64,000 nt of DNA. It comes from Piromyces finnis finn (lineage: Eukaryota; Fungi; Neocallimastigomycota). Positions within the stretch are counted from its first letter, which is position 1; each line of letters begins with the position of its first letter. This document shows positions 1 to 64,000 of this stretch, one piece after another. The notes under the pieces were generated by a model that searched no databases, was not told the DNA's origin, and worked only from the letters and a program-made list of their open reading frames with translations. The stretch is taken from positions 1 through 64,000 of the forward strand of contig MCFH01000069.1 of assembly GCA_002104945.1 (NCBI GenBank), read 5' to 3'. The position numbers and the translations under genes are program-made.

Positions 1-1690
1 TTATACAACTTCATTTTGATTTTTTGGAGATTAAAAATTTGTTGTGAAATATGAAATGAAGACTTTATAACATTATTTGCTGAAGTAATACTGAGCTCGT
101 CTGCAATTGAAAAAGCAGTTGAAGTAAACTCTTTGGAAAGTTCATCTGTAGAAACATTAGGATCGTTGAATTTTGCTGAAAGTATTTGGAATTTATTATG
201 ACTGAGAATAGATTCCTTTTCCTCAATACATTTTAATCTATTCCATTTCAGAATTTCTTAGGAACATTAAAGTCATTAGAAAAATCTTCCATAGGAATAA
301 TTTTACCATTAATAAGAAGTGGCTTATGGTCTGATACAGGATAAAATTATTTATAAATGATCCTGAGTGAATAAGATCTTTCATCTTCGAATTGATAAGA
401 GCATGGTCAATGTCGGAAGATTGATCACCTCGAGTCCAAGAGATAGTAGACCCTCTAAGCGGAAGAATTTCCCAATCTCCTAATCCATTAGTTGATAACC
501 AGTTGGATAATTTTACTTTAGACATATTAAAATCACCAACAAGAATCGATGGATGGGAAGAATGAGTTTGTAACCACAAGCGAACTTCTAACTTTGCATG
601 ATCAACATAGATGTTGTGATGACTATGAGGCATATAAACATTTCCAATCGAGCATTTGAATCTATTCCAGAGACTAAAAGTATAAATAGAAATAATATAC
701 TTTCCAGAGAAGTTTTCAAGTGAGGCTTGACACGAATTGTGAAAACCTAAATATAAACCTCTCATTCCCGGAACTGATTCGTCAGCTTCTTGAAAAAGTG
801 ACTATAGTTTCGCAAAGTAACACGACTAGGATAATCTGTATTCGATCCAGAACCATTACCAGTTTCTTGGAAACATAAGAATAATGGTTTGAAAATAGCT
901 GTGAAATAGCTAATACTATCTCTCTTTTCATGATTCCACCCATTGGTGTTCCAACTAAGACAAAAAGAAAAGTTATCAGGCTTGTTGGATGAGGAAGAAT
1001 CGTTGCTATTATTATTATTATTAAAGTCATCGTTATTAATGGATGATGCATCAGAGGAATAAGTAGAACTATTACTAGATGGCTGTGAAACTGAAGAACT
1101 ATCAACTATTGAACTGTTATCAGAGTTGATAGAACTATTAGAATTAATTGTTGAATGTTGAGATTGAAATTGTGTTTGCTGTAGATCTGGAATATTTCAT
1201 GATGGGAAACTTGTTGAAGATCCTGTTGAAGATCTTGTTGAAGATCGGATTGTTGATGAGATTGTTGAACTGATTGTTGAACTGATTGTTGAAATGATTG
1301 TTGAATAGAATGTTGATGTTTATTAGAAACTAAAATTTTACGTTTGAGAGTGGAAAAAGTGTATTTGTGATTCCTTCTACTACGAGCTGAAAAGGAAATT
1401 GAGGTAACTGGAAGTTTCTTCTTTAACATGTGTAAGATTTTAATACAATCTTTTGATGAACCATGAACCTTGACTAAGAAAAAGTGATCATTGAAAGTTT
1501 GAAAATATTTAACACTAATAACTGAATTAAATTTATCTTCTAGAATAACCTCGAGTTTTTCCCATAGCATATTTACTGACCATGATCGAATACCACGGAT
1601 AAAGAAGGAGCGAATATCATCTAAGGGGATACCATAAGACCGGGTACCACGTCTGATATAATTCTTATCTTTAATATAAAGGACTGACAT
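1..1690 (-). pseudogene. Frameshifted ORF of retrotransposon copy 1 (split into track ORFs 1106-1690 and 238-765)
   Basis: Same protein as 2491-7014, broken by four 1-bp deletions that all fall in homopolymer runs; real decay or read/assembly error. Confidence 0.7.
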
Positions 1691-2204
1691 GATAATAAAT
1701 TCTAATTAAAAAATATTGAATATAAAATAAATACTAATAAAAATTACAAATATAACGTATATGGAAAAAAAATCTGTCTCTCTCTCTCTTCTTAAAAGTA
1801 CTGGATAGTACAAAAATTGTTACGATGCTTTGTTTAAAGTTTCTTTTTTTTGAATTCTAGTTGTAAATTTTCTTTAAAAATTCTAGTTTTGGTTTGTTGT
1901 TAGTAAATTCGATTCGCTTTTTGACACTAAACTTGTTTGACTTTACTTTTCATTAAATATTTAAATTGGTAAAAAATTTGAATCAAGAATGTCGACACCA
2001 GAAAGCTTGTGAATAGTATTTTTACATGATGTAGAGTGAATCAGTCTCTTACAAGAAACAATACAACAATAGCTACATGAATATAAAAGTACAATGCAAA
2101 TGCTAAAGTTGACTACATTGGATTCTTACAAGAGAAGAGTAGTACTACATGAATACATGAATAAAAGAAAAAATACAGCAACAAAATGTATTACTCTTCT
2201 AATT
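1..2204 (-). mobile_element. Non-LTR retrotransposon copy 1; only its 5' half lies in the window (5'UTR, N-terminus, endonuclease)
   Basis: Positions 1-2216 align with 5333-7539 of copy 2, with roughly 20 substitutions counted by eye, one 12-bp repeat-unit indel and several 1-bp indels. Confidence 0.95.
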
Positions 2205-2214
2205 AAATACTATA

Positions 2215-2216
<2 letters not shown>
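2205..2216 (-). repeat. 12-bp target-site duplication (plus AAATACTATACA) between the copy 2 poly(A) and the copy 1 5' end
   Basis: Identical 12-mer at 2205-2216, 7528-7539 and 7904-7915; abuts the poly(T) at 2217. Confidence 0.8.

Positions 2217-2252
<36 letters not shown>
2217..2252 (-). other. Poly(A) tail of copy 2
   Basis: 36 consecutive T on plus, at the 3' end of the minus-strand element. Confidence 0.85.
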
Positions 2253-2255
<3 letters not shown>

Positions 2256-2477
2256 GGCATCAAATATTTTAAACTTTATTATTAATTTAATTAAAATTAT
2301 AATACATGTAATATAAAAATTAAAATAAAATAAAAATAAAAAAAATATGTTTAAATAAACACAAATGAATAAAAATTGGGTATAATGTATTCTAGTAATT
2401 TTAATTAAAGTAAGAAAGCCACTATCATACTAAAGTATAATAATTGTATTTGACTTCCAATGGGACACCGAGCCAAA

Positions 2478-2511
2478 GATCAAAATTTTGTCATGGAACA
2501 AAATTATGATC
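2478..2511 (-). promoter_or_regulatory. Stem-loop spanning the ORF stop codon (candidate 3' RT-recognition element)
   Basis: gatca/tgatc plus aattttgt/acaaaatt give 13 bp with one mismatch and a 6-nt loop; the stop codon (2491-2493) lies at the loop edge. Confidence 0.45.
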
Positions 2512-5500
2512 TCCATTGGTTGCGCTGGCCCTCCTGGCCTGTCTTACTGTTTCTTCAGCATTGACGCTCTTGGATGTTGCTTCAAACCTTTTGAACATTG
2601 TCCATTGCTGGCCAATAGCAAAAGGCATGATTTTGGTTAGAAGTTCCGCGGTTACCGTCAAGAATGGTGTTCCTTCGTTAGTACCAGATTGAATCTGACG
2701 CTTACAAAGTTCTTTCCATTCCCTTGAATTGTAATTAATATTGTTAAAACTTCTTCCCCCAAGAAGGAATTTAAATATTTTACTGCACACACTAGAATAA
2801 TCATACACATTAATATTCACCGGATTATTAGAACTATTACTATCATTAACTAAATTACTATCTAAATTAGAATTATTATCTTCACTATTGCTATCATTAC
2901 TAATATTATTATTTCTATTATTGTTATTATTACTATTGTTACTATTACTATTGTTACTATTACTATTGTTATTACTACTATTGTTACTATTACTATTAAT
3001 GTTATTACTATCTCTACTGATATTATCAATTTCATTATTATTGATAGGACTATTGGAATTACGTTGACTGAAAAAATTTAATAGCTGGTCTATAGAATCA
3101 TAATGTTTAATACGGATATCTCTAAATGTTGGACAATCTAATAACCAATGTTTAATACTTTGATCTCCACACTTGCAACATGGACAGTAGTTAGGACAAA
3201 CTGGATCAACAAATTTGGCAGCTTTGGCAACTCTAGCATCCAACTTATATCCGCTTCTTGCTTTCAATAGCCAGTAGAAGCCATAGGCAAACTCTGGGTA
3301 CTCATAACATAATTTAATAAAATCTTTAGTTTCAATAAATTTATTATCATCATAATATTGCGCTTTGATTGAATTCCCTTTGAGATCTTTCCAATAAAAG
3401 TTTTTAACTGCTTTAACATCTCCATGTTTCTTTAATTTTTTATCAAGTGTCCTACTTGATTTGCACCACGTGTATTTTCTAAATTTAGGAATGTAATTGA
3501 CAAGGTGTGAGATAATACAATTTGAGTTTTTCCATTTGTTAAAACATCTAACCTGAGCTAACGCACATTTGGCTGACAATGGAGGAATATTCAAATCTTT
3601 TGAAATAGAGTATAAAGATATAAACGATACAGCTTTATGAACTCCGGCAACCCATCGTATTCCTTTGTTAACATGCTTCTGAGCAATCCTAGACCTAGCT
3701 TTGTTGGATCCAAGTAATGGTGCAAAGTATGAAACTCTGCTAATCACTTGTGAGTTAAGTACTAGTTTTTTGAAAGGAATAGGAATATTAGGATTTCTTA
3801 AGAATTTACTGACTGAGAAAAGCCCTTTCAAAACCTTGTTATTAAGAGCTTTAATTACTGGTTTAAGGGACAGATTCTTATCAAATGGAACACCAAGATA
3901 AGTATAACAATCAGTAGTTGGAATGGGTTGTCCTGCTAAGTAAAATGTTGGATCTCTCTTGTTCTGATTTTCTATTGATTCAGGACGAATCACCATCGTT
4001 GAACATTTCTGGATACCAAATTCCATTTCATTATACAATGCCCATTCATTAACTCTTCTAAGCATCTTTTTTAAGCATCCTCTTGTTGGAGCACAAATAA
4101 CTATATCATCTGCAAAAAGTCCACCACAGCATCGAGTGTCACCTAAACTGACTCCTAGATCTTCGCACTCTCTAAATATATCATTAATAAAGAGATTAAA
4201 GAGAATAGGAGAAAGAGGGCAACCTTGACGGACTCCTTTCTTCACATCAAAAGATTTCGAGAATTGTCCATCTAATTTGACATTAGCCTTAGATGTTAAA
4301 TATAAATTTTTGATAAATTGTAGACTCTTACCTCGGATTCCTAAACAATCTAATTTATGGAGAATATTACCGATTGGGACTGAATCGTATGCTTTCCTGA
4401 GATCTAAAAAGGCCAAATATGTCTCTTTATTATCTAATTGACGTCTACGGCATATTTCTTGGATTGAAATGAAAAGACTAATACTTTCTTCCTTTTTTCG
4501 AAAACCAAATTGTTCAGGTCTAATGAAATTATTCTTTAAACCATATTCTGAGATTCTAGTGGTGACAATTTTGGAAATCAACTTAATACCATTATTGATA
4601 AGTGATATACCTCGATAGTTATCACAATCTGTCAAATCACCCTTCTTAGGAATAGAAACAATACTGGATTCATTCCATGAGTTGGGGAAATCTCCATCCC
4701 AAATACGGTAGAATAATTTAAGAATAAAATTTAAACCATGAGCATCATTATCTGAAGTGGTATTACCAGAAGAATTATTATCTGTAGCATTATTAGAATC
4801 ATTACTTGATGGAACTAATGCTTTGTAAAATTCAATTGGAATACCATCCGGACCTGATGCTTTATAATTTGGAGTAGTGAGGATAGCTGACTTGACTTCA
4901 TCAATACTAATATCTTGGTTGATATCCCACTCATCAAGCATAGGAAGTGAAAAACGTTTATTCGTTGGTTCTTCATACCAATGCTCCAAATCAAGACTTA
5001 CACCACTTGGGTCTGATGCAAGATTTTCGAAATGATCATGCCACACATCTAGTTGTTCTTCTGTAGCAACAACTAATTCTCCATTTTTATTTTTAATTGG
5101 TTGAGCAATAAAGAAAGAATCTTTTCCTATTTTTGCAGTTTTCTTGATCCATTTCCAGGCCTTCTTAGGATTATGACTCTTCATATACTCACATCCTGTT
5201 TTAATCCAATGAAGATATTCTTGCTTCCTAAATTCATTACATCTTTTGTGGATGTAATCAATGAGTTTACGGTAGATTTTAATTCTTTTAATAAATTCAT
5301 CTATATCATAAATTCTTTCTTTTTTAAATCTCTTATACAACTTCATTTTGATTTTTTGAAGATTAAAAATTTGTTGTGAAATATGAAATGAAGACTTTAT
5401 AACATTATTTGCTGAGGTAATACTGAGCTCGTCTGCAATTGAAAAAGCAGTTGAAGTAAACTCTTTGGAAAGTTCATCTGTAGAAACATTAGGATCGTTG

Positions 5501-7014
5501 AATTTTGCTGAAAGTATTTGGAATTTATTATGACTGAGAATAGATTCCTTTTCCTCAATACATTTTAATCTATTCCATTTCAGAATTTTCTTAGGAACAT
5601 TAAAGTCATTAGAAAAATCTTCCATAGGAATAATTTTACCATTAATAAGAAGTGGCTTATGGTCTGATACAGGATAAAAATTATTTATAAATGATCCTGA
5701 GTGAATAAGATCTTTCATCTTCGAATTGATAAGAGCATGGTCAATGTCGGAAGATTGATCACCTCGAGTCCAAGAGATAGTCGACCCTCTAAGCGGAAGA
5801 ATTTCCCAATCTCCTAATCCATTAGTTGATAACCAGTTGGATAATTTTACTTTAGACATATTAAAATCACCAACAAGAATCGATGGATGGGATGAATGAG
5901 TTTGTAACCACAAGCGAACTTCTAACTTTGCATGATCAACATAGATGTTGTGATGACTATGAGGCATATAAACATTTCCAATCGAGCATTTGAATCTATT
6001 CCAGAGACTAAAAGTATAAATAGAAATAATATACTTTCCAGAGAAGTTTTCAAGTGAGGCTTGACATGAATTGTGAAAACCTAAATATAAACCTCTCATT
6101 CCCGGAACTGATTCGTCAGCTTTCTTGAAAAAGTGTCTATAGTTTCGCAAAGTAACACGACAAGGATAATCTGTATTCGATCCAGAACCATTACCAGTTT
6201 CTTGGAAACATAAAAATAATGGTTTGAAAATAGCTGTGAAATAGCTAATACTATCTCTCTTTTCGTGATTCCACCCATTGGTGTTCCAACTAAGACAAAA
6301 AGAAAAGTTATCAGGCTTGTTGGATGAGGAAGAATCGTTGCTATTATTATTATTATTAAAGTCATCGTTATTAATGGATGATGCATCAGAGGAATAAGTA
6401 GAACTATTACTAGATGGCTGTGAAACTGAAGAACTATCAACTATTGAACTGTTATCAGAGTTGATAGAGCTATTAGAATTAATTGTTGAATGTTGAGATT
6501 GAAATTGTGTTTGCTGTAGATCTGGAATATTTTCATGATTGGAAACTTGTTGAAGATCTTGTTGAAGATCTAGTTGAAGATCGGATTGTTGATGAGATTG
6601 TTGAACTGATTGTTGAAATGATTGTTGAATAGAATGTTGATGTTTATTAGAAACTAAAATTTTACGTTTGAGAGTGGAAAAAGTGTATTTGTGATTCCTT
6701 CTACTACGAGCTGAAAAGGAAATTGAGGTAACTGAAAGTTTCTTCTTTAACATGTGTAAGATTTTAATACAATCTTTCGATGAACCATGAACCTTGACTA
6801 AGAAAAAGTGATCATTGAAAGTCTGAAAATATTTAACACTAATAACTGAATTAAATTTATCTTCTAGAATAACCTCGAGTTTTTCCCATAGCATATTTAC
6901 TGACCATGATCGAATACCACGGATAAAGAAGGAGCGAATATCATCTAAGGGGATACCATAAGACCGGGTACCACGTCTGATATAATTCTTGTCTTTAATA
7001 TAAAGGACTGACAT
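2491..7014 (-). CDS. Retrotransposon polyprotein: N-terminal RRM-like region, APE (EEP) endonuclease, reverse transcriptase, C-terminal CCHC zinc knuckle
   Basis: EN motifs LSWNTNG, LCFQETG, LVGDFN, SDHKP; RT motifs GPDGIP, NYRGISL, QFGFR, FLDLRKAYDSV, GVRQGCPLSPILFNLFI, LFADD, YLGV; knuckle CPCCKCGDQSIKHWLLDC; no RNase H motifs recognised. Confidence 0.97.
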   Translation of the reverse strand: MSVLYIKDKNYIRRGTRSYGIPLDDIRSFFIRGIRSWSVNMLWEKLEVILEDKFNSVISVKYFQTFNDHFFLVKVHGSSKDCIKILHMLKKKLSVTSISFSARSRRNHKYTFSTLKRKILVSNKHQHSIQQSFQQSVQQSHQQSDLQLDLQQDLQQVSNHENIPDLQQTQFQSQHSTINSNSSINSDNSSIVDSSSVSQPSSNSSTYSSDASSINNDDFNNNNNSNDSSSSNKPDNFSFCLSWNTNGWNHEKRDSISYFTAIFKPLFLCFQETGNGSGSNTDYPCRVTLRNYRHFFKKADESVPGMRGLYLGFHNSCQASLENFSGKYIISIYTFSLWNRFKCSIGNVYMPHSHHNIYVDHAKLEVRLWLQTHSSHPSILVGDFNMSKVKLSNWLSTNGLGDWEILPLRGSTISWTRGDQSSDIDHALINSKMKDLIHSGSFINNFYPVSDHKPLLINGKIIPMEDFSNDFNVPKKILKWNRLKCIEEKESILSHNKFQILSAKFNDPNVSTDELSKEFTSTAFSIADELSITSANNVIKSSFHISQQIFNLQKIKMKLYKRFKKERIYDIDEFIKRIKIYRKLIDYIHKRCNEFRKQEYLHWIKTGCEYMKSHNPKKAWKWIKKTAKIGKDSFFIAQPIKNKNGELVVATEEQLDVWHDHFENLASDPSGVSLDLEHWYEEPTNKRFSLPMLDEWDINQDISIDEVKSAILTTPNYKASGPDGIPIEFYKALVPSSNDSNNATDNNSSGNTTSDNDAHGLNFILKLFYRIWDGDFPNSWNESSIVSIPKKGDLTDCDNYRGISLINNGIKLISKIVTTRISEYGLKNNFIRPEQFGFRKKEESISLFISIQEICRRRQLDNKETYLAFLDLRKAYDSVPIGNILHKLDCLGIRGKSLQFIKNLYLTSKANVKLDGQFSKSFDVKKGVRQGCPLSPILFNLFINDIFRECEDLGVSLGDTRCCGGLFADDIVICAPTRGCLKKMLRRVNEWALYNEMEFGIQKCSTMVIRPESIENQNKRDPTFYLAGQPIPTTDCYTYLGVPFDKNLSLKPVIKALNNKVLKGLFSVSKFLRNPNIPIPFKKLVLNSQVISRVSYFAPLLGSNKARSRIAQKHVNKGIRWVAGVHKAVSFISLYSISKDLNIPPLSAKCALAQVRCFNKWKNSNCIISHLVNYIPKFRKYTWCKSSRTLDKKLKKHGDVKAVKNFYWKDLKGNSIKAQYYDDNKFIETKDFIKLCYEYPEFAYGFYWLLKARSGYKLDARVAKAAKFVDPVCPNYCPCCKCGDQSIKHWLLDCPTFRDIRIKHYDSIDQLLNFFSQRNSNSPINNNEIDNISRDSNNINSNSNNSSNNNSNSNNSNSNNSNNNNNRNNNISNDSNSEDNNSNLDSNLVNDSNSSNNPVNINVYDYSSVCSKIFKFLLGGRSFNNINYNSREWKELCKRQIQSGTNEGTPFLTVTAELLTKIMPFAIGQQWTMFKRFEATSKSVNAEETVRQARRASATNGDHNFVP

Positions 7015-7527
7015 GATAATAAATTCTAATTAAAAATATTGAATATAAAATAAATACTAATAAAAATTATAAATATAACGTATATGGAAAAAAAATCTGT
7101 CTCTCTCTCTCTTCTTAAAAGTACTGGATAGTACAAAAATTGTTACGATGCTTTGTTTAAAGTTTCTTTTTTTTGAATTCTAGTTGTAAATTTTCTTTAA
7201 AAATTCTAGTTTTGGTTTGTTGTTAGTAAATTCGAATCGCTTTTTGACACTAAACTTGTTTGACTTTACTTTTCATTAAATATTTAAATTGGTAAAAAAT
7301 TTGAATCAAGAATGTCGACACCAGAAAGCTTGTGGATAGTATTTTTACATGATGTAGAGTGAATCAGTCTCTTACAAGAAACAATACAACAATAGCTACA
7401 TGAATATAAAAATACAATGCAAATGCTAAAGTTGACTACATTGGATTCTTACAAGAGAAGAGTAGTACTACATGAATACATGAATAAAAGAAAAAATACA
7501 GCAACAAAATGTATTACTCTTCTAATT

Positions 7528-7539
7528 AAATACTATACA
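7528..7539 (-). repeat. 12-bp target-site duplication at the 5' junction of copy 2
   Basis: AAATACTATACA; similarity to the array unit at 7904 onward stops exactly at the left edge of this 12-mer. Confidence 0.8.
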
Positions 7540-7549
7540 AACTTACCTG
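7540..7549 (-). promoter_or_regulatory. Consensus 5' splice donor CAG|GTAAGT (second copy at 7916-7925)
   Basis: Plus aacttacctg reads caggtaagtt on minus; directly adjacent to the 12-mer; use as a donor is unproven. Confidence 0.45.
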
Positions 7550-8250
7550 AATATCAAACATTCAACTTATTCATCAAATACTTAATTCGATGAATAAAAT
7601 GTTTTTTAATCGCTCAGTACCATGAGCTTAATCCTAATAATTTTCCCTTAAAGACTAACCAAGCATCCATTGCGCAATGCTTGGATTTAATTCTTTCTAC
7701 TCTCTCAGTACCATGAGCATGAGTAGACCCCCTTGATAAACTCCATTATTAAATAAATGAAGGCACGTTCCTAAGAGGGCACCAAGCATCCATTGCGCAA
7801 TACTTGGATTTAATTCTTTCTACTCTCTCAGTACCATGAGCATGAGTAGACCCCCTTGAGAAACTACATTTATTAAATAAATGAAGGCACGTTCCCAAGA
7901 GGGAAATACTATACAAACTTACCTGAATATCAAACATTCACTTATTCATCAAATACTTAAATTTGATGAATAAAATGTTTTTTAATCGCTCAGTACCATG
8001 AGCTTAGTCCTAATAATTTTCCCTTGAAGACTAACCAAGCATCCATTGCGCAATGCTTGGATTTAATTCTTTCTACTCTCTCAGTACCATGAGCATGAGT
8101 AGACCCCCTTGAGAAATTACATTTATTAAATAAATGAAGGCACATTCCTAAGAGGGCACCAAGCATCCATTGCGCAATACTTGGATTTAATTCTTTCTAC
8201 TCTCTCAGTACCATGAGCATGAGTAGACCCCCTTGAGAAACTACATTTAT
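7540..8250 (-). ncRNA. Putative structured RNA of unknown class encoded by the array
   Basis: Several stems per unit; A-C mismatches on plus become G-U pairs on minus; possible GUGCC/GGUAC loop pairing. No family assigned. Confidence 0.4.
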
Positions 8251-8252
8251 AG

Positions 8253-8438
8253 ATAACTATATCATCTGCAAAAAGTCCACCACAAATGTAATTGACAAAG
8301 TATGATATAATACAATTTGAAATCACCATCATTGAACATTTCTGGATACCAAATTCATATGGAACATGAGACTACGATATTAGCCTTAAATAAAAAATTT
8401 TGATGAATTGTAAACTCTTACCTCGGATTCCTAAACAA
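8253..8438 (-). mobile_element. Mosaic of short fragments of the retrotransposon ORF
   Basis: 8253-8284 = 4097-4128 (32/32); 8285-8320 matches 3490-3525 (33/36); 8321-8356 matches 3988-4023 (35/36); 8379-8438 matches 4282-4348 (with a deletion). Confidence 0.85.
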
Positions 8439-8962
8439 AGCACATTTTCGCCCTCTTTAAAATAAATAGACCAATATTTAACCCAATAAAAATTTTTTAT
8501 TCTATCTTTCCTGGGTCTTTATTATATTTCTAATAATTTCAAATAAACTCAGTAAGAATGATTCCTTGTTCATCTTTTATTTCCTACTTACTATTCTTCC
8601 CAAAAAAACACCTATATTAAACATTTAATTTACACTCCTTAAACACATCTTTTTTATTTGGTTATATATTATAATATATATTTTATTTAAATATATTTAA
8701 TTATACCTTATATTAAAACAATAAAATTTTAATATAAAGTGATAATAAAATACATAATGATTAATAATTATAAATAATTAATGACAATTTAAATTTGCGA
8801 ATGCTTAAATGATAAATAAATAATTAGATATAATTTATGATAATAATAGTTATTAAAATTATTAAATGTCCAAAAATTTATAAATTTTCTGATTAAATAT
8901 AATAATAATATAAAGTATAATAAGTCGTTATATAAAGATTTTATCTATCATAATTTTAAAAT

Positions 8963-9643
8963 TTAGTTTTCATCGTTAGAATCTTCTTCTTGGTCTAATG
9001 GAGCATCAATTTCAGATTCTTCACCAGCCATACTTGGTTCTTCAACTTCTTCCTTTGGCTTTTCTGGTTCAGCTGGTTCATCATCAGATTCTGGAGCTTC
9101 TTCCTTTGGCTTTTCTGGTTCAGCTTGTTCATCATCAGATTCTGGAGCTTCTTCCTTTGGCTTTTCTGGTTCAGCTTGTTCATCGTCAGATTCTGGAGCT
9201 TCTTCCTTTGGCTTTTCTGGTTCAGCTTGTTCATCGTCAGATTCTGGAGCTTCTTCCTTTGGCTTTTCTGGTTCAGCTTGTTCATCATCAGATTCAAATT
9301 CAGATTCAACAATACTGTCTTCAAATGGGTTTTCTTCTTCTGGCTTGTCAGTTGGAACAATAACGTTAACCTTAGTAGTAGTAGTAGTAGCTCTAGTTCT
9401 AGTTCTGGTAATAGTAATAGTTGGGGTATTAGTTTGAGTGGTAGTAGTAGTTTTAGTAACAATTTCTTCAGTAGCAGTTATTTCATCATCAATATAATCA
9501 GTAACAACTTCAGTTGGTTCAATAGTTTCAGTAATGTAAATTAAAGTTTCGAATTCATCTTCATTAATAGCTTTAGCCTTAATATATGGTAAAATAGCAA
9601 GTAAAACTGCCATTAAAAATAAAACATTCTTCATTCCGAACAT
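8963..9643 (-). CDS. Secreted Thr-rich/acidic low-complexity repeat protein (226 aa)
   Basis: Hydrophobic signal-like N-terminus (MKNVLFLMAVLLAILPYIKA), Thr tract, five 17-aa repeats; no catalytic domain recognised. Confidence 0.75.
   Translation of the reverse strand: MFGMKNVLFLMAVLLAILPYIKAKAINEDEFETLIYITETIEPTEVVTDYIDDEITATEEIVTKTTTTTQTNTPTITITRTRTRATTTTTKVNVIVPTDKPEEENPFEDSIVESEFESDDEQAEPEKPKEEAPESDDEQAEPEKPKEEAPESDDEQAEPEKPKEEAPESDDEQAEPEKPKEEAPESDDEPAEPEKPKEEVEEPSMAGEESEIDAPLDQEEDSNDEN
9041..9295 (-). repeat. Coding minisatellite, 5 x 51 bp (ESDDEQAEPEKPKEEAP)
   Basis: Near-perfect 51-bp repeats seen directly. Confidence 0.9.
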
Positions 9644-12600
9644 TTTGTATATATTTACTTTTTAAAATAAAAACTTTGAAATAAAAAAAAAAAAACGTTT
9701 CAATAAATAATTTAATAAATATTAATTCTTTTTAAAAAAGATTAATTAATAACAAAATAAAATTAAGAGGAAATGAAGTGCTTTTTATATTTTTTTATTA
9801 TATAAATTAAAAATAAAAAGTAATATATTATATTTTAAAGATTATATATAAATATAATTAATTATTGATAAATTGATAAAAAAAAAAGATATATATAAAA
9901 AGGTTTTTTTTTTTTTTTTTTAATTAAATTCTTCATACACTTTTTTTAACAAGTTATTGTATTTAAAATGTATATATAATAAGCAATATTATAGTAAATA
10001 AATAGTTATCAACGAATAATATTCAATGTTGTAACATACATTTTTAATTACATTAAAATCTTATTTATTATTTAATCATATATTAAACTTCTTTTTAGGT
10101 ATAACAATTTATAATTAAATTAATTATTCAATATAATGGCTGAAAATTAAAAATGATATCGAATCAAAATAACGAAGCATTAATTAATATATTAACGCTA
10201 ATATATTAATTTTATATATTATAATATATTTATTCAATATATTTTAGTTAACAGAAGCTTTTGATGAATTTTACATTGAATGAAAATGTACACTTGTACC
10301 TCTTTTACAATAAATACTTTATTTTATATATTTAAATATTTAAAAATGTAAAGAAACGGTTGTTTTATTCTATTCAATGGAAATCAACATTGGTATTATT
10401 ATTATTATTCTTTTTTACATTTAGCACACTTTGTCCTGGTTTAGTTTTTTTTATTTTTTTTTTTAAAAAAAAAGTATGTATCTAAAATCTTTTATTATAA
10501 TCCTATAAAAATGGATAATAAATCAATTGATAATATATATCAATTTAATTATTAATATTACATAATATAAATTATATATATAAGCTATTAAATATTTTAT
10601 TTATAGCTTGATATTTTTGGCCACTTTCTCTAAAGTACTTTTAATGAACGAATGATAAATGGTGTTTATATATAAAAGATTTTATATAGATTTAATAATA
10701 AACGTATGTAAGAACGATGCCATAAATAATAATAGAAAAAGTGTATTAAATGTAACATATTATGCTAAGAGCGTTCTGTATTGCTAATGAAGATAAAAAT
10801 TCATTTGTTCATTTGATAAATAATTACCGTACAATGTACATTAATGTAATAAAATACATTTCATTCTTTGTTTAAAGCATTTTTATTAAACTATTTTTTT
10901 TATTATTAATTTTTTTTAATAAATTATAAAGTCGCGTAATTAATGCATAATAATATATTAAATTTATAATTCTATTCAATTTTTATAGAGAAATGTAAAA
11001 CGGTAGAAAAAAAAAACTTTAACCATTATCATTTTTCATTTTCTTCTTTTAACGTATTATAGTGCCCATGCCTTCTATCCATATACCATCTCATTATAAT
11101 ACTATATATACTTTACATTTTTTTTTTAACTCAGTAAGGCTTAGTAGATTTTCTATTCCTTTCTTTTTTTTTAAAAAATGTTGACATTGAAAAATAAAGT
11201 TTAATTACTTATTGTATACATATTGTATACACATTGTTACATTCTTAGGGTTGATCTTTAAAATATAAAGTTTTTATACTTTTGTCCTGCCACTAAATTT
11301 TTATTATTTTATGCCTTTACAGTATTTCCTTTTTTTTTGACCAGTGTTTCAGAAAAAAAAATAATATTTTTTTCCAAATGATGAATTTCAGTAAAGATAA
11401 GATTAAAAGCATGGGTTAAACTAATGGTGTTATTAGCAAAAAGTAAATTCTTTATAATAAATGATTGAAAGGTAAAATAAAGTATAATAATAAAAAAAGA
11501 ATGGTTAAAACACCCTTTTTTACTATTTTATTTTTTTTATTTATTTTTCTGTTGAATAATCTTTTCAAAAAAAGTTCTTTTTTTTTTTAAGAAGCGATAA
11601 TAAATTCATTTTCAGTGATATGATTGGATTGATAAAAATAATTAAAATTACAAAAATTATACCATTTTTAATATTTATTTATTCTTTTTTATTAAAAAGG
11701 AAATTTTAAAATAAGCAATAAATTAAAAAAAAAATCAAAAAGATTTATTAAAAAAAAAAAAAAGAGGAAATTTTAATTATTAAAAAGTTAAAAGAATGTT
11801 GTTACTATTCATTAAAAGGAATTAAAAGAACTAAAAAAAAAAAATAAAAACAACTTTTATCAATGATTGTATATTTTAATAAGAAAACTTGATAAAAGTT
11901 TGAAATTAAAAGTATTGTTTAGTGATGGTAATGGCAAGTAAATAAATGAAGTGGTAAATGGTAGCATAAAAAGACTCTTTACTTTTTATTATAAAATTAA
12001 AAATTTTTTATTTTTTAGAGTTTTTTATTAATTAGAAATATAAAAAAAAATTTTGTCATTTTTTTAAATAAATTAATAAAAATGCTTAAAGCTTATTGGT
12101 GGATGCAAGTTATTTTTTATATAAAGTAAATTCTTTTTTTTGTAAAATATAAAGGTGTCATTGGGAGGTACTTTTAAAAGTTTTATTCCAATTTAAGATG
12201 GAGTCTTCTAAAAAGGAAGAAAAGAAGAGAAGGAAAAGTTGTTGTTTTTTCTTGAGGTTAAGAAATTATAAGATAGTATTGTAAAAAGTTCACTTTTTAT
12301 TTATAATGAATTCAACAGAGGCAGTGTGTATCCTTTATTAAAGTAAAAAATTTTTATTTATTTTGATAAACTTTAGATAAATAAAGGTTTTTTTTTTTTT
12401 TTTTTATTTGATTGAACTTGATATTTTTTCATAGTATAAAATTGGATTTATATTTTTATTGAATACTCCGAATGAATAGTTTAAAGAAAGAAGAAAGGAA
12501 GGAAGGAAGGAATGACAATAGTTTAAAGGAATATCTTTTTTTTATAATTTTATTACTATTATTTGATGCTTACCACTACCAACAACTACTTGGTATTTTT

Positions 12601-14127
12601 CATGACAAGATCAATAATATTCTGATAAACTATATAATACTAATTAAATAATACTAAACTTATTAATCATTAAATAAAAAGCAATACTAATTTATTTATT
12701 TATTTATTTAAATTAATCTTTTTTTTTTAAAAAAAAAGTAAAATGATAATTTGATAAAATTTAAAAATTGTTTTTTTTTTTTTATTAAATAAATTATGCA
12801 ATTAATTTAAAAAAAAAATGACACAATTTTTTATTTTTTAACCCAATATATTTGTATACATCAAAAGTATTACATCAAAAAAAAAATTTTTTTTTCCATA
12901 TTTTCATATATTAAAAAATAAAAGGATATATCTATTGAAACATAATTTTTTTTTATTCATTATTTTATATGGTGGTGAAGAAAGTAAAAAAGTAATCCAT
13001 AAACTACAGATTAGTAATACAACAACAAAAGGAAAAAAAATATTTGAAGTAAATAAAACTTATTATTATATATTGCATTTAACAAGAAAATAAACTATCC
13101 TTTTTTTTTTTTTATAAAATTTATTATCATTTCTTATTTTTGAATTTAAAAAAAAAAATCCATTATTATCATGATTATTGAAAATTGAAATTATACTACT
13201 ATTAAAATAATAAAGACACTTTTATTTTATATATATACATTTTACTTCAAATATTAATAAAATATAATAATTCTTACAATATATATAGATTGAAATGAAA
13301 TTCCTTGATAAAAAATAAAATAAATTAGAATATATTTAAGAGGTACAAGGTAAATTTTGAAAAGTTAATTATATAAATGATTAACTATTATTATTATTTT
13401 TTTTTAAAAAAAATAATCAACCTTTTCGGATATTTCCATTTATTTTATAATAATAGTAATAATTAAATTTTGATAAAAACTATAGTCTGTAAAATAATAT
13501 GCTCATATACACAATTTTAATATTTCTTGTAGTTTTTAGTTTTATATTTTTAATATTTTTGATAATAAAATTATATTAATATACTACACCTATTAATATT
13601 GACACACAAAGGAACAAAAAAAATTTTTATAATAAGAAATAATAGAAATAGATATGAATTTACAAATAAAAAATGGGTTAATAATGTATTATGATGAATA
13701 ACAACCTCCCAAAAAATTAAATAAATTTTATATTACTGAGATATATAGGTTGTATAGGTGTATAAACCATAAAAATTTTGTAAAAAGTTTAATATCATTA
13801 GGTTTAAACTCTGCTCCCAAAAAAAAAAACACTCCTACAAAAAATTTAATTTATAATATTTGATTTTAATATTAAAATTAATTTAGTACTGGAAAAAAAA
13901 ATTTATTGGTCAAAGATAGGATTAAATAAAAAAAATAAAAATCAAATTTAAAGTTTATAGGAGACAATAAATAATAATAATAATAATTAGAATAATAATA
14001 ATAAAAATAAAATTCTATAGATTTTTTAAAAATAGTATATTTGATGATGTCAGTAATACTAATCTTATCTTTTCTTTTTTTTTTATTCCTTATAATAATT
14101 ATATGGTAAAGTCTGTTGATCGTGGAA

Positions 14128-15975
14128 ATGAAGAAAATAATAGCAGTTATTATTTTCATTTTATTGATTTCATTTTTCCCTAATGTATCAGGTATTAAAA
14201 ATGAGTATATAGATAAATTATCAAAGTCTCAACTAAAATCACGAATGAAGAACCTTTATGGTGAAAATCGTGAAATAAAGGGTAAATATGACAAAAAATT
14301 AGCAGTAACTTGTCATAATGGAATTTTTGTTGGTAATAAAACAGAAAATGTTATTTCATACAAAGGTATACCATATGCTAAAAAACCTACTGGAGAACTA
14401 AGATGGAAAGACCCTGTTTTAGCGGAGAAAGATGACAGGGTATATGAAGCCTATTATTTTGGCCATTCCCCTATACAAACAGAATGGGAAAGTGAACCTG
14501 GTTCCTATTACCCTCAAAATGAGGATTGTTTAAAATTAAATGTTTGGGTAAATTCTGAAAATAATGCAAAAAATAAAACAGTTATGGTATTTATTCATGG
14601 CGGATCATATGGATGGGGTGCGACAAGTGATCCCATTTACGATGGTTATAATTTAATCTCAAAGTATTCGGATGTAATTTTAGTGACAATAGAATTTCGA
14701 CTTGGTATCTTGGGATTTATTGATTTTTCATCGGTTCCCGGAGGAGATGATTATAAAACAAGTGGTAATTTAGGTCTTTTAGATCAAATTTGTGCTTTGA
14801 AATGGATCAAAAAGAATATTTCAAAATTTGGTGGAGATCCGAATAATATTACTTTATTTGGCGAGTCTTCAGGAGCTGGTTCTATTTCATTATTACCTTT
14901 AATAGAAGGAACGGATCATCTTTTTCATAGAATAATTGCCCAAAGTGGGTCCATCAATCTTACCTATTCTAAAAAAGAGTGTGAAAAATTAACCAAAAAA
15001 CTTTTAAAAGCTTCCCATGCGACGTCTATGAAGGATCTCGTTGCAATTTCCGAGGAAGATATTATTAAGCTTAACAAAGGCTTAAATGATAATAATAATT
15101 TTCCAGAGAGGGATGGTGTTGTTTTACCAGAAGATTTATACAAGGCTTATGCTTCTGGAAAAACGAAAAAAATTGATATGCTCATCGGTAGTAATAAAGA
15201 TGAAGTACGCTATTGGATTAATGAAATGGGATATTATACCGATTTGTTCAGTGGCAAGTTTATTTATACCCATTGTCTTCCCATTTTATATGAAAATAAT
15301 CTTAAGAGCATGAGCGATACGGATAAAGGACATGCCGAAAAATTTATTAAACGAATCAAGGATAAAAAGGTTTGGCGAATTACTGAATTTTATAATGAGT
15401 TAATTTTTAGAATCCCAATGGTAAAACAGGCAGAATTGCATTCTTCTTCAGGAGGTAAATCATTTGTTTACCATTGGAAATTTTCTGGGGAAGATTCCTT
15501 ACTAGGGGCTTGTCATGCTATTGAATTAGCCTATGTGTTTAATAATCTTGATGAAAGAATATATACCGGAAATAAAATTAGTGTTCATCTTGCTAATCAA
15601 GTCCAAGACATGTGGATTAATTTTGCTAGAAATGGCAAACCTTACTCAAAATGGGAATCCTATAATAATAAAACGTGTCAAACCATGATTCTTGATGGTG
15701 GCGATAATAAGATTGTAATGGAAAGTGACTATAAGCGTGAAGAACGTCAATTAATTGAACCCCTTCTCAAGTATTATTTTAATGGAAATTATTCTCAACT
15801 TTCTTTAAAAGTTTCTCAATTTTATAAAATTATTGCCCAATGTGTAGCTACCCTTTTTCTTTTCATTATCGTCGTCGGGGGTTTATTATATACCATGATA
15901 AAATATATTGATCACAAAATGTATACTCATAATTATTTTATTGAACTTGAAGAGGATGACGTTTACGATGTTTAA
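14128..15975 (+). CDS. Type-B carboxylesterase with signal peptide and C-terminal transmembrane helix
   Basis: YKGIPYA, EDCLKLNVW, FIHGGSYGWG (oxyanion), GNLGLLDQ, FGESSG (Ser), GSNKDE (Glu), GACHAIEL (His); first ATG at 14128 (track ORF starts at TTG 14116). Confidence 0.92.
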   Translation: MKKIIAVIIFILLISFFPNVSGIKNEYIDKLSKSQLKSRMKNLYGENREIKGKYDKKLAVTCHNGIFVGNKTENVISYKGIPYAKKPTGELRWKDPVLAEKDDRVYEAYYFGHSPIQTEWESEPGSYYPQNEDCLKLNVWVNSENNAKNKTVMVFIHGGSYGWGATSDPIYDGYNLISKYSDVILVTIEFRLGILGFIDFSSVPGGDDYKTSGNLGLLDQICALKWIKKNISKFGGDPNNITLFGESSGAGSISLLPLIEGTDHLFHRIIAQSGSINLTYSKKECEKLTKKLLKASHATSMKDLVAISEEDIIKLNKGLNDNNNFPERDGVVLPEDLYKAYASGKTKKIDMLIGSNKDEVRYWINEMGYYTDLFSGKFIYTHCLPILYENNLKSMSDTDKGHAEKFIKRIKDKKVWRITEFYNELIFRIPMVKQAELHSSSGGKSFVYHWKFSGEDSLLGACHAIELAYVFNNLDERIYTGNKISVHLANQVQDMWINFARNGKPYSKWESYNNKTCQTMILDGGDNKIVMESDYKREERQLIEPLLKYYFNGNYSQLSLKVSQFYKIIAQCVATLFLFIIVVGGLLYTMIKYIDHKMYTHNYFIELEEDDVYDV

Positions 15976-18314
15976 ATTCCTTATCCTTGTGAAAAGAAAA
16001 TTTTTAAAAGACGATATTTAAACCCACTAGCCTTGGAAAAGGCAATTTAATTTAAGTTTTAATCTATATTTATCTATTTTACCTATTTTTTTTTTTTTAA
16101 AAAAAAAATCATAATGTGACATATATATTTATTTATTCCAAAAAAAAAAAAAAAAAAGATATCCAACATTATTATTATAGGCTTGACATAATTATTTTTA
16201 ATTAATTTTTCATAAAAAAAATTATATATATCTATCATTTAACGAACTCTCTCTCCAAAGGTTTTTTTTTTTTTTTTTATTATTATTATTTACTTTTTAT
16301 TAATTTTCATTTCATCTACAGTTTTTATTTTTTTTAATATTATAATAATAGTATAATATTCATTTTTCTAAAATTATCCTAGTTAGGCTAACAAAGAATT
16401 ATATATTATTTCATTATATATATATATATTGGTAAATGTATATATTAGTAAAACATATTTTATTTTTTTTTTAAATTCTTTAATATATAAAATAATATAT
16501 ATTATTAGCATATATTATTAATATTTTAATTCTATATTAATTCTATTTTATTTTAATAAATAGCATAAGGGTATCGACCCATTGTTTTTCGTTTTTTTTT
16601 TTTTTATTATTTTTATATCTTCACCTTCAATATATTTATTATATCTATTAATTGGTGATGTTTTAGTTATTACACACTTTTTAATCTATATCACAATGAC
16701 AAGACCACTTTTTTTTTTTTCTTTATTTAAATTAATCATAAAAATATATATAATAATAATAAATAAAAAAAATATAAAAATTTATAAAGTTTTCTAGTTT
16801 TATTCATTTGCATTACAAAGGTTATTATTTTGAATATGATGATTGAATTTACGTTTTTCAAATTCTATTTCTGTAATAGAATTAATTTATAAAAAAAATA
16901 GATAATTTGTTTTCTTTGGGTAGATCAAAAGTACAAAATATAAATAAATAATGTATATAATATATATATATATTTTAAGAAAAAAATTGCCACACAAAGT
17001 ATTTATCTTTTTTTTTTTTTTTTTTTTTTTTAGTTTTTAATAATAAAGAAATAGTTATTTATTATAATGTATTGATAATTTATTCATTTTCATATATCTC
17101 TTTACTTTTAAAAATAATTGATATGAATTGTATTATAGAAAGAAGAATTAAAAAAAAGTTTTTTTTTGTATGGATTGCCACACGAAAAAGATTTCTTTTT
17201 TTTTTTTTTTTAATGATAAAAAGATTTTGAATTGTAACAAAGTCAAGGTCAAGATGAAATTAAAGTTAATAATAAATAAATGAATAAATGAATAATACTT
17301 GATTAGATCTACAACATTTTTTTATCGATTGAATTTATAAATGTAAAATAATTAAAAAAAAGTTTAACATTAAGACTTATTAATTATTATTATTGAAATA
17401 GCTAATAATAATAGGAGGAAGGAATAGTTAATAGTGACAGGAAGAGTAACATAAAGAATGAAAAAATAATTATTTTAAAATTTTTATAAATAAAAAAAAA
17501 AGATTTTCAAAGTTTGATTAAAGAAGAAAAGTTTAAATTTCTTAAAAATTTTAAAAAAAAAAAGTTCACCATTTCAAAAACTTTAAAACTTTAAAATGCC
17601 AAAAAAATAAAAAAAGATATTCTGTAAAAAAAAAAAAAAGGAATAAATGAATAAAAAGAATGTTATTAATTGTTTTTTTTATAAGTGTTTAATAGTATCA
17701 AATTATTTGTCATTTTTAAAAGTGACCTTCTAAATTATATATTGATATTTTTTTTTGCTAAATAAAAAGTTAAATCATTTTAGTATATTTTATAAAAATC
17801 AATAAAAAATGGTTCATTCAACCTATAGAATAGACATATAGGTCAATGTAACTGTTGATGCGTTATTCGTTTGGTTTGTTTGATGATTATTGACATCATC
17901 GATTTTTTTTTTTTAGAATTAATTTTCAGAATGGCACGTTCTAATTTTATTTCCTGTTTTATTTTTAAAACTTTTAGCCATTTTAATTTTCTTTATTATT
18001 TCAATAAATCTATTATATCTATTTCTATATAAATACATTAGTATATATATTCCATTTATTTATTTTATTTCAACATCAATAAGAATTAATAATTAGTGGT
18101 ATTTTTCAAATGAATGTCAATGAATAATTTTAAAAATGTAATTAGAAATTAATGTAATGTAATATAAATAAATAAAAATTCAACCAATCAAACATTTATT
18201 GTATTATACCTATATATGACTATTTGAATGTACCATAAATTTTCTAAAATAATACTATTAATCCGATGATGAGATAGTTAATTTAATAATTTTGTTTTAT
18301 TATAATTGGTCGGA

Positions 18315-18707
18315 TTACCATTATTGTCGGTTATTGAAACTGATGGTAAAGAAGTTGAAGCTCATGTCATTGTTAAAACTATAACCACAATCACTAGTAA
18401 ATGATACAGAAGATGCTTATGAGCCAAATAATGATGAAATTTAAAATGAAGATATCAGTTTGAAGATACTGAAACAGAAGATATTAAATTTAACGGATCT
18501 GAAACTAAAAATACCGAATTTAAAGATTGTGATAGTAATAGGGATGAACCATATGTATCAGACTATAAATCTGGAATAAATGATGAAGATGATTATGAAT
18601 TCGATAATGGTGATGAAAAACAAAAGGAAGAAGATAATGAAGAAGAAGAAGAAGAAGAAAAACCAACAGAAAGGGATAATGAATTTAATGAAAATGATGA
18701 AAAATAG
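18315..18707 (+). pseudogene. Degraded Thr-rich/acidic ORF remnant
   Basis: Frame-hopping translation LPLLSVIETDGKEVEAHVIVKTITTITS, NDTEDAYEPNNDE, EDTETEDIK...DEDDYEFDNGDEKQKEEDNEEEEEEE with stops and frameshifts. Confidence 0.45.
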
Positions 18708-19593
18708 ATTCTATTATTATTCTTTTATAATAATAATAATTAAAACTAGCCTTTTTAATTTTTTTAACTACAATTAAGATATTTTATGGTGGTTAGGATT
18801 AAATAATAATTTAAATATAAAATGATAATTTAAAGGGAAAAAAAAAAAAAAAGGTTACAACATTATACATGTAACATGGTAAATAATATATTTTTAAAAC
18901 CAAAATTATTCTATATAGAAAAAATATGAAAAATAATTTATGGTAAATTAAAACCTTTTTTTTTTTAATTAATTATAATTGATGTTTAAAATAAATATAT
19001 AATTGTTTTTTTTTTTTTTATTAATAAATAACAACATGGTAGAATAAATAAACCTTTTTTTTTCTTGTATATTTATTTATTGTTGGTAATAGAATGAATA
19101 AATTAAAAGTTAAATTTTAATATCTATTAAACCAGAATAATAATGAAAAAAAAAAAATAAACAGAAATTAATTAAAATTTAATTAAAAATAGCTGAGTTT
19201 ATTTGTCTACTTAGGATCAAAAAATTTCATTAAGGGATTATGATATAATATTGGTTAGTGTTATGAAGAAAAAAAACTTTGCTCCATTAATTTATTTAAT
19301 GTCTTTTTTTTTTTTAATTAATGATAATATTTTTGTTTTTTTTCTATTTTAAAAAGAAATAACGTTTCATTAATGAAAAACTATATTATTATATATATAA
19401 TATATATGTATAATAAATTAAATTATTTTTAAAAATAATAACAAATTAAATTTAACAAATGAAAGAAAAAAAAAAAGATCCTTATTTTTCTTTTCTTTTA
19501 TTTTTTTTTTTTGAAGCCTTATTTTTAAAATCAAGATATAACTAAAAAAATATTTATTGAACCTAAGAAAAAACATTTATATTAAAAAAAAAA

Positions 19594-20721
19594 ATGCTTT
19601 GGACTAAAAATCTAGTTTATTTATCATTATTATTTGTTAGCATTGTTAATGCTAAGGAACAAGGTGAAAAGAAAGTTAATGAAAACTGTTTTGATATATG
19701 TTGTAATAAAGGTATTTGTCAAGAAAATAATCAAGATAAGAATTGCTTGATTGAAAATGGTTGCGAAAATGAATTCAGTGTATGTTCTGGTAAACGTGTT
19801 TCTATCTATAAACGTAAACTTAATATTGAAGAAGAAAATGATATGGATATTGAAGAAATGAGTGAAGCTGAAGATGAAGTTGATGATTTAGGAGATGATA
19901 ACGAAAGAATTCCCCTAAAAGAGAATGATGATGATGCTGATATTAAATCGGATGAAGAAAACAATTCCTTTGATAATGATAATGATGTAGAAACAACACC
20001 AATAGATGATGATGCCTATTTTGACGAAGAAACTACATCCATTGATGATGATGACGATAGTTATTATATTAAAATTACTACAACTATTACCGAAATTATT
20101 GAACCAACCCCTACAAATCATGTTGAAGAAAAGAAACATCATCCATGGCAATGCGGTAAAAATATTGGTTCTTGTATGGAAGGTTATTGTTGTAGTTATT
20201 ATGGTTGGTGTGGTAAAACAGAAAGATATTGTAATGTTGAGCTTGGTTGTCAATCCGAATTTGGTGACTGCTATATAGGAAAACAAAAAGTAACTACTCC
20301 ATATATTAATGGAAAGAAACAATATCATCCATTGCAATGTGGTAAGGGTATTCATTCTTGTGAAAAGGGATATTGTTGTAGTAGACATGGTTGGTGTGGA
20401 AAGACTGAAAAGTATTGTAATGTTGAACTTGGTTGCCAATCTGAATTTGGTGAATGTTTTAACAATGAGAAAAAGGATAATATTTTATCTGAAGCTACTA
20501 TTGTTAAGCAAGAAGAAGAAACCACCTCAACTCCTACTATGACAATGGAACAAAAAGAAGAAATCAAATCAACTTTAGATAATACCGTATGGAAATGTGG
20601 TAAGGGTATTGGTTCTTGTATTGAAGGTTTTTGTTGTAGTAAGTATGGTTGGTGTGGAAAGAGTTCCTATTATTGTAGTAAAGAAAAAGGTTGTCAATCT
20701 GAATTTGGTAAATGTTGGTAA
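19594..20721 (+). CDS. Secreted chitin-binding protein: three CBM18 (hevein-like) modules plus a degenerate N-terminal one, acidic linker, no catalytic domain
   Basis: Three copies of CGKxIxSCxxGxCCSxxGWCGKxxxYCxxxxGCQSEFGxC; signal peptide. Confidence 0.9.
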   Translation: MLWTKNLVYLSLLFVSIVNAKEQGEKKVNENCFDICCNKGICQENNQDKNCLIENGCENEFSVCSGKRVSIYKRKLNIEEENDMDIEEMSEAEDEVDDLGDDNERIPLKENDDDADIKSDEENNSFDNDNDVETTPIDDDAYFDEETTSIDDDDDSYYIKITTTITEIIEPTPTNHVEEKKHHPWQCGKNIGSCMEGYCCSYYGWCGKTERYCNVELGCQSEFGDCYIGKQKVTTPYINGKKQYHPLQCGKGIHSCEKGYCCSRHGWCGKTEKYCNVELGCQSEFGECFNNEKKDNILSEATIVKQEEETTSTPTMTMEQKEEIKSTLDNTVWKCGKGIGSCIEGFCCSKYGWCGKSSYYCSKEKGCQSEFGKCW

Positions 20722-21369
20722 AGAAAATTAATCCATACTTTTATTTATAAACAGAACTACCCAAAAAAAGAGATAAAAAAAAAAAAAACATATTATTTAA
20801 AATCAAAGCTATCCCTTTTTATCAAATTATTTTAGTTTAAAACAAAGAATTCTATTAAAAAATGTTTTTGTTTTTATATAAATTTAAATATAAATCTATT
20901 ATGTTATTATGTCATTTCATTATACTTTCTTATTGTTCTTTTTTTAAATAATTTAAAATAAATATAATTATTTTTTTAAAAAAAAAATTAAAATTTTATT
21001 CCTCCCAAGTTTTTAATTCTATAGGCATTCTATTTTTATTTGATTTTTAATATTAATTTTATAAATCCTAGTTTTTTCTTTCTTTTTTTTTTTTTTTTTT
21101 TAAAGGATATATTTTTTTTTGTATGTTTTAAATACTAATTTATTTTATTAATAATGTTTAATTCTTTTTTTATTTATTTATTTTTTTTATAGAAAAAAAA
21201 ATATAAAAAATCAATATAAAAAGGAAAATATATATAAAAAGAAATGATAATAAATATTTTAAAAGAAAAATAAAAATAGTTTAATTTTTTTTATTATAAT
21301 GAATACAATAGGTATTTATATGTTATTTATACTAGTTATATGTAGTAATTATGTTTTTTTTTTAATTAT

Positions 21370-24300
21370 TTATTTTATACAAATTACTTTTTGAATCTTT
21401 TTATAAATACTTTGACCATGAAGTCTATATGAATATTTGTAGCTAATATCATAGATACTTTCTCCTTTATTATTAATATGGTTAATATCAGCTCCACAAT
21501 GAATTAAAAAGTCTACTAAATATTCATTACTAAATTTTACGGCATAGCCTAAAGGAGTATCCCCATTTTTATCTTGAGTATTGATGTTGAATCCATGATC
21601 TATGACCATTTTTAATAAATTAATTTGATTATGGAAAATTATACTTTTAATAATACCACCATTAGAAAATTGATCTAAATAGTGTTGTGTTAGGTATTCA
21701 AAAATCTTTGTCTTTCCACTTTTATCTACACTTTCAATCATACGATCATTCTCATCTTTTTGGTCAAAACGAAGAATAGCATGTTGACGAAGTAAATAAT
21801 CAAATATTGATAAATCGCCAGATTCTATAGCTTTCAAAATAACAGTTTCTTTTATTTCATTATCGTTATTACTATATTTATGTTGTAAGACGTAGTTTAC
21901 ATCACTTCCTTTTTCTACTAAATATTGAACCATGGAGAGTGATTTTGATTCGATAGCATAAACTAATGGTGAATATCCGTTATTGAAAATGAAATTAACA
22001 TTAGCGTTATGTTGAAGTAAAAGTTCAACTAAAGGAATAGAATGACTTTGGATGGCTTCTTTAAGTGGTGTATTGACATCAATGAAATTAATATAAGACC
22101 CTATCTTTATGATATCCTTTATTATTGTTTTCTTTTCCTCGAGAGAAAAATCAGGATTTTTAATAATATTAGAAATAGGTAATTCACCATCTTTGTTCGG
22201 TATATTAAATAATATTTTTTGACTTATAAGTAAAGTATCGATGATTTCTTTATTGGCAAGATGAATAGAAATATCAATGGCAGAATGACCGTATTTAGCA
22301 CTATTTTCTTTATAGTTAACATCTACATTATGATCAATTAAATAATGAATTGTTTCAAAATCTTCTTTCAGAATGGCATAGTGTAAAATACCATAGCCAT
22401 AAAAATCTAATTCATTTATGTTTACGAAATTTAATAAAAATTTAAATATTTCTTTATTTTGGAGAAGGTAGGAAAGAATTAATGGTGTAAATAGGTATTT
22501 GGAATTAATTCTTATGTTGGTATTAGAATATACATCCAGTCGATAACCACTTTCTTGAACCAATGATTTAACCGTATATAGATCGTTATGATAAATAGCT
22601 TCAATCAGAGGGGATAGTGAATTTTCATGAAATAATCTATTTTTATCTAATGGCAATGAATATTTCAAAATTTCTCTAAGAATTTTATAATTTTTGGTTT
22701 TAAGAGCTTCTTCCCATAACGGTGTATTCTTTTCATTTTTGATAGTAATGCTGGCATGATGATCAAGAAGATACTTGAAAATCACTTCATTATTTTGATG
22801 ATAGGCTATGATCATTGGATTTTCAATGTTTTTATAATAAGCATTAAGATCAATTAATGGTTTTAATACTTCATTTTCAATAATATAATGAACCAATCTA
22901 AGGCTTTCCAGTTTAATTGCTATATTTAATAAAAATGCAATGTAAGGAACTACCCACTTTTTAATGATAGTATTATTTATAGAGTCTGTTGTTTTGGTCA
23001 TATTATTAATCAATGATTCAATTATAATGACTAGTATTTCTTCTTTATCCTTGTTTAATGTAGGGGGATAACTTTCATTATTTATCAACAAGTTTTCAAA
23101 CGAAAACATGCTATCAGGAATGATGTCAAATCCATTTAACGAATTTAGCTTTCTTTTTAAAAGGTTTAAACTATTTTCATTGGCGTAAAAGCAAGCTATA
23201 AATAAAATATTTTCAATTTTATTGTATTGATCGGTGTTAAATGAGAATGGACTTGATAAGGCTTTAAAGCATTGTTTTACATTTTTAATTATTTGTTCGT
23301 CTTCTTTCATTTCATTAATAATATAATTGTATAAATCAATAGAGATAATCATTTCTTTAAAATTTAAAGTTTGATTTAAACCTCTTATTTTATATTTTAC
23401 AATAAAATCCATAAGTAAAAGAATAATATCCGTTGATCTTTTCTTACCGGCTTCTAAAAGAATATTTTCAAAATTGTAGTTTTCATGTTCGGATGAATTT
23501 TTGATGAGGAAGAAGAATTCTAAAAGTAGCTTTGTTATATCAACATTATTTTTTCGAATAGCTTTTATTACAAGTTTTTCAATGTCAAAATTCTTATTTT
23601 GCTTCCATGGTTTATAGTTTAACAAAGTTCTTATGAAATAATAGTCATTTTTTTCAATGGCTTTTTCAAAAATTTTGTATTGATAAATTCTCTCAAAAAT
23701 TTTTAAAGGTTCACTACCATCATAAACAAAGAATAAGGACAAGGCATCCCAATTATTATAGTAAGCATTTTGAACTGTAGTAGAATACATGATGTCATTA
23801 ACAACAATTTTATTTTTTTCTTTGGTAATCAAGTAATGTAATTTTCTGTTAGATAAGGCTTTTTGATATTTATAAGAATGTAAGAAGTTTAAAATAAAAT
23901 CATTATCATAGATACGATAGCGAAATATTATTTCTAATAAATCATTTTTAACACTATTTTTGTAGGTAATTAAATCTTTAATAATAGCAGAAGCAATTCT
24001 TTGTATTTTGAATCCATGATCTAAAATGTATTTTAAATTCTTATGACTAAGATTGTTGGTAGAGTATAAATTATTAACTACATTGATCTTATTTTTAGCA
24101 ACGCCGGTAAGGGATTTAAAATCAGTTATAGTATGGTTAATATCGGCTTTATTTTTTATTAATAAAGTAGCAATTTTAAATTTATGATAAGCAATGGCTG
24201 AGAATAATGGTGTTTTGTAATGACCGTAGGAGTAATGATTACCCTTTTGTTTATTGGAATTCTTAATAAAATAATTCAAAGATTTATAGGGTAATTCATC

Positions 24301-24495
24301 GATGATGAATTGAATGATATCTAAGGAAATATCATTTTTGGTTTCAATCACACTGATTAATATATCATAACTGTCATCATTAAGATCTTCTAACCTTAAA
24401 TTACTTTCTTTAATATAATTCCTTAAATCAGCAAGATTATTTTTTAAAATAACCTTTATTAAATTATTTCTTTGATCTTCAATACTATGAGTCAT
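21370..24495 (-). CDS. Ankyrin-repeat protein (1041 aa) with a lineage-type N-terminal module
   Basis: KTPLFSAIAYHKFKIATLLIKNKADIN, GYGILHYAIL, GYSPLVYAIESKSLSMVQYLVEKGSDVN, GDTPLGYAV...CGADIN. Confidence 0.88.
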   Translation of the reverse strand: MTHSIEDQRNNLIKVILKNNLADLRNYIKESNLRLEDLNDDSYDILISVIETKNDISLDIIQFIIDELPYKSLNYFIKNSNKQKGNHYSYGHYKTPLFSAIAYHKFKIATLLIKNKADINHTITDFKSLTGVAKNKINVVNNLYSTNNLSHKNLKYILDHGFKIQRIASAIIKDLITYKNSVKNDLLEIIFRYRIYDNDFILNFLHSYKYQKALSNRKLHYLITKEKNKIVVNDIMYSTTVQNAYYNNWDALSLFFVYDGSEPLKIFERIYQYKIFEKAIEKNDYYFIRTLLNYKPWKQNKNFDIEKLVIKAIRKNNVDITKLLLEFFFLIKNSSEHENYNFENILLEAGKKRSTDIILLLMDFIVKYKIRGLNQTLNFKEMIISIDLYNYIINEMKEDEQIIKNVKQCFKALSSPFSFNTDQYNKIENILFIACFYANENSLNLLKRKLNSLNGFDIIPDSMFSFENLLINNESYPPTLNKDKEEILVIIIESLINNMTKTTDSINNTIIKKWVVPYIAFLLNIAIKLESLRLVHYIIENEVLKPLIDLNAYYKNIENPMIIAYHQNNEVIFKYLLDHHASITIKNEKNTPLWEEALKTKNYKILREILKYSLPLDKNRLFHENSLSPLIEAIYHNDLYTVKSLVQESGYRLDVYSNTNIRINSKYLFTPLILSYLLQNKEIFKFLLNFVNINELDFYGYGILHYAILKEDFETIHYLIDHNVDVNYKENSAKYGHSAIDISIHLANKEIIDTLLISQKILFNIPNKDGELPISNIIKNPDFSLEEKKTIIKDIIKIGSYINFIDVNTPLKEAIQSHSIPLVELLLQHNANVNFIFNNGYSPLVYAIESKSLSMVQYLVEKGSDVNYVLQHKYSNNDNEIKETVILKAIESGDLSIFDYLLRQHAILRFDQKDENDRMIESVDKSGKTKIFEYLTQHYLDQFSNGGIIKSIIFHNQINLLKMVIDHGFNINTQDKNGDTPLGYAVKFSNEYLVDFLIHCGADINHINNKGESIYDISYKYSYRLHGQSIYKKIQKVICIK

Positions 24496-26390
24496 TTTTT
24501 TTAATAAAATTAAATATTAATACTATTTTAAATAAGAATAAAAAATAATAAAAAGTATTAGTGTGTTGTTGTTTAACTTGATGAATCATTAGTAAATTTT
24601 CTTTGTATTAATTAGATAAATAATATTAAAAAATATTAATATTTTTAATTAGAAAAAAATAAAAAAAAGAAAAAAAAAAAGATCTTTTATATGAAATTAA
24701 TTATGATAATCTTTTCTAATCTAATGATCAATATAATCTATGGCTTTTTAAAAAAAAAAGAGATTAATAATAACCCATATTCTTAATGTATAATTTAGTT
24801 ATCAAAGTTTATCCTTCTTCAAATGCTAATATATATAATTTAATTTGAAGATTTCGTGGAACAATGGAAAATTAAATATTACAAATTATTTATTGATCCA
24901 ATATTAACAAAATATGCATTTTTAAAATTTTGGTTAACAAATGAATTGTAAATTTTTTATAAAATAAACTAATGATTAATATACCAAATGGATATACAGA
25001 AAATTTAAAATAAATAATTTTATAATTAGTGACAGAACTGTTTTTTTTTTTTTTTTAAAAAGTTAAAAATTAATAAAAAAAAAAAGAAAAAGAAAAAAAG
25101 ATCAATTATGAATTAATAAATATTTTGTTTTTATTTTATTTATTTTTGTTTTCAATAAATATAGGTTTAATTTATTTAAACATTTTCTGAAAATTTTAAG
25201 TCTTATTGAATGAACTTTTAAAAAAAAAAAAATTTAAAAAATTAAAAAAAGTAATACTAGTTAAAAAAAAGAAAAAAACTAAAAATGAAATGAATATTTT
25301 CTTCAATTATTATATATAATTAAATATTGATAAAAATTTTAATCTCATTTTTTAAGTATAGTATTTTTTAAAGTTATTTTTATAATAATATTAAATGTGC
25401 CATTTTTTTTTTATTAAAATAAAGTTATTTAAAGAGACAAATTATAAGATATAACTTTTTGATAAGCTAATTTTTTTTGATTATTACAAAAATTAAATAT
25501 TTAAATATATATATAGAGAGAATTATTTTAATCGTTAATTATTAGATTAAAAGCCATTCTTTTTTTTTTTTTTTTTTTTTTTTGATACTAATTAAAATTT
25601 ATTAAAAAAAAAATAGCTGTAATTACCCATTTTATTTATTTATTATTCTTAACTCTTCGTAACATTTAATTTTAAATTTTATACAAAACAAATTTATTTA
25701 AAGGTTTCAACTTATATTTAAAACTATTAATCTATAAAAGTAATAATTACTATAAGCTTCTTTTCAAAATATAAAAACCTTTTAAATGATTTTGAAAAAT
25801 TATGAAAAGTTAATCTTTAAACCCATACATATTTATTTCCTACTTTCAGTTATATGATGAAAGATATTAAAGAAATAAAATATATATATATATATATAAT
25901 TTTTTTTAATTTCTTATTCCTTTCTTTTCCTTTTTATTAATTTCTTTTATCCTAATTTTTTCTTTTCTTTTTTCTTTTTTTTTTTTTTATTATTATTTTA
26001 ATTATTTTGCTTTTTCCATTTTTATACTTAAATTATTATTATATATATATTTTTTTATTTTATATTTTTTATTTATTTTTATGCTCTATCTATTCTATTC
26101 ATTTTTTTTTTTTAACAATTTTTAGATTAAAAATGATTTAATATCAAATTAAATCTATAGAGTTGATTTTTTTTCTATTTTTGTTATTATTTTTAAATAT
26201 AAAAATAATAAAATTAAAGGATTAATAGTTAAATAAATATTATTATCTATTTGTATAAATGATACTTTAAATATATAATAAATAATTACTTTTTTTGTTT
26301 TTTATTATTTATTATTTATATAGTTTTTAGGTTATTTGCCTAAATTGTATCTTATAATTCTATATTTATTTAAGAAAATTATTTAACAAT

Positions 26391-28262
26391 CTATTTGCAG
26401 TTTGGAATGATACCACACCATTCATTATTTTCATAACCCCATTTACCTTCGTCAGTAACATCATATATGAAACATCTCTTACAACAGTTATAACCGTATT
26501 TCTTAGACCAACATTCTTCTTTACTGCAAGAAGGTAAAATACCACACCAACGACCATTTTCATAACCCCAATCACCATTTTCATCTGAAGTAAAAATATG
26601 ACATGTACCTTCACTACAGCATGGATAACCATACTTATGAGACCAACAATATTCTTCTCCAGTTTCATGAACACTTAATGGAATTTTGTAGTTCTTTGGT
26701 AAACTGTTACTAATTGGATCAGCATTATATTCTTCACTCATATAATCTTCATTACCAAGATCTGGATATTCGAATTTACCTACACCTAAGTAATATTCAC
26801 CGTAATATGTTAATTGACGCTTGTTCTTAACACTCCAGAATGAAACAGCTGGACGTGGTTCAATTAATTCATAGGTTTCTGGATCAATAGCGTAGGTATG
26901 GCAAAGGTATCTTGTACGTTCTTCAATAAAGAATTTTAATGCATATGAACGAGAAACATTTGGACCATCAACCCAACCCATATAGTTAATGCAATCTTCA
27001 AATTGGGTCATATTCCATAATGGATTCATACCAGGAGTATTGAAACTACCAATTGGATATCCATCTTCTTGGACTTCACGAGAAATAGCAAGATCATCAC
27101 GTATTAAATCAGCAATATCATCAATACGAGCGTTAAGAATCTTTGGATTAAATATTTCTTTGACAATTTCTCCAAGAATTTCACGGAAACGTGTGTCATC
27201 GTCATGAATAAGTAATTTGACAATTTTATGACCAAGATCCATATCACGAATAGAAATATTTGGTAAATTAATTCTTTGAAGATCTGGGAAATAATGCTTT
27301 TTAATATATCTATCATCACCTTCGAAGTTGTTGACCCAAATATCTTGGGCAAAAGTTCTATTAAAGTCATTAAGAATCATAATCCATTTACCATCTTGCT
27401 TTTTGTATAAATAGAAATTGTGACCATAAAGTAAAAAGTTATCGTTAGCAAGAAGAATATATTCAAAAGCAATTACCTTTAAAAATGAATCAACATCAAT
27501 AATATCTTTAATATCATCAATTGTTTTAGCTAAATTGACAGCATCTACTAATTTTTGAAGATCATCCTTGTAATTGGCAAGTTCTTCCTTTGAATTAACA
27601 CATTCATTAGCAATAGAATTATCTTCAAATCTGACAGCAATATTTTGGCATTCATAAAAGTTGTCAGTGTTTTTTTCATTAAAGTATCTTTTAATCATAT
27701 CCTTTTTAACTTTATCAGTAATAACATAAAGACCTACATTTTCATTATTAATTTCAACATTAACATAATTAGCGGAAGTTGTTGGTACACCCATTTTATA
27801 GAGCATATCACATGAAAGTTTTTCTCTCATAAAAGATACATCATTTGCCATAGAACGTAAACGAAGTGTTTTTACATCAAAAAGTGAACCATTTTCAAGT
27901 TTGATGTTATATCCAGGTTTACTGTAATAGCGAGTATAATGACCAGCAAGTTTAAAAGTAAAATCTCCTGGTTTTAATTCAACTTTATAATCAGTACCAT
28001 TTACAAAAAATTCCATTGATGCATTATTGGTTGAGAATTTTTCATCATCGTAAGCTTTTACATCATTTGGTTCATATAAGGTACCTTCTTTCATTTTTTT
28101 AAATGAATCTTCATCCATTGAAATTTTAATTGTACCAATATGGTCATCTAATATTTTAAATAATTCTGGACGAATGTCATTGTCTCCGAAAAAATCTGAT
28201 CTTGAAGCAATGACTGAATTGAATGCTAAAAAGCTTATGGATAATATTTTATTTAACTTCAT
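26391..28262 (-). CDS. cotH: CotH-family kinase-like protein with two C-terminal fungal dockerin (CBM10-type) domains
   Basis: Signal peptide; LRSMANDVSFMREKLSCDML...GVPT...YVNVEIN...GLY; DNF...HNFYLY; two CWSxKYGYxCC...GxWGYENxxWCGI dockerins. Confidence 0.9.
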   Translation of the reverse strand: MKLNKILSISFLAFNSVIASRSDFFGDNDIRPELFKILDDHIGTIKISMDEDSFKKMKEGTLYEPNDVKAYDDEKFSTNNASMEFFVNGTDYKVELKPGDFTFKLAGHYTRYYSKPGYNIKLENGSLFDVKTLRLRSMANDVSFMREKLSCDMLYKMGVPTTSANYVNVEINNENVGLYVITDKVKKDMIKRYFNEKNTDNFYECQNIAVRFEDNSIANECVNSKEELANYKDDLQKLVDAVNLAKTIDDIKDIIDVDSFLKVIAFEYILLANDNFLLYGHNFYLYKKQDGKWIMILNDFNRTFAQDIWVNNFEGDDRYIKKHYFPDLQRINLPNISIRDMDLGHKIVKLLIHDDDTRFREILGEIVKEIFNPKILNARIDDIADLIRDDLAISREVQEDGYPIGSFNTPGMNPLWNMTQFEDCINYMGWVDGPNVSRSYALKFFIEERTRYLCHTYAIDPETYELIEPRPAVSFWSVKNKRQLTYYGEYYLGVGKFEYPDLGNEDYMSEEYNADPISNSLPKNYKIPLSVHETGEEYCWSHKYGYPCCSEGTCHIFTSDENGDWGYENGRWCGILPSCSKEECWSKKYGYNCCKRCFIYDVTDEGKWGYENNEWCGIIPNCK

Positions 28263-30664
28263 TTTTATTTATTTATTTATTTATTTATTGTTACTATGAT
28301 ATCTCTTAATTACTATTACTATTAATTATTTAATAAATAATAGAATTGTTTAGACTATAAAGTAAAAAAAAAAAAAAAAAAAAAAGGAAATAGAAATAGT
28401 ATTTATATCCTACTCCTTTTTTCTATAAAATTTATTTATTAAAGTTCCATACTTAACAAAGTTTATTCATCCACTATTAATAAAAAAAAAAAAAACATAT
28501 ATAAGGAATAAATTAGATATATTAAAATTTAGTAGATACTTTTTCTTTTTATTAAAACTAATAAAAATTTCAATAATTATTTGTTTTATTTTTAAATTAA
28601 TTAAATTGAAAATGAAACATTAATTTCTTTTATTGTAGGATAAAAATTAAAATATTAAAATATTTTAACATTGTATTATGTTCTATATATTAAAAATAAA
28701 TTAATTAATAGGTTACGCAAATATTAATTAAATAATATCAAATAAGAAATAGTGGAATATTAAATTTTTAGTTATACAGATTTTAAATATTTGAAAATCA
28801 TTGAATTGTTTTAATGATTTTTAAATAGTTTTATTTACCTTTTTTTTTTTAACTAGAATATTGTATTTTATAGACTATTTTATTTTACCTTTCTTTTTTC
28901 TACAATAATATTATATTTTGTAGATAATTTTAAGTTTTGCGTATTTATAAATATATTCTATTTTCACAATATAAAAATATATAAATATATATATTACATA
29001 TTATATATTTTATTTACCTTTTTTAAATTATCTTTTTTTTTTTATTATTTCAAAGATAAATTAATATTACACAAGTATCTCTCCCATTTTAATAATTAAT
29101 TATTTTTTAAAGTTTATTATTAGGTAATAGTTTTGAGTTTCAAACTTTTTAACCAATAATAGAAAAATGTATAAAACATGGAATTTTAAATGATATTAAT
29201 ATTGAATAAATTCTATTTCTATTTTTTTTAATTAAAAGAATATATTTTTTCTTTTATTTTTATTATTATAAATTTTAATTTATCTCTAAAGAAAAAAAAG
29301 TTGACAATATATTTGAATTAAATATAATATATATTTTTAATTAAAAGTATTAATATTATTTTCTTTTTTTTTTTTTTTTTTTTTTTAATATTAAAAGTGA
29401 ATACAATGGACAATAAATGATTTAATATATTGTAAAAAAAAAAGTTCCAAAAATTATGGAAAAAAGGAATATTTTTTTTATTTGATTTTTCTAATTTTTT
29501 TCTTATTTTAGAATTAAATCATTTTACTAATAGTATGCTGTAATTACTATTAAAGAACTATTAATAGTTTTTCTGTTTTGACTACTAATCAATCAAATAC
29601 CCTAAAAAATTGGTTGAAGTATTAATTGTTTTTCTTAAAGTTTTTAGTGTTGATAATAATCTTTTTTAAAAGTTAGTGTGTTATGATAATTCTTATAATC
29701 AAATTCAAACAAATTATAATAAGATCTTTCAAAAGTCTTTATTATAGCTTATAATAATTCATTGTAAGAATTATATGATGTAAAAATATGTAATTTATAA
29801 TGTAATTATGTATTTATATACTTTGTATTATGAAATAATAGAAATAATTATAGTAATAATATGATTATTTTATATTGTATGAATTAAAGATTAAAATGCT
29901 TCTCTTCATAAATTAATAATAACAAAAAATATCAATTAATTATTAATTTATATTAACTTTTTAAATACTCTAATAATCATAATACAAGCATAATTTACCA
30001 TGAAGTAAAAATATAGTTAAAATAATTTATAATACTATAAATTTTATATATTGTTATTCCTTTAAAACTCTATGTATAAGATCTTTCTAAAAAACCATAT
30101 AATTTTTTAAAATGTTGTATTATATTTTCCTTCTATAAAGTCATTTAAACAATAAAACATTATATTTTTCTTTTAAAATTAAAATTTTAATAATTATAAT
30201 AATTTTAATTACTATTCAATCTATTTATTTAAAGTTTATAATTATTATCAATTTATTTTTATATATATATTAATTAGTATTTAAATCAAAATATATACAT
30301 TGTATTATAAAAGTAAAAGTATATAAAGTAAACTTTAATACTTTTCATAGTTGAAAAATCTATTTAAAAGCATATTAAAGCACATCATTAACCTTAAATA
30401 TGCTTTTAACTTTTTTTTTTTTTTTTTTAAAAAAAATAATTTATTTTTAATAAAGGAATAATAAAAACTATTTTTTATTATTAAAAATCCTTTTTATATA
30501 CTAAAAAAAAAAAAAAAAATATAAATAAATGAATAATTTAACTTTATTTTAATAAAACAAGAAAATTAATAATTTCTCAAAATATTTAATATAAAATAAA
30601 AAATTAGTTTAGTGTTATTTAAATAGGATGGTGTTAATGATATTTAATTATATATAGGGAATTT

Positions 30665-33570
30665 TTATGAAAAAAAAGAAGTCGATTCATGAATTTTTAA
30701 AATATTTGTTAAAGTTTTTGATTTATTTGAATATTGTGTTTCCGTTTCTGTATTGTTACTCATATGACTACTTTTAGAAATATTTCCTTGTTGTGAAGTG
30801 GTAAGCTTATGAATATAACTATGCGTTGATTGTCTAATTTTCATTACCATTTCGTCATCTCCATCTTTATTACTTAATATAATTCTTATAATAAATAAAT
30901 AGGTATGATTTGTTAAGAAAAATAGAACAATTATACCTATATAGAGAGTGTAATAAGTAATATAATTTGTAATATTCAAAAGTTTATATATACAATATAA
31001 TGCAATTAGGATACAATCCATTCCCATCATAATAACAATAATTTTTAATTCATGAGCTATAACAGCAAGATTCCATTCTAGGTATATTAATGTATTTATT
31101 GATAAGAATTTAATGATAAGAATTCCAATTTGAATTATCAAAATAACAGTTCCATATTTATTATCTAATTGGCATTTTTCATAATTTTTACCTTCCTCAA
31201 TTATAATTTCTTTAATTTTGTAGGGTGAAAGTAAAAGTAATGAGCCTATAAGAATATTTATAAATTCAATTAATCCAATAAATAAATATTTATTTTTTTT
31301 GAGCCATTCTGAGTATACATTAATTTTTGGAAAATTGATTAATAATTGGTACAATATTGGTGTTAAAATAAAATTAAGACCAGTCGAAAGAATAATGTGA
31401 TTAAAGAAACATTTTAGGCTTGTTAAAGCTCCAAAAAATGGGAATACTGATGAAATTACAAGAATTACTCCTAATACATACATTATCCATAAATCATTAC
31501 TTAAGAATCTAAAATATTTTTTGAATTTAGGAATAAATAATAGTGCAGTCATAAGAATAACACAACAAAATATTATTTGAATAATTATAAATAATATTAA
31601 TGCAATAGTGGATGTTTTCTGTGAAAAGTGATAGATTTTTAAAATGTCATCAATTTCAGTTAATGCTTCTTTTAATGGTTTATTATTGTATAAAAAGTCA
31701 TTAATTAAGTTTGTGTATTTACTGGAATAATCTTCATAATTATCGATTTTTGAACTGGGTCTTTCAATTCCTTGAATAGATTTCATTAATTCACAATCTG
31801 TGTATGAACAAACTTCTTCATCATCGTATAATTTTGTTAAAGCACTGAAACATTTAAATTGTTTTAAAATGACTTCTTTTTGAATGTATTCCGATGTTAA
31901 AAACTTGATGACTTCAGATGCTGCTCTTTTCTTTTCATTTGTAATATAATTATTTATACCTAATAAATAACCTCCTAAACAAGAACCATTGACATCTTCT
32001 GTTTTACCGGGTAATGGTGTCATATAATAATTCGGAACTTCATGATCAAAATCCCAAAAATTTGAAAATATAACAGTACCCATATATAACATCATAATAT
32101 GATTATCTTCTCCAATACTAAATACTTCATCTTTTTTTTTTTTAATTATTTTATATAGTATATATAGTAGTATATGACATCATTTGTGTCATTATTATTT
32201 TTTATAATTTATAATATTTTATATTTTATATTTTAAATTTTAAATTTTATATTTTGAATTTTATATTTTATATTTTGAATTTTATATTCATATTTTTATT
32301 TTTATTTTTATAAATATTAGTAAAGAAGATTTAGAATAATATATATAGTAGTATAAGCATATAATAAAAAAGAATTTATGTTAATTTTTTTTTTCAATGA
32401 ATTTAAACATTTCATTTATATTCTTTACCATTTGACAATTCATTTTTTATTTTTAACAACATATTAAAAGCTTCCTCAGCTGTTTTGCTATTAATTTCAG
32501 GAACAGGAGATTCTTTAGAATCTCTATAAGAATATAAAAAACTATATGCAGAACACATTGTACTTTCACCCTCTGAAATATATAAAGTATTTTTTTTTTA
32601 ATAATAATATTTAATTATATAGATTTTAGCATTTAAATAATTTATAGAAATATTTTTAATATTTTTTTTTTTTTTTTTTTTTTTTAAAAAATATTTTCAA
32701 TACTATTTCCATACATACTTGGATAATATCCGTTAAAACCAATTAAATCATAATTATTATTTTTTCGTTCTTCTTCTAATATTCGTTTTCCCGTTGCTAA
32801 CATTTGATCCCAAGTTTTAGGAATTTTTTCATCATATTTATTTAATAAGATTTTATTTGAATATAAAATAGTATATTTTAACAATAATGGCTTCATAATA
32901 AATATTTATTTAATTGATATTTATTTGATAAAAATCATGAATCCAATTATGAATGAATGGATAAAATAAATAAAGAATGTTATAATTAATTAGTATAAAT
33001 TAATTAGTATAAATAATATAGACAATTTGAATATATTATTATTTCAAGTGAAATAATTTACCATTCCAACCCATTTATCTTCATATACCCCGATTTTTTC
33101 AGCATCACCCAAATATTGATCTAAATGTTCTTTTGGTAGATAATCTTTTAGATTGACTAGATGAGGAGATAATCTACGAGTAAATAATGGATCATAAATT
33201 AACATATCGTATTTTGTTTTCTTTTGCTGAAGGAGTAAATGCATTGCTGAATCGAAACTATCCCATTCTTTTGTTGTATTTTCAATTGAAAACAAAATAA
33301 AATTTAAATTTATATCCAAATCATTTTCTTTTGCATATTTGTTAAATTCTCTTGTAATCAAAGCATATAAATCTTCAAATGATTTTAAAAATGATTGACC
33401 TGCTAAATTTATTGTTATTGCATTTACTATACCTATATATAACGGCGGTTTAATATGAAACAAAATAACGATTAATAGTATGTTAAAAAATTAAAACTTT
33501 AGTAAATAAAGTATTAATTACCTGTATATATATAGATAAATAAGGAAAAAAATAAATATTTTTTATTCAT
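30665..33570 (-). CDS. Receptor A: signal peptide, solute-binding-protein-like ectodomain and 7TM (class C GPCR-like); probably 5 exons
   Basis: Exon 1 MNKKYLFFSLFIYIYT from 33570; exons in 33044-33463 and 32684-32896, a 143-nt exon near 32430-32575 and a long last exon with seven hydrophobic segments; GT-AG introns visible. Confidence 0.82.
32159..32355. mobile_element. About 165-bp AT-rich intron segment flanked by 16-bp direct repeats, absent from the paralogous intron
   Basis: tatatatagtagtata at 32159-32174 and 32340-32355; the paralog near 37030-37045 has one copy and lacks the intervening sequence. Confidence 0.55.
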
Positions 33571-33862
33571 TTTTCAATGTATAAACACTTTTTTTTACAG
33601 GAAAAAATAATAATTATTTAAAAGAAAATTCTTTTCATTTTTATAAGTTATTATGTTTATAAGAATATTTTAGCCATAATTTTTTTTTATCTGGAATTAT
33701 TATGACAGATAAAATAAAGAAAATTTAATTATTTTTTTTTCTAATTAATTAAATTAAGAAATTTTAGGTTTAAATTTGCTATTTTAAACTATAAATTTCT
33801 TAATATATATATTTTTTTTAAAAAAAAAAGGTTTTTCATATTATATTTCTGAATTTTTTACA

Positions 33863-34018
<156 letters not shown>

Positions 34019-34690
34019 TAAATATTATTAATAACTATTTATTAACTAAATTCGAACACAATATATTTATAAAAGAAAAAAAAAATATTTTCTACTATTT
34101 ATAATTATGTGAATTTTTTAGTTTTAAATTATATCACTTTATAAGCTAAGAAAAAACATTTTAATTTTTTGGAAAACATAATATCAATTATTTAAATATA
34201 TTTTTTGATTTATTATTATTATTTATTATTATTATAATTTTTCATTTACTTCATTAGATTTAATATTTGTTGAAGATACATTTATCTTTGTTAATTAAAA
34301 TAAGGATGATGATGATTCTATTTATAGATGCTAAGATTTTCCATAATTAAAAGTCAAACTTAAAATAGAACATTTTTAATACTACATACCTATTTTACTA
34401 ATAGTCTACAACAATTCTATCAATTCTATTAATCAATGTTTATAATCTATAAAGGATTAAATATTAAATATAATAATAGCATTTAAATAATATATACATG
34501 TGTAAGAGATTAAGACATATTGTATTAATTAAAAGTTGAAGTTTGAATTAGATATAATAATTAAAGTTCAAAAAAATATTTTGTCTCTCTGTAAGCTAAA
34601 GTGGTAATAAAATTAAATCTTAATAAATACAAAAATTTATGAATAGTGTTACATATGTTACATATACTTTTATTTCATATTATATTTTAA

Positions 34691-34890
34691 TATAATATAA
34701 TATAATATAATATAATATAATATAATATAATATAATATAATATAATATAATATAATATAATATAATATAATATAATATAATATAATATAATATAATATAA
34801 TATAATATAATATAATATAATATAATATAATATAATATAATATAATATAATATAATATAATATAATATAATATAATATAATATAATATAA
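34691..34890. repeat. (TATAA)n microsatellite, 40 units
   Basis: Perfect pentanucleotide run. Confidence 0.95.
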
Positions 34891-35467
34891 TCATCATCGT
34901 TCTTGTTAAGTCACTTTACACATTCATCCTGTGATAAGAATAAAAAATTAAAAATTAATAATTTTACTATAACATTTATATATCAATCCATTATGTATTT
35001 AGCATTGTAGGCATCTAATATAATAATGTAAATTATTTTAGTCCTTTACATATATATATATATATATATAGTTTTTATTTCACTATTCAATAAATATTGA
35101 CTTTCACATTTTTATTTTATTCAACTGTAAGAACTTCTTAAAATTGAAATTACATAATTTTTGTTAGAAAATGAAAGTAGCATTATATACATATTAAATT
35201 ATACACATTTGAAATAAATATTTTTTATTTAAGGGATTTTGATGTTTTTAAAGTGAAATACATTTGGTTTATAATAATTTTATAATGTTTTATTTATAGT
35301 AATATTAAATTAAACTATTTTATTGATAATTTATTGTTATAAAATATTTAACTAAAAAACTTACTCTAATTTATTATGTTTATGTATAATAGAACTATAT
35401 TAATTATTATTGATAAAATTTTTATTATATTTAGTAGTATGTATTTATAAATTTTTAAAAAAAAGTG

Positions 35468-38248
35468 TTAATTTTTACTAAAAGAATATGAATTATGAAT
35501 TTTTAACACAGTATTTATAAAACTCAATGATGAAGAAATCTGTGTTTTTTTCTTTTCATTTTTATTCGTTGAACTCACAATAGATACAATATTTCCATTT
35601 TTTGATATTGATACTGTAGCTTCAAAGTTTGAATTTTTAATATTAGAGATATCAACTGAATCTGTATGTGAATGTAAACCTGCAGAGTGTCTAATTTTAT
35701 TAATTAATTTTTCTTGTTCTAAATTAGATTTACTTATTTTGTCTATTAGCATTCTTACAATAAAAACATAGGTGTGGTTGGTAAAACAAAACATTATAAC
35801 TAATCCCATATATAGAGTGTAGTAAAGGACATAATTTTCAATAACCAAAAGTTTATATATACAATATATTAAAACTAAAATACAATCCATTCCCATTAAG
35901 AGGGAAAGTACTCTTATATCGTGAAATGTATATTTTAAATTCCATTCTAGGTATATTAATGCATTTATTGATAAGAATTTAATGATAAGAATTCCAATTT
36001 GAATTATCAAAATAACAGTTCCATATTTATTATCTAATTGGCATTTTTCATAATTTTTACCTTCCTCAATTATAATTTCTTTAATTTTGTAGGGTGAAAG
36101 TAAAAGTAATGAGCCTATAAGAATATTTATAAATTCAATTAATCCAATAAATAAATATTTATTTTTTTTGAGCCATTCTGAGTATACATTAATTTTTGGA
36201 AAATTGATTAATAATTGGTACAATATTGGTGTTAAAATAAAATTAAGACCAGTCGAAAGAATAATGTGATTAAAGAAACATTTTAGGCTTGTTAAAGTTT
36301 CAAAAAATGGGAATGCTGATAAAATTACAAGAATTACTCCTAATACATACATTATCCATAAATCATTACTTAAGAATCTAAAATATTTTTTGAATTTAGG
36401 AATAAATAATAGTGCAGTCATAAGAATAACACAACAAAATATTATTTGAATAATTATAAATAATATTAATGCAATAGTGGATGTTTTCTGTGAAAAGTGA
36501 TAGATTTTTAAAATGTCATCAATTTCAGTTAATGCTTCTTTTAATGGTTTATTATTGTATAAAAAGTCATTAATTAAGTTTGTGTATTTACTGGAATAAT
36601 CTTCATAATTATCGATTTTTGAACTGGGTCTTTCAATTCCTTGAATAGATTTCATTAATTCACAATCTGTGTATGAACAAACTTCTTCATCATCGTATAA
36701 TTTTGTTAAAGCACTGAAACATTTAAATTGTTTTAAAATGACTTCTTTTTGAATGTATTCCGATGTTAAAAACTTGATGACTTCAGATGCTGCTCTTTTC
36801 TTTTCATTTGTAATATAATTATTTATACCTAATAAATAACCTCCTAAACAAGAACCATTGACATCTTCTGTTTTACCGGGTAATGGTGTCATATAATAAT
36901 TCGGAACTTCATGATCAAAATCCCAAAAATTTGAAAATATAACAGTACCCATATATAACATCATAATATGATTATCTTCTCCAATACTAAATATTTCATC
37001 TTTTTTTTTTTATTAATTATTTTATATAGTATATATAGTAGTATAAGCATATAATAAAAAAGAATTTATGTTAATTTTTTTTTCAATGAATTTAAACATT
37101 TCATTTATATTCTTTACCATTTGACAATTCATTTTTTATTTTTAACAACATATTAAAAGCTTCCTCAGCTGTTTTGCTATTAATTTCGGGAACAGGAGAT
37201 TCTTTAGAATCTCTATAAGAATATAAAAAACTATATGCAGAACACATTGTACTTTCACCCTCTGAAATATATAAAGTATTTTTTTTTTAATAATAATATT
37301 TAATTATATAGATTTTAGCATTTAAATAATTTATAGAAATATTTTTAATATTTTTTTTTTTTTTTTTTTTTTTAAAAAATATTTTCAATACTATTTCCAT
37401 ACATACTTGGATAATATCCGTTAAAACCAATTAAATCATAATTATTATTTTTTCGTTCTTCTTCTAATATTCGTTTTCCCGTTGCTAACATTTGATCCCA
37501 AGTTTTAGGAATTTTTTCATCATACTTATTTAATAAGATTTTATTTGAATATAAAATAGTATATTTTAACAATAATGGCTTCATAATAAATATTTATTTA
37601 ATTGATATTTATTTGATAAAAATCATGAATCCAATTATGAATGAATGGATAAAATAAATAAAGAATGTTATAATTAATTAGTATAAATTAATTAGTATAA
37701 ATAATATAGACAATTTGAATATATTATTATTTCAAGTGAAATAATTTACCATTCCAACCCATTTATCTTCATATACCCCGATTTTTTCAGCATCACCCAA
37801 ATATTGATCTAAATGTTCTTTTGGTAGATAATCTTTTAGATTGACTAGATGAGGAGATAATCTACGAGTAAATAATGGATCATAAACGAACATATCGTAT
37901 TTTGTTTTCTTTTGCTGAAGGAGTAAATGCATTGCTGAATCGAAACTATCCCATTCTTTTGTTGTATTTTCAATTGAAAACAAAATAAAATTTAAATTTA
38001 TATCCAAATCATTTTCTTTTGCATATTTGTTAAATTCTCTTGTAATCAAAGCATATAAATCTTCAAATGATTTTAAAAATGATTGACCTGCTAAATTTAT
38101 TGTTATTGCATTTATATTATCTACAATATAATATATGTTAATAATAATTATTAATTTACTAGGTATAATAATTTCATCTAATTATAAAATAATAAATATA
38201 AAAATTACCTATATAAAAAAGTATTATAAAAAAAATATATATGTGCAT
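35468..38248 (-). CDS. Receptor B: tandem paralog of receptor A
   Basis: Exon 1 MHIYIFFIILFYI (ATG 38248); donors at 37749 (GTAAAT) and 37406 (GTATGT); last exon from 36999 with seven TM segments; near-identical to A over 35940-38114. Confidence 0.82.
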
Positions 38249-38479
38249 TTTAATGATTATTTTAATAAATTTCATTTTCTTATTAATTTATTAAAATATG
38301 ATATAAAATAAAAAATGAAAAAAATTGTAAAAAACTGAAATTTAAAAAGTTCATCAAAATTATTATATTAAATATATATAGTTTTTAAAGTTTATGTTAA
38401 AAATAAAAAAAAAGTGATTAATATAAGTACTATTAAAAATACTTATTTTCCTTGATAAATATAGTTTTTGTTTTTAATT

Positions 38480-38523
<44 letters not shown>

Positions 38524-38660
38524 AAAGAAAACATTCTTTTTTTAAAATTCAAATATATTAGAAAAAGTAATTAATATAACAATAATTGAAATAATAAAAA
38601 AATATATGGCAAAAATAAGTGATAATAACTTATATAAATAGTAATAAAATAACAATGAAC

Positions 38661-38856
38661 AAAAAAGTTAAAGGGAAGTTTAACAGTATTTTTTTTATTA
38701 TACATTAGTGAGTAAAAAAGTTAAAGGGAAGTTTAACAGTATTTTTTTTATTATACATTAGTGAGTAAAAAAGTTAAAGGAAAGTTTAACAGTATTTTTT
38801 TTATTATACATTAGTGAGTAAAAAAGTTAAAGGGAAGTTTAACAGTATTTTTTTTT
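38661..38856. repeat. 53-bp minisatellite, about 3.7 copies
   Basis: aaaaaagttaaagggaagtttaacagtattttttttattatacattagtgagt starting at 38661, 38714, 38767 and 38820. Confidence 0.92.
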
Positions 38857-39084
38857 CAATATTTCTGAAAAAAATGAATGATAATTATCACTTGAAATTT
38901 ATATTATTATATTATTATAATTTAAGGAAAATCACGAAAAATTTAATTATAAATATTTATGCTAAGATATTTGTCTTTTAATTATCCAATACTTAGAAAT
39001 ATTGATATATATTTAAAGTTGAAGATTATTCCGTAACTACAAATCATTGCTACTAATAAATGATAATAATAGAAAGGATAGCTA

Positions 39085-39117
<33 letters not shown>

Positions 39118-41213
39118 TAAATTAGATAATCTATATTTTTTATTTTTTTTAAAAAATATATATTCATTTCTATAGTTATTTGTAAACATTTACATTTACA
39201 TTTACATTTACATTTACAAATATAAAATTATAAAAAATTTATATTTATACTATTATTATTATTATTATTATTATTATTATGTTTATTATTATTTTTTATG
39301 TTTAAAAAAAAAAAACATGCTTTATATATAAATATAAAGAGTTTTGATTTACAATGTATACCTATTTTTAATATTATAATTTAATATTTAAAAATAAATA
39401 ATTTTATAATTTTAAAGCAAATCCATTAGAAAAAGTTTATTTATAGATATGGAAAAAAAAAAAAAATAAAAATTTGGTATTTGAAAAAACGAAAAATTTA
39501 AAAAACTAAAATTTCAATATTCATATAAAGTATTAATATTTAAATTTAAAAGAAATAAACAAATAAAACTAATTGGTGTATTGTATTTTTTATAATCTTT
39601 TTTTATTATTTAAAATATTTTTAAAGTAGGTAAAAGGATGAGAAATTAACAATACCAACAACAATCATAATAACAGAAAAAAAAAAATATAGAAATGTAC
39701 TTGTATTACTTATATTTCAGTTATTAATTCTTTTGAAAATTATTGTGAAATGAATGATGATAGAAAAAGGTTTTGAATAAGGTTTTTATTTACTTGAAAA
39801 AAAAAAAAATAGTAGATATATTAAAAAATTAAAAAATAATTTTTTTTTTTTTTTTTTTTTGATACTGATTTAATTCATCTTTTATGGATGTTTTAAATAT
39901 ATCTCAAAATTCATTAATAATAATTTACACTTGAAAGACTACTGCTAATAATGATTATTATTATCAATTTCAGATATTATTGTTTACTGTTTGTTGTTAG
40001 TTTTAATAATAATAAATGTTGTTTATCTATTATATTGAAATTACCAAAAATTGAATTTTTTCTTTTTTTTACTTTTGTCTTTTAAATAATATCACTTTTC
40101 ATCATCACTTGCATCAAAATATAAACCTTTTTTTAACAATAATAATTATAATTATTTATTATAAATATTTATTAATATTATTTTTTTATTTTTTTATTAT
40201 TGTGCTTTTTTTAATTATCCTATTTTTAATATAATTCGTGTAACATTAAAAGAAATATTTTAGAACTTTAATAATTATATAAATTAAATAAAAAAAATTT
40301 GTAGTGATAATAACACATTTGAATATTTTTTTTTTTATTTTAGTTGAAGAGTTATTTTTAGTTTTAGTTGAAATAATAATTGTACTAAATTTTAATATAA
40401 AGCAAAAGAAAAGGAAAATTATAGAAATAATTTATGATAAAAAAAAAGAGTATAGTTTTATGTTTAATATTTATCTTAAATCGTAATAATGAATTAATCT
40501 ATTTAAAACTTTACGGATCCTATTTTAAAATTAATAATAATAATAATAAAAAAGAAACTTGATTAAAATAATTTTAAATATTGTTATTTATAAAAATCAT
40601 ATAAATTAAAGTTTCTATGATTATTTTTTATTTGTTAACCACCATATTATTGTTTTTTTTTTTAAATAGATTTTATACACATTTTTTTTTAAAATATTAT
40701 TAAAAAATAAAAAAACAATAATAAAATATTATATGATGTATATGATATATATGATATATGTATATTATATTATTACATGGTAGTATATTATAAATCCATT
40801 ATAAATCCATTATAAATTAATGTTTTTTTTTTTTTTTGTTTTTTTACCTACTACGAATCATGTGTATAAAAATTAATTTTTTTTTTTTACTATAAATACT
40901 ACTTTTTTTCATGAAATCTTTGTTCTTTTAACTAAATAAAAAAAAAAAAGAGAGAGAGAGAGAAAGAAAAGAATAATATTATATTACTAATAATAAATAT
41001 AAATATTATTTTTTAGTAGAATTATTATATTGTATATATATATATAATTTAAAAAAAAAAATAATATAATATTGTTTTTTTCCTTTCTTTTTAGAAAAAA
41101 GTAGATATATCAAATATATATTAAGAGTGAAAATAGTAAAAAATATTAAAATAATTAGAAAATAATAATAATAATAAAATAATAAAAACAATATTATAAC
41201 CTAGTTTTTAAAT

Positions 41214-44200
41214 ATGACTCACTTAACAAAATTAGTTAAATTTTTAAGTATGACAATGGCTATGACCATTGTAGCTTGTAAACAAGCTATTCCAATGAAA
41301 ACCTTAGTATTAACAACACACCAAATTGAAAGTGATTCAATTACTCATAATTTACAATCATATGGTATACCATACGATATTGTTGAATTTACTCCAACTA
41401 AATTATTGGAAGGAAATTTAACTTTATATGAAGAGAATGAACCAAAATATAATTTAGTTGTTATTAATGGAGGTGATCTTATTCTTGAAATTGATAATAT
41501 ATGGAAGAGTGCTTTAACTACTGAACAATGGGCTTACTTGGAAGAATATGAATCTAAATATAGTGTTCGTAGAGTTGTTTTATCTGAAGATGTTCCATAT
41601 AATTCTGAAGTTGAATTAAATGATCCAAATAATTGGGGTGAATCATTAGACGATCAACCCTTACTTGTCGAAAAATCTGATGAAATTAAAGGTATTTTTG
41701 ATGATGCTAGAATCAAAATTAATGCTCCATTAAATGTTGATGGTATTTATCATACTCGTGTTAAGATTGTCAACACAGATACAACAACACCTTTCTTATA
41801 CTACTCAGATAACGGTAAGGAAGGTCCTGTTGCTGCTATTATTACTAAATACGAAAATGGTCGTGAAAAAATGAGTTTTTTCTTTGGTTTTGGTTCCTGG
41901 TCTCAAAGTAGTGTCATTCTTAATCATTTATGGTTAACATGGGGTACTCGTTCCTTATTTAATGGTTTTCGTCGTGTCTATTTCACTCCTCATATTGATG
42001 ATGTTTTCTTATCTACTGAATTGGTTGATCCAATAAATAATGAAATATATCCTGAGGATGGTGACGTTTTTCGTACAAAGGCTATTGATTTCCAAAAAAT
42101 AGTTCAATTCCAAAAGGATGTATTAGATGTTATGCCAAAGGGTTCTTTCTATAGAGCTGAATTAGCTTTCAATGGTAATGGCCTTTTAATCGAAGCAGAT
42201 TACGATTTATCTATTCAAATTGATACTGAACGTTATTGCGATTTAGAATATGTAATGGAACCAGGAAAGGGTGAAAGTCGTTGGCCAAAAGAAAATTACA
42301 AACTTTCATCAGCTCAAAATAAGGTCATTGAAAAAGATGATCTTTACAAATTCTTTTATCATAATGAAACTATTCAAAAAGAATTCTTTTGGAGTTCTCA
42401 TACTTTTACTCACGAAAATCTAGATAATGTTTCTAGATCTGATGTAGACAATGAAATTCGTTTAAATATTGAAATAGCTGAAAAGTTGGGTTTAGTAGAT
42501 AAAGAATATTGGTCAGGACATTCTATAATTACTCCACAAATTTCTGGTCTTCATAGCAAAGACGCTCTCGAAACATTCATGAAATATGGTATTAACTCAG
42601 CTACAGGTGATCTTAGTCGTAGTCAAATCACAAATCTTGAAAACCCATACCTTCCATTTTATACTACTCTTGAAAGTAGTAACCTCGAAGGTTTCCCAGT
42701 TATTCCACGTACTCCAACTGAAATTTATTATTTCTGTTCCACAAAGGAAGAAGATACCTATATTTATAATGAAGTTCATTATTCAGACTTTGGTAGAGAT
42801 TCTACTTTTGATGAAATCATGGAACGTGAAGCAAAACGTACTACTCTTTTAATGACTGAATTACGTCATGAAGCACATCAATTCCATCAAGCTAATATTC
42901 GTTACTATCCAAAGGTAGGTAATTATGGGGAATCTCTTCTTGAAGATTGGACTAGAAGTGTTGTTTCTTATTACACAAAGTTTGTTGATTGGCCATTAAT
43001 TTCTATCAGTTTAAATAAACAAGCAGAAACTTTTATTGAACGTGCTAAATTAGATGCTTGTGGTCATGAAACAAAATTTATTATTGAAGAAAATAAAGTT
43101 GTTGGTGTTAGTGTATCTGCTTCAAAAGGTGAATGTACTGTTCCAATTACTGTTCCAATTGGTGTTAAAAATTCTTCTCTTCCAAAAGATGCCAAACTCG
43201 AACAAATTGGTAATGATCCATTAACAGTTTGGATTCCATTAAAGAAGGGTGAAACTAAATCATTTGAATTAGAACCAGCTTTTGAATGGAGGATTAATGA
43301 GTCATCTGTCGATGTTGAATCAACTACTTCCTTTGTTGAATCTTCTACAATTGCTGAAACTACTACTGTCGTTGAATCTACAATTGTAGATGTTGAACCA
43401 ACGACTGTTATTGAATCTTCTACAAATGCAGAAACTACCACTGTCGATGTTGAACTAACTACTTCTGTTGTTGAATCTTCAATAGTAGATGCTGAATCAA
43501 CTTCTACTATTGTTGAATCTACTGCTGTTGATGTTGAACCAACTTCTACTATTGTTGAATCTACTACTGTTGATGTTGAATCAACTTCTACTATTGTTGA
43601 ATCTACTACTGTTGATGTTGAACCAACTTCTACTATTGCTATATCTACTACTGTTGATGTTGAACCAACTTCTACTGTTGCTGAATCAACTTCTACTGTT
43701 GTTGAACCAATTTCTACTATTGTTGAATCTACTTCTATTAATGAAGCTACAACTTCAACTAAAACTATTACCAAAACTATTACTTCTACTACTACTTCAA
43801 CAATTAAACCAACAGATACTTGTGGAAATGCTCCATTCTATAGATGTGGTGGTATTGGTTACGTTGGTTCTAATTGTTGTACTGAAGGTTTTGTTTGTAA
43901 ATACCAAAATCCATACTATTATCAATGTGTTTCTGAGGATTCTATTGACTATGACGATCCAACAGAACTTCCTATTATCATTACTACAACTTCTCCAGTT
44001 GAACAACCAACTGAATTACCAACTGAAGAATCAGATCCATGTGAAAATGGTCATTTTGCAAAATGTGGTGGTGTTGGTTTTACCGGTTCTAAATGTTGTA
44101 AAAAGGGATTCATTTGTCAAGTACAAAATAAATATTACCACCAATGTGTTGCTTTAGAAGACTATGAAGAACCAATGGAAACAACAATTATTGAAGAACC

Positions 44201-44402
44201 AACTTCTACTTCTGTTGCTGAACCAACAGAAGAACCAGAAACTTGTGAAAATGAACCATTTGCTAGATGTGGTGGTATTGGTTTCAAAGGACCTACATGT
44301 TGTAGTAAAGGTCATGTTTGTTTCCCACACAATGATTACTATTATCAATGTATTTCAATAGATTCTGTTGATCAATTTGAATCAAAAATCACAAAAGAAT
44401 AA
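41214..44402 (+). CDS. Agd3-like (CE18-type) polysaccharide deacetylase, Thr/Ser/Glu repeat linker and three CBM1 domains
   Basis: PHIDDVFL, SHTFTHENLD and ITPQISGL resemble Agd3 metal-binding motifs; 13-aa STIVESTTVDVEP repeats; three RCGGIG...CCxxGxxC...YYYQC CBM1 modules. Confidence 0.78.
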   Translation: MTHLTKLVKFLSMTMAMTIVACKQAIPMKTLVLTTHQIESDSITHNLQSYGIPYDIVEFTPTKLLEGNLTLYEENEPKYNLVVINGGDLILEIDNIWKSALTTEQWAYLEEYESKYSVRRVVLSEDVPYNSEVELNDPNNWGESLDDQPLLVEKSDEIKGIFDDARIKINAPLNVDGIYHTRVKIVNTDTTTPFLYYSDNGKEGPVAAIITKYENGREKMSFFFGFGSWSQSSVILNHLWLTWGTRSLFNGFRRVYFTPHIDDVFLSTELVDPINNEIYPEDGDVFRTKAIDFQKIVQFQKDVLDVMPKGSFYRAELAFNGNGLLIEADYDLSIQIDTERYCDLEYVMEPGKGESRWPKENYKLSSAQNKVIEKDDLYKFFYHNETIQKEFFWSSHTFTHENLDNVSRSDVDNEIRLNIEIAEKLGLVDKEYWSGHSIITPQISGLHSKDALETFMKYGINSATGDLSRSQITNLENPYLPFYTTLESSNLEGFPVIPRTPTEIYYFCSTKEEDTYIYNEVHYSDFGRDSTFDEIMEREAKRTTLLMTELRHEAHQFHQANIRYYPKVGNYGESLLEDWTRSVVSYYTKFVDWPLISISLNKQAETFIERAKLDACGHETKFIIEENKVVGVSVSASKGECTVPITVPIGVKNSSLPKDAKLEQIGNDPLTVWIPLKKGETKSFELEPAFEWRINESSVDVESTTSFVESSTIAETTTVVESTIVDVEPTTVIESSTNAETTTVDVELTTSVVESSIVDAESTSTIVESTAVDVEPTSTIVESTTVDVESTSTIVESTTVDVEPTSTIAISTTVDVEPTSTVAESTSTVVEPISTIVESTSINEATTSTKTITKTITSTTTSTIKPTDTCGNAPFYRCGGIGYVGSNCCTEGFVCKYQNPYYYQCVSEDSIDYDDPTELPIIITTTSPVEQPTELPTEESDPCENGHFAKCGGVGFTGSKCCKKGFICQVQNKYYHQCVALEDYEEPMETTIIEEPTSTSVAEPTEEPETCENEPFARCGGIGFKGPTCCSKGHVCFPHNDYYYQCISIDSVDQFESKITKE

Positions 44403-45087
44403 ATGATATAATAAACAAAAATTATTAAAAATATAGATATATATTCGTAACACTAAACACCAAACCAAGCTTAACCAAAAAAAAAAAAAAAAAAAAAACA
44501 AATAATAATATATAAAAAATATTTTTATAAGTGAAAATATAGATTATGAACAAATAATTATCACTAACAAAAGATATTATAAGTACTATAAAATTATATA
44601 TATATTAAATATACTTATTATATATATTACATATTACAATATAAATATTTAAAAATATTAATTATACAATTATTCTCTTTAGCATATATATAACACATAA
44701 CTTAGAATTAAATATGTATTTTTATGTATAATATATAAATTTAAAAAAAAAAAATATTATTAAATTATTGTTAATATATGTAAAAATAATAAAAATAATT
44801 AAATAATATACTAATAAAAAAATTAAATATCCAAATATCAATATTAATTAATTATTATTAACATTAATATTTAATTAAAAACAAAAACATAAATAGAAAC
44901 AAAAACAGAAAAAAATAAAAAATAATTTTTTACATTATTATTAATATAAATAATTAAGCTCTTAATTATTAGGATGTCATAGTTTTTTATAATTTTTATA
45001 AATTGCTATTTTATTATTTAAAGAAATAAATAAAAAAAAATGTATATATATTACTTATATTACATAGTTATCTATAATAATGTTGAA

Positions 45088-46707
<1,620 letters not shown>

Positions 46708-49500
46708 ATTATTTAATTATATATATAATGATTTATAAACTTTTATTTTTTTTTCTAAAAGAATAAACCTTTTTTTTTTTTCTTCCAAAAAAAAGGATTT
46801 ATATGTTTTTTTTTATATACATATACATAGTATACATAGTTGAGTAAATTGATAATCAATAAAATATTAAATTAATTTAATCAAAACCATTTATTTTTTT
46901 AATTAAAAAAGAAAACATACGAGCAAATCAACATAATAAAGGTATAAACATTTTTAAAAAACAAGCCATATTGATAGAAGACGCCACAATAATTTCCAAT
47001 GAGATTAAATAACGCCATTTATATTAATAATGAAATTTTAAATTTTACAAGAGACATTAAATGAATAATAAAGAATAAATTTATAATTTACATTAGTTTT
47101 AAGTAATAATATTGTAATATTATGAATAAACTCATGCTCCCTTTTAGTAACTAAAAGGTTTAGTATAAATATATGTATTTTTTCAATTGAAAATTATTTA
47201 TATAATAATTCCTTATTAAAAGTATTTTCATTAAAAACATTAATAAATAAAATTCTAAATTAATTAACTTTAATTTTTATCAATCCCCGTTTCTAGAACC
47301 AATTGATATAAGGTTACACCAAAAATAAATTTTTAATTTCATTAATAAAAATAAAAAAAATGAGGATTTATTTTCTGATTCATCATCAATTCAAAAAGTA
47401 TATTTTAATAATTAAATCAATAATATAGATAATATATTTAATAATTAATAGAAATTAATAAATATAAATATAATTTTTTGATTGAGACATTTTTATTTTC
47501 CATGATATATAAAAATTTCTATTATCAATTCATTTAAAAGAAGCTTTTGTAACATTATTAAATGAAATTATAAGTAAAATGAAAAAAAAATATATTTTAT
47601 AAATGAAATTGAAAATAAAATTCAAAAATTATATAAAAAACAAATAAAAAAGCAATTATTAAGACAGAGTTTCTAAAATAAATTTCAATAGTATTTTCCC
47701 ATTTAAAATTAAAATGAATTATTTGTGTAACAAGTATTAATTTAAAAACAATAAATTGTATTATATTACAATATATTTAGGAATATTTTTTTATTATATA
47801 ATAAATGAAAATAATAATTAAAAATTGACAGTAAATAAATTATCATCTTAAATAATTAAAATAAACTACTTTAATCCATATTTTAAATTAAAAATAAATT
47901 AAAAATTTAATTATAGTATAAAAATTAATAGAAAATTTAATATTAAATTATGATGATAATTTCAATAATTTATTATAAAATAAAGTTTATAGATGACATT
48001 TTCATTTTTATATTTTGTATAAAATAAATAATACAAAGTGATATTATAAATATTTAAATATTTATTTAATATTAATTCATAATAGTTTACAATAATTCAT
48101 ATTCTTTAAATATTTACTATAGTTCCCCTTAGCTTCAATTTAGCTTCAGTACTCATGTTTATTTATTATTATAATACTTATAATTTATTATATAATATTT
48201 TTTTAATAAATTAATAATGAATAAATCTGGTCATCATTCTCCTCCAAATATACAAAGTTATATTAATATAAAAATATAATATGATTTATGAATACTTTTT
48301 TTTTTTTATTATTACTATCATTGTCTTTTTCAAAAAGTATCTTTAATTATAATATTCATAATATTTACTTAAATATAAATTTAATTGTTTTTTTTTAAAC
48401 TATCTAATAATTTTTACATGGATCATACATTCAATCTTAAATAATTCTATAAATTAATATATTGAAAATTTATTTTTTAATCATTTTACTATCTCTAATA
48501 ATATAATAATAAAAAAAATATTATTTTTTTTTATATTAGTGTAAAAATAAAATAAAAAGTAGTTAAAATTCCAAGTTTTTATTTTATATGCCTAATTAAA
48601 TTAATTAAATTTATTTAAAATTTTACATATTAATAATAAAAGTTTTAAAATACTTGGTGTCATAAAAATAAAAAATATATTTTAAATATAATAAATAAAA
48701 ATACAATATAGAATACTATTAAAAAGTATTAAATCAAAAAGCAAAACGAAAAAAAAATTATTCATTATTATCAAGTTTAAAATTATTGAAAATAAAATTT
48801 TTAAATGTATATTATAATATTTTAATGATAATAAGGATTAATAAGGATGGCTAGTTTTTATATTTTATAAATAAATAATGATATTGTAATTTAATTATAA
48901 AAGAAAGATTTAAAAAAATTTTTGTCAAAATATTTTAAATCTTTTATAATGTTAAGAGTGTATTTATTTAATAAAAAAATAAGAAATATGAAAGAGTTTT
49001 ATTGATATATTATTATAATGTATTATTTTTATTTTTTGAAATAAATTGTTAATTATAATTAAAATAAATGATATTGAATTATAAAAAAATATTTTTTAAT
49101 TTTGTGTTTTTCTTCCATATCAATAATAAAGACTTTTAGAATAAAACTAATTATAATAATTAAAATAAAAAAAAAAAAAATAAACAATTATTCTTTTTCT
49201 CTTTTGTTTATTTGTTTTTAATTTTTAAAATAAAAAAGTATTATTATTAAATGCCATACTTTTTTTTTTTTTTCCTATATTATTCCTTAATGATAATTTT
49301 AAGCAATAATTATTTTTCTATTAATGATTTTTATTATTTCTTTCAAAAATAGTCTTCCATTTTTTCAATTATTTATCACTACTAACATGAAATCGGTATA
49401 TTAAAACAATAGAAATGCTTATAATGTAAATGTAATTAACTGGAAAACTTTATGTTTATTTATTAATAAAAATTTTAAATGAGAAGGAAAAAAAAATCAA

Positions 49501-50990
49501 TTTAGATATAATAGATATACAAGGTGAAACACTATTAATTTATTTTAACATGTTATAAAAATAATAAATCGATAATTAATATTTTATGAAATCTTAGTGC
49601 CGATTTAAACAAAACCAATAATAAAAAAATTTCTCCAGTAGCTAAAAAAGTGAAATGCCTTTAACCTGTAAAAATTGTCAAATACAAATTATAAAACAAT
49701 TAATAAAAACGGAGGAAAAATCAATTATGAAGATGATCAAGGAGGAATACCATTGATATTAGCTTGTCAGAATGGTGATCTAACTATAGTGAAATATCTA
49801 ATAAGTGAAGGTGCAAATATAAATCAAAACAATAAAAATCATGATACTCCTTTAACAGTAACTTGTAAAAATTGGAAAGAAGAAGTTATTCATTATTTAA
49901 TTGATCAAGGAGCTAACGTTAATCAAGAAAATAAAAATGGAGATACACCTCTAATGATTATTTGTAAAAATTGTAATAATTCTTATAAATCTTTTTATTC
50001 TCAAGCTTATCTAGACATTGTGAAACATTTAGTGGATAAAGGTGCTGATATAAATAAAAATGACATTAATCATAATAATGTTTTAGATATTGCCTATAAT
50101 AAAATACACAAATATAAAGCAAAAGTTGTAAAATATTTAATTGATAATGGTGCGGTAATTCATGAAACAATTTGCACCAAAATTATAATTGATACATGTG
50201 AACAAAGTAATCTGGAAACTTTGAAAAGTCTAGTTAAAAGAAACATCGATGTTAATGTAGAAGATGATAATGGAAATACTCCATTACTGATATCATGTCG
50301 ACAAGATAATGGTAATAATTTTTCAATTGTTGAATATTTAATTGCCCATGGTGCAAATATTGATCAAACAAATAAACATGGTGATTCCGCTTTAATAATT
50401 GCATGTCAAAGTGAAAATGAGAAAATTGTAAATTATTTAATTGAACTAGGTGCCGATATTAATAAGCAAAATAAAGATGGTGATACTGCGTCGATAAAAG
50501 TGTGTGATAATGGGAATATAAGTATAATATATCAATTAATTGAAAAGGGGGCTAATATAATGCATGAAAATAAGGATGGAGATACACCATTATTAACAGC
50601 ATGTAAAAACTGTAATAATTCCGATTCTGAAAACTATTTTAAAATAATAAAAAAGTTATTAGAAAAAGGTGCTGGAATAGATGTTAATAAATCTAACAGA
50701 AATGGAGAAACAGCTTTACTAGCTGCATGTAAAAGAAGGTATAGGAAAAGTAAAATAGTAAATTATAATTATAAAGATGAAAATAATAAAGAAGTCCAAA
50801 AACAGCAAAGTTATGATAAAAATGACATCACCCAAAATTATGTTAAAATTCTAAATCTTTTAATGGAACAGGGAGCCAATATCAATGTGGAAGATGTTTT
50901 TGGTAACACTCCATTACATGCTTCCTGTCGTCGAACTAATTATAAATTACTATTTCATATTATTTAATCTAAACTAGAGCAGATAATAAT
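49501..50990 (+). pseudogene. Ankyrin-repeat gene, probably degraded at both ends (open core 49675-50967)
   Basis: Many GDTPL...GANIN repeats; the track start is TTG; upstream out-of-frame ankyrin remnants (DIQGETLL, SADLNKTN, PLTCKNC); a frameshifted GAD-N-I-K-N-like remnant after the stop. Confidence 0.7.
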
Positions 50991-52417
50991 ATAAAAAAAC
51001 ATTAAAGAAATCATCATGCACTAAAAAGGTTTTAACTTCTATATAGAAAATAATGCATATTCCAAAACTTATTCTAAAGCTGGTTATTATTATAGATATT
51101 TGTTAACATTCTTCTTTCTATTATAATAAAGCATATCAATCAAGTTTTGGTAAATAGTAAATTATTAGTTTATCAAATAGAATAATCAAATAGAATTTGT
51201 ACTCAATAAATATTATTATCTATCCCTTTCTATATTTCGTAAATAAATTATATATAATTTAACAAATTTAATAAATATAAAGCAACAAAATTAAAAAAAA
51301 AAAAAAAAAAAAAAAAACAGTTTAAAACAAATAAAACTATATTTTTATGAATTAATAAAACCTTTAAATTTTTAATTTTCTAAATGCATCATTTGAATAT
51401 TATAATATTAGATTTAAATAAAATAATTATATATGTTATTTTGTTTTATTTGTCATTAGTTTTAAATAAGAAAAACAAAATATTTAGGTCAATTTAAAAA
51501 AAATCATTAATAATCAACTTTAAACTATTTTCAGTATAAATTGTTAATTTAATATTATTAATATCATTAAAAGAATATTTTTAATTATAATTTTATTATT
51601 ACTACTACTTTTTCATCTTATTATCTTATTATCTTATTCTTTTTAAATCTTAATTTTGAATTACATTCAAAAGTCTTTTTTAATTGAACCACCTCCTTTT
51701 GGATAATTTAAAATGTAAAATATTAAACTTTATTTATTATAATTTTAACTTTTAATTTGAAACAAATATTAAAAAACAAAAAAATTAAAAAATACCTTTT
51801 AAAATTGTCGAATCAAAATCAATTATAATTCAAGATTTTCTTTTTTTTTTTAAAAAAAGTTTTTGAACCACCTCCTATTTTATTTTTTTTTTTTCTTTTA
51901 TAAACTGTATATTATATTTTGTTTTATAATATTTAAAGTTTATTAATATATTAAAATTATTAATATATGATAGCTATGAAAATTTAAAATACAAAAAAAA
52001 TTTTCTTTCTTATATACAATTTGTGGCTTGATTCTAGACCACTAAATATTTAATACAAATACATTAAATTAATACAAATACATAAATTGATGGGTTTGTA
52101 GAACAATGTAATAAATTAATAATATAAATTTAATTTAATTCTTTTGGTTGTTAATATCTTTTTTATTTATATTAAAAACTTTATTTATTATTATTTTTTA
52201 AATATTTTTAAATTAAAAATTTAAAATGAAACAAAAATTAATAAATCGGTGACACTCAAAATCTTAAAAATATTTTATATAAATTGCTAAATAAATTAAC
52301 ATTTTTTCTTCAAAAAAAAAAAAAAAAATATAAAAAATAAAAAGAAATATTAATTATTATTTTAAATAAATATAAAAAAACTTTATTTAAAATTAAAAGA
52401 TATTTTTTAAAAAAAAA

Positions 52418-55400
52418 ATGAGTAATTATTCATTTTTACTTACAATAGTTGTTGTTTTCAACTATTTATTATCATTTGCTTCTGCAGAAAATAATTATTA
52501 TATAATTTCTATTCAAAGAAGTAAAAAGGATAAGGAATATGACGATGAAAGTTTTAGGGTTCAACAAGAAATTTCAAAACTTGTCAACGATAGAATGAAT
52601 GATATCTATGATATTGTTTCTGATAATAAGGATTCATACGAATTAGAGGATGGATCACTTGACAAAAATTTAAAAGAGTTGGATGAAACTTCTCACTTAA
52701 GAAGACGCAGTGAAAGTACTGATGATAAAGAAGTAAAGTTTAACTTTTTTAAAAACCATAGAAGAAATAATTTAGAAAGTGAAAGTGAAAGTCACCATTC
52801 TATATCTTCTACAAATTCAACATCATCTTCTCCAAATGCTAATTTAGAAAATGAAAAGGTTGAGTATATTCCATTAGAATCTAAAATAGTTAGTCCTATT
52901 TGTCCAGTATTAAATTATTATGCTATTCGTGCATATCTTTCTGATGACATTGTTGAAGAAATTAAAAAATTACCAAATGTCATAGATGTTGAAGAAAACA
53001 TAAAAGAAGAATCCCATTTTAAATTTTATAATGAAGAAGAAATTTTAGATGAAACAAAATGGAGTAGATTAGGCGTCTTAGAAAATGGATTTGATTATGA
53101 TCTCAGATTTAGTCATTTATCATTAATTTCTCAAGGCAAATATATTGAAAAGGATAAATCATTTTATGATAACAATTATTATTATCCATCGTCTGCTGGT
53201 GAAGGAATTGATATTTTCATTATTGATACTGGATTACATACATCAGAAAGTAAATATGACTTTACTAATACTGATGAAAGAACCATATCATGTGATGCTG
53301 TATGTGCTAACAGTAGATGTAGAAATACTTATGAAAGTGAGAAATTAGATTGTGATGGAGGTTTTAAAGGCAAAATCGATTATTACCATGGAACTTATGT
53401 ATCAGCTGCAGCAGCAGGATTAGTTAATGGTGCTGCGAAAAAAGCTAATATTCATGTCATAGCAACAGATGCTTATATAGAAGATGCTTTAGCAGCTATG
53501 GATTACATTAAAATGAATGGAAAACCACACAAAACTGTTATTAATATTTCTCGTGGAAATAACTATTACATTATGTCATCTAATAATAAATTGAAAGAAT
53601 TAGCAAATTATGGTTTTATAACATTTGTTTCTGCAGGTAATTCCAATATTGATAGTTGTGATATCTCGTATTCAGGTTACGAAGGTGTAATACCAATTGG
53701 TGCTACTGATAATGCCCTTCTTACCACATATAAAACAATGGAAGATATGTATAAAAAAGCTTCTTATTCAAACTATGGTTCATGTGTTGTTTTACATGCA
53801 CCAGGAACATTAAGAATAACAAATAATCCATCGGATAATGGTTTAATCACTAAAGAAGGAACTTCCTTTGCATCTCCACTTGCTGCAGGTGTAGCAGCAA
53901 CAATTATGTCAGAAAATTCAAAAATTGAATTTGATTTTGAATTAATGAAACAAACATTAATAGATCTTTCATTAAAGGATGTTATTAGTGAAATGAATAA
54001 TAGAACACCAAATCGTTTTCTTAATAATGGTAAACATTCAATATATCAAGGACCAAGATGTGATGATCCATCTGGTGAATATTCCTGTGAAGATGGATGT
54101 TGTTCTAAATTTGGTCATTGTATTGATGTTAATACAAAATTCAATCGTTCAAAAGATTTATGTAATATAAGTAGTGAATGCCAAAGTGAATTTGGTATTT
54201 GTTATCCTTTAAAATGCAATAGTAAGTATGGTAAAGATGTTTGTTCTAGTAATGAATGTTGTTCTAAAGAGGGAACATGTGTCACAATTACAAACAGTCA
54301 AAATAGTAAATGTTTAATAGAAAATGGTTGTATTTACAAATTTGGAGGTAATTGCATAACATGGAATTTAAATAACATAGATAAAGTTGATAAAAAATAT
54401 CATGATATTATTTATGATCATAACTGTAAGCTTGAATTAGAACCATTTGAAAATTGTGTATTCAAGTATTATGATGATGATAAAAGATATAATTATATTT
54501 CAGAATTAGAATTAAACGAAATATGTGAAGAATACAATAAAAATAATTGTAGAGAATTCTTTAAATCACCATTTACATTTGCACCAAGTTGTGGAAAAGT
54601 TTCATCAATATATAAATATCCAGAAATTCCAGAAGATAAAAAGTCAAGATTTGAAATTGCAGAAAGAAATCTCATGTGTGCAAAGAAGAATGGAAATGAA
54701 GATATAAATGATTATTGTGATATTTCATACAAATTCTATGTTGATGGATATGATGATATATATGATGATAAAAGCTTTAAAGATGAATGTAAATATTATG
54801 AATGTCGTGAAAGTTTATATGAATATTATTTAGCTTTGTATAATATGGTTCCAAATCCAGATTATAGAAATATGATCAATTATATGAAATCAGATAAATG
54901 TATTTCTCAAGATCTTCGTTATATAACAACAACTACTACTACCACCACTACAACCACTACAACCACTACAACAACCACACCTACATCTTCTATTACAACA
55001 ACTACTACAACTACTACTGAAAAGATACCAACCTCTACAGTAAGTGGAAGATGTGGTCCAGAATATGGTGCATGTTCTAAAGCTGGAGAATGTTGTAGTA
55101 AGTGGGGATACTGTGGTACCTCATCAAAGCACTGTGAAGAAGGATGTCAAAGTGAATTTGGTAAATGTTTAAATACAAAGAAAACAACAACAACAACAAC
55201 AACAACTAAAACTAAAACAACTAAAACTACAAAAACATCAAGTACCAAGAAACCAACCAGTACTAAAAAGATTCCAACCTCTACAGTAAGTGGAAGATGT
55301 GGTTCAAAATATGGTAAGTGTTCTAAATCTAGTGAATGTTGCAGTCAATATAATTATTGTGGAACTACTTCCGAATATTGTGGTAAAGGATGTCAATCTG

Positions 55401-55420
55401 ATTTTGGTAAATGCTATTAA
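52418..55420 (+). CDS. Secreted subtilisin-like protease (S8) with prodomain, CBM18 modules, a Cys-rich region and Thr linkers
   Basis: DIFIIDTG (Asp), HGTYVSAAAAG (His), VSAGN, GTSFASP (Ser); GRCGPEYGACSKAGECCSKWGYCG and GRCGSKYGKCSKSSECCSQYNYCG CBM18, plus two degenerate modules after the protease. Confidence 0.93.
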   Translation: MSNYSFLLTIVVVFNYLLSFASAENNYYIISIQRSKKDKEYDDESFRVQQEISKLVNDRMNDIYDIVSDNKDSYELEDGSLDKNLKELDETSHLRRRSESTDDKEVKFNFFKNHRRNNLESESESHHSISSTNSTSSSPNANLENEKVEYIPLESKIVSPICPVLNYYAIRAYLSDDIVEEIKKLPNVIDVEENIKEESHFKFYNEEEILDETKWSRLGVLENGFDYDLRFSHLSLISQGKYIEKDKSFYDNNYYYPSSAGEGIDIFIIDTGLHTSESKYDFTNTDERTISCDAVCANSRCRNTYESEKLDCDGGFKGKIDYYHGTYVSAAAAGLVNGAAKKANIHVIATDAYIEDALAAMDYIKMNGKPHKTVINISRGNNYYIMSSNNKLKELANYGFITFVSAGNSNIDSCDISYSGYEGVIPIGATDNALLTTYKTMEDMYKKASYSNYGSCVVLHAPGTLRITNNPSDNGLITKEGTSFASPLAAGVAATIMSENSKIEFDFELMKQTLIDLSLKDVISEMNNRTPNRFLNNGKHSIYQGPRCDDPSGEYSCEDGCCSKFGHCIDVNTKFNRSKDLCNISSECQSEFGICYPLKCNSKYGKDVCSSNECCSKEGTCVTITNSQNSKCLIENGCIYKFGGNCITWNLNNIDKVDKKYHDIIYDHNCKLELEPFENCVFKYYDDDKRYNYISELELNEICEEYNKNNCREFFKSPFTFAPSCGKVSSIYKYPEIPEDKKSRFEIAERNLMCAKKNGNEDINDYCDISYKFYVDGYDDIYDDKSFKDECKYYECRESLYEYYLALYNMVPNPDYRNMINYMKSDKCISQDLRYITTTTTTTTTTTTTTTTTTPTSSITTTTTTTTEKIPTSTVSGRCGPEYGACSKAGECCSKWGYCGTSSKHCEEGCQSEFGKCLNTKKTTTTTTTTKTKTTKTTKTSSTKKPTSTKKIPTSTVSGRCGSKYGKCSKSSECCSQYNYCGTTSEYCGKGCQSDFGKCY

Positions 55421-55449
55421 AATGTCAAACTTCCATCTAAACTAAAACT

Positions 55450-55503
<54 letters not shown>

Positions 55504-56094
55504 AATAAAAAAAATTAATTTAATAAATAACTTTTAAAATAATTATATTTACTAAATATAAAAGGAAATATAATTAATTTAATTATCAATAATTAATACA
55601 TTTAAAAATAGAAATGAAACATTAATTAGATTATAATATAATATTTGTTTGTTTGCTTGTTTTTTTTAAATGATTTTAATAAAATGTATAAAAGAAATAA
55701 AGAAAAAAAATTCAGTAAATAAAATAAATAATAATAAAAAAATAAAATAAAATAAAATAAAAAAAAAAAAAAAAAAAAACTTTTTAAATGATTTTAAAGG
55801 AATAAAAATGGTTGAATTCTTGCTACTTTTTGAAATTTTATAACATACTACGATTTTATTTTATTTTTTTTTTTAATAATTTATAAAAAATTTAATATAA
55901 TGGATATATATATATATTTTTTTTATTAATATTTTCAAAAATATGATAGTTAATATAGGGGGTATATATTGATTTTCTATTATAGTATTTTTTTTTTTTA
56001 TTTTTTTATAAAAAATTAATATTATATATATATATTTGTAAACTTTGATTTTATTTTTAAAATAAAATAAAAAAAAAAAAAATAAAAATTTAAA

Positions 56095-59000
56095 TTATTC
56101 TTTTAATTTTTCTATAAATTTTGAAACTTTTTTTACTAAAGTAGAATTAAAATTATTTTTATAATTTAATATCTCATTGATGAAAAAATCAAAAACTTTT
56201 CTTTCACAATCATCAATTTCTTTTAAATACAATAAAACACTATTGATATTAATATTGGAAAAATCAAAATTTGGATAAAGTAAAGATTTTTTGAGCATGA
56301 TTTTTTGCAAATCAGAACTACATAATTTTAATAAATTATTATCATAATGAATAAAGTAGAATGTTTCATGGAATAATAAATTTAAAATAATTTTTTCTAG
56401 AAATTCAAGACCTTCTTGAAGCTGGTTTGCTGATGTTGCTTTCATATACAACCTTTGATATATACGTAATATAATTTTTGAATAATTTTCTTTTTTGTAA
56501 GAGGTAAAATGATGAACAAGTTCATGTTTAAGATACTCTTCTATAAATAATTTAAAATTTTTAAAATGAATTATGCCTAAATACATCAAGTTTTCTTTTT
56601 CTTGTAGTGACATTTCTCGGTTGGGATTTTCTTCAAACAAGTCAAACTCATCATCCAAAGGTAACATTCGTACTACAAAATCTTCAAGGTTAAACTTTGA
56701 ATAATCTAATAAATTGAATTTAAATAAATATTTGATTAACCAATCACTTTTTGCTGTTATAAACGGAAGCAATTCTGATGGTGTTGAGTACAAGGCAGAA
56801 GAATTTACTTCATAATCAAAAAATAGTTTTATCACATTATCATTACCATGGGAAATAATTTTATTTAGTAATGGCTTTGTCAGACAAAGCTTTTTTTTTT
56901 CTTTTAAAAGAATTTCTTGTAATTGAGTATTGGAAATTAACGTTTGATTTTTTGACCAGTTAATTAATCTTAAAACAAATTTATTATCAAAAGTGTAATA
57001 TTGAATAAAGGTTTTTAGAAATTGGATTATTTTTTCTTTTTTTTCATCATCATTATTTAGACAATTTTCATCTGGATTGTTTTTTGAAATATAATTATAA
57101 CTTGTTCTTTGACGCTTTTTTCGATGATTTGACTGTTTATGATTATCTTTACATCCTATTAATAATTCAATGTGATCTAATGTTAGGTTAAATCCATTGT
57201 TCAAAATAAATTTTATATTTTCTAGATGAAGGTTTTGAGTTTTATATAAATATGTAAGGATATCAAAAGTTTCATTTCTCTCATAATTATTCAATTTATA
57301 ATTTATATCGGCGTTTTGATCAATTAACAATTTTGAAATATCATATTTATTTAAATATAATGAAATAAAAAGTGGGGAGTAAGGTATATCAATCGTTGAA
57401 GATGCCAATGGAACTGTTCCAGTCAATGGATTTCCATTAGCATAATAAACCATATAATTTAATGAGGAATATTGAGAAATTAAGTAATTTATCATTTTTA
57501 AAGAGGCATTCGATTTTATAGCATAAGTTAATACATCTTCATTCATTTTATTAAATTGTGATAATGAAATGCAATTTTTTATCACAAAATCCTTTAATTC
57601 ATTAATTTGATTCAGCCTAACTTTTTCTAAAACAAAGTTTTGTATGGTTTCCCTGTTTTTCAATTGATTTAAATACTTTTCTTCTATCGGAATTTTAATA
57701 ATATTATTTTCGATATCGCTTATAAATTTATTTTTTATGTCACTGTCTGATTCCTCTAATTTAATTACATTATTTATTAAATCATTATAAATAATTTCCT
57801 TTCTTCTAATATCATATGAATATAAAATATTCAATTCTTCAGGATTATAATCCTGAAGGGTCATTGGATAAACCCAGCTACTATTAAATTTATTATTTTC
57901 TTCCATTAACAGATCATCAAACTGCTTTTTGGAAAGGCTAATTTTATTTCTAGAATACGAAAGGAATTTCAAAATAAAATTATTATTTAAAGTATAATAC
58001 TTTAAAAATTGGCTTAGGGAACAACGGGTATACTCAATAGAATGAAGAAATGATGCTATTTTTCTATTATCAATATCACTCTCATCCTTATAATAAAATA
58101 AATTGTGGTATAAAATGAAATTTAAATTTTTGTTATTTAATGTTTTACTGTTATATATCCAACGAAATATTAATTTATGGTCTTCTCCTTCAAATTTTTT
58201 TAATAAAAACTCTGAAATTTTAAATTTATTTTTGGAAAGTGCATAATATAAAAAGTGTAAATGACGATTTTTTATAAAGTTCTTGTCATCTTTTAAACAT
58301 TGATTAATAATAAAATTCAAAAGGTCAGGGCTCACATTATTTTCAATAGCCAATCCGATAATATCCTTTTTTTTAAAATTATGAACCTTAGGATCAAATA
58401 CTTTAAAATGAAATTTAGTTACACTAACATTATTGCTTTTTATGTAATCTTTAAGCTCTTTAAAATTATTTTGTTCAATTAATTTTGTTATATTTTCTTT
58501 ATCCTCGTTATAGGTTGTTGTATTTTCTAAACATTGTAATAATTTTGAATTGACATGAAATTTTAATTTTGAATTTTTCATTTTATTCAAAAAAGTATTT
58601 TTAAGTTCGGTTCTATTGGATGTTAAAACATCTTGAATATTTCGACTAACAAAGTCAACCTTTAATATATTACAAATATCTTCAACAATAATTTTATTTC
58701 CTCTAACATCATTATTGCATAAAATATTCAAAGCATTGTAATTATTCTTTTGAATTGCTGTTTTATAAAATGAAACATTAAAATCTACTTTTTTTACTTC
58801 ACTATCAATTAGATGTTGATAATTTGATTTAAAGAATGACAAGTTATTTTTATAACATAAAATCAGTTTTAAAACAAATTCTTTATTAAAAATAAAGAGT
58901 TCAAATATATAATTTAAAATGTCATTATAATCATTTTTTATTAAAAGATTGATTAACTGTGATGGTATATGACCTTCTTTTACAATTAAATAGTGAAATA

Positions 59001-59490
59001 TTTGTTTTAATAAATTATGGGTTACAGGATTATTTTCATAATTTGTATCTTTATCTAATAAGTCTATTATTAATTTTATTGGAATACTGTAATTTTTTGT
59101 CATTAAATAATTTAGATTTTTAGAATTTATTATATAATGTAAATTGTCAAAGGGTATACTGTTAAATTCTGCTCCATAATTTATTAAGATATCGGAAATG
59201 TCATATCGTTGTTTTTGAAGTGCACATGATAATGGTGTATTATATAATGGTGAATTATTCATATATTTATTATTAAAGGAAATATAATTTAAAGTACTAT
59301 ATCCTTTAACAATAATATATTCTATTATTTCTAAGGAGGCATTTTTCTCTATAAAATTTATTAGAATATCATTTTCAATGTAATTTAAAAAATTTTTGTT
59401 TTCTCCTTCAATCCATTTTACTTGAATTTTATTTTTTTCAAAATATTGTTTTAAATCAGTTTTTGAATTTATATTGTCATAGTCAACCAT
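56095..59490 (-). CDS. Large ankyrin-like protein (1131 aa) built from three tandem copies of a module of about 250 aa
   Basis: NTPLSCALQKQRYDISDILINYGAEFN, LYYALSKNKFKISEFLL and YSPLFISLYLNKYDISKLLIDQNADIN each sit inside a repeated module. Confidence 0.75.
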   Translation of the reverse strand: MVDYDNINSKTDLKQYFEKNKIQVKWIEGENKNFLNYIENDILINFIEKNASLEIIEYIIVKGYSTLNYISFNNKYMNNSPLYNTPLSCALQKQRYDISDILINYGAEFNSIPFDNLHYIINSKNLNYLMTKNYSIPIKLIIDLLDKDTNYENNPVTHNLLKQIFHYLIVKEGHIPSQLINLLIKNDYNDILNYIFELFIFNKEFVLKLILCYKNNLSFFKSNYQHLIDSEVKKVDFNVSFYKTAIQKNNYNALNILCNNDVRGNKIIVEDICNILKVDFVSRNIQDVLTSNRTELKNTFLNKMKNSKLKFHVNSKLLQCLENTTTYNEDKENITKLIEQNNFKELKDYIKSNNVSVTKFHFKVFDPKVHNFKKKDIIGLAIENNVSPDLLNFIINQCLKDDKNFIKNRHLHFLYYALSKNKFKISEFLLKKFEGEDHKLIFRWIYNSKTLNNKNLNFILYHNLFYYKDESDIDNRKIASFLHSIEYTRCSLSQFLKYYTLNNNFILKFLSYSRNKISLSKKQFDDLLMEENNKFNSSWVYPMTLQDYNPEELNILYSYDIRRKEIIYNDLINNVIKLEESDSDIKNKFISDIENNIIKIPIEEKYLNQLKNRETIQNFVLEKVRLNQINELKDFVIKNCISLSQFNKMNEDVLTYAIKSNASLKMINYLISQYSSLNYMVYYANGNPLTGTVPLASSTIDIPYSPLFISLYLNKYDISKLLIDQNADINYKLNNYERNETFDILTYLYKTQNLHLENIKFILNNGFNLTLDHIELLIGCKDNHKQSNHRKKRQRTSYNYISKNNPDENCLNNDDEKKEKIIQFLKTFIQYYTFDNKFVLRLINWSKNQTLISNTQLQEILLKEKKKLCLTKPLLNKIISHGNDNVIKLFFDYEVNSSALYSTPSELLPFITAKSDWLIKYLFKFNLLDYSKFNLEDFVVRMLPLDDEFDLFEENPNREMSLQEKENLMYLGIIHFKNFKLFIEEYLKHELVHHFTSYKKENYSKIILRIYQRLYMKATSANQLQEGLEFLEKIILNLLFHETFYFIHYDNNLLKLCSSDLQKIMLKKSLLYPNFDFSNININSVLLYLKEIDDCERKVFDFFINEILNYKNNFNSTLVKKVSKFIEKLKE

Positions 59491-61867
59491 TTCTTTATTA
59501 TATACATTTATGTTTTTAATAGGTTTTTCTTAAATATATCTATTTGGTAGAATTATTAAATGAACTTTTCATACTACGAATTAATTGAATTTATATTTAA
59601 AAAAAAAAAATATTATTAATAAATTCATTATAAAATTAACCAATAAAATTCATTCTATTAAATTCTATTAAATGAAATATTGGACAGGCTATAGAATTTG
59701 TTTTTATTTTAATAGTTTAAAAATGAATAGAATTAACAAAAGTGCTAAAAGATATTACAATAGTACAATTAAAAATATTTAATAATAAAATATTTAAAAA
59801 TATCAAATTTAAATATCAAGTCATTTATTAATAGAGCTATAATAAATTTTAACATTTTAACAAAGAATACATTACTTTTAATAAAAAAAAAAAAAAAAAA
59901 AAGCACTAAATTTTAAATAATACCATATACTATTTGATAATAATTCATTGATTCTTTTTATTTTTTTTATTAATGAAAATATAATAAAAGGGTCATTTTT
60001 ATTAATACTTTTAAAACTATATTTAAATATAATTTTTCTTATGTAACAAAGTCATTATCACCTTTTTTTTTTTTCCTTTTAACCATAAAGTTCTTCTTTA
60101 CATTATAATTAATGAGGAACTAAACAACTTTTATTAAATTTAATATAATTTTAATTAATAAAGTTTTTTGATAATTAATTACTCTTCTTTTTTTTTCAAC
60201 AATTCTTTATTTGTTATTATTATTTTTTATAGTTTTTTTTTATCTTTGTATCTACTACTATATTGTAATTATTATTATTACTTTTTACTTTTTATGTCTA
60301 GCACATAAATTATTAGTTGTTATAATTAAATTCTAAATATTATTTTTTAAACTATTTTTATAATTATTGTTTTTTTTTATTCTATTATTCTATTAATTTT
60401 TTTTATATATACATATAAAAAAATTGTGTGAAAAGCAAATAAATATTTTTTTTTTTTTTTTTTTAGGAAAAAGATTTTTCACTTATTTGAAATATAATTT
60501 AACCTTACAATTTTCGTCAGGATAAATACCGATAGTTTTCTTGTTAAATTTAATTTTACTAATATTAGCATATATTTTATTAGCAAATCTACAATTACTC
60601 TTAAAAACTAATAAAGAATTAAATTTAATAATGATTTCAAAATATTTATATATATATATTTTTCGTTATTCCTAATTTTCTTCTCTTTTTTTTTTTAATG
60701 ATAGTGGTGTCTATTCATCATTTGGATCTAGTATATATCTATTTTTAAAAATTCATTTTTCATTTTTTATGAGCTGCTGACACTCAAACTCCATCCTAGT
60801 CCAGGTCTGAATCTTTACTTGATTATAGTTTTTTTTTTTTTTTTAAATATTCTGTATCTATATTTAATAGCCAATAATATTACTTTTTGATTGATTTATA
60901 ATAAACTTTAATTTATAGTAAAAAAAAGTATCCCAAAAAAAAAAAAAATAAAGAAATTAAAATTTATTAAAAAATATATCCATATTATTTTGATACTTAC
61001 AATATTAATGGAAAACATAAAAAAATATTATAATTTATTAATTATAGCGTTATTTGTTTCTGTTGTATTTTTTAATATACATTCTTTAAATTATCAATAT
61101 ATTTATTAACACTTATTTTAGTATAAAATAATACATATAAAGTGATATTAATATATTTTTATGTTACAAAGATAACACTATAGTTATATAAAATCAAAAT
61201 TTATAATCAAATAGGTGAATGAGGCTATATAATTTTATTTAAAAATCTTAATGATAATAATATATATTACTAAAAGAAGGTATATTTAAAATGTCAATTT
61301 TGATATCATTATTAAAAATACTTATATTTTAAGAATATTATAATATTATTATTTGTATTCTAATACTATTTTATTTTTAATTCTCTTTTAAAAAAATTTA
61401 TAATTCATCAAACTTATAATACAATAGAAAAAATAATATATATTAAATTGTGAAATAAATATTAAACTATTTGAAATATAAATTACTCTATATCATCCTG
61501 ATAATTCTTCTTTAAAATAATACTTGTTATATTGAATTTATTTCATAGAAGAAAAATTATAATAATTTCTTACAACTAATAATAATATAAAATATTAATA
61601 AATAAAAATAATAATTAAAAAAATATTATTATCTATATTAATAATGTAGATATTGAATTTACATATATATGACAAAAAAACCAAATTATAAAATATATAA
61701 ATTATATGTAATTCAAACTTACATTAAATATTAATCTATTATCAAGGAGTTTTTTAGCTTTTCCAATTTCAATCATTTCACTTTTTTTAAGTAAAAATTC
61801 TTCACTTTCATTTATTGCAATAGATGAATTGGAATCTATTTATGGTATAATTAAAAATTTATATATA

Positions 61868-63034
61868 TTAATAAATAGTTAAAAAAAATATTAACTCTAT
61901 AATTCTTGTTAACATACTATGAAGGCTATTATCATCATCGCTTTCATATCCATATAGTTCTCTTTTCATTTTCAAAAATTTTCCATTTTCCATATATTCT
62001 AAATCAATCATATGTTTTTTTCTATAACTAATCAATAATTTAATGATTTCCTCATCTAAATTCAAAACAAATTTAATATCTTTTTCCCATAATTTTAAAG
62101 TTGTGTAATTATTCAATGCATACTCTACTAACATTTTAATCATATTAACATTATTATGGCTAACTGCAAAAAGAAGTGGATAATCTCCGAAATAATTATC
62201 TTTTAAATCGATTTTTAATTTTACATGATTATTAGATGCATAATCCATAAGTAATTTCATTATATCTGTATTATTTTGGAATGCTGCTCCTATTAACGGA
62301 TAACTATTGGTTGTTGTTGTTTCGTTTATTTCTAAGGTAGCATTAATTTTATCAGCATAGTCAATAAGTAATTTAATCATTTCAATATTATTATTTTGTA
62401 CTGCATTGAAGGCAGGGTAAAATCTATTTTGATCCATTTGATTAATTTCTAAAATAATATGATGATAATTAGTATATTCTATAAGTAATTTAATTATTTC
62501 CATATTATTATTTTTTGTTGCATATAAAAGTGGATATCCACCTTCTGTATCTGGTTCATTTAATTTTAATGTAATATTATTTTTATTAGCATATTCAATT
62601 AATATTTTAACAATTTCTAAATTATTTTTATCTGCCGCAATCAAAAGTGGATAAGGTGTATTATTTTCATTATTATTCATTTCTAAAATAATGTTGTGTT
62701 TATTAGCGTATTCTATAAGTAACTTTACTATTTCAATATTATCGTTGTTAATAGCAGATGTTAGAGGATAACTATTATATGCATTTTTCTCATCAACTGG
62801 CAAAATAATATTATGTTTTTCAGCATAGTTTATTAGTAATTGAACAATTTCAACATTATTTACATCGGTAGCTGCTAAAAGGGAACTATTTTCATTATAA
62901 AATGCTTTTTTATTTAAATCTAATATAGTATTATTTTTTTCTGATTCTCCTAGAATAGCTATAACAGATTTAATATCATTATTTTCAATAGCTCCTCTTA
63001 GTTTTCTTTCACTATTACCCCAGAAAAGAAACAT
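61868..63034 (-). CDS. Ankyrin-repeat protein with repeats of about 38 aa
   Basis: About seven YPLxxAxxNxNxEIVKLLIEYAxKxNIxLxxN repeats; first ATG at 63034 (track ORF starts at TTG). Confidence 0.88.
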   Translation of the reverse strand: MFLFWGNSERKLRGAIENNDIKSVIAILGESEKNNTILDLNKKAFYNENSSLLAATDVNNVEIVQLLINYAEKHNIILPVDEKNAYNSYPLTSAINNDNIEIVKLLIEYANKHNIILEMNNNENNTPYPLLIAADKNNLEIVKILIEYANKNNITLKLNEPDTEGGYPLLYATKNNNMEIIKLLIEYTNYHHIILEINQMDQNRFYPAFNAVQNNNIEMIKLLIDYADKINATLEINETTTTNSYPLIGAAFQNNTDIMKLLMDYASNNHVKLKIDLKDNYFGDYPLLFAVSHNNVNMIKMLVEYALNNYTTLKLWEKDIKFVLNLDEEIIKLLISYRKKHMIDLEYMENGKFLKMKRELYGYESDDDNSLHSMLTRIIELIFFLTIY

Positions 63035-64000
63035 AGTTATCAATTCAATTTTTTTTTAATTGGCAAAATGATAATTCATACTTTAAGTATATAATTATAT
63101 ATAAAAAGCTCTTCTAAATAATATATTAGAGTATATTATTACAGAAATAAAAATAAAAATAAAATTTTTAATGTTTTTTTTTTTCTCAATGTAAAAATGT
63201 AATTTTAATTATTATAAAACTTTAAATTTTAAAAAAAAAATCTTAACCTTTATAATTTAATAACGTTGTTGTTTTTAGATATTTTATTATATGTAATTAC
63301 AACAGTATATTTATTGCTATGTATACTAATAAGATATCTTAAAAGACAAATATTATCTAATGTATATTTAATGTAATTTTTTTATTAAAAAAAAAAAGGA
63401 AAGAATATATAAATAAAAAACTAATTATAAAAACTATTAGAATGGAATTTATAAATAAAATTTAAAAAATCTTAAATATTCATAAATTTCTTTTTGAATT
63501 TTATCCCAAATAATATCTTCGCACCAACCTTATTAAATTGTATTTTTTCCCTCAAATATAGCAATTAAAATAAGATTTAAAAATTAAGTTGTACAAAACT
63601 ATAAATATTGGGTTATATTGCCTAAATATGTATATTATAAGATTATACTTTTTAATAAAAATATAAAAATATTTATACTTTTTTTCTTTTTTAAAAATAT
63701 AGAATAATTAATCTTTTTTTTTTTAAAAAAAAATACTAAATATACTAAAATAATAATTTCATTTTTTTTTTAATTCATGGTTTATATAATTATTATTTAA
63801 AGATATTTTGATATTAATAATGAAATTCTTTAGAATTTTATACAACTATTATAGTAATAGTAGATGTATTTTGAATAGAATAATAATACAAAGAATAGTT
63901 TTAATTTGTTTCCTCTAGATTGATTTACCTAGATAGAATTAAAATGAATATAATAGAAGTGAACGGAATTAAAGTAATTTAGTTTAAAATTGATCTTTTT

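Follow-up and report, generated by a model that had tools for sequence, protein, structure and literature searches.

The mouse L1 elements of types A, Tf and Gf are L1-clade LINEs with tandem 5′ monomers. Other LINEs with an AP endonuclease are site-specific, such as R1, TRAS/SART and the Tx1-clade elements Keno, Mutsu and Dewa, and HDV-like self-cleaving ribozymes are found at the 5′ ends of the LINEs R2 and L1Tc. The Zepp LINE of Chlorella nests in its own copies. To our knowledge, the mobile elements of the Neocallimastigomycota have barely been described. In Cryptococcus, the LINE Cnl1 forms arrays of 5–80 kb (bioRxiv 10.1101/2021.08.11.455996).

Here we analyze 64,000 nucleotides of the anaerobic fungus Piromyces finnis (contig MCFH01000069.1, positions 1 to 64,000; hereafter, the window), where two copies of one LINE family, El1 and El2, lie head to tail on the minus strand. 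Probably, El2 is a full-length copy nested, with a 12-bp target-site duplication (TSD), in the leader of El1, an older copy with the same orientation; this would be ordinary nesting. The locus documents a very abundant L1-like family that is intact and transcribed and has a structured tandem-monomer leader, in the Neocallimastigomycota.

Similar to the mouse-type L1, El2 combines a predicted AP endonuclease, a reverse transcriptase, and a C-terminal Cys/His motif with a poly(A) tail, a TSD of about 12 bp, and tandem 5′ monomers that go with expression. Unlike mouse-type L1, it lacks a separate ORF1 and has one ORF, extended N-terminally by 240 aa; its monomers are 123 nt long and form sense-specific hairpins, and the first nucleotide of a monomer appears to be where the family RNA begins. 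As in Zepp and Cnl1, a single-family LINE array, head-to-tail or nested, arises by insertion into earlier copies; however, the arrays of these elements are (sub)telomeric, whereas nothing telomeric was seen here, and El2 entered at the leader/UTR boundary, not at a telomere repeat or within poly(A). The locus resembles R1, TRAS/SART, and the Tx1-clade elements in its precise junctions, in the shortness of its TSD, and in being co-transcribed with the upstream sequence across the 5′ junction, but the leader of the element itself, and not a host gene, serves as the "target", and other sites are also used.

Organization of the stacked locus

The 12-mer TGTATAGTATTT has exactly three exact matches in the window, all on the minus strand: at 7904–7915, at 7528–7539, and at 2205–2216. 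If one mismatch is allowed, there are eight matches versus 2.5 expected, a number reached in none of 100 shuffles. The first and the last exact copies flank El2 (7915–7904 and 2216–2205) and form its 12-bp TSD; that the 12-mer has the geometry of a TSD had been seen in an earlier note on this DNA, with 7528–7539 as the partner of 2205–2216. The middle one is internal to El2 and marks the boundary between its leader and its UTR. The minus strand opens with AATTAGAAG both at 2204 (running to 1) and at 7527 (running to 5325). The identity of the two copies begins at the 12-mer, and they are 98.3% alike over approximately 2.2 kb (blastn). After the copy at 7904–7915 the minus strand continues with CCCTCTTGGG. 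The earlier description of the sequence, with its three exact 12-mers, a 36-A tail, and two closely alike copies, is correct, and the origin of the head-to-tail pair by insertion at the 12-mer is supported.

Read along the minus strand, El2 probably extends from CCC at 7903 through 2217. Its 5′ end (7658–7903) consists of two tandem structured monomers of 123 nt, B1 (7903–7781) and B2 (7780–7658), followed by a degenerate third monomer, A (7540–7657), which contains a 20-bp hairpin and ends with CAGGTAAGTT. Downstream of the internal 12-mer are a 513-nt 5′ UTR (7015–7527), whose core, which includes TGATTCACTC, is kept in all relatives in the alignment, an intact ORF of 1507 aa (2491–7014), and the 3′ UTR (2490–2253) with the 36-nt poly(A) (2252–2217, a T run on the plus strand; 2217–2490 in total). 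The older copy El1 is split by the insertion. Its leader (7916–8250, 97% identical to that of El2) comprises a truncated monomer B′ (8250–8158), a monomer B (8156–8034), and a degenerate A′ (8033–7916), and its remainder (1–2204) contains the UTR and the first ~560 codons and leaves the window. What had been described as an array is a pair of 376-bp units, 97% alike, each composed of B (123), B (123), A (118), and the 12-mer, the outer unit being cut at 8250; Tandem Repeats Finder gave no report for this array.

Under the nesting explanation, a full-length family RNA starting at the CCC of its first monomer would have been reverse-transcribed into the leader/UTR boundary of the older copy, and nicks staggered by 12 bp would have duplicated TGTATAGTATTT on both sides. 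The resulting order on the minus strand would be 5′ extras, El1 leader, TSD, El2 leader-UTR-ORF-poly(A), TSD, and El1 UTR-ORF, so that the adjoining leaders of El1 and El2 mimic a 376-bp tandem array. The site at 7904–7915, taken in the earlier note for an element-free target, is indeed an exact 12-mer; in this reading it represents the TSD copy on the upstream side and not an empty host target.

The two copies stem from different sub-lineages. El1 differs from El2 by four 1-nt homopolymer deletions and one 12-nt insertion, and the two copies also differ at sites polymorphic family-wide, El1 carrying the allele of other copies at 13 of 15 such sites. El1 and El2 are thus separate retrotransposition products, neither a local nor an assembly duplicate. 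A local tandem duplication was rejected, as the copies differ at lineage-diagnostic sites. That two different copies were misjoined by the assembly at shared sequence is hardly credible: such an error is favored by the size of the family and by the absence of a read record spanning the whole tandem, but the junction combines a clean poly(A) with an exact TSD, and the alleles differ between its two sides.

The truncated first monomer of El1 adjoins a patchwork (8253–8438, minus strand; blastn and tblastn) of four ORF pieces of 32–53 nt, which correspond to El2 sense positions 3400–3431, 4003–4038, 3505–3540, and 3180–3232 with 92–100% identity. The ORF orientation is kept and the order is scrambled; these pieces are likely template-switch extras at the El1 5′ junction. 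Similar patchworks occur in two relatives: in L007, a 125-nt 3′-end piece lies immediately ahead of CCCC, and in L001 a patchwork follows poly(A). Such template-switch-like structures could also point to a single-event concatemer, formed by the reverse transcriptase jumping from El1 RNA to the poly(A) of El2 RNA and then to leader and ORF pieces. We regard this as very improbable, since two unrelated switch points would have to yield an identical 12-nt stretch on both sides by chance (about 2e-6 at fixed register), whereas a TSD needs no coincidence.

The encoded protein and its relatives

The El2 ORF matches PF03372 (Exo_endo_phos, AP endonuclease; 2.1e-7, 31.4 bits versus a cut-off of 24.5), with GDFN and SDH motifs in the translation of this domain, as well as RVT_1 (1.3e-35) and, weakly, zf-RVT. 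The approximately 240-aa N-terminus precedes the endonuclease, the reverse transcriptase, and the Cys/His motif, and its RRM-like likeness is a weak lead with scores below 0.9. No ORF was found in the 513-nt UTR, and the element has a single ORF. The best solved relative of the protein is the human L1 ORF2p (5e-33, compared with 2e-17 for R2). By its domains and its best solved relative, the element can be assigned to the L1-like non-LTR retrotransposons with an AP endonuclease; of the LINE hallmarks, the reverse transcriptase, the N-terminal AP endonuclease, the 36-A tail, and the exact 12-bp TSD are all present at El2. Protein searches of public collections yielded no relative exceeding 71% identity, or 69% when the full-length protein was the query, and scans of viral contigs found no other copies of the family.

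The leader and its counterparts

The array is the LINE's own 5′ leader, composed of two B monomers and a degenerate A and followed by the UTR; it is no multicopy gene of the host. In other anaerobic fungi, relatives with protein identity of 45–69% open with a comparable CCC-initiated module of three hairpins (L001:111, L002:359, L003:181, L004:85, L005:1139). The module is richer in G/C than its surroundings, and its flanks are unrelated; for instance, in L005 it sits behind an actin gene. L003 and L007 belong to one family, with an identical start nucleotide and differing upstream DNA. In L009 of Anaeromyces robustus, a 12-bp TSD, TTATATTATATT, in plain AT-rich DNA encloses two tandem monomers of 157 nt, which agree at 154 of 157 positions. 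This places the monomers within the element and shows that a TSD of 12 bp also occurs in a relative. For the metagenomic relatives L001, L002, and L007, no convincing TSD was found, and in locus L008 of Piromyces sp. E2 a stretch of N takes the place of the leader.

The 5′ monomers of El2 are predicted to fold more stably in the sense orientation (−43.4 kcal/mol, z −5.1) than in the antisense (−29, z −3.1). In B, L002, L001, and L003, a 5′-terminal stem formed from the first CCC(C) is followed by a bipartite hairpin with the loop UGGUAC or UGGUGC, and the loop UGCGCAAU is common to B and L002, the stems being different. Thus a CCC-initiated three-hairpin module heads related elements, with sequence homology significant only for L001: the primary-sequence similarity between B or A and the modules of relatives is weak, reaching significance there (z 3.4), and local alignments to relatives across the point between the 12-mer and AATTAGAAG are not significant (z 0.8–1.7). 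MAFFT and RNAalifold gave no consensus fold for nine modules, whose divergence is too great for alignment. When a metagenome was scanned with the start motif of B, one chance match appeared, in GC-rich bacterial DNA.

Rfam searches of both strands returned no family at gathering thresholds. A U1 snRNA reading was considered for the plus strand, which carries ACTTACCTG, the complement of the splice-donor-like CAGGTAAGT, and an AUUGCGC hairpin loop; it was rejected, Rfam being empty at gathering thresholds and at E up to 10. Cmscan with E up to 10 on both strands found no ribozyme family at the 5′ end, arguing against a known self-cleaving ribozyme, and hand-threading of the leader onto an HDV-like fold did not fit.

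Since the array is the leader of the element itself, the locus is most simply read as an ordinary nested insertion, with no new site-specific element involved. The earlier view of an independent multicopy target, used in the manner of R1 or the Tx1-clade elements, is abandoned: comparable modules head related LINEs, in L009 inside the TSD, and the supposed target is a part of the element's 5′ end, an outcome that the earlier note itself had listed as speaking against its model. This removes the false lead of a site-specific LINE with a new host target in the anaerobic fungi.

Read depth, transcripts, and insertion sites

Read runs of the same organism were used for DNA depth (X1 and X2) and for RNA (X5 and X6), with the poly(A)/12-mer junction (2150–2353) masked as a repeat in the comparison. 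The abundance of the family in reads is on the order of a thousand copy-equivalents, which makes chance nesting likely. DNA depth falls about 10-fold within ~10 nt upstream of the 12-mer: in X1 it is 26.6k–32k at 7631 and 7925 versus 436k at 7335, and in X2 it is 189 versus 1360 across the same step. Monomer A has approximately 0.06–0.14 of the DNA depth of the UTR (7–16 times rarer), and the DNA depth of B is close to that of the UTR. RNA depth shows no step at the 12-mer (2012 versus 1582 in X5, 777 versus 777 in X6), and RNA contigs run unbroken from the UTR across the 12-mer into A and B (7221–7607 and 7168–7709). Hence most UTR-bearing copies lack monomer A and leader-bearing copies supply the RNA, which does not match the picture of a plain B-B-A leader heading each copy. 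As about one copy in ten has A and essentially all RNA has it, these data suggest that the leader acts as a promoter; this contrast between DNA and RNA at monomer A is the part worth following.

The reads also revealed a second insertion of the family into its own copies. In X1, position 7903 (+TTC) is joined to ORF position 4899, and in X5 and X6 poly(T)+AACTGC follows 4908, indicating a full-length copy that starts at CCC and lies in the ORF of another copy with a 10-bp TSD, AGTATTGATG. Among the joints listed, others also break at 7903/7904 and none at 7527/7528, and thus CCC at 7903 is a more likely start of the element than AATTAGAAG at 7527, as formerly assumed. Strict site specificity does not hold either, given this second copy and the occurrence of relatives in unrelated AT-rich DNA.

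These data bear on the model of the earlier note, a host tandem array with a 12-bp site at whose regenerated copies elements starting at AATTAGAAG stack. Although the 12-mer is exact at three places, the TSD geometry would also fit 7528–7539 as a partner, and the array is high-copy in reads, this model is highly unlikely. The low DNA depth of A means that most copies are not preceded by it, the full-length copy starting at CCC lies in an ORF, neither strand contains an Rfam family, and modules of a comparable kind stand at the 5′ ends of related LINEs whose flanks are unrelated, in L009 within the TSD.

The leader/UTR boundary may be a preferred landing site, and the step in DNA depth at the 12-mer hints at recurrent use. 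One family insertion is seen here and one at another position. If the leader is a promoter, head-to-tail stacking may reflect a real landing preference. In its strong form, self-targeting would proceed by repeated landings at this boundary, the cDNA joining the 12-nt overhang via the RNA's own 12-mer; most new copies would lack a leader, chains would grow at the leader-proximal end, and El2 would start at the 12-mer or at AATTAGAAG, both leader units being the resident pad. This agrees with the tenfold drop of DNA depth just upstream of the 12-mer that RNA depth does not follow, and with the leader-proximal El2 being intact and the distal El1 frameshifted. However, every frameshift of El1 is a homopolymer deletion of 1 nt, which a sequencing error may have produced, and a single junction of this type is seen here. 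Moreover, non-homologous insertion of a full-length copy predicts what is found, two elements with two leader units; the scheme leaves the excess of B unaccounted for, and at least one family insertion is elsewhere (ORF 4899–4908). We therefore consider the strong form improbable.

A combined scheme is somewhat less doubtful, though still tentative. The 12-mer boundary would be a preferred landing pad, with new copies placed directly downstream of a resident leader and usually losing their own leader by 12-nt homology; chains would grow promoter-proximally, only the newest, leader-adjacent copy would be transcribed, and occasional full-length insertions elsewhere would found new pads.

One point against the nesting reading is that El1 and El2 would both have an A-type leader, which is odd should such leaders be rare.

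Arrangement and Origin of the Two Copies

The minus strand of the window (G+C content 21.8%) carries two head-to-tail copies of an L1-like LINE: El2, which is full-length, and El1, which runs off the window and is 98% identical to El2 from a shared 12-mer onwards. The window has exactly three copies of the 12-mer, TGTATAGTATTT, all on the minus strand (2205-2216, 7528-7539, and 7904-7915), and a 36-nt poly(A) (2217-2252, T on the plus strand) stands between the complete upstream El2 and El1. In all these respects the description in the earlier note was accurate. El2 contains a single intact ORF of 1507 aa (7014..2491) encoding AP endonuclease and reverse transcriptase domains plus a Cys/His motif. 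The best solved relative of its product is human L1 ORF2p (5e-33; R2, 2e-17), and the nearest proteins are those of the Neocallimastigomycota Orpinomyces, Neocallimastix, Anaeromyces, and Piromyces sp. E2. For residues 1-125 (6640-7014), language-model comparison pointed only weakly to RRM-like domains (scores 0.73-0.82), and this N-terminal part may, on such predictions, take the place of an RNA-binding domain of the ORF1 type. A low-complexity, Asn/Ser-rich stretch at 46203-46310, matching an ORF segment of El2 (sense positions 4517-4624) at 83%, is probably simple sequence rather than an element copy.

The simplest reading of the pair is a nested insertion of El2 into the leader/UTR boundary of El1. 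The target site duplication (TSD) and the insertional origin of the pair, as earlier proposed, are supported, the 12-mer flanking El2 at 7915-7904 and 2216-2205. El2 would be a full-length unit (7903→2217) within this 12-bp TSD, and El1 would comprise 8250-7904 plus 2204-1. The seemingly element-free 12-mer at 7904-7915 would be the upstream TSD copy, that at 7528-7539 would be El2's own, and the apparent 376-bp array would be two leaders side by side. A single-event concatemer formed via template jumping would require two unrelated switch points to have left identical 12-nt stretches (~2e-6 at fixed register). Of 15 family-wide polymorphic sites, 13 distinguish El1 from El2, and at each of these El1 has the allele of other copies. 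The two are independent insertions rather than products of a local or assembly duplication. The frame of El1 is broken by four 1-nt deletions (257, 347, 789, and 1198), all in A or T homopolymer runs. These may be sequencing (long-read consensus) errors rather than decay, and therefore it is the nesting logic by itself that makes El1 the older copy. A self-nesting arrangement of this kind is known for Zepp. Another known case is that of the Cnl1 arrays (bioRxiv 10.1101/2021.08.11.455996).

The Monomeric Leader and Its Counterparts in Related Elements

From 8250 to 7528 on the minus strand, the order is B'-B-A-12-mer, then B-B-A-12-mer, where B is a structured monomer of 123 nt, B' (93 nt) is the truncated first monomer of El1, and A, a degenerate monomer, contains a 20-bp hairpin. 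An Rfam search of both strands of the array matched no family, and a candidate U1 snRNA gene on the plus strand was dropped on this ground. A splice-donor-like consensus, CAG|GTAAGTT, is found just upstream of the 12-mer (7540-7549, minus strand), and an acceptor-like TTTTTAATTAG precedes the ATG (7015-7030); the RNA contigs 7221-7607 and 7168-7709 are unspliced at these motifs.

The evidence decisive for the identity of the array came from contigs of related LINEs from other anaerobic fungi, retrieved via their proteins. In five of them, the conserved UTR core of the LINE lies 340-380 nt downstream of a module beginning CCC(C)…GG…CGT, and the DNA preceding the module start is unrelated among the five, being an actin gene in one. 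The loci L003 and L007 represent one family and have the identical start nucleotide with different DNA upstream. In Anaeromyces robustus, two tandem 157-nt monomers (L009:4140-4453, 98% alike) lie inside the 12-bp TSD that bounds the element in plain AT-rich DNA. Each of them ends …GGATATGCAGGAAATGA, resembling the end of monomer A, …GATATTCAGGTAAGTT.

Pairwise similarity of the window's leader to the modules of the relatives is weak, and MAFFT alignment of the modules, which are too diverged to align, allowed no formal covariation to be demonstrated. The predicted fold of B is much better in the sense (-43.4 kcal/mol, z -5.1) than in the antisense direction (-29, z -3.1). B and the loci L001, L002 (assembly GCA_016295205.1), and L003 share a predicted plan, a terminal stem from the first CCC followed by a bipartite hairpin with the loop UGGUAC or UGGUGC. 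The loop UGCGCAAU is identical in B (7781-7903, minus strand) and L002:427-448, with stems that differ in sequence; the UGGUAC/UGGUGC loop is likewise kept between the window's monomer and L001. As modeled, both loops are candidate protein- or RNA-binding loops.

Abundance, Insertion Sites, and Transcription

The element is extremely abundant in the organism's own reads, with a summed word depth of ~450,000 versus ~170-630 for the listed single-contig joints; this points to copy-equivalents of the order of one thousand, word depth not being a copy number. Among the listed joints, several have their breakpoint at 7903/7904, where B starts with CCC, and none at 7527/7528. One joint connects 7903 (+TTC) with ORF position 4899, and the RNA runs contain poly(T)+AACTGC behind 4908, which together indicate a full-length copy of the same family, with the CCC start, in the ORF of another copy. 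Its 10-bp TSD is AGTATTGATG; thus the family inserts at other sites too. Given this copy and the unrelated flanks of the relatives' modules, the data do not support the earlier proposal that the element is site-specific and has a new host target. They leave a new and very abundant family of L1-like elements, self-nested and headed by a structured monomeric leader.

Monomer A (7540-7657) is ~7-16 times rarer than the UTR (7015-7527) in two DNA runs, whereas the two are equally deep in two RNA runs. At 7631 in A and 7335 in the UTR, depths are 26.6k (32k at 7925) and 436k in DNA run X1, 189 and 1360 in DNA run X2, 2012 and 1582 in RNA run X5, and 777 at both in RNA run X6. Hence most genomic copies are alike up to approximately the 12-mer and continue without A. 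Nearly all transcripts seem to come from leader-bearing, A-carrying copies, and the DNA/RNA contrast in A supports a putative role of the leader as promoter. RNA contigs continue without a break from the UTR across the 12-mer and on into A and B. The DNA depth of B is about that of the UTR; its excess could stem from partial monomers stacked at 5' ends or from monomers common to other families. The depth step is compatible with the 12-mer boundary being a recurrent junction, which may act as a landing pad for new copies.

Directly upstream of B', at 8253-8438, lie four fragments of 32-53 nt from the ORF of the element itself, all in the same orientation but with their order shuffled, a patchwork that fits serial template-switch extras at the 5' junction of El1. 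Such mosaics of pieces from an element's own RNA seem to be frequent in this group of LINEs. In A. robustus (L007:8301-8427, MCFG01000096), a 125-nt piece of the same family's 3' end stands directly before the CCCC start, and at L001:5290-5479 an inverted 3'-UTR fragment and a reverse transcriptase fragment lie downstream of the poly(A).

Follow-up and report, generated by a model that had tools for sequence, protein, structure and literature searches.

The LINE at the locus and its 5' unit

The DNA analysed here is a stretch of 64,000 nucleotides from Piromyces finnis, referred to as the window, and w denotes a coordinate in it. The interval w2217-7903 was found to be one full-length and very young LINE of this anaerobic gut fungus (family A), its sense strand being the minus strand. 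This copy is 5687 bp long, its limits being given by the stop of homology at w7903 and by target-site duplications. The poly(A) tail appears as a plus-strand run of 36 T (w2217-2252), identified with TRF and by sequence comparison of copies. A single ORF of 1507 aa (w2491-7014, minus strand), assigned from Pfam-type domain matches, has an N-terminal part of unknown nature, an APE endonuclease at about aa 241-452, a reverse transcriptase at aa 788-1043 and a weak zinc-knuckle-like C-terminal part. The RVT_1 match to the ORF has an E-value of 1e-35, and the Exo_endo_phos match of 31 bits lies above the cutoff of 24.5. The element is identified as a LINE by its ORF, which encodes both an endonuclease of the APE type and a reverse transcriptase, by its 3' poly(A) tail and by target-site duplications which vary between unrelated sites. 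The 5' UTR of 889 nt (w7015-7903, minus strand) lies between the ORF start and the 5' end set by the target-site duplications.

A 376-bp unit and a 123-bp sub-repeat, both described in the initial annotation, were recovered by a separate repeat search, while TRF did not list the 123/376-bp repeat. The 376-base unit is present in at least 393 places in the 56-Mb genome, with at least 40 copies being 97-100% identical. In 30 of the 30 fetched copies, homology extends from the ORF side up to w7903 (within a few bases) and then ends, and the flanks beyond w7903 are unrelated in most of these loci. Moreover, in full-length copies at unrelated loci (L032, L037, L040, L042, L044 and L046), target-site duplications of 9-14 bp enclose the sequence from the poly(T) run to w7903. 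Because these duplications stop exactly at w7903, the 376-base unit belongs to the element as its 5' end; the sense RNA of this young non-LTR retrotransposon, which is present in high copy number, starts with these 376 bases. The position of the 5' end is fixed to within about 1 nt, and the upstream sequence has nothing in common between copies.

The initial annotation had placed the units in a target array and had considered them as a possible multicopy ncRNA gene which the element targets; the target-site duplications at unrelated loci contradict both proposals. A pre-existing tandem array or multicopy ncRNA gene targeted by a site-specific LINE has a practically negligible probability: although the same 12-mer occurs at w2205, w7528 and w7904, so that an element ending at w7527 would also give a 12-bp duplication, the unit occurs exactly once in each of at least six copies located at unrelated unique loci, with duplications bounding poly(T) to w7903, homology ends there in every fetched locus, nested copies lie at many different positions of other copies, and the common flank which a site-specific LINE in a target array requires beyond its ends is replaced by unrelated sequence in most of the 30 loci.

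The apparent second unit (w7904-8256) is explained by nesting, since an older copy of the same family (copy T) has been split by the insertion of w2217-7903 with a duplication of 12 bp (w7904-7915, partner w2205-2216), recognized by sequence reading and copy comparison. The 5' piece of copy T (w7904-8256, minus strand) is 96.6% identical to w7528-7880 and holds an internal-type monomer (w8034-8156) and a 5'-truncated first monomer (w8158-8256), both on the minus strand. The remainder of copy T (w1-2216, minus strand), equivalent to w5333-7539 with 98.3% identity, has its ORF broken into pieces and is cut off by the start of the contig. At its truncated 5' end (w8253-8284), this older copy is capped by a 32-nt piece identical to the ORF segment w4097-4128, as could result from template switching of the reverse transcriptase. 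An internally deleted derivative of about 1.2 kb (L009/L034, G000:C170) was also observed, in which the equivalents of w7903-7251 and w2745-2217 are joined with a 10-bp overlap; judged from its sequence, it may be a non-autonomous copy retaining both ends.

Layout of the 123-nt module and its tandem copies

The 123-nt sub-repeat is a structured RNA module, having an outer stem from base 1, an adjoining hairpin and a third hairpin with an invariant loop. In the terminal copy, monomer 1 (w7781-7903, minus strand; G at module position 8), the 5' strand of the outer stem (w7892-7903) starts at the element's first base. According to the sequence and single-sequence folds this stem has 12 bp (w7903-7892 with w7862-7851) including two G-U pairs, and 3-4 of its pairs are changed on both sides in homologues. 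In the internal loop, w7886-7890 is a candidate pseudoknot strand, being complementary, with one G-U pair, to w7831-7835 of the hairpin 2 loop, and an inner A/U hairpin of 7 bp (w7867-7883) is predicted by the folds; the latter is found in type I modules and is missing from type II. Hairpin 2 (w7819-7850) has a two-part stem and a 6-nt loop (w7831-7836), with three pairs changed on both sides in comparison to the version at locus L081 and more in comparison to that at L048. Hairpin 3 (w7782-7807) has a 9-bp stem, which covaries by the counts given below, around an invariant 8-nt loop (w7791-7798). All these features are on the minus strand. A single extra G (w7780) joins monomer 1 to monomer 2 (w7657-7779, minus strand), an internal copy with A at position 8 and two uncompensated mismatches in its outer stem. 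The head region of the unit (w7528-7656, minus strand) contains a long A/U hairpin and another small hairpin (w7612-7627), in which the 6-nt loop recurs.

Much of this layout had been proposed earlier. Reading of w7781-7903 and the folds reproduced all five minus-strand pairings of the initial annotation, the small hairpin was found again in the head (w7627-7612) as it had stated, and the two between-copy variants it had named do read as G-U pairs when the minus strand is considered and as A-C on the plus strand. On the minus strand, monomer 1 folds with -43.4 kcal/mol (z = -5.1). For the whole 376 nt the comparison with shuffled sequence gave z = -5.4 on the minus and -7.1 on the plus strand; since both strands beat the shuffles, as inverted repeats must, folding energy alone cannot pick the strand.

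The number of tandem copies varies from 2 to 4, the window having 2 units, and copies with 3-4 units include three internal-type starts 124 nt apart on contigs C124 and C133. Tandem 5' units of variable number are thus found here as in L1-type monomers. Internal-type starts (A at position 8, n=212) always follow the linker G (212/212) and never flanking DNA, and all 212 internal monomers carry the change which breaks pair 8 of the outer stem. As internal-type starts never follow flanking DNA, no copy begins at an internal monomer; this absence is explained by descent, and the internal monomers do not define ends. For the terminal-type starts (n=261), the preceding base is other than G in 240 and G in 21. 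G before base 1 is no commoner than estimated for a G+C-poor genome, the expected frequency being an estimate and not taken from the base composition of this genome, and hence a copied cap is not indicated.

Some copies have additional partial monomers upstream. These were considered as products of reverse-transcriptase stutter, and this explanation was rejected; three such loci are nested insertions with target-site duplications. An insertion hot spot was observed in monomer 1 at sense positions of about 56-69 (hairpin 2; about w7835-7848), where 4 of the 30 sampled copies lie in an interval of about 15 nt (pairs L045/L029, L035/L011, L043/L025 and probably L004/L031). These are full-length copies with target-site duplications of 9-13 bp. 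Other pairs of starts show spacings of 69 nt and 32 nt. Of the sampled copies, about half are located in or beside another family copy, and the nested copies are found at many different positions.

Module versions in other LINEs and their covariation

A second LINE family (family B, loci L055-L060) is present in the same genome, its protein being 44% identical to that of family A. Its 5' end has one near-identical 123-nt module with the first 55 nt or so of the head, followed by an unrelated leader of 1.4 kb, and a target-site duplication is present at L058. Further, relatives of the ORF (50-72% identity) from other assemblies and from rumen metagenomes carry diverged versions of the module at their 5' ends. 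The L081 module scored 59-93 bits with custom covariance models, and L048 gave a weaker match. A shorter type II module without the inner hairpin is found at L047, L049 and L086, and type III at L051 and L067, whereas L091 is a mosaic. The loci L047 and L049 have one common module despite their diverged ORFs. Most of the 80 metagenome loci stop short of the element's 5' end; around the versions in metagenome and draft-assembly contigs no target-site duplications were found, and the exact 5' ends there were placed by the break of homology. Judged from these comparisons, the module behaves as a cassette which heads the two families with their 44%-identical proteins as well as related LINEs of other gut fungi. 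Its location at the exact 5' end of several families (A, B, L047, L049, L081, L048, L086 and L091) is that of a Pr77-like hallmark. Internal duplications were also observed in other versions: a unit of about 50 nt is repeated at L053:83-200, and hairpin 3 is repeated twice at L086 (about 236-310).

When folded separately, 11 of the 11 versions gave the same layout, in which a 5' C-run pairs with a later G-run and a hairpin with a 6-nt loop directly follows. Types I and II have an additional hairpin carrying the identical 8-nt loop. In every version no more than 2 nt separate the start of the outer stem from the exact 5' end. The covariance model R1 was built from three local copies and matched strongly to L081 only, while the model R2 matched L048, L091, L049, L086, L047 and L051 at the expected 5' positions with E-values of 3e-4 to 0.1. 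Because the R2 matches are weak and hairpin 2 of type II is poorly aligned, type I and hairpin 3 were counted separately.

In the alignment of the local copies with L081, which was fitted to the covariance model, 96.4% of the cells pair. Eight pairs are changed on both sides, in comparison to 2.2 +/- 1.2 in shuffles (0 of 500 reach 8) and 0-1 in slid controls; addition of L048 gave more such changes, which affect the outer stem and the two parts of hairpin 2. Hairpin 3 was aligned with MAFFT alone in seven distinct versions, and 7 of its 9 pairs were found to be changed on both sides around the invariant loop. Its cells are paired in 92%, as against 69% in shuffles and 30-49% in slid controls, and none of 500 shuffles reached the observed values. 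The helices of the module are thus kept through changes on both sides of pairs, above the controls and in about four independent lineages, on which the covariation rests. G-U cells outnumber A-C cells by 21 to 3 and 5 to 1 in the two counts, and pairing cells amount to 96% in the sense against 88% in the antisense direction, and to 92% against 86%. This excess of G-U over A-C indicates that the sense (minus) strand pairs better than the antisense. The both-side changes in homologues, together with this excess, bear out the selected minus-strand RNA structure which had been proposed initially.

The pseudoknot can form with 5-6 contiguous pairs in 8 of the 8 versions, the changes in it being one-sided only and the chance probability being 0.01-0.25 per sequence. 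All four variable positions in type I remain pairable. The sequences are hence consistent with this candidate pseudoknot. In the hairpin 2 loop of L086 the self-complementarity is lost and the intramolecular pairing is retained. In the type II versions the palindrome of hairpin 3 is imperfect, while the 8-nt loop and a stem are retained.

A perfect 9-mer resembling a 5' splice site was observed at the end of the 376-nt unit (w7542-7550, minus strand), and similar sites are found in the leaders of family B and L049. This motif suggests a possible intron in the 5' UTR; among the stored RNA-run contigs no spliced contig was seen.

Possible role of the module

On balance, we lean to the reading that the module is a self-contained (or host-factor-dependent) unit which defines and protects the 5' end of the element's RNA. 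Since the module is passed between families whatever proteins these encode, it probably acts alone or with host factors and not with the element's protein. As DNA, the module would be part of an internal promoter placing the start at base 1, with its tandem copies acting in the manner of L1 monomers. In the RNA, the compact fold would serve to protect the template's 5' end or to mark it. Such a role would be similar to that played by the Pr77 hallmark in trypanosomatid retroposons and by the ribozyme fold in R2. The RNA evidence, taken from runs stored as contigs of which four are of uncertain library type, consists of one metatranscriptome contig of 212 nt (w7584-7795), which is without strand or end information. 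A start in a C-run is unusual for a polymerase start site. The C-run at the start of the element fits processing better than a polymerase start, and this counts against the reading.

By analogy, the nearest counterpart of the module is the Pr77/L1TcRz hallmark of trypanosomatids (PMC3383444, PMC4035085), which is likewise short, has an exact 5' end and an RNA fold, travels with the element and is common to retroposon families of one host group which differ in other respects. As a 5' hallmark of several retroposon families, Pr77 combines promoter and ribozyme (PMC3383444). However, Pr77 is a proven promoter and HDV-like ribozyme, whereas both activities are putative for the gut-fungus module, which does not suit the HDV topology; no similarity of sequence or fold was seen between the two, and the gut-fungus module is often tandem. 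The HDV-like ribozyme of R2 (PMC3774820, PMC11331408) also has a stable fold from base 1 and, like the module, may protect the 5' end of the template. A stable 5' fold has been found to improve R2-templated insertion, possibly by limiting 5' degradation (PMC11331408). On the other hand, R2 is site-specific and co-transcribed with rRNA, whereas the gut-fungus element is dispersed; the module gives no HDV match in Rfam, and its 12-base helix leaves no room for a P2 strand. The twister-variant ribozymes of Schistosoma (PMC8501958) resemble the module as structured RNA which is associated, within one lineage, with the 5' region of LINEs, but the module matches no twister model and the conserved twister core is absent from it. 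In the gut-fungus literature, no description of the element or the module was found.

The module may be a self-cleaving ribozyme of an undescribed class, with its cleavage site immediately 5' of base 1. The RNA of the element would then be released from read-through transcripts, in the same way as R2 and L1Tc RNA is by HDV-like ribozymes. We regard this as rather unlikely. The position of the outer stem at or within 2 nt of the exact end in every version, the precision of that end to about 1 nt with no common sequence upstream, and the compact fold, maybe with a pseudoknot, would all suit such a ribozyme. The same is true for the first base of the element, which is C, with a preceding G in just 21 of 261 starts and no sign of a copied cap, for the independence of the cassette from the ORF, and for the internal monomers, of which none (0/212) forms a 5' end and all carry the change breaking pair 8 in the outer stem. 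However, the split into terminal and internal monomers is equally well explained by descent, and as tandem copies persist through hundreds of transposition cycles, the internal ones must be assumed to be inactive. Moreover, a scan with Rfam 15 using permissive filters and E-values up to 10, covering the window region and seven loci with other versions, gave only chance-level matches. The covariance models of hammerhead, twister, twister-sister, pistol, hatchet, hairpin, VS and HDV-like ribozymes did not match on the module, in agreement with the earlier remark that by eye it fits no hammerhead, HDV, twister, pistol or TPP consensus. A nested double pseudoknot of the HDV-like kind was also tried by fold inspection and hand threading. 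In such a fold P1 begins at base 1 and is followed by the P2 strand and P3, the 3' strand of P1 coming straight after P3 and the P2 partner after P4. This arrangement was rejected because bases 1-12 form one continuous helix with bases 42-53 and because the partner of the internal-loop strand lies inside the loop of the next hairpin and not after that hairpin; the topology is hence unlike that of HDV-like ribozymes.

The sub-repeats could also act only as promoter monomers at the DNA level, as in mouse L1, with the loops being transcription-factor sites and the RNA fold being incidental. Mouse L1 monomers are about 200 bp long, with start sites within each monomer, and the genomic copies begin at varied points. 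Like the module, they are tandem, variable in number and located at the 5' end, and in both cases 5' ends have been replaced in evolution. The extreme 5' location in tandem of variable number, the short invariant motifs and the swapping of the cassette between families in one host would agree with such a function. Moreover, the loop of hairpin 3 lies in a bZIP-like palindrome of 10 bp, which matches the C/EBP-type consensus. We nevertheless consider this explanation improbable. In contrast to mouse L1, all gut-fungus copies start with base 1 of the first monomer, and covariation at the RNA level is found in the unit. The stems change but stay paired while the loops are fixed, which is unexpected for the flanks of factor sites, and the G-U excess is strand-specific. 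Further, type II retains the 8-nt loop and a stem with an imperfect palindrome.

Quite improbable, in our view, is an xrRNA-like fold which stalls a 5'-3' exonuclease, so that transcripts started upstream would be trimmed to base 1 and then protected. With such a fold the 5'-most monomer alone would form an end, in agreement with the absence of internal ends (0/212), and no inactive internal copies would be needed. The pseudoknot-like contact beside the 5' end and the lack of a cap-derived G would also be accommodated, and 5' degradation has been suggested to limit template use (PMC11331408). This proposal requires transcription to start in flanking DNA, however, and neither a match in Rfam nor a fold similarity to known xrRNAs was seen.

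It is very improbable that the module is a docking or dimerisation site, at which the element's protein binds or two LINE RNAs pair via their loop cores in the manner of retroviral dimer initiation sites. Both conserved loops do hold a self-complementary core of 4 nt, and hairpins with fixed loops and free stems are typical of protein or RNA contact sites; but one module serves ORFs which are just 44% identical, and the hairpin 2 loop of L086 has kept its intramolecular pairing without self-complementarity.

The more specific proposal that the module belongs to a new RNA class which would make its own 5' end, either by self-cleavage or by exonuclease stalling, as a swappable cassette of gut-fungus LINEs, is put forward as a tentative possibility. 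To our knowledge, a means of making or keeping a complete 5' end is known for few non-LTR elements, namely the L1 promoters, the ribozymes of R2 and L1Tc and the twister variants of Schistosoma. An early-diverging fungal lineage has here its own compact 5' RNA module, with a conserved shape and invariant loops, which is exchanged between LINE families. If the module cuts or stalls an exonuclease, it would represent a functional RNA of a new class, which might be used as a 5' module in RNA-templated gene insertion. As the module is only about 120 nt long and is available in hundreds of near-identical copies with natural compensatory variants, assays of cleavage, exonuclease resistance, capping and promoter activity are straightforward.

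Other repeats were also observed in the window. A minus-strand ORF (w8963-9643), for which no Pfam match was obtained, contains a 51-bp tandem repeat of 4.9 copies with 98% identity (w9046-9295). TRF further detected identical small repeats lying about 4.7-4.9 kb apart (w31094-31124 and w35963-35993; w32984-33014 and w37672-37702), which points to duplication of a segment or to the presence of another element in two copies. A 53-bp tandem repeat of 3.7 copies, 98% identical, is located at w38661-38855.
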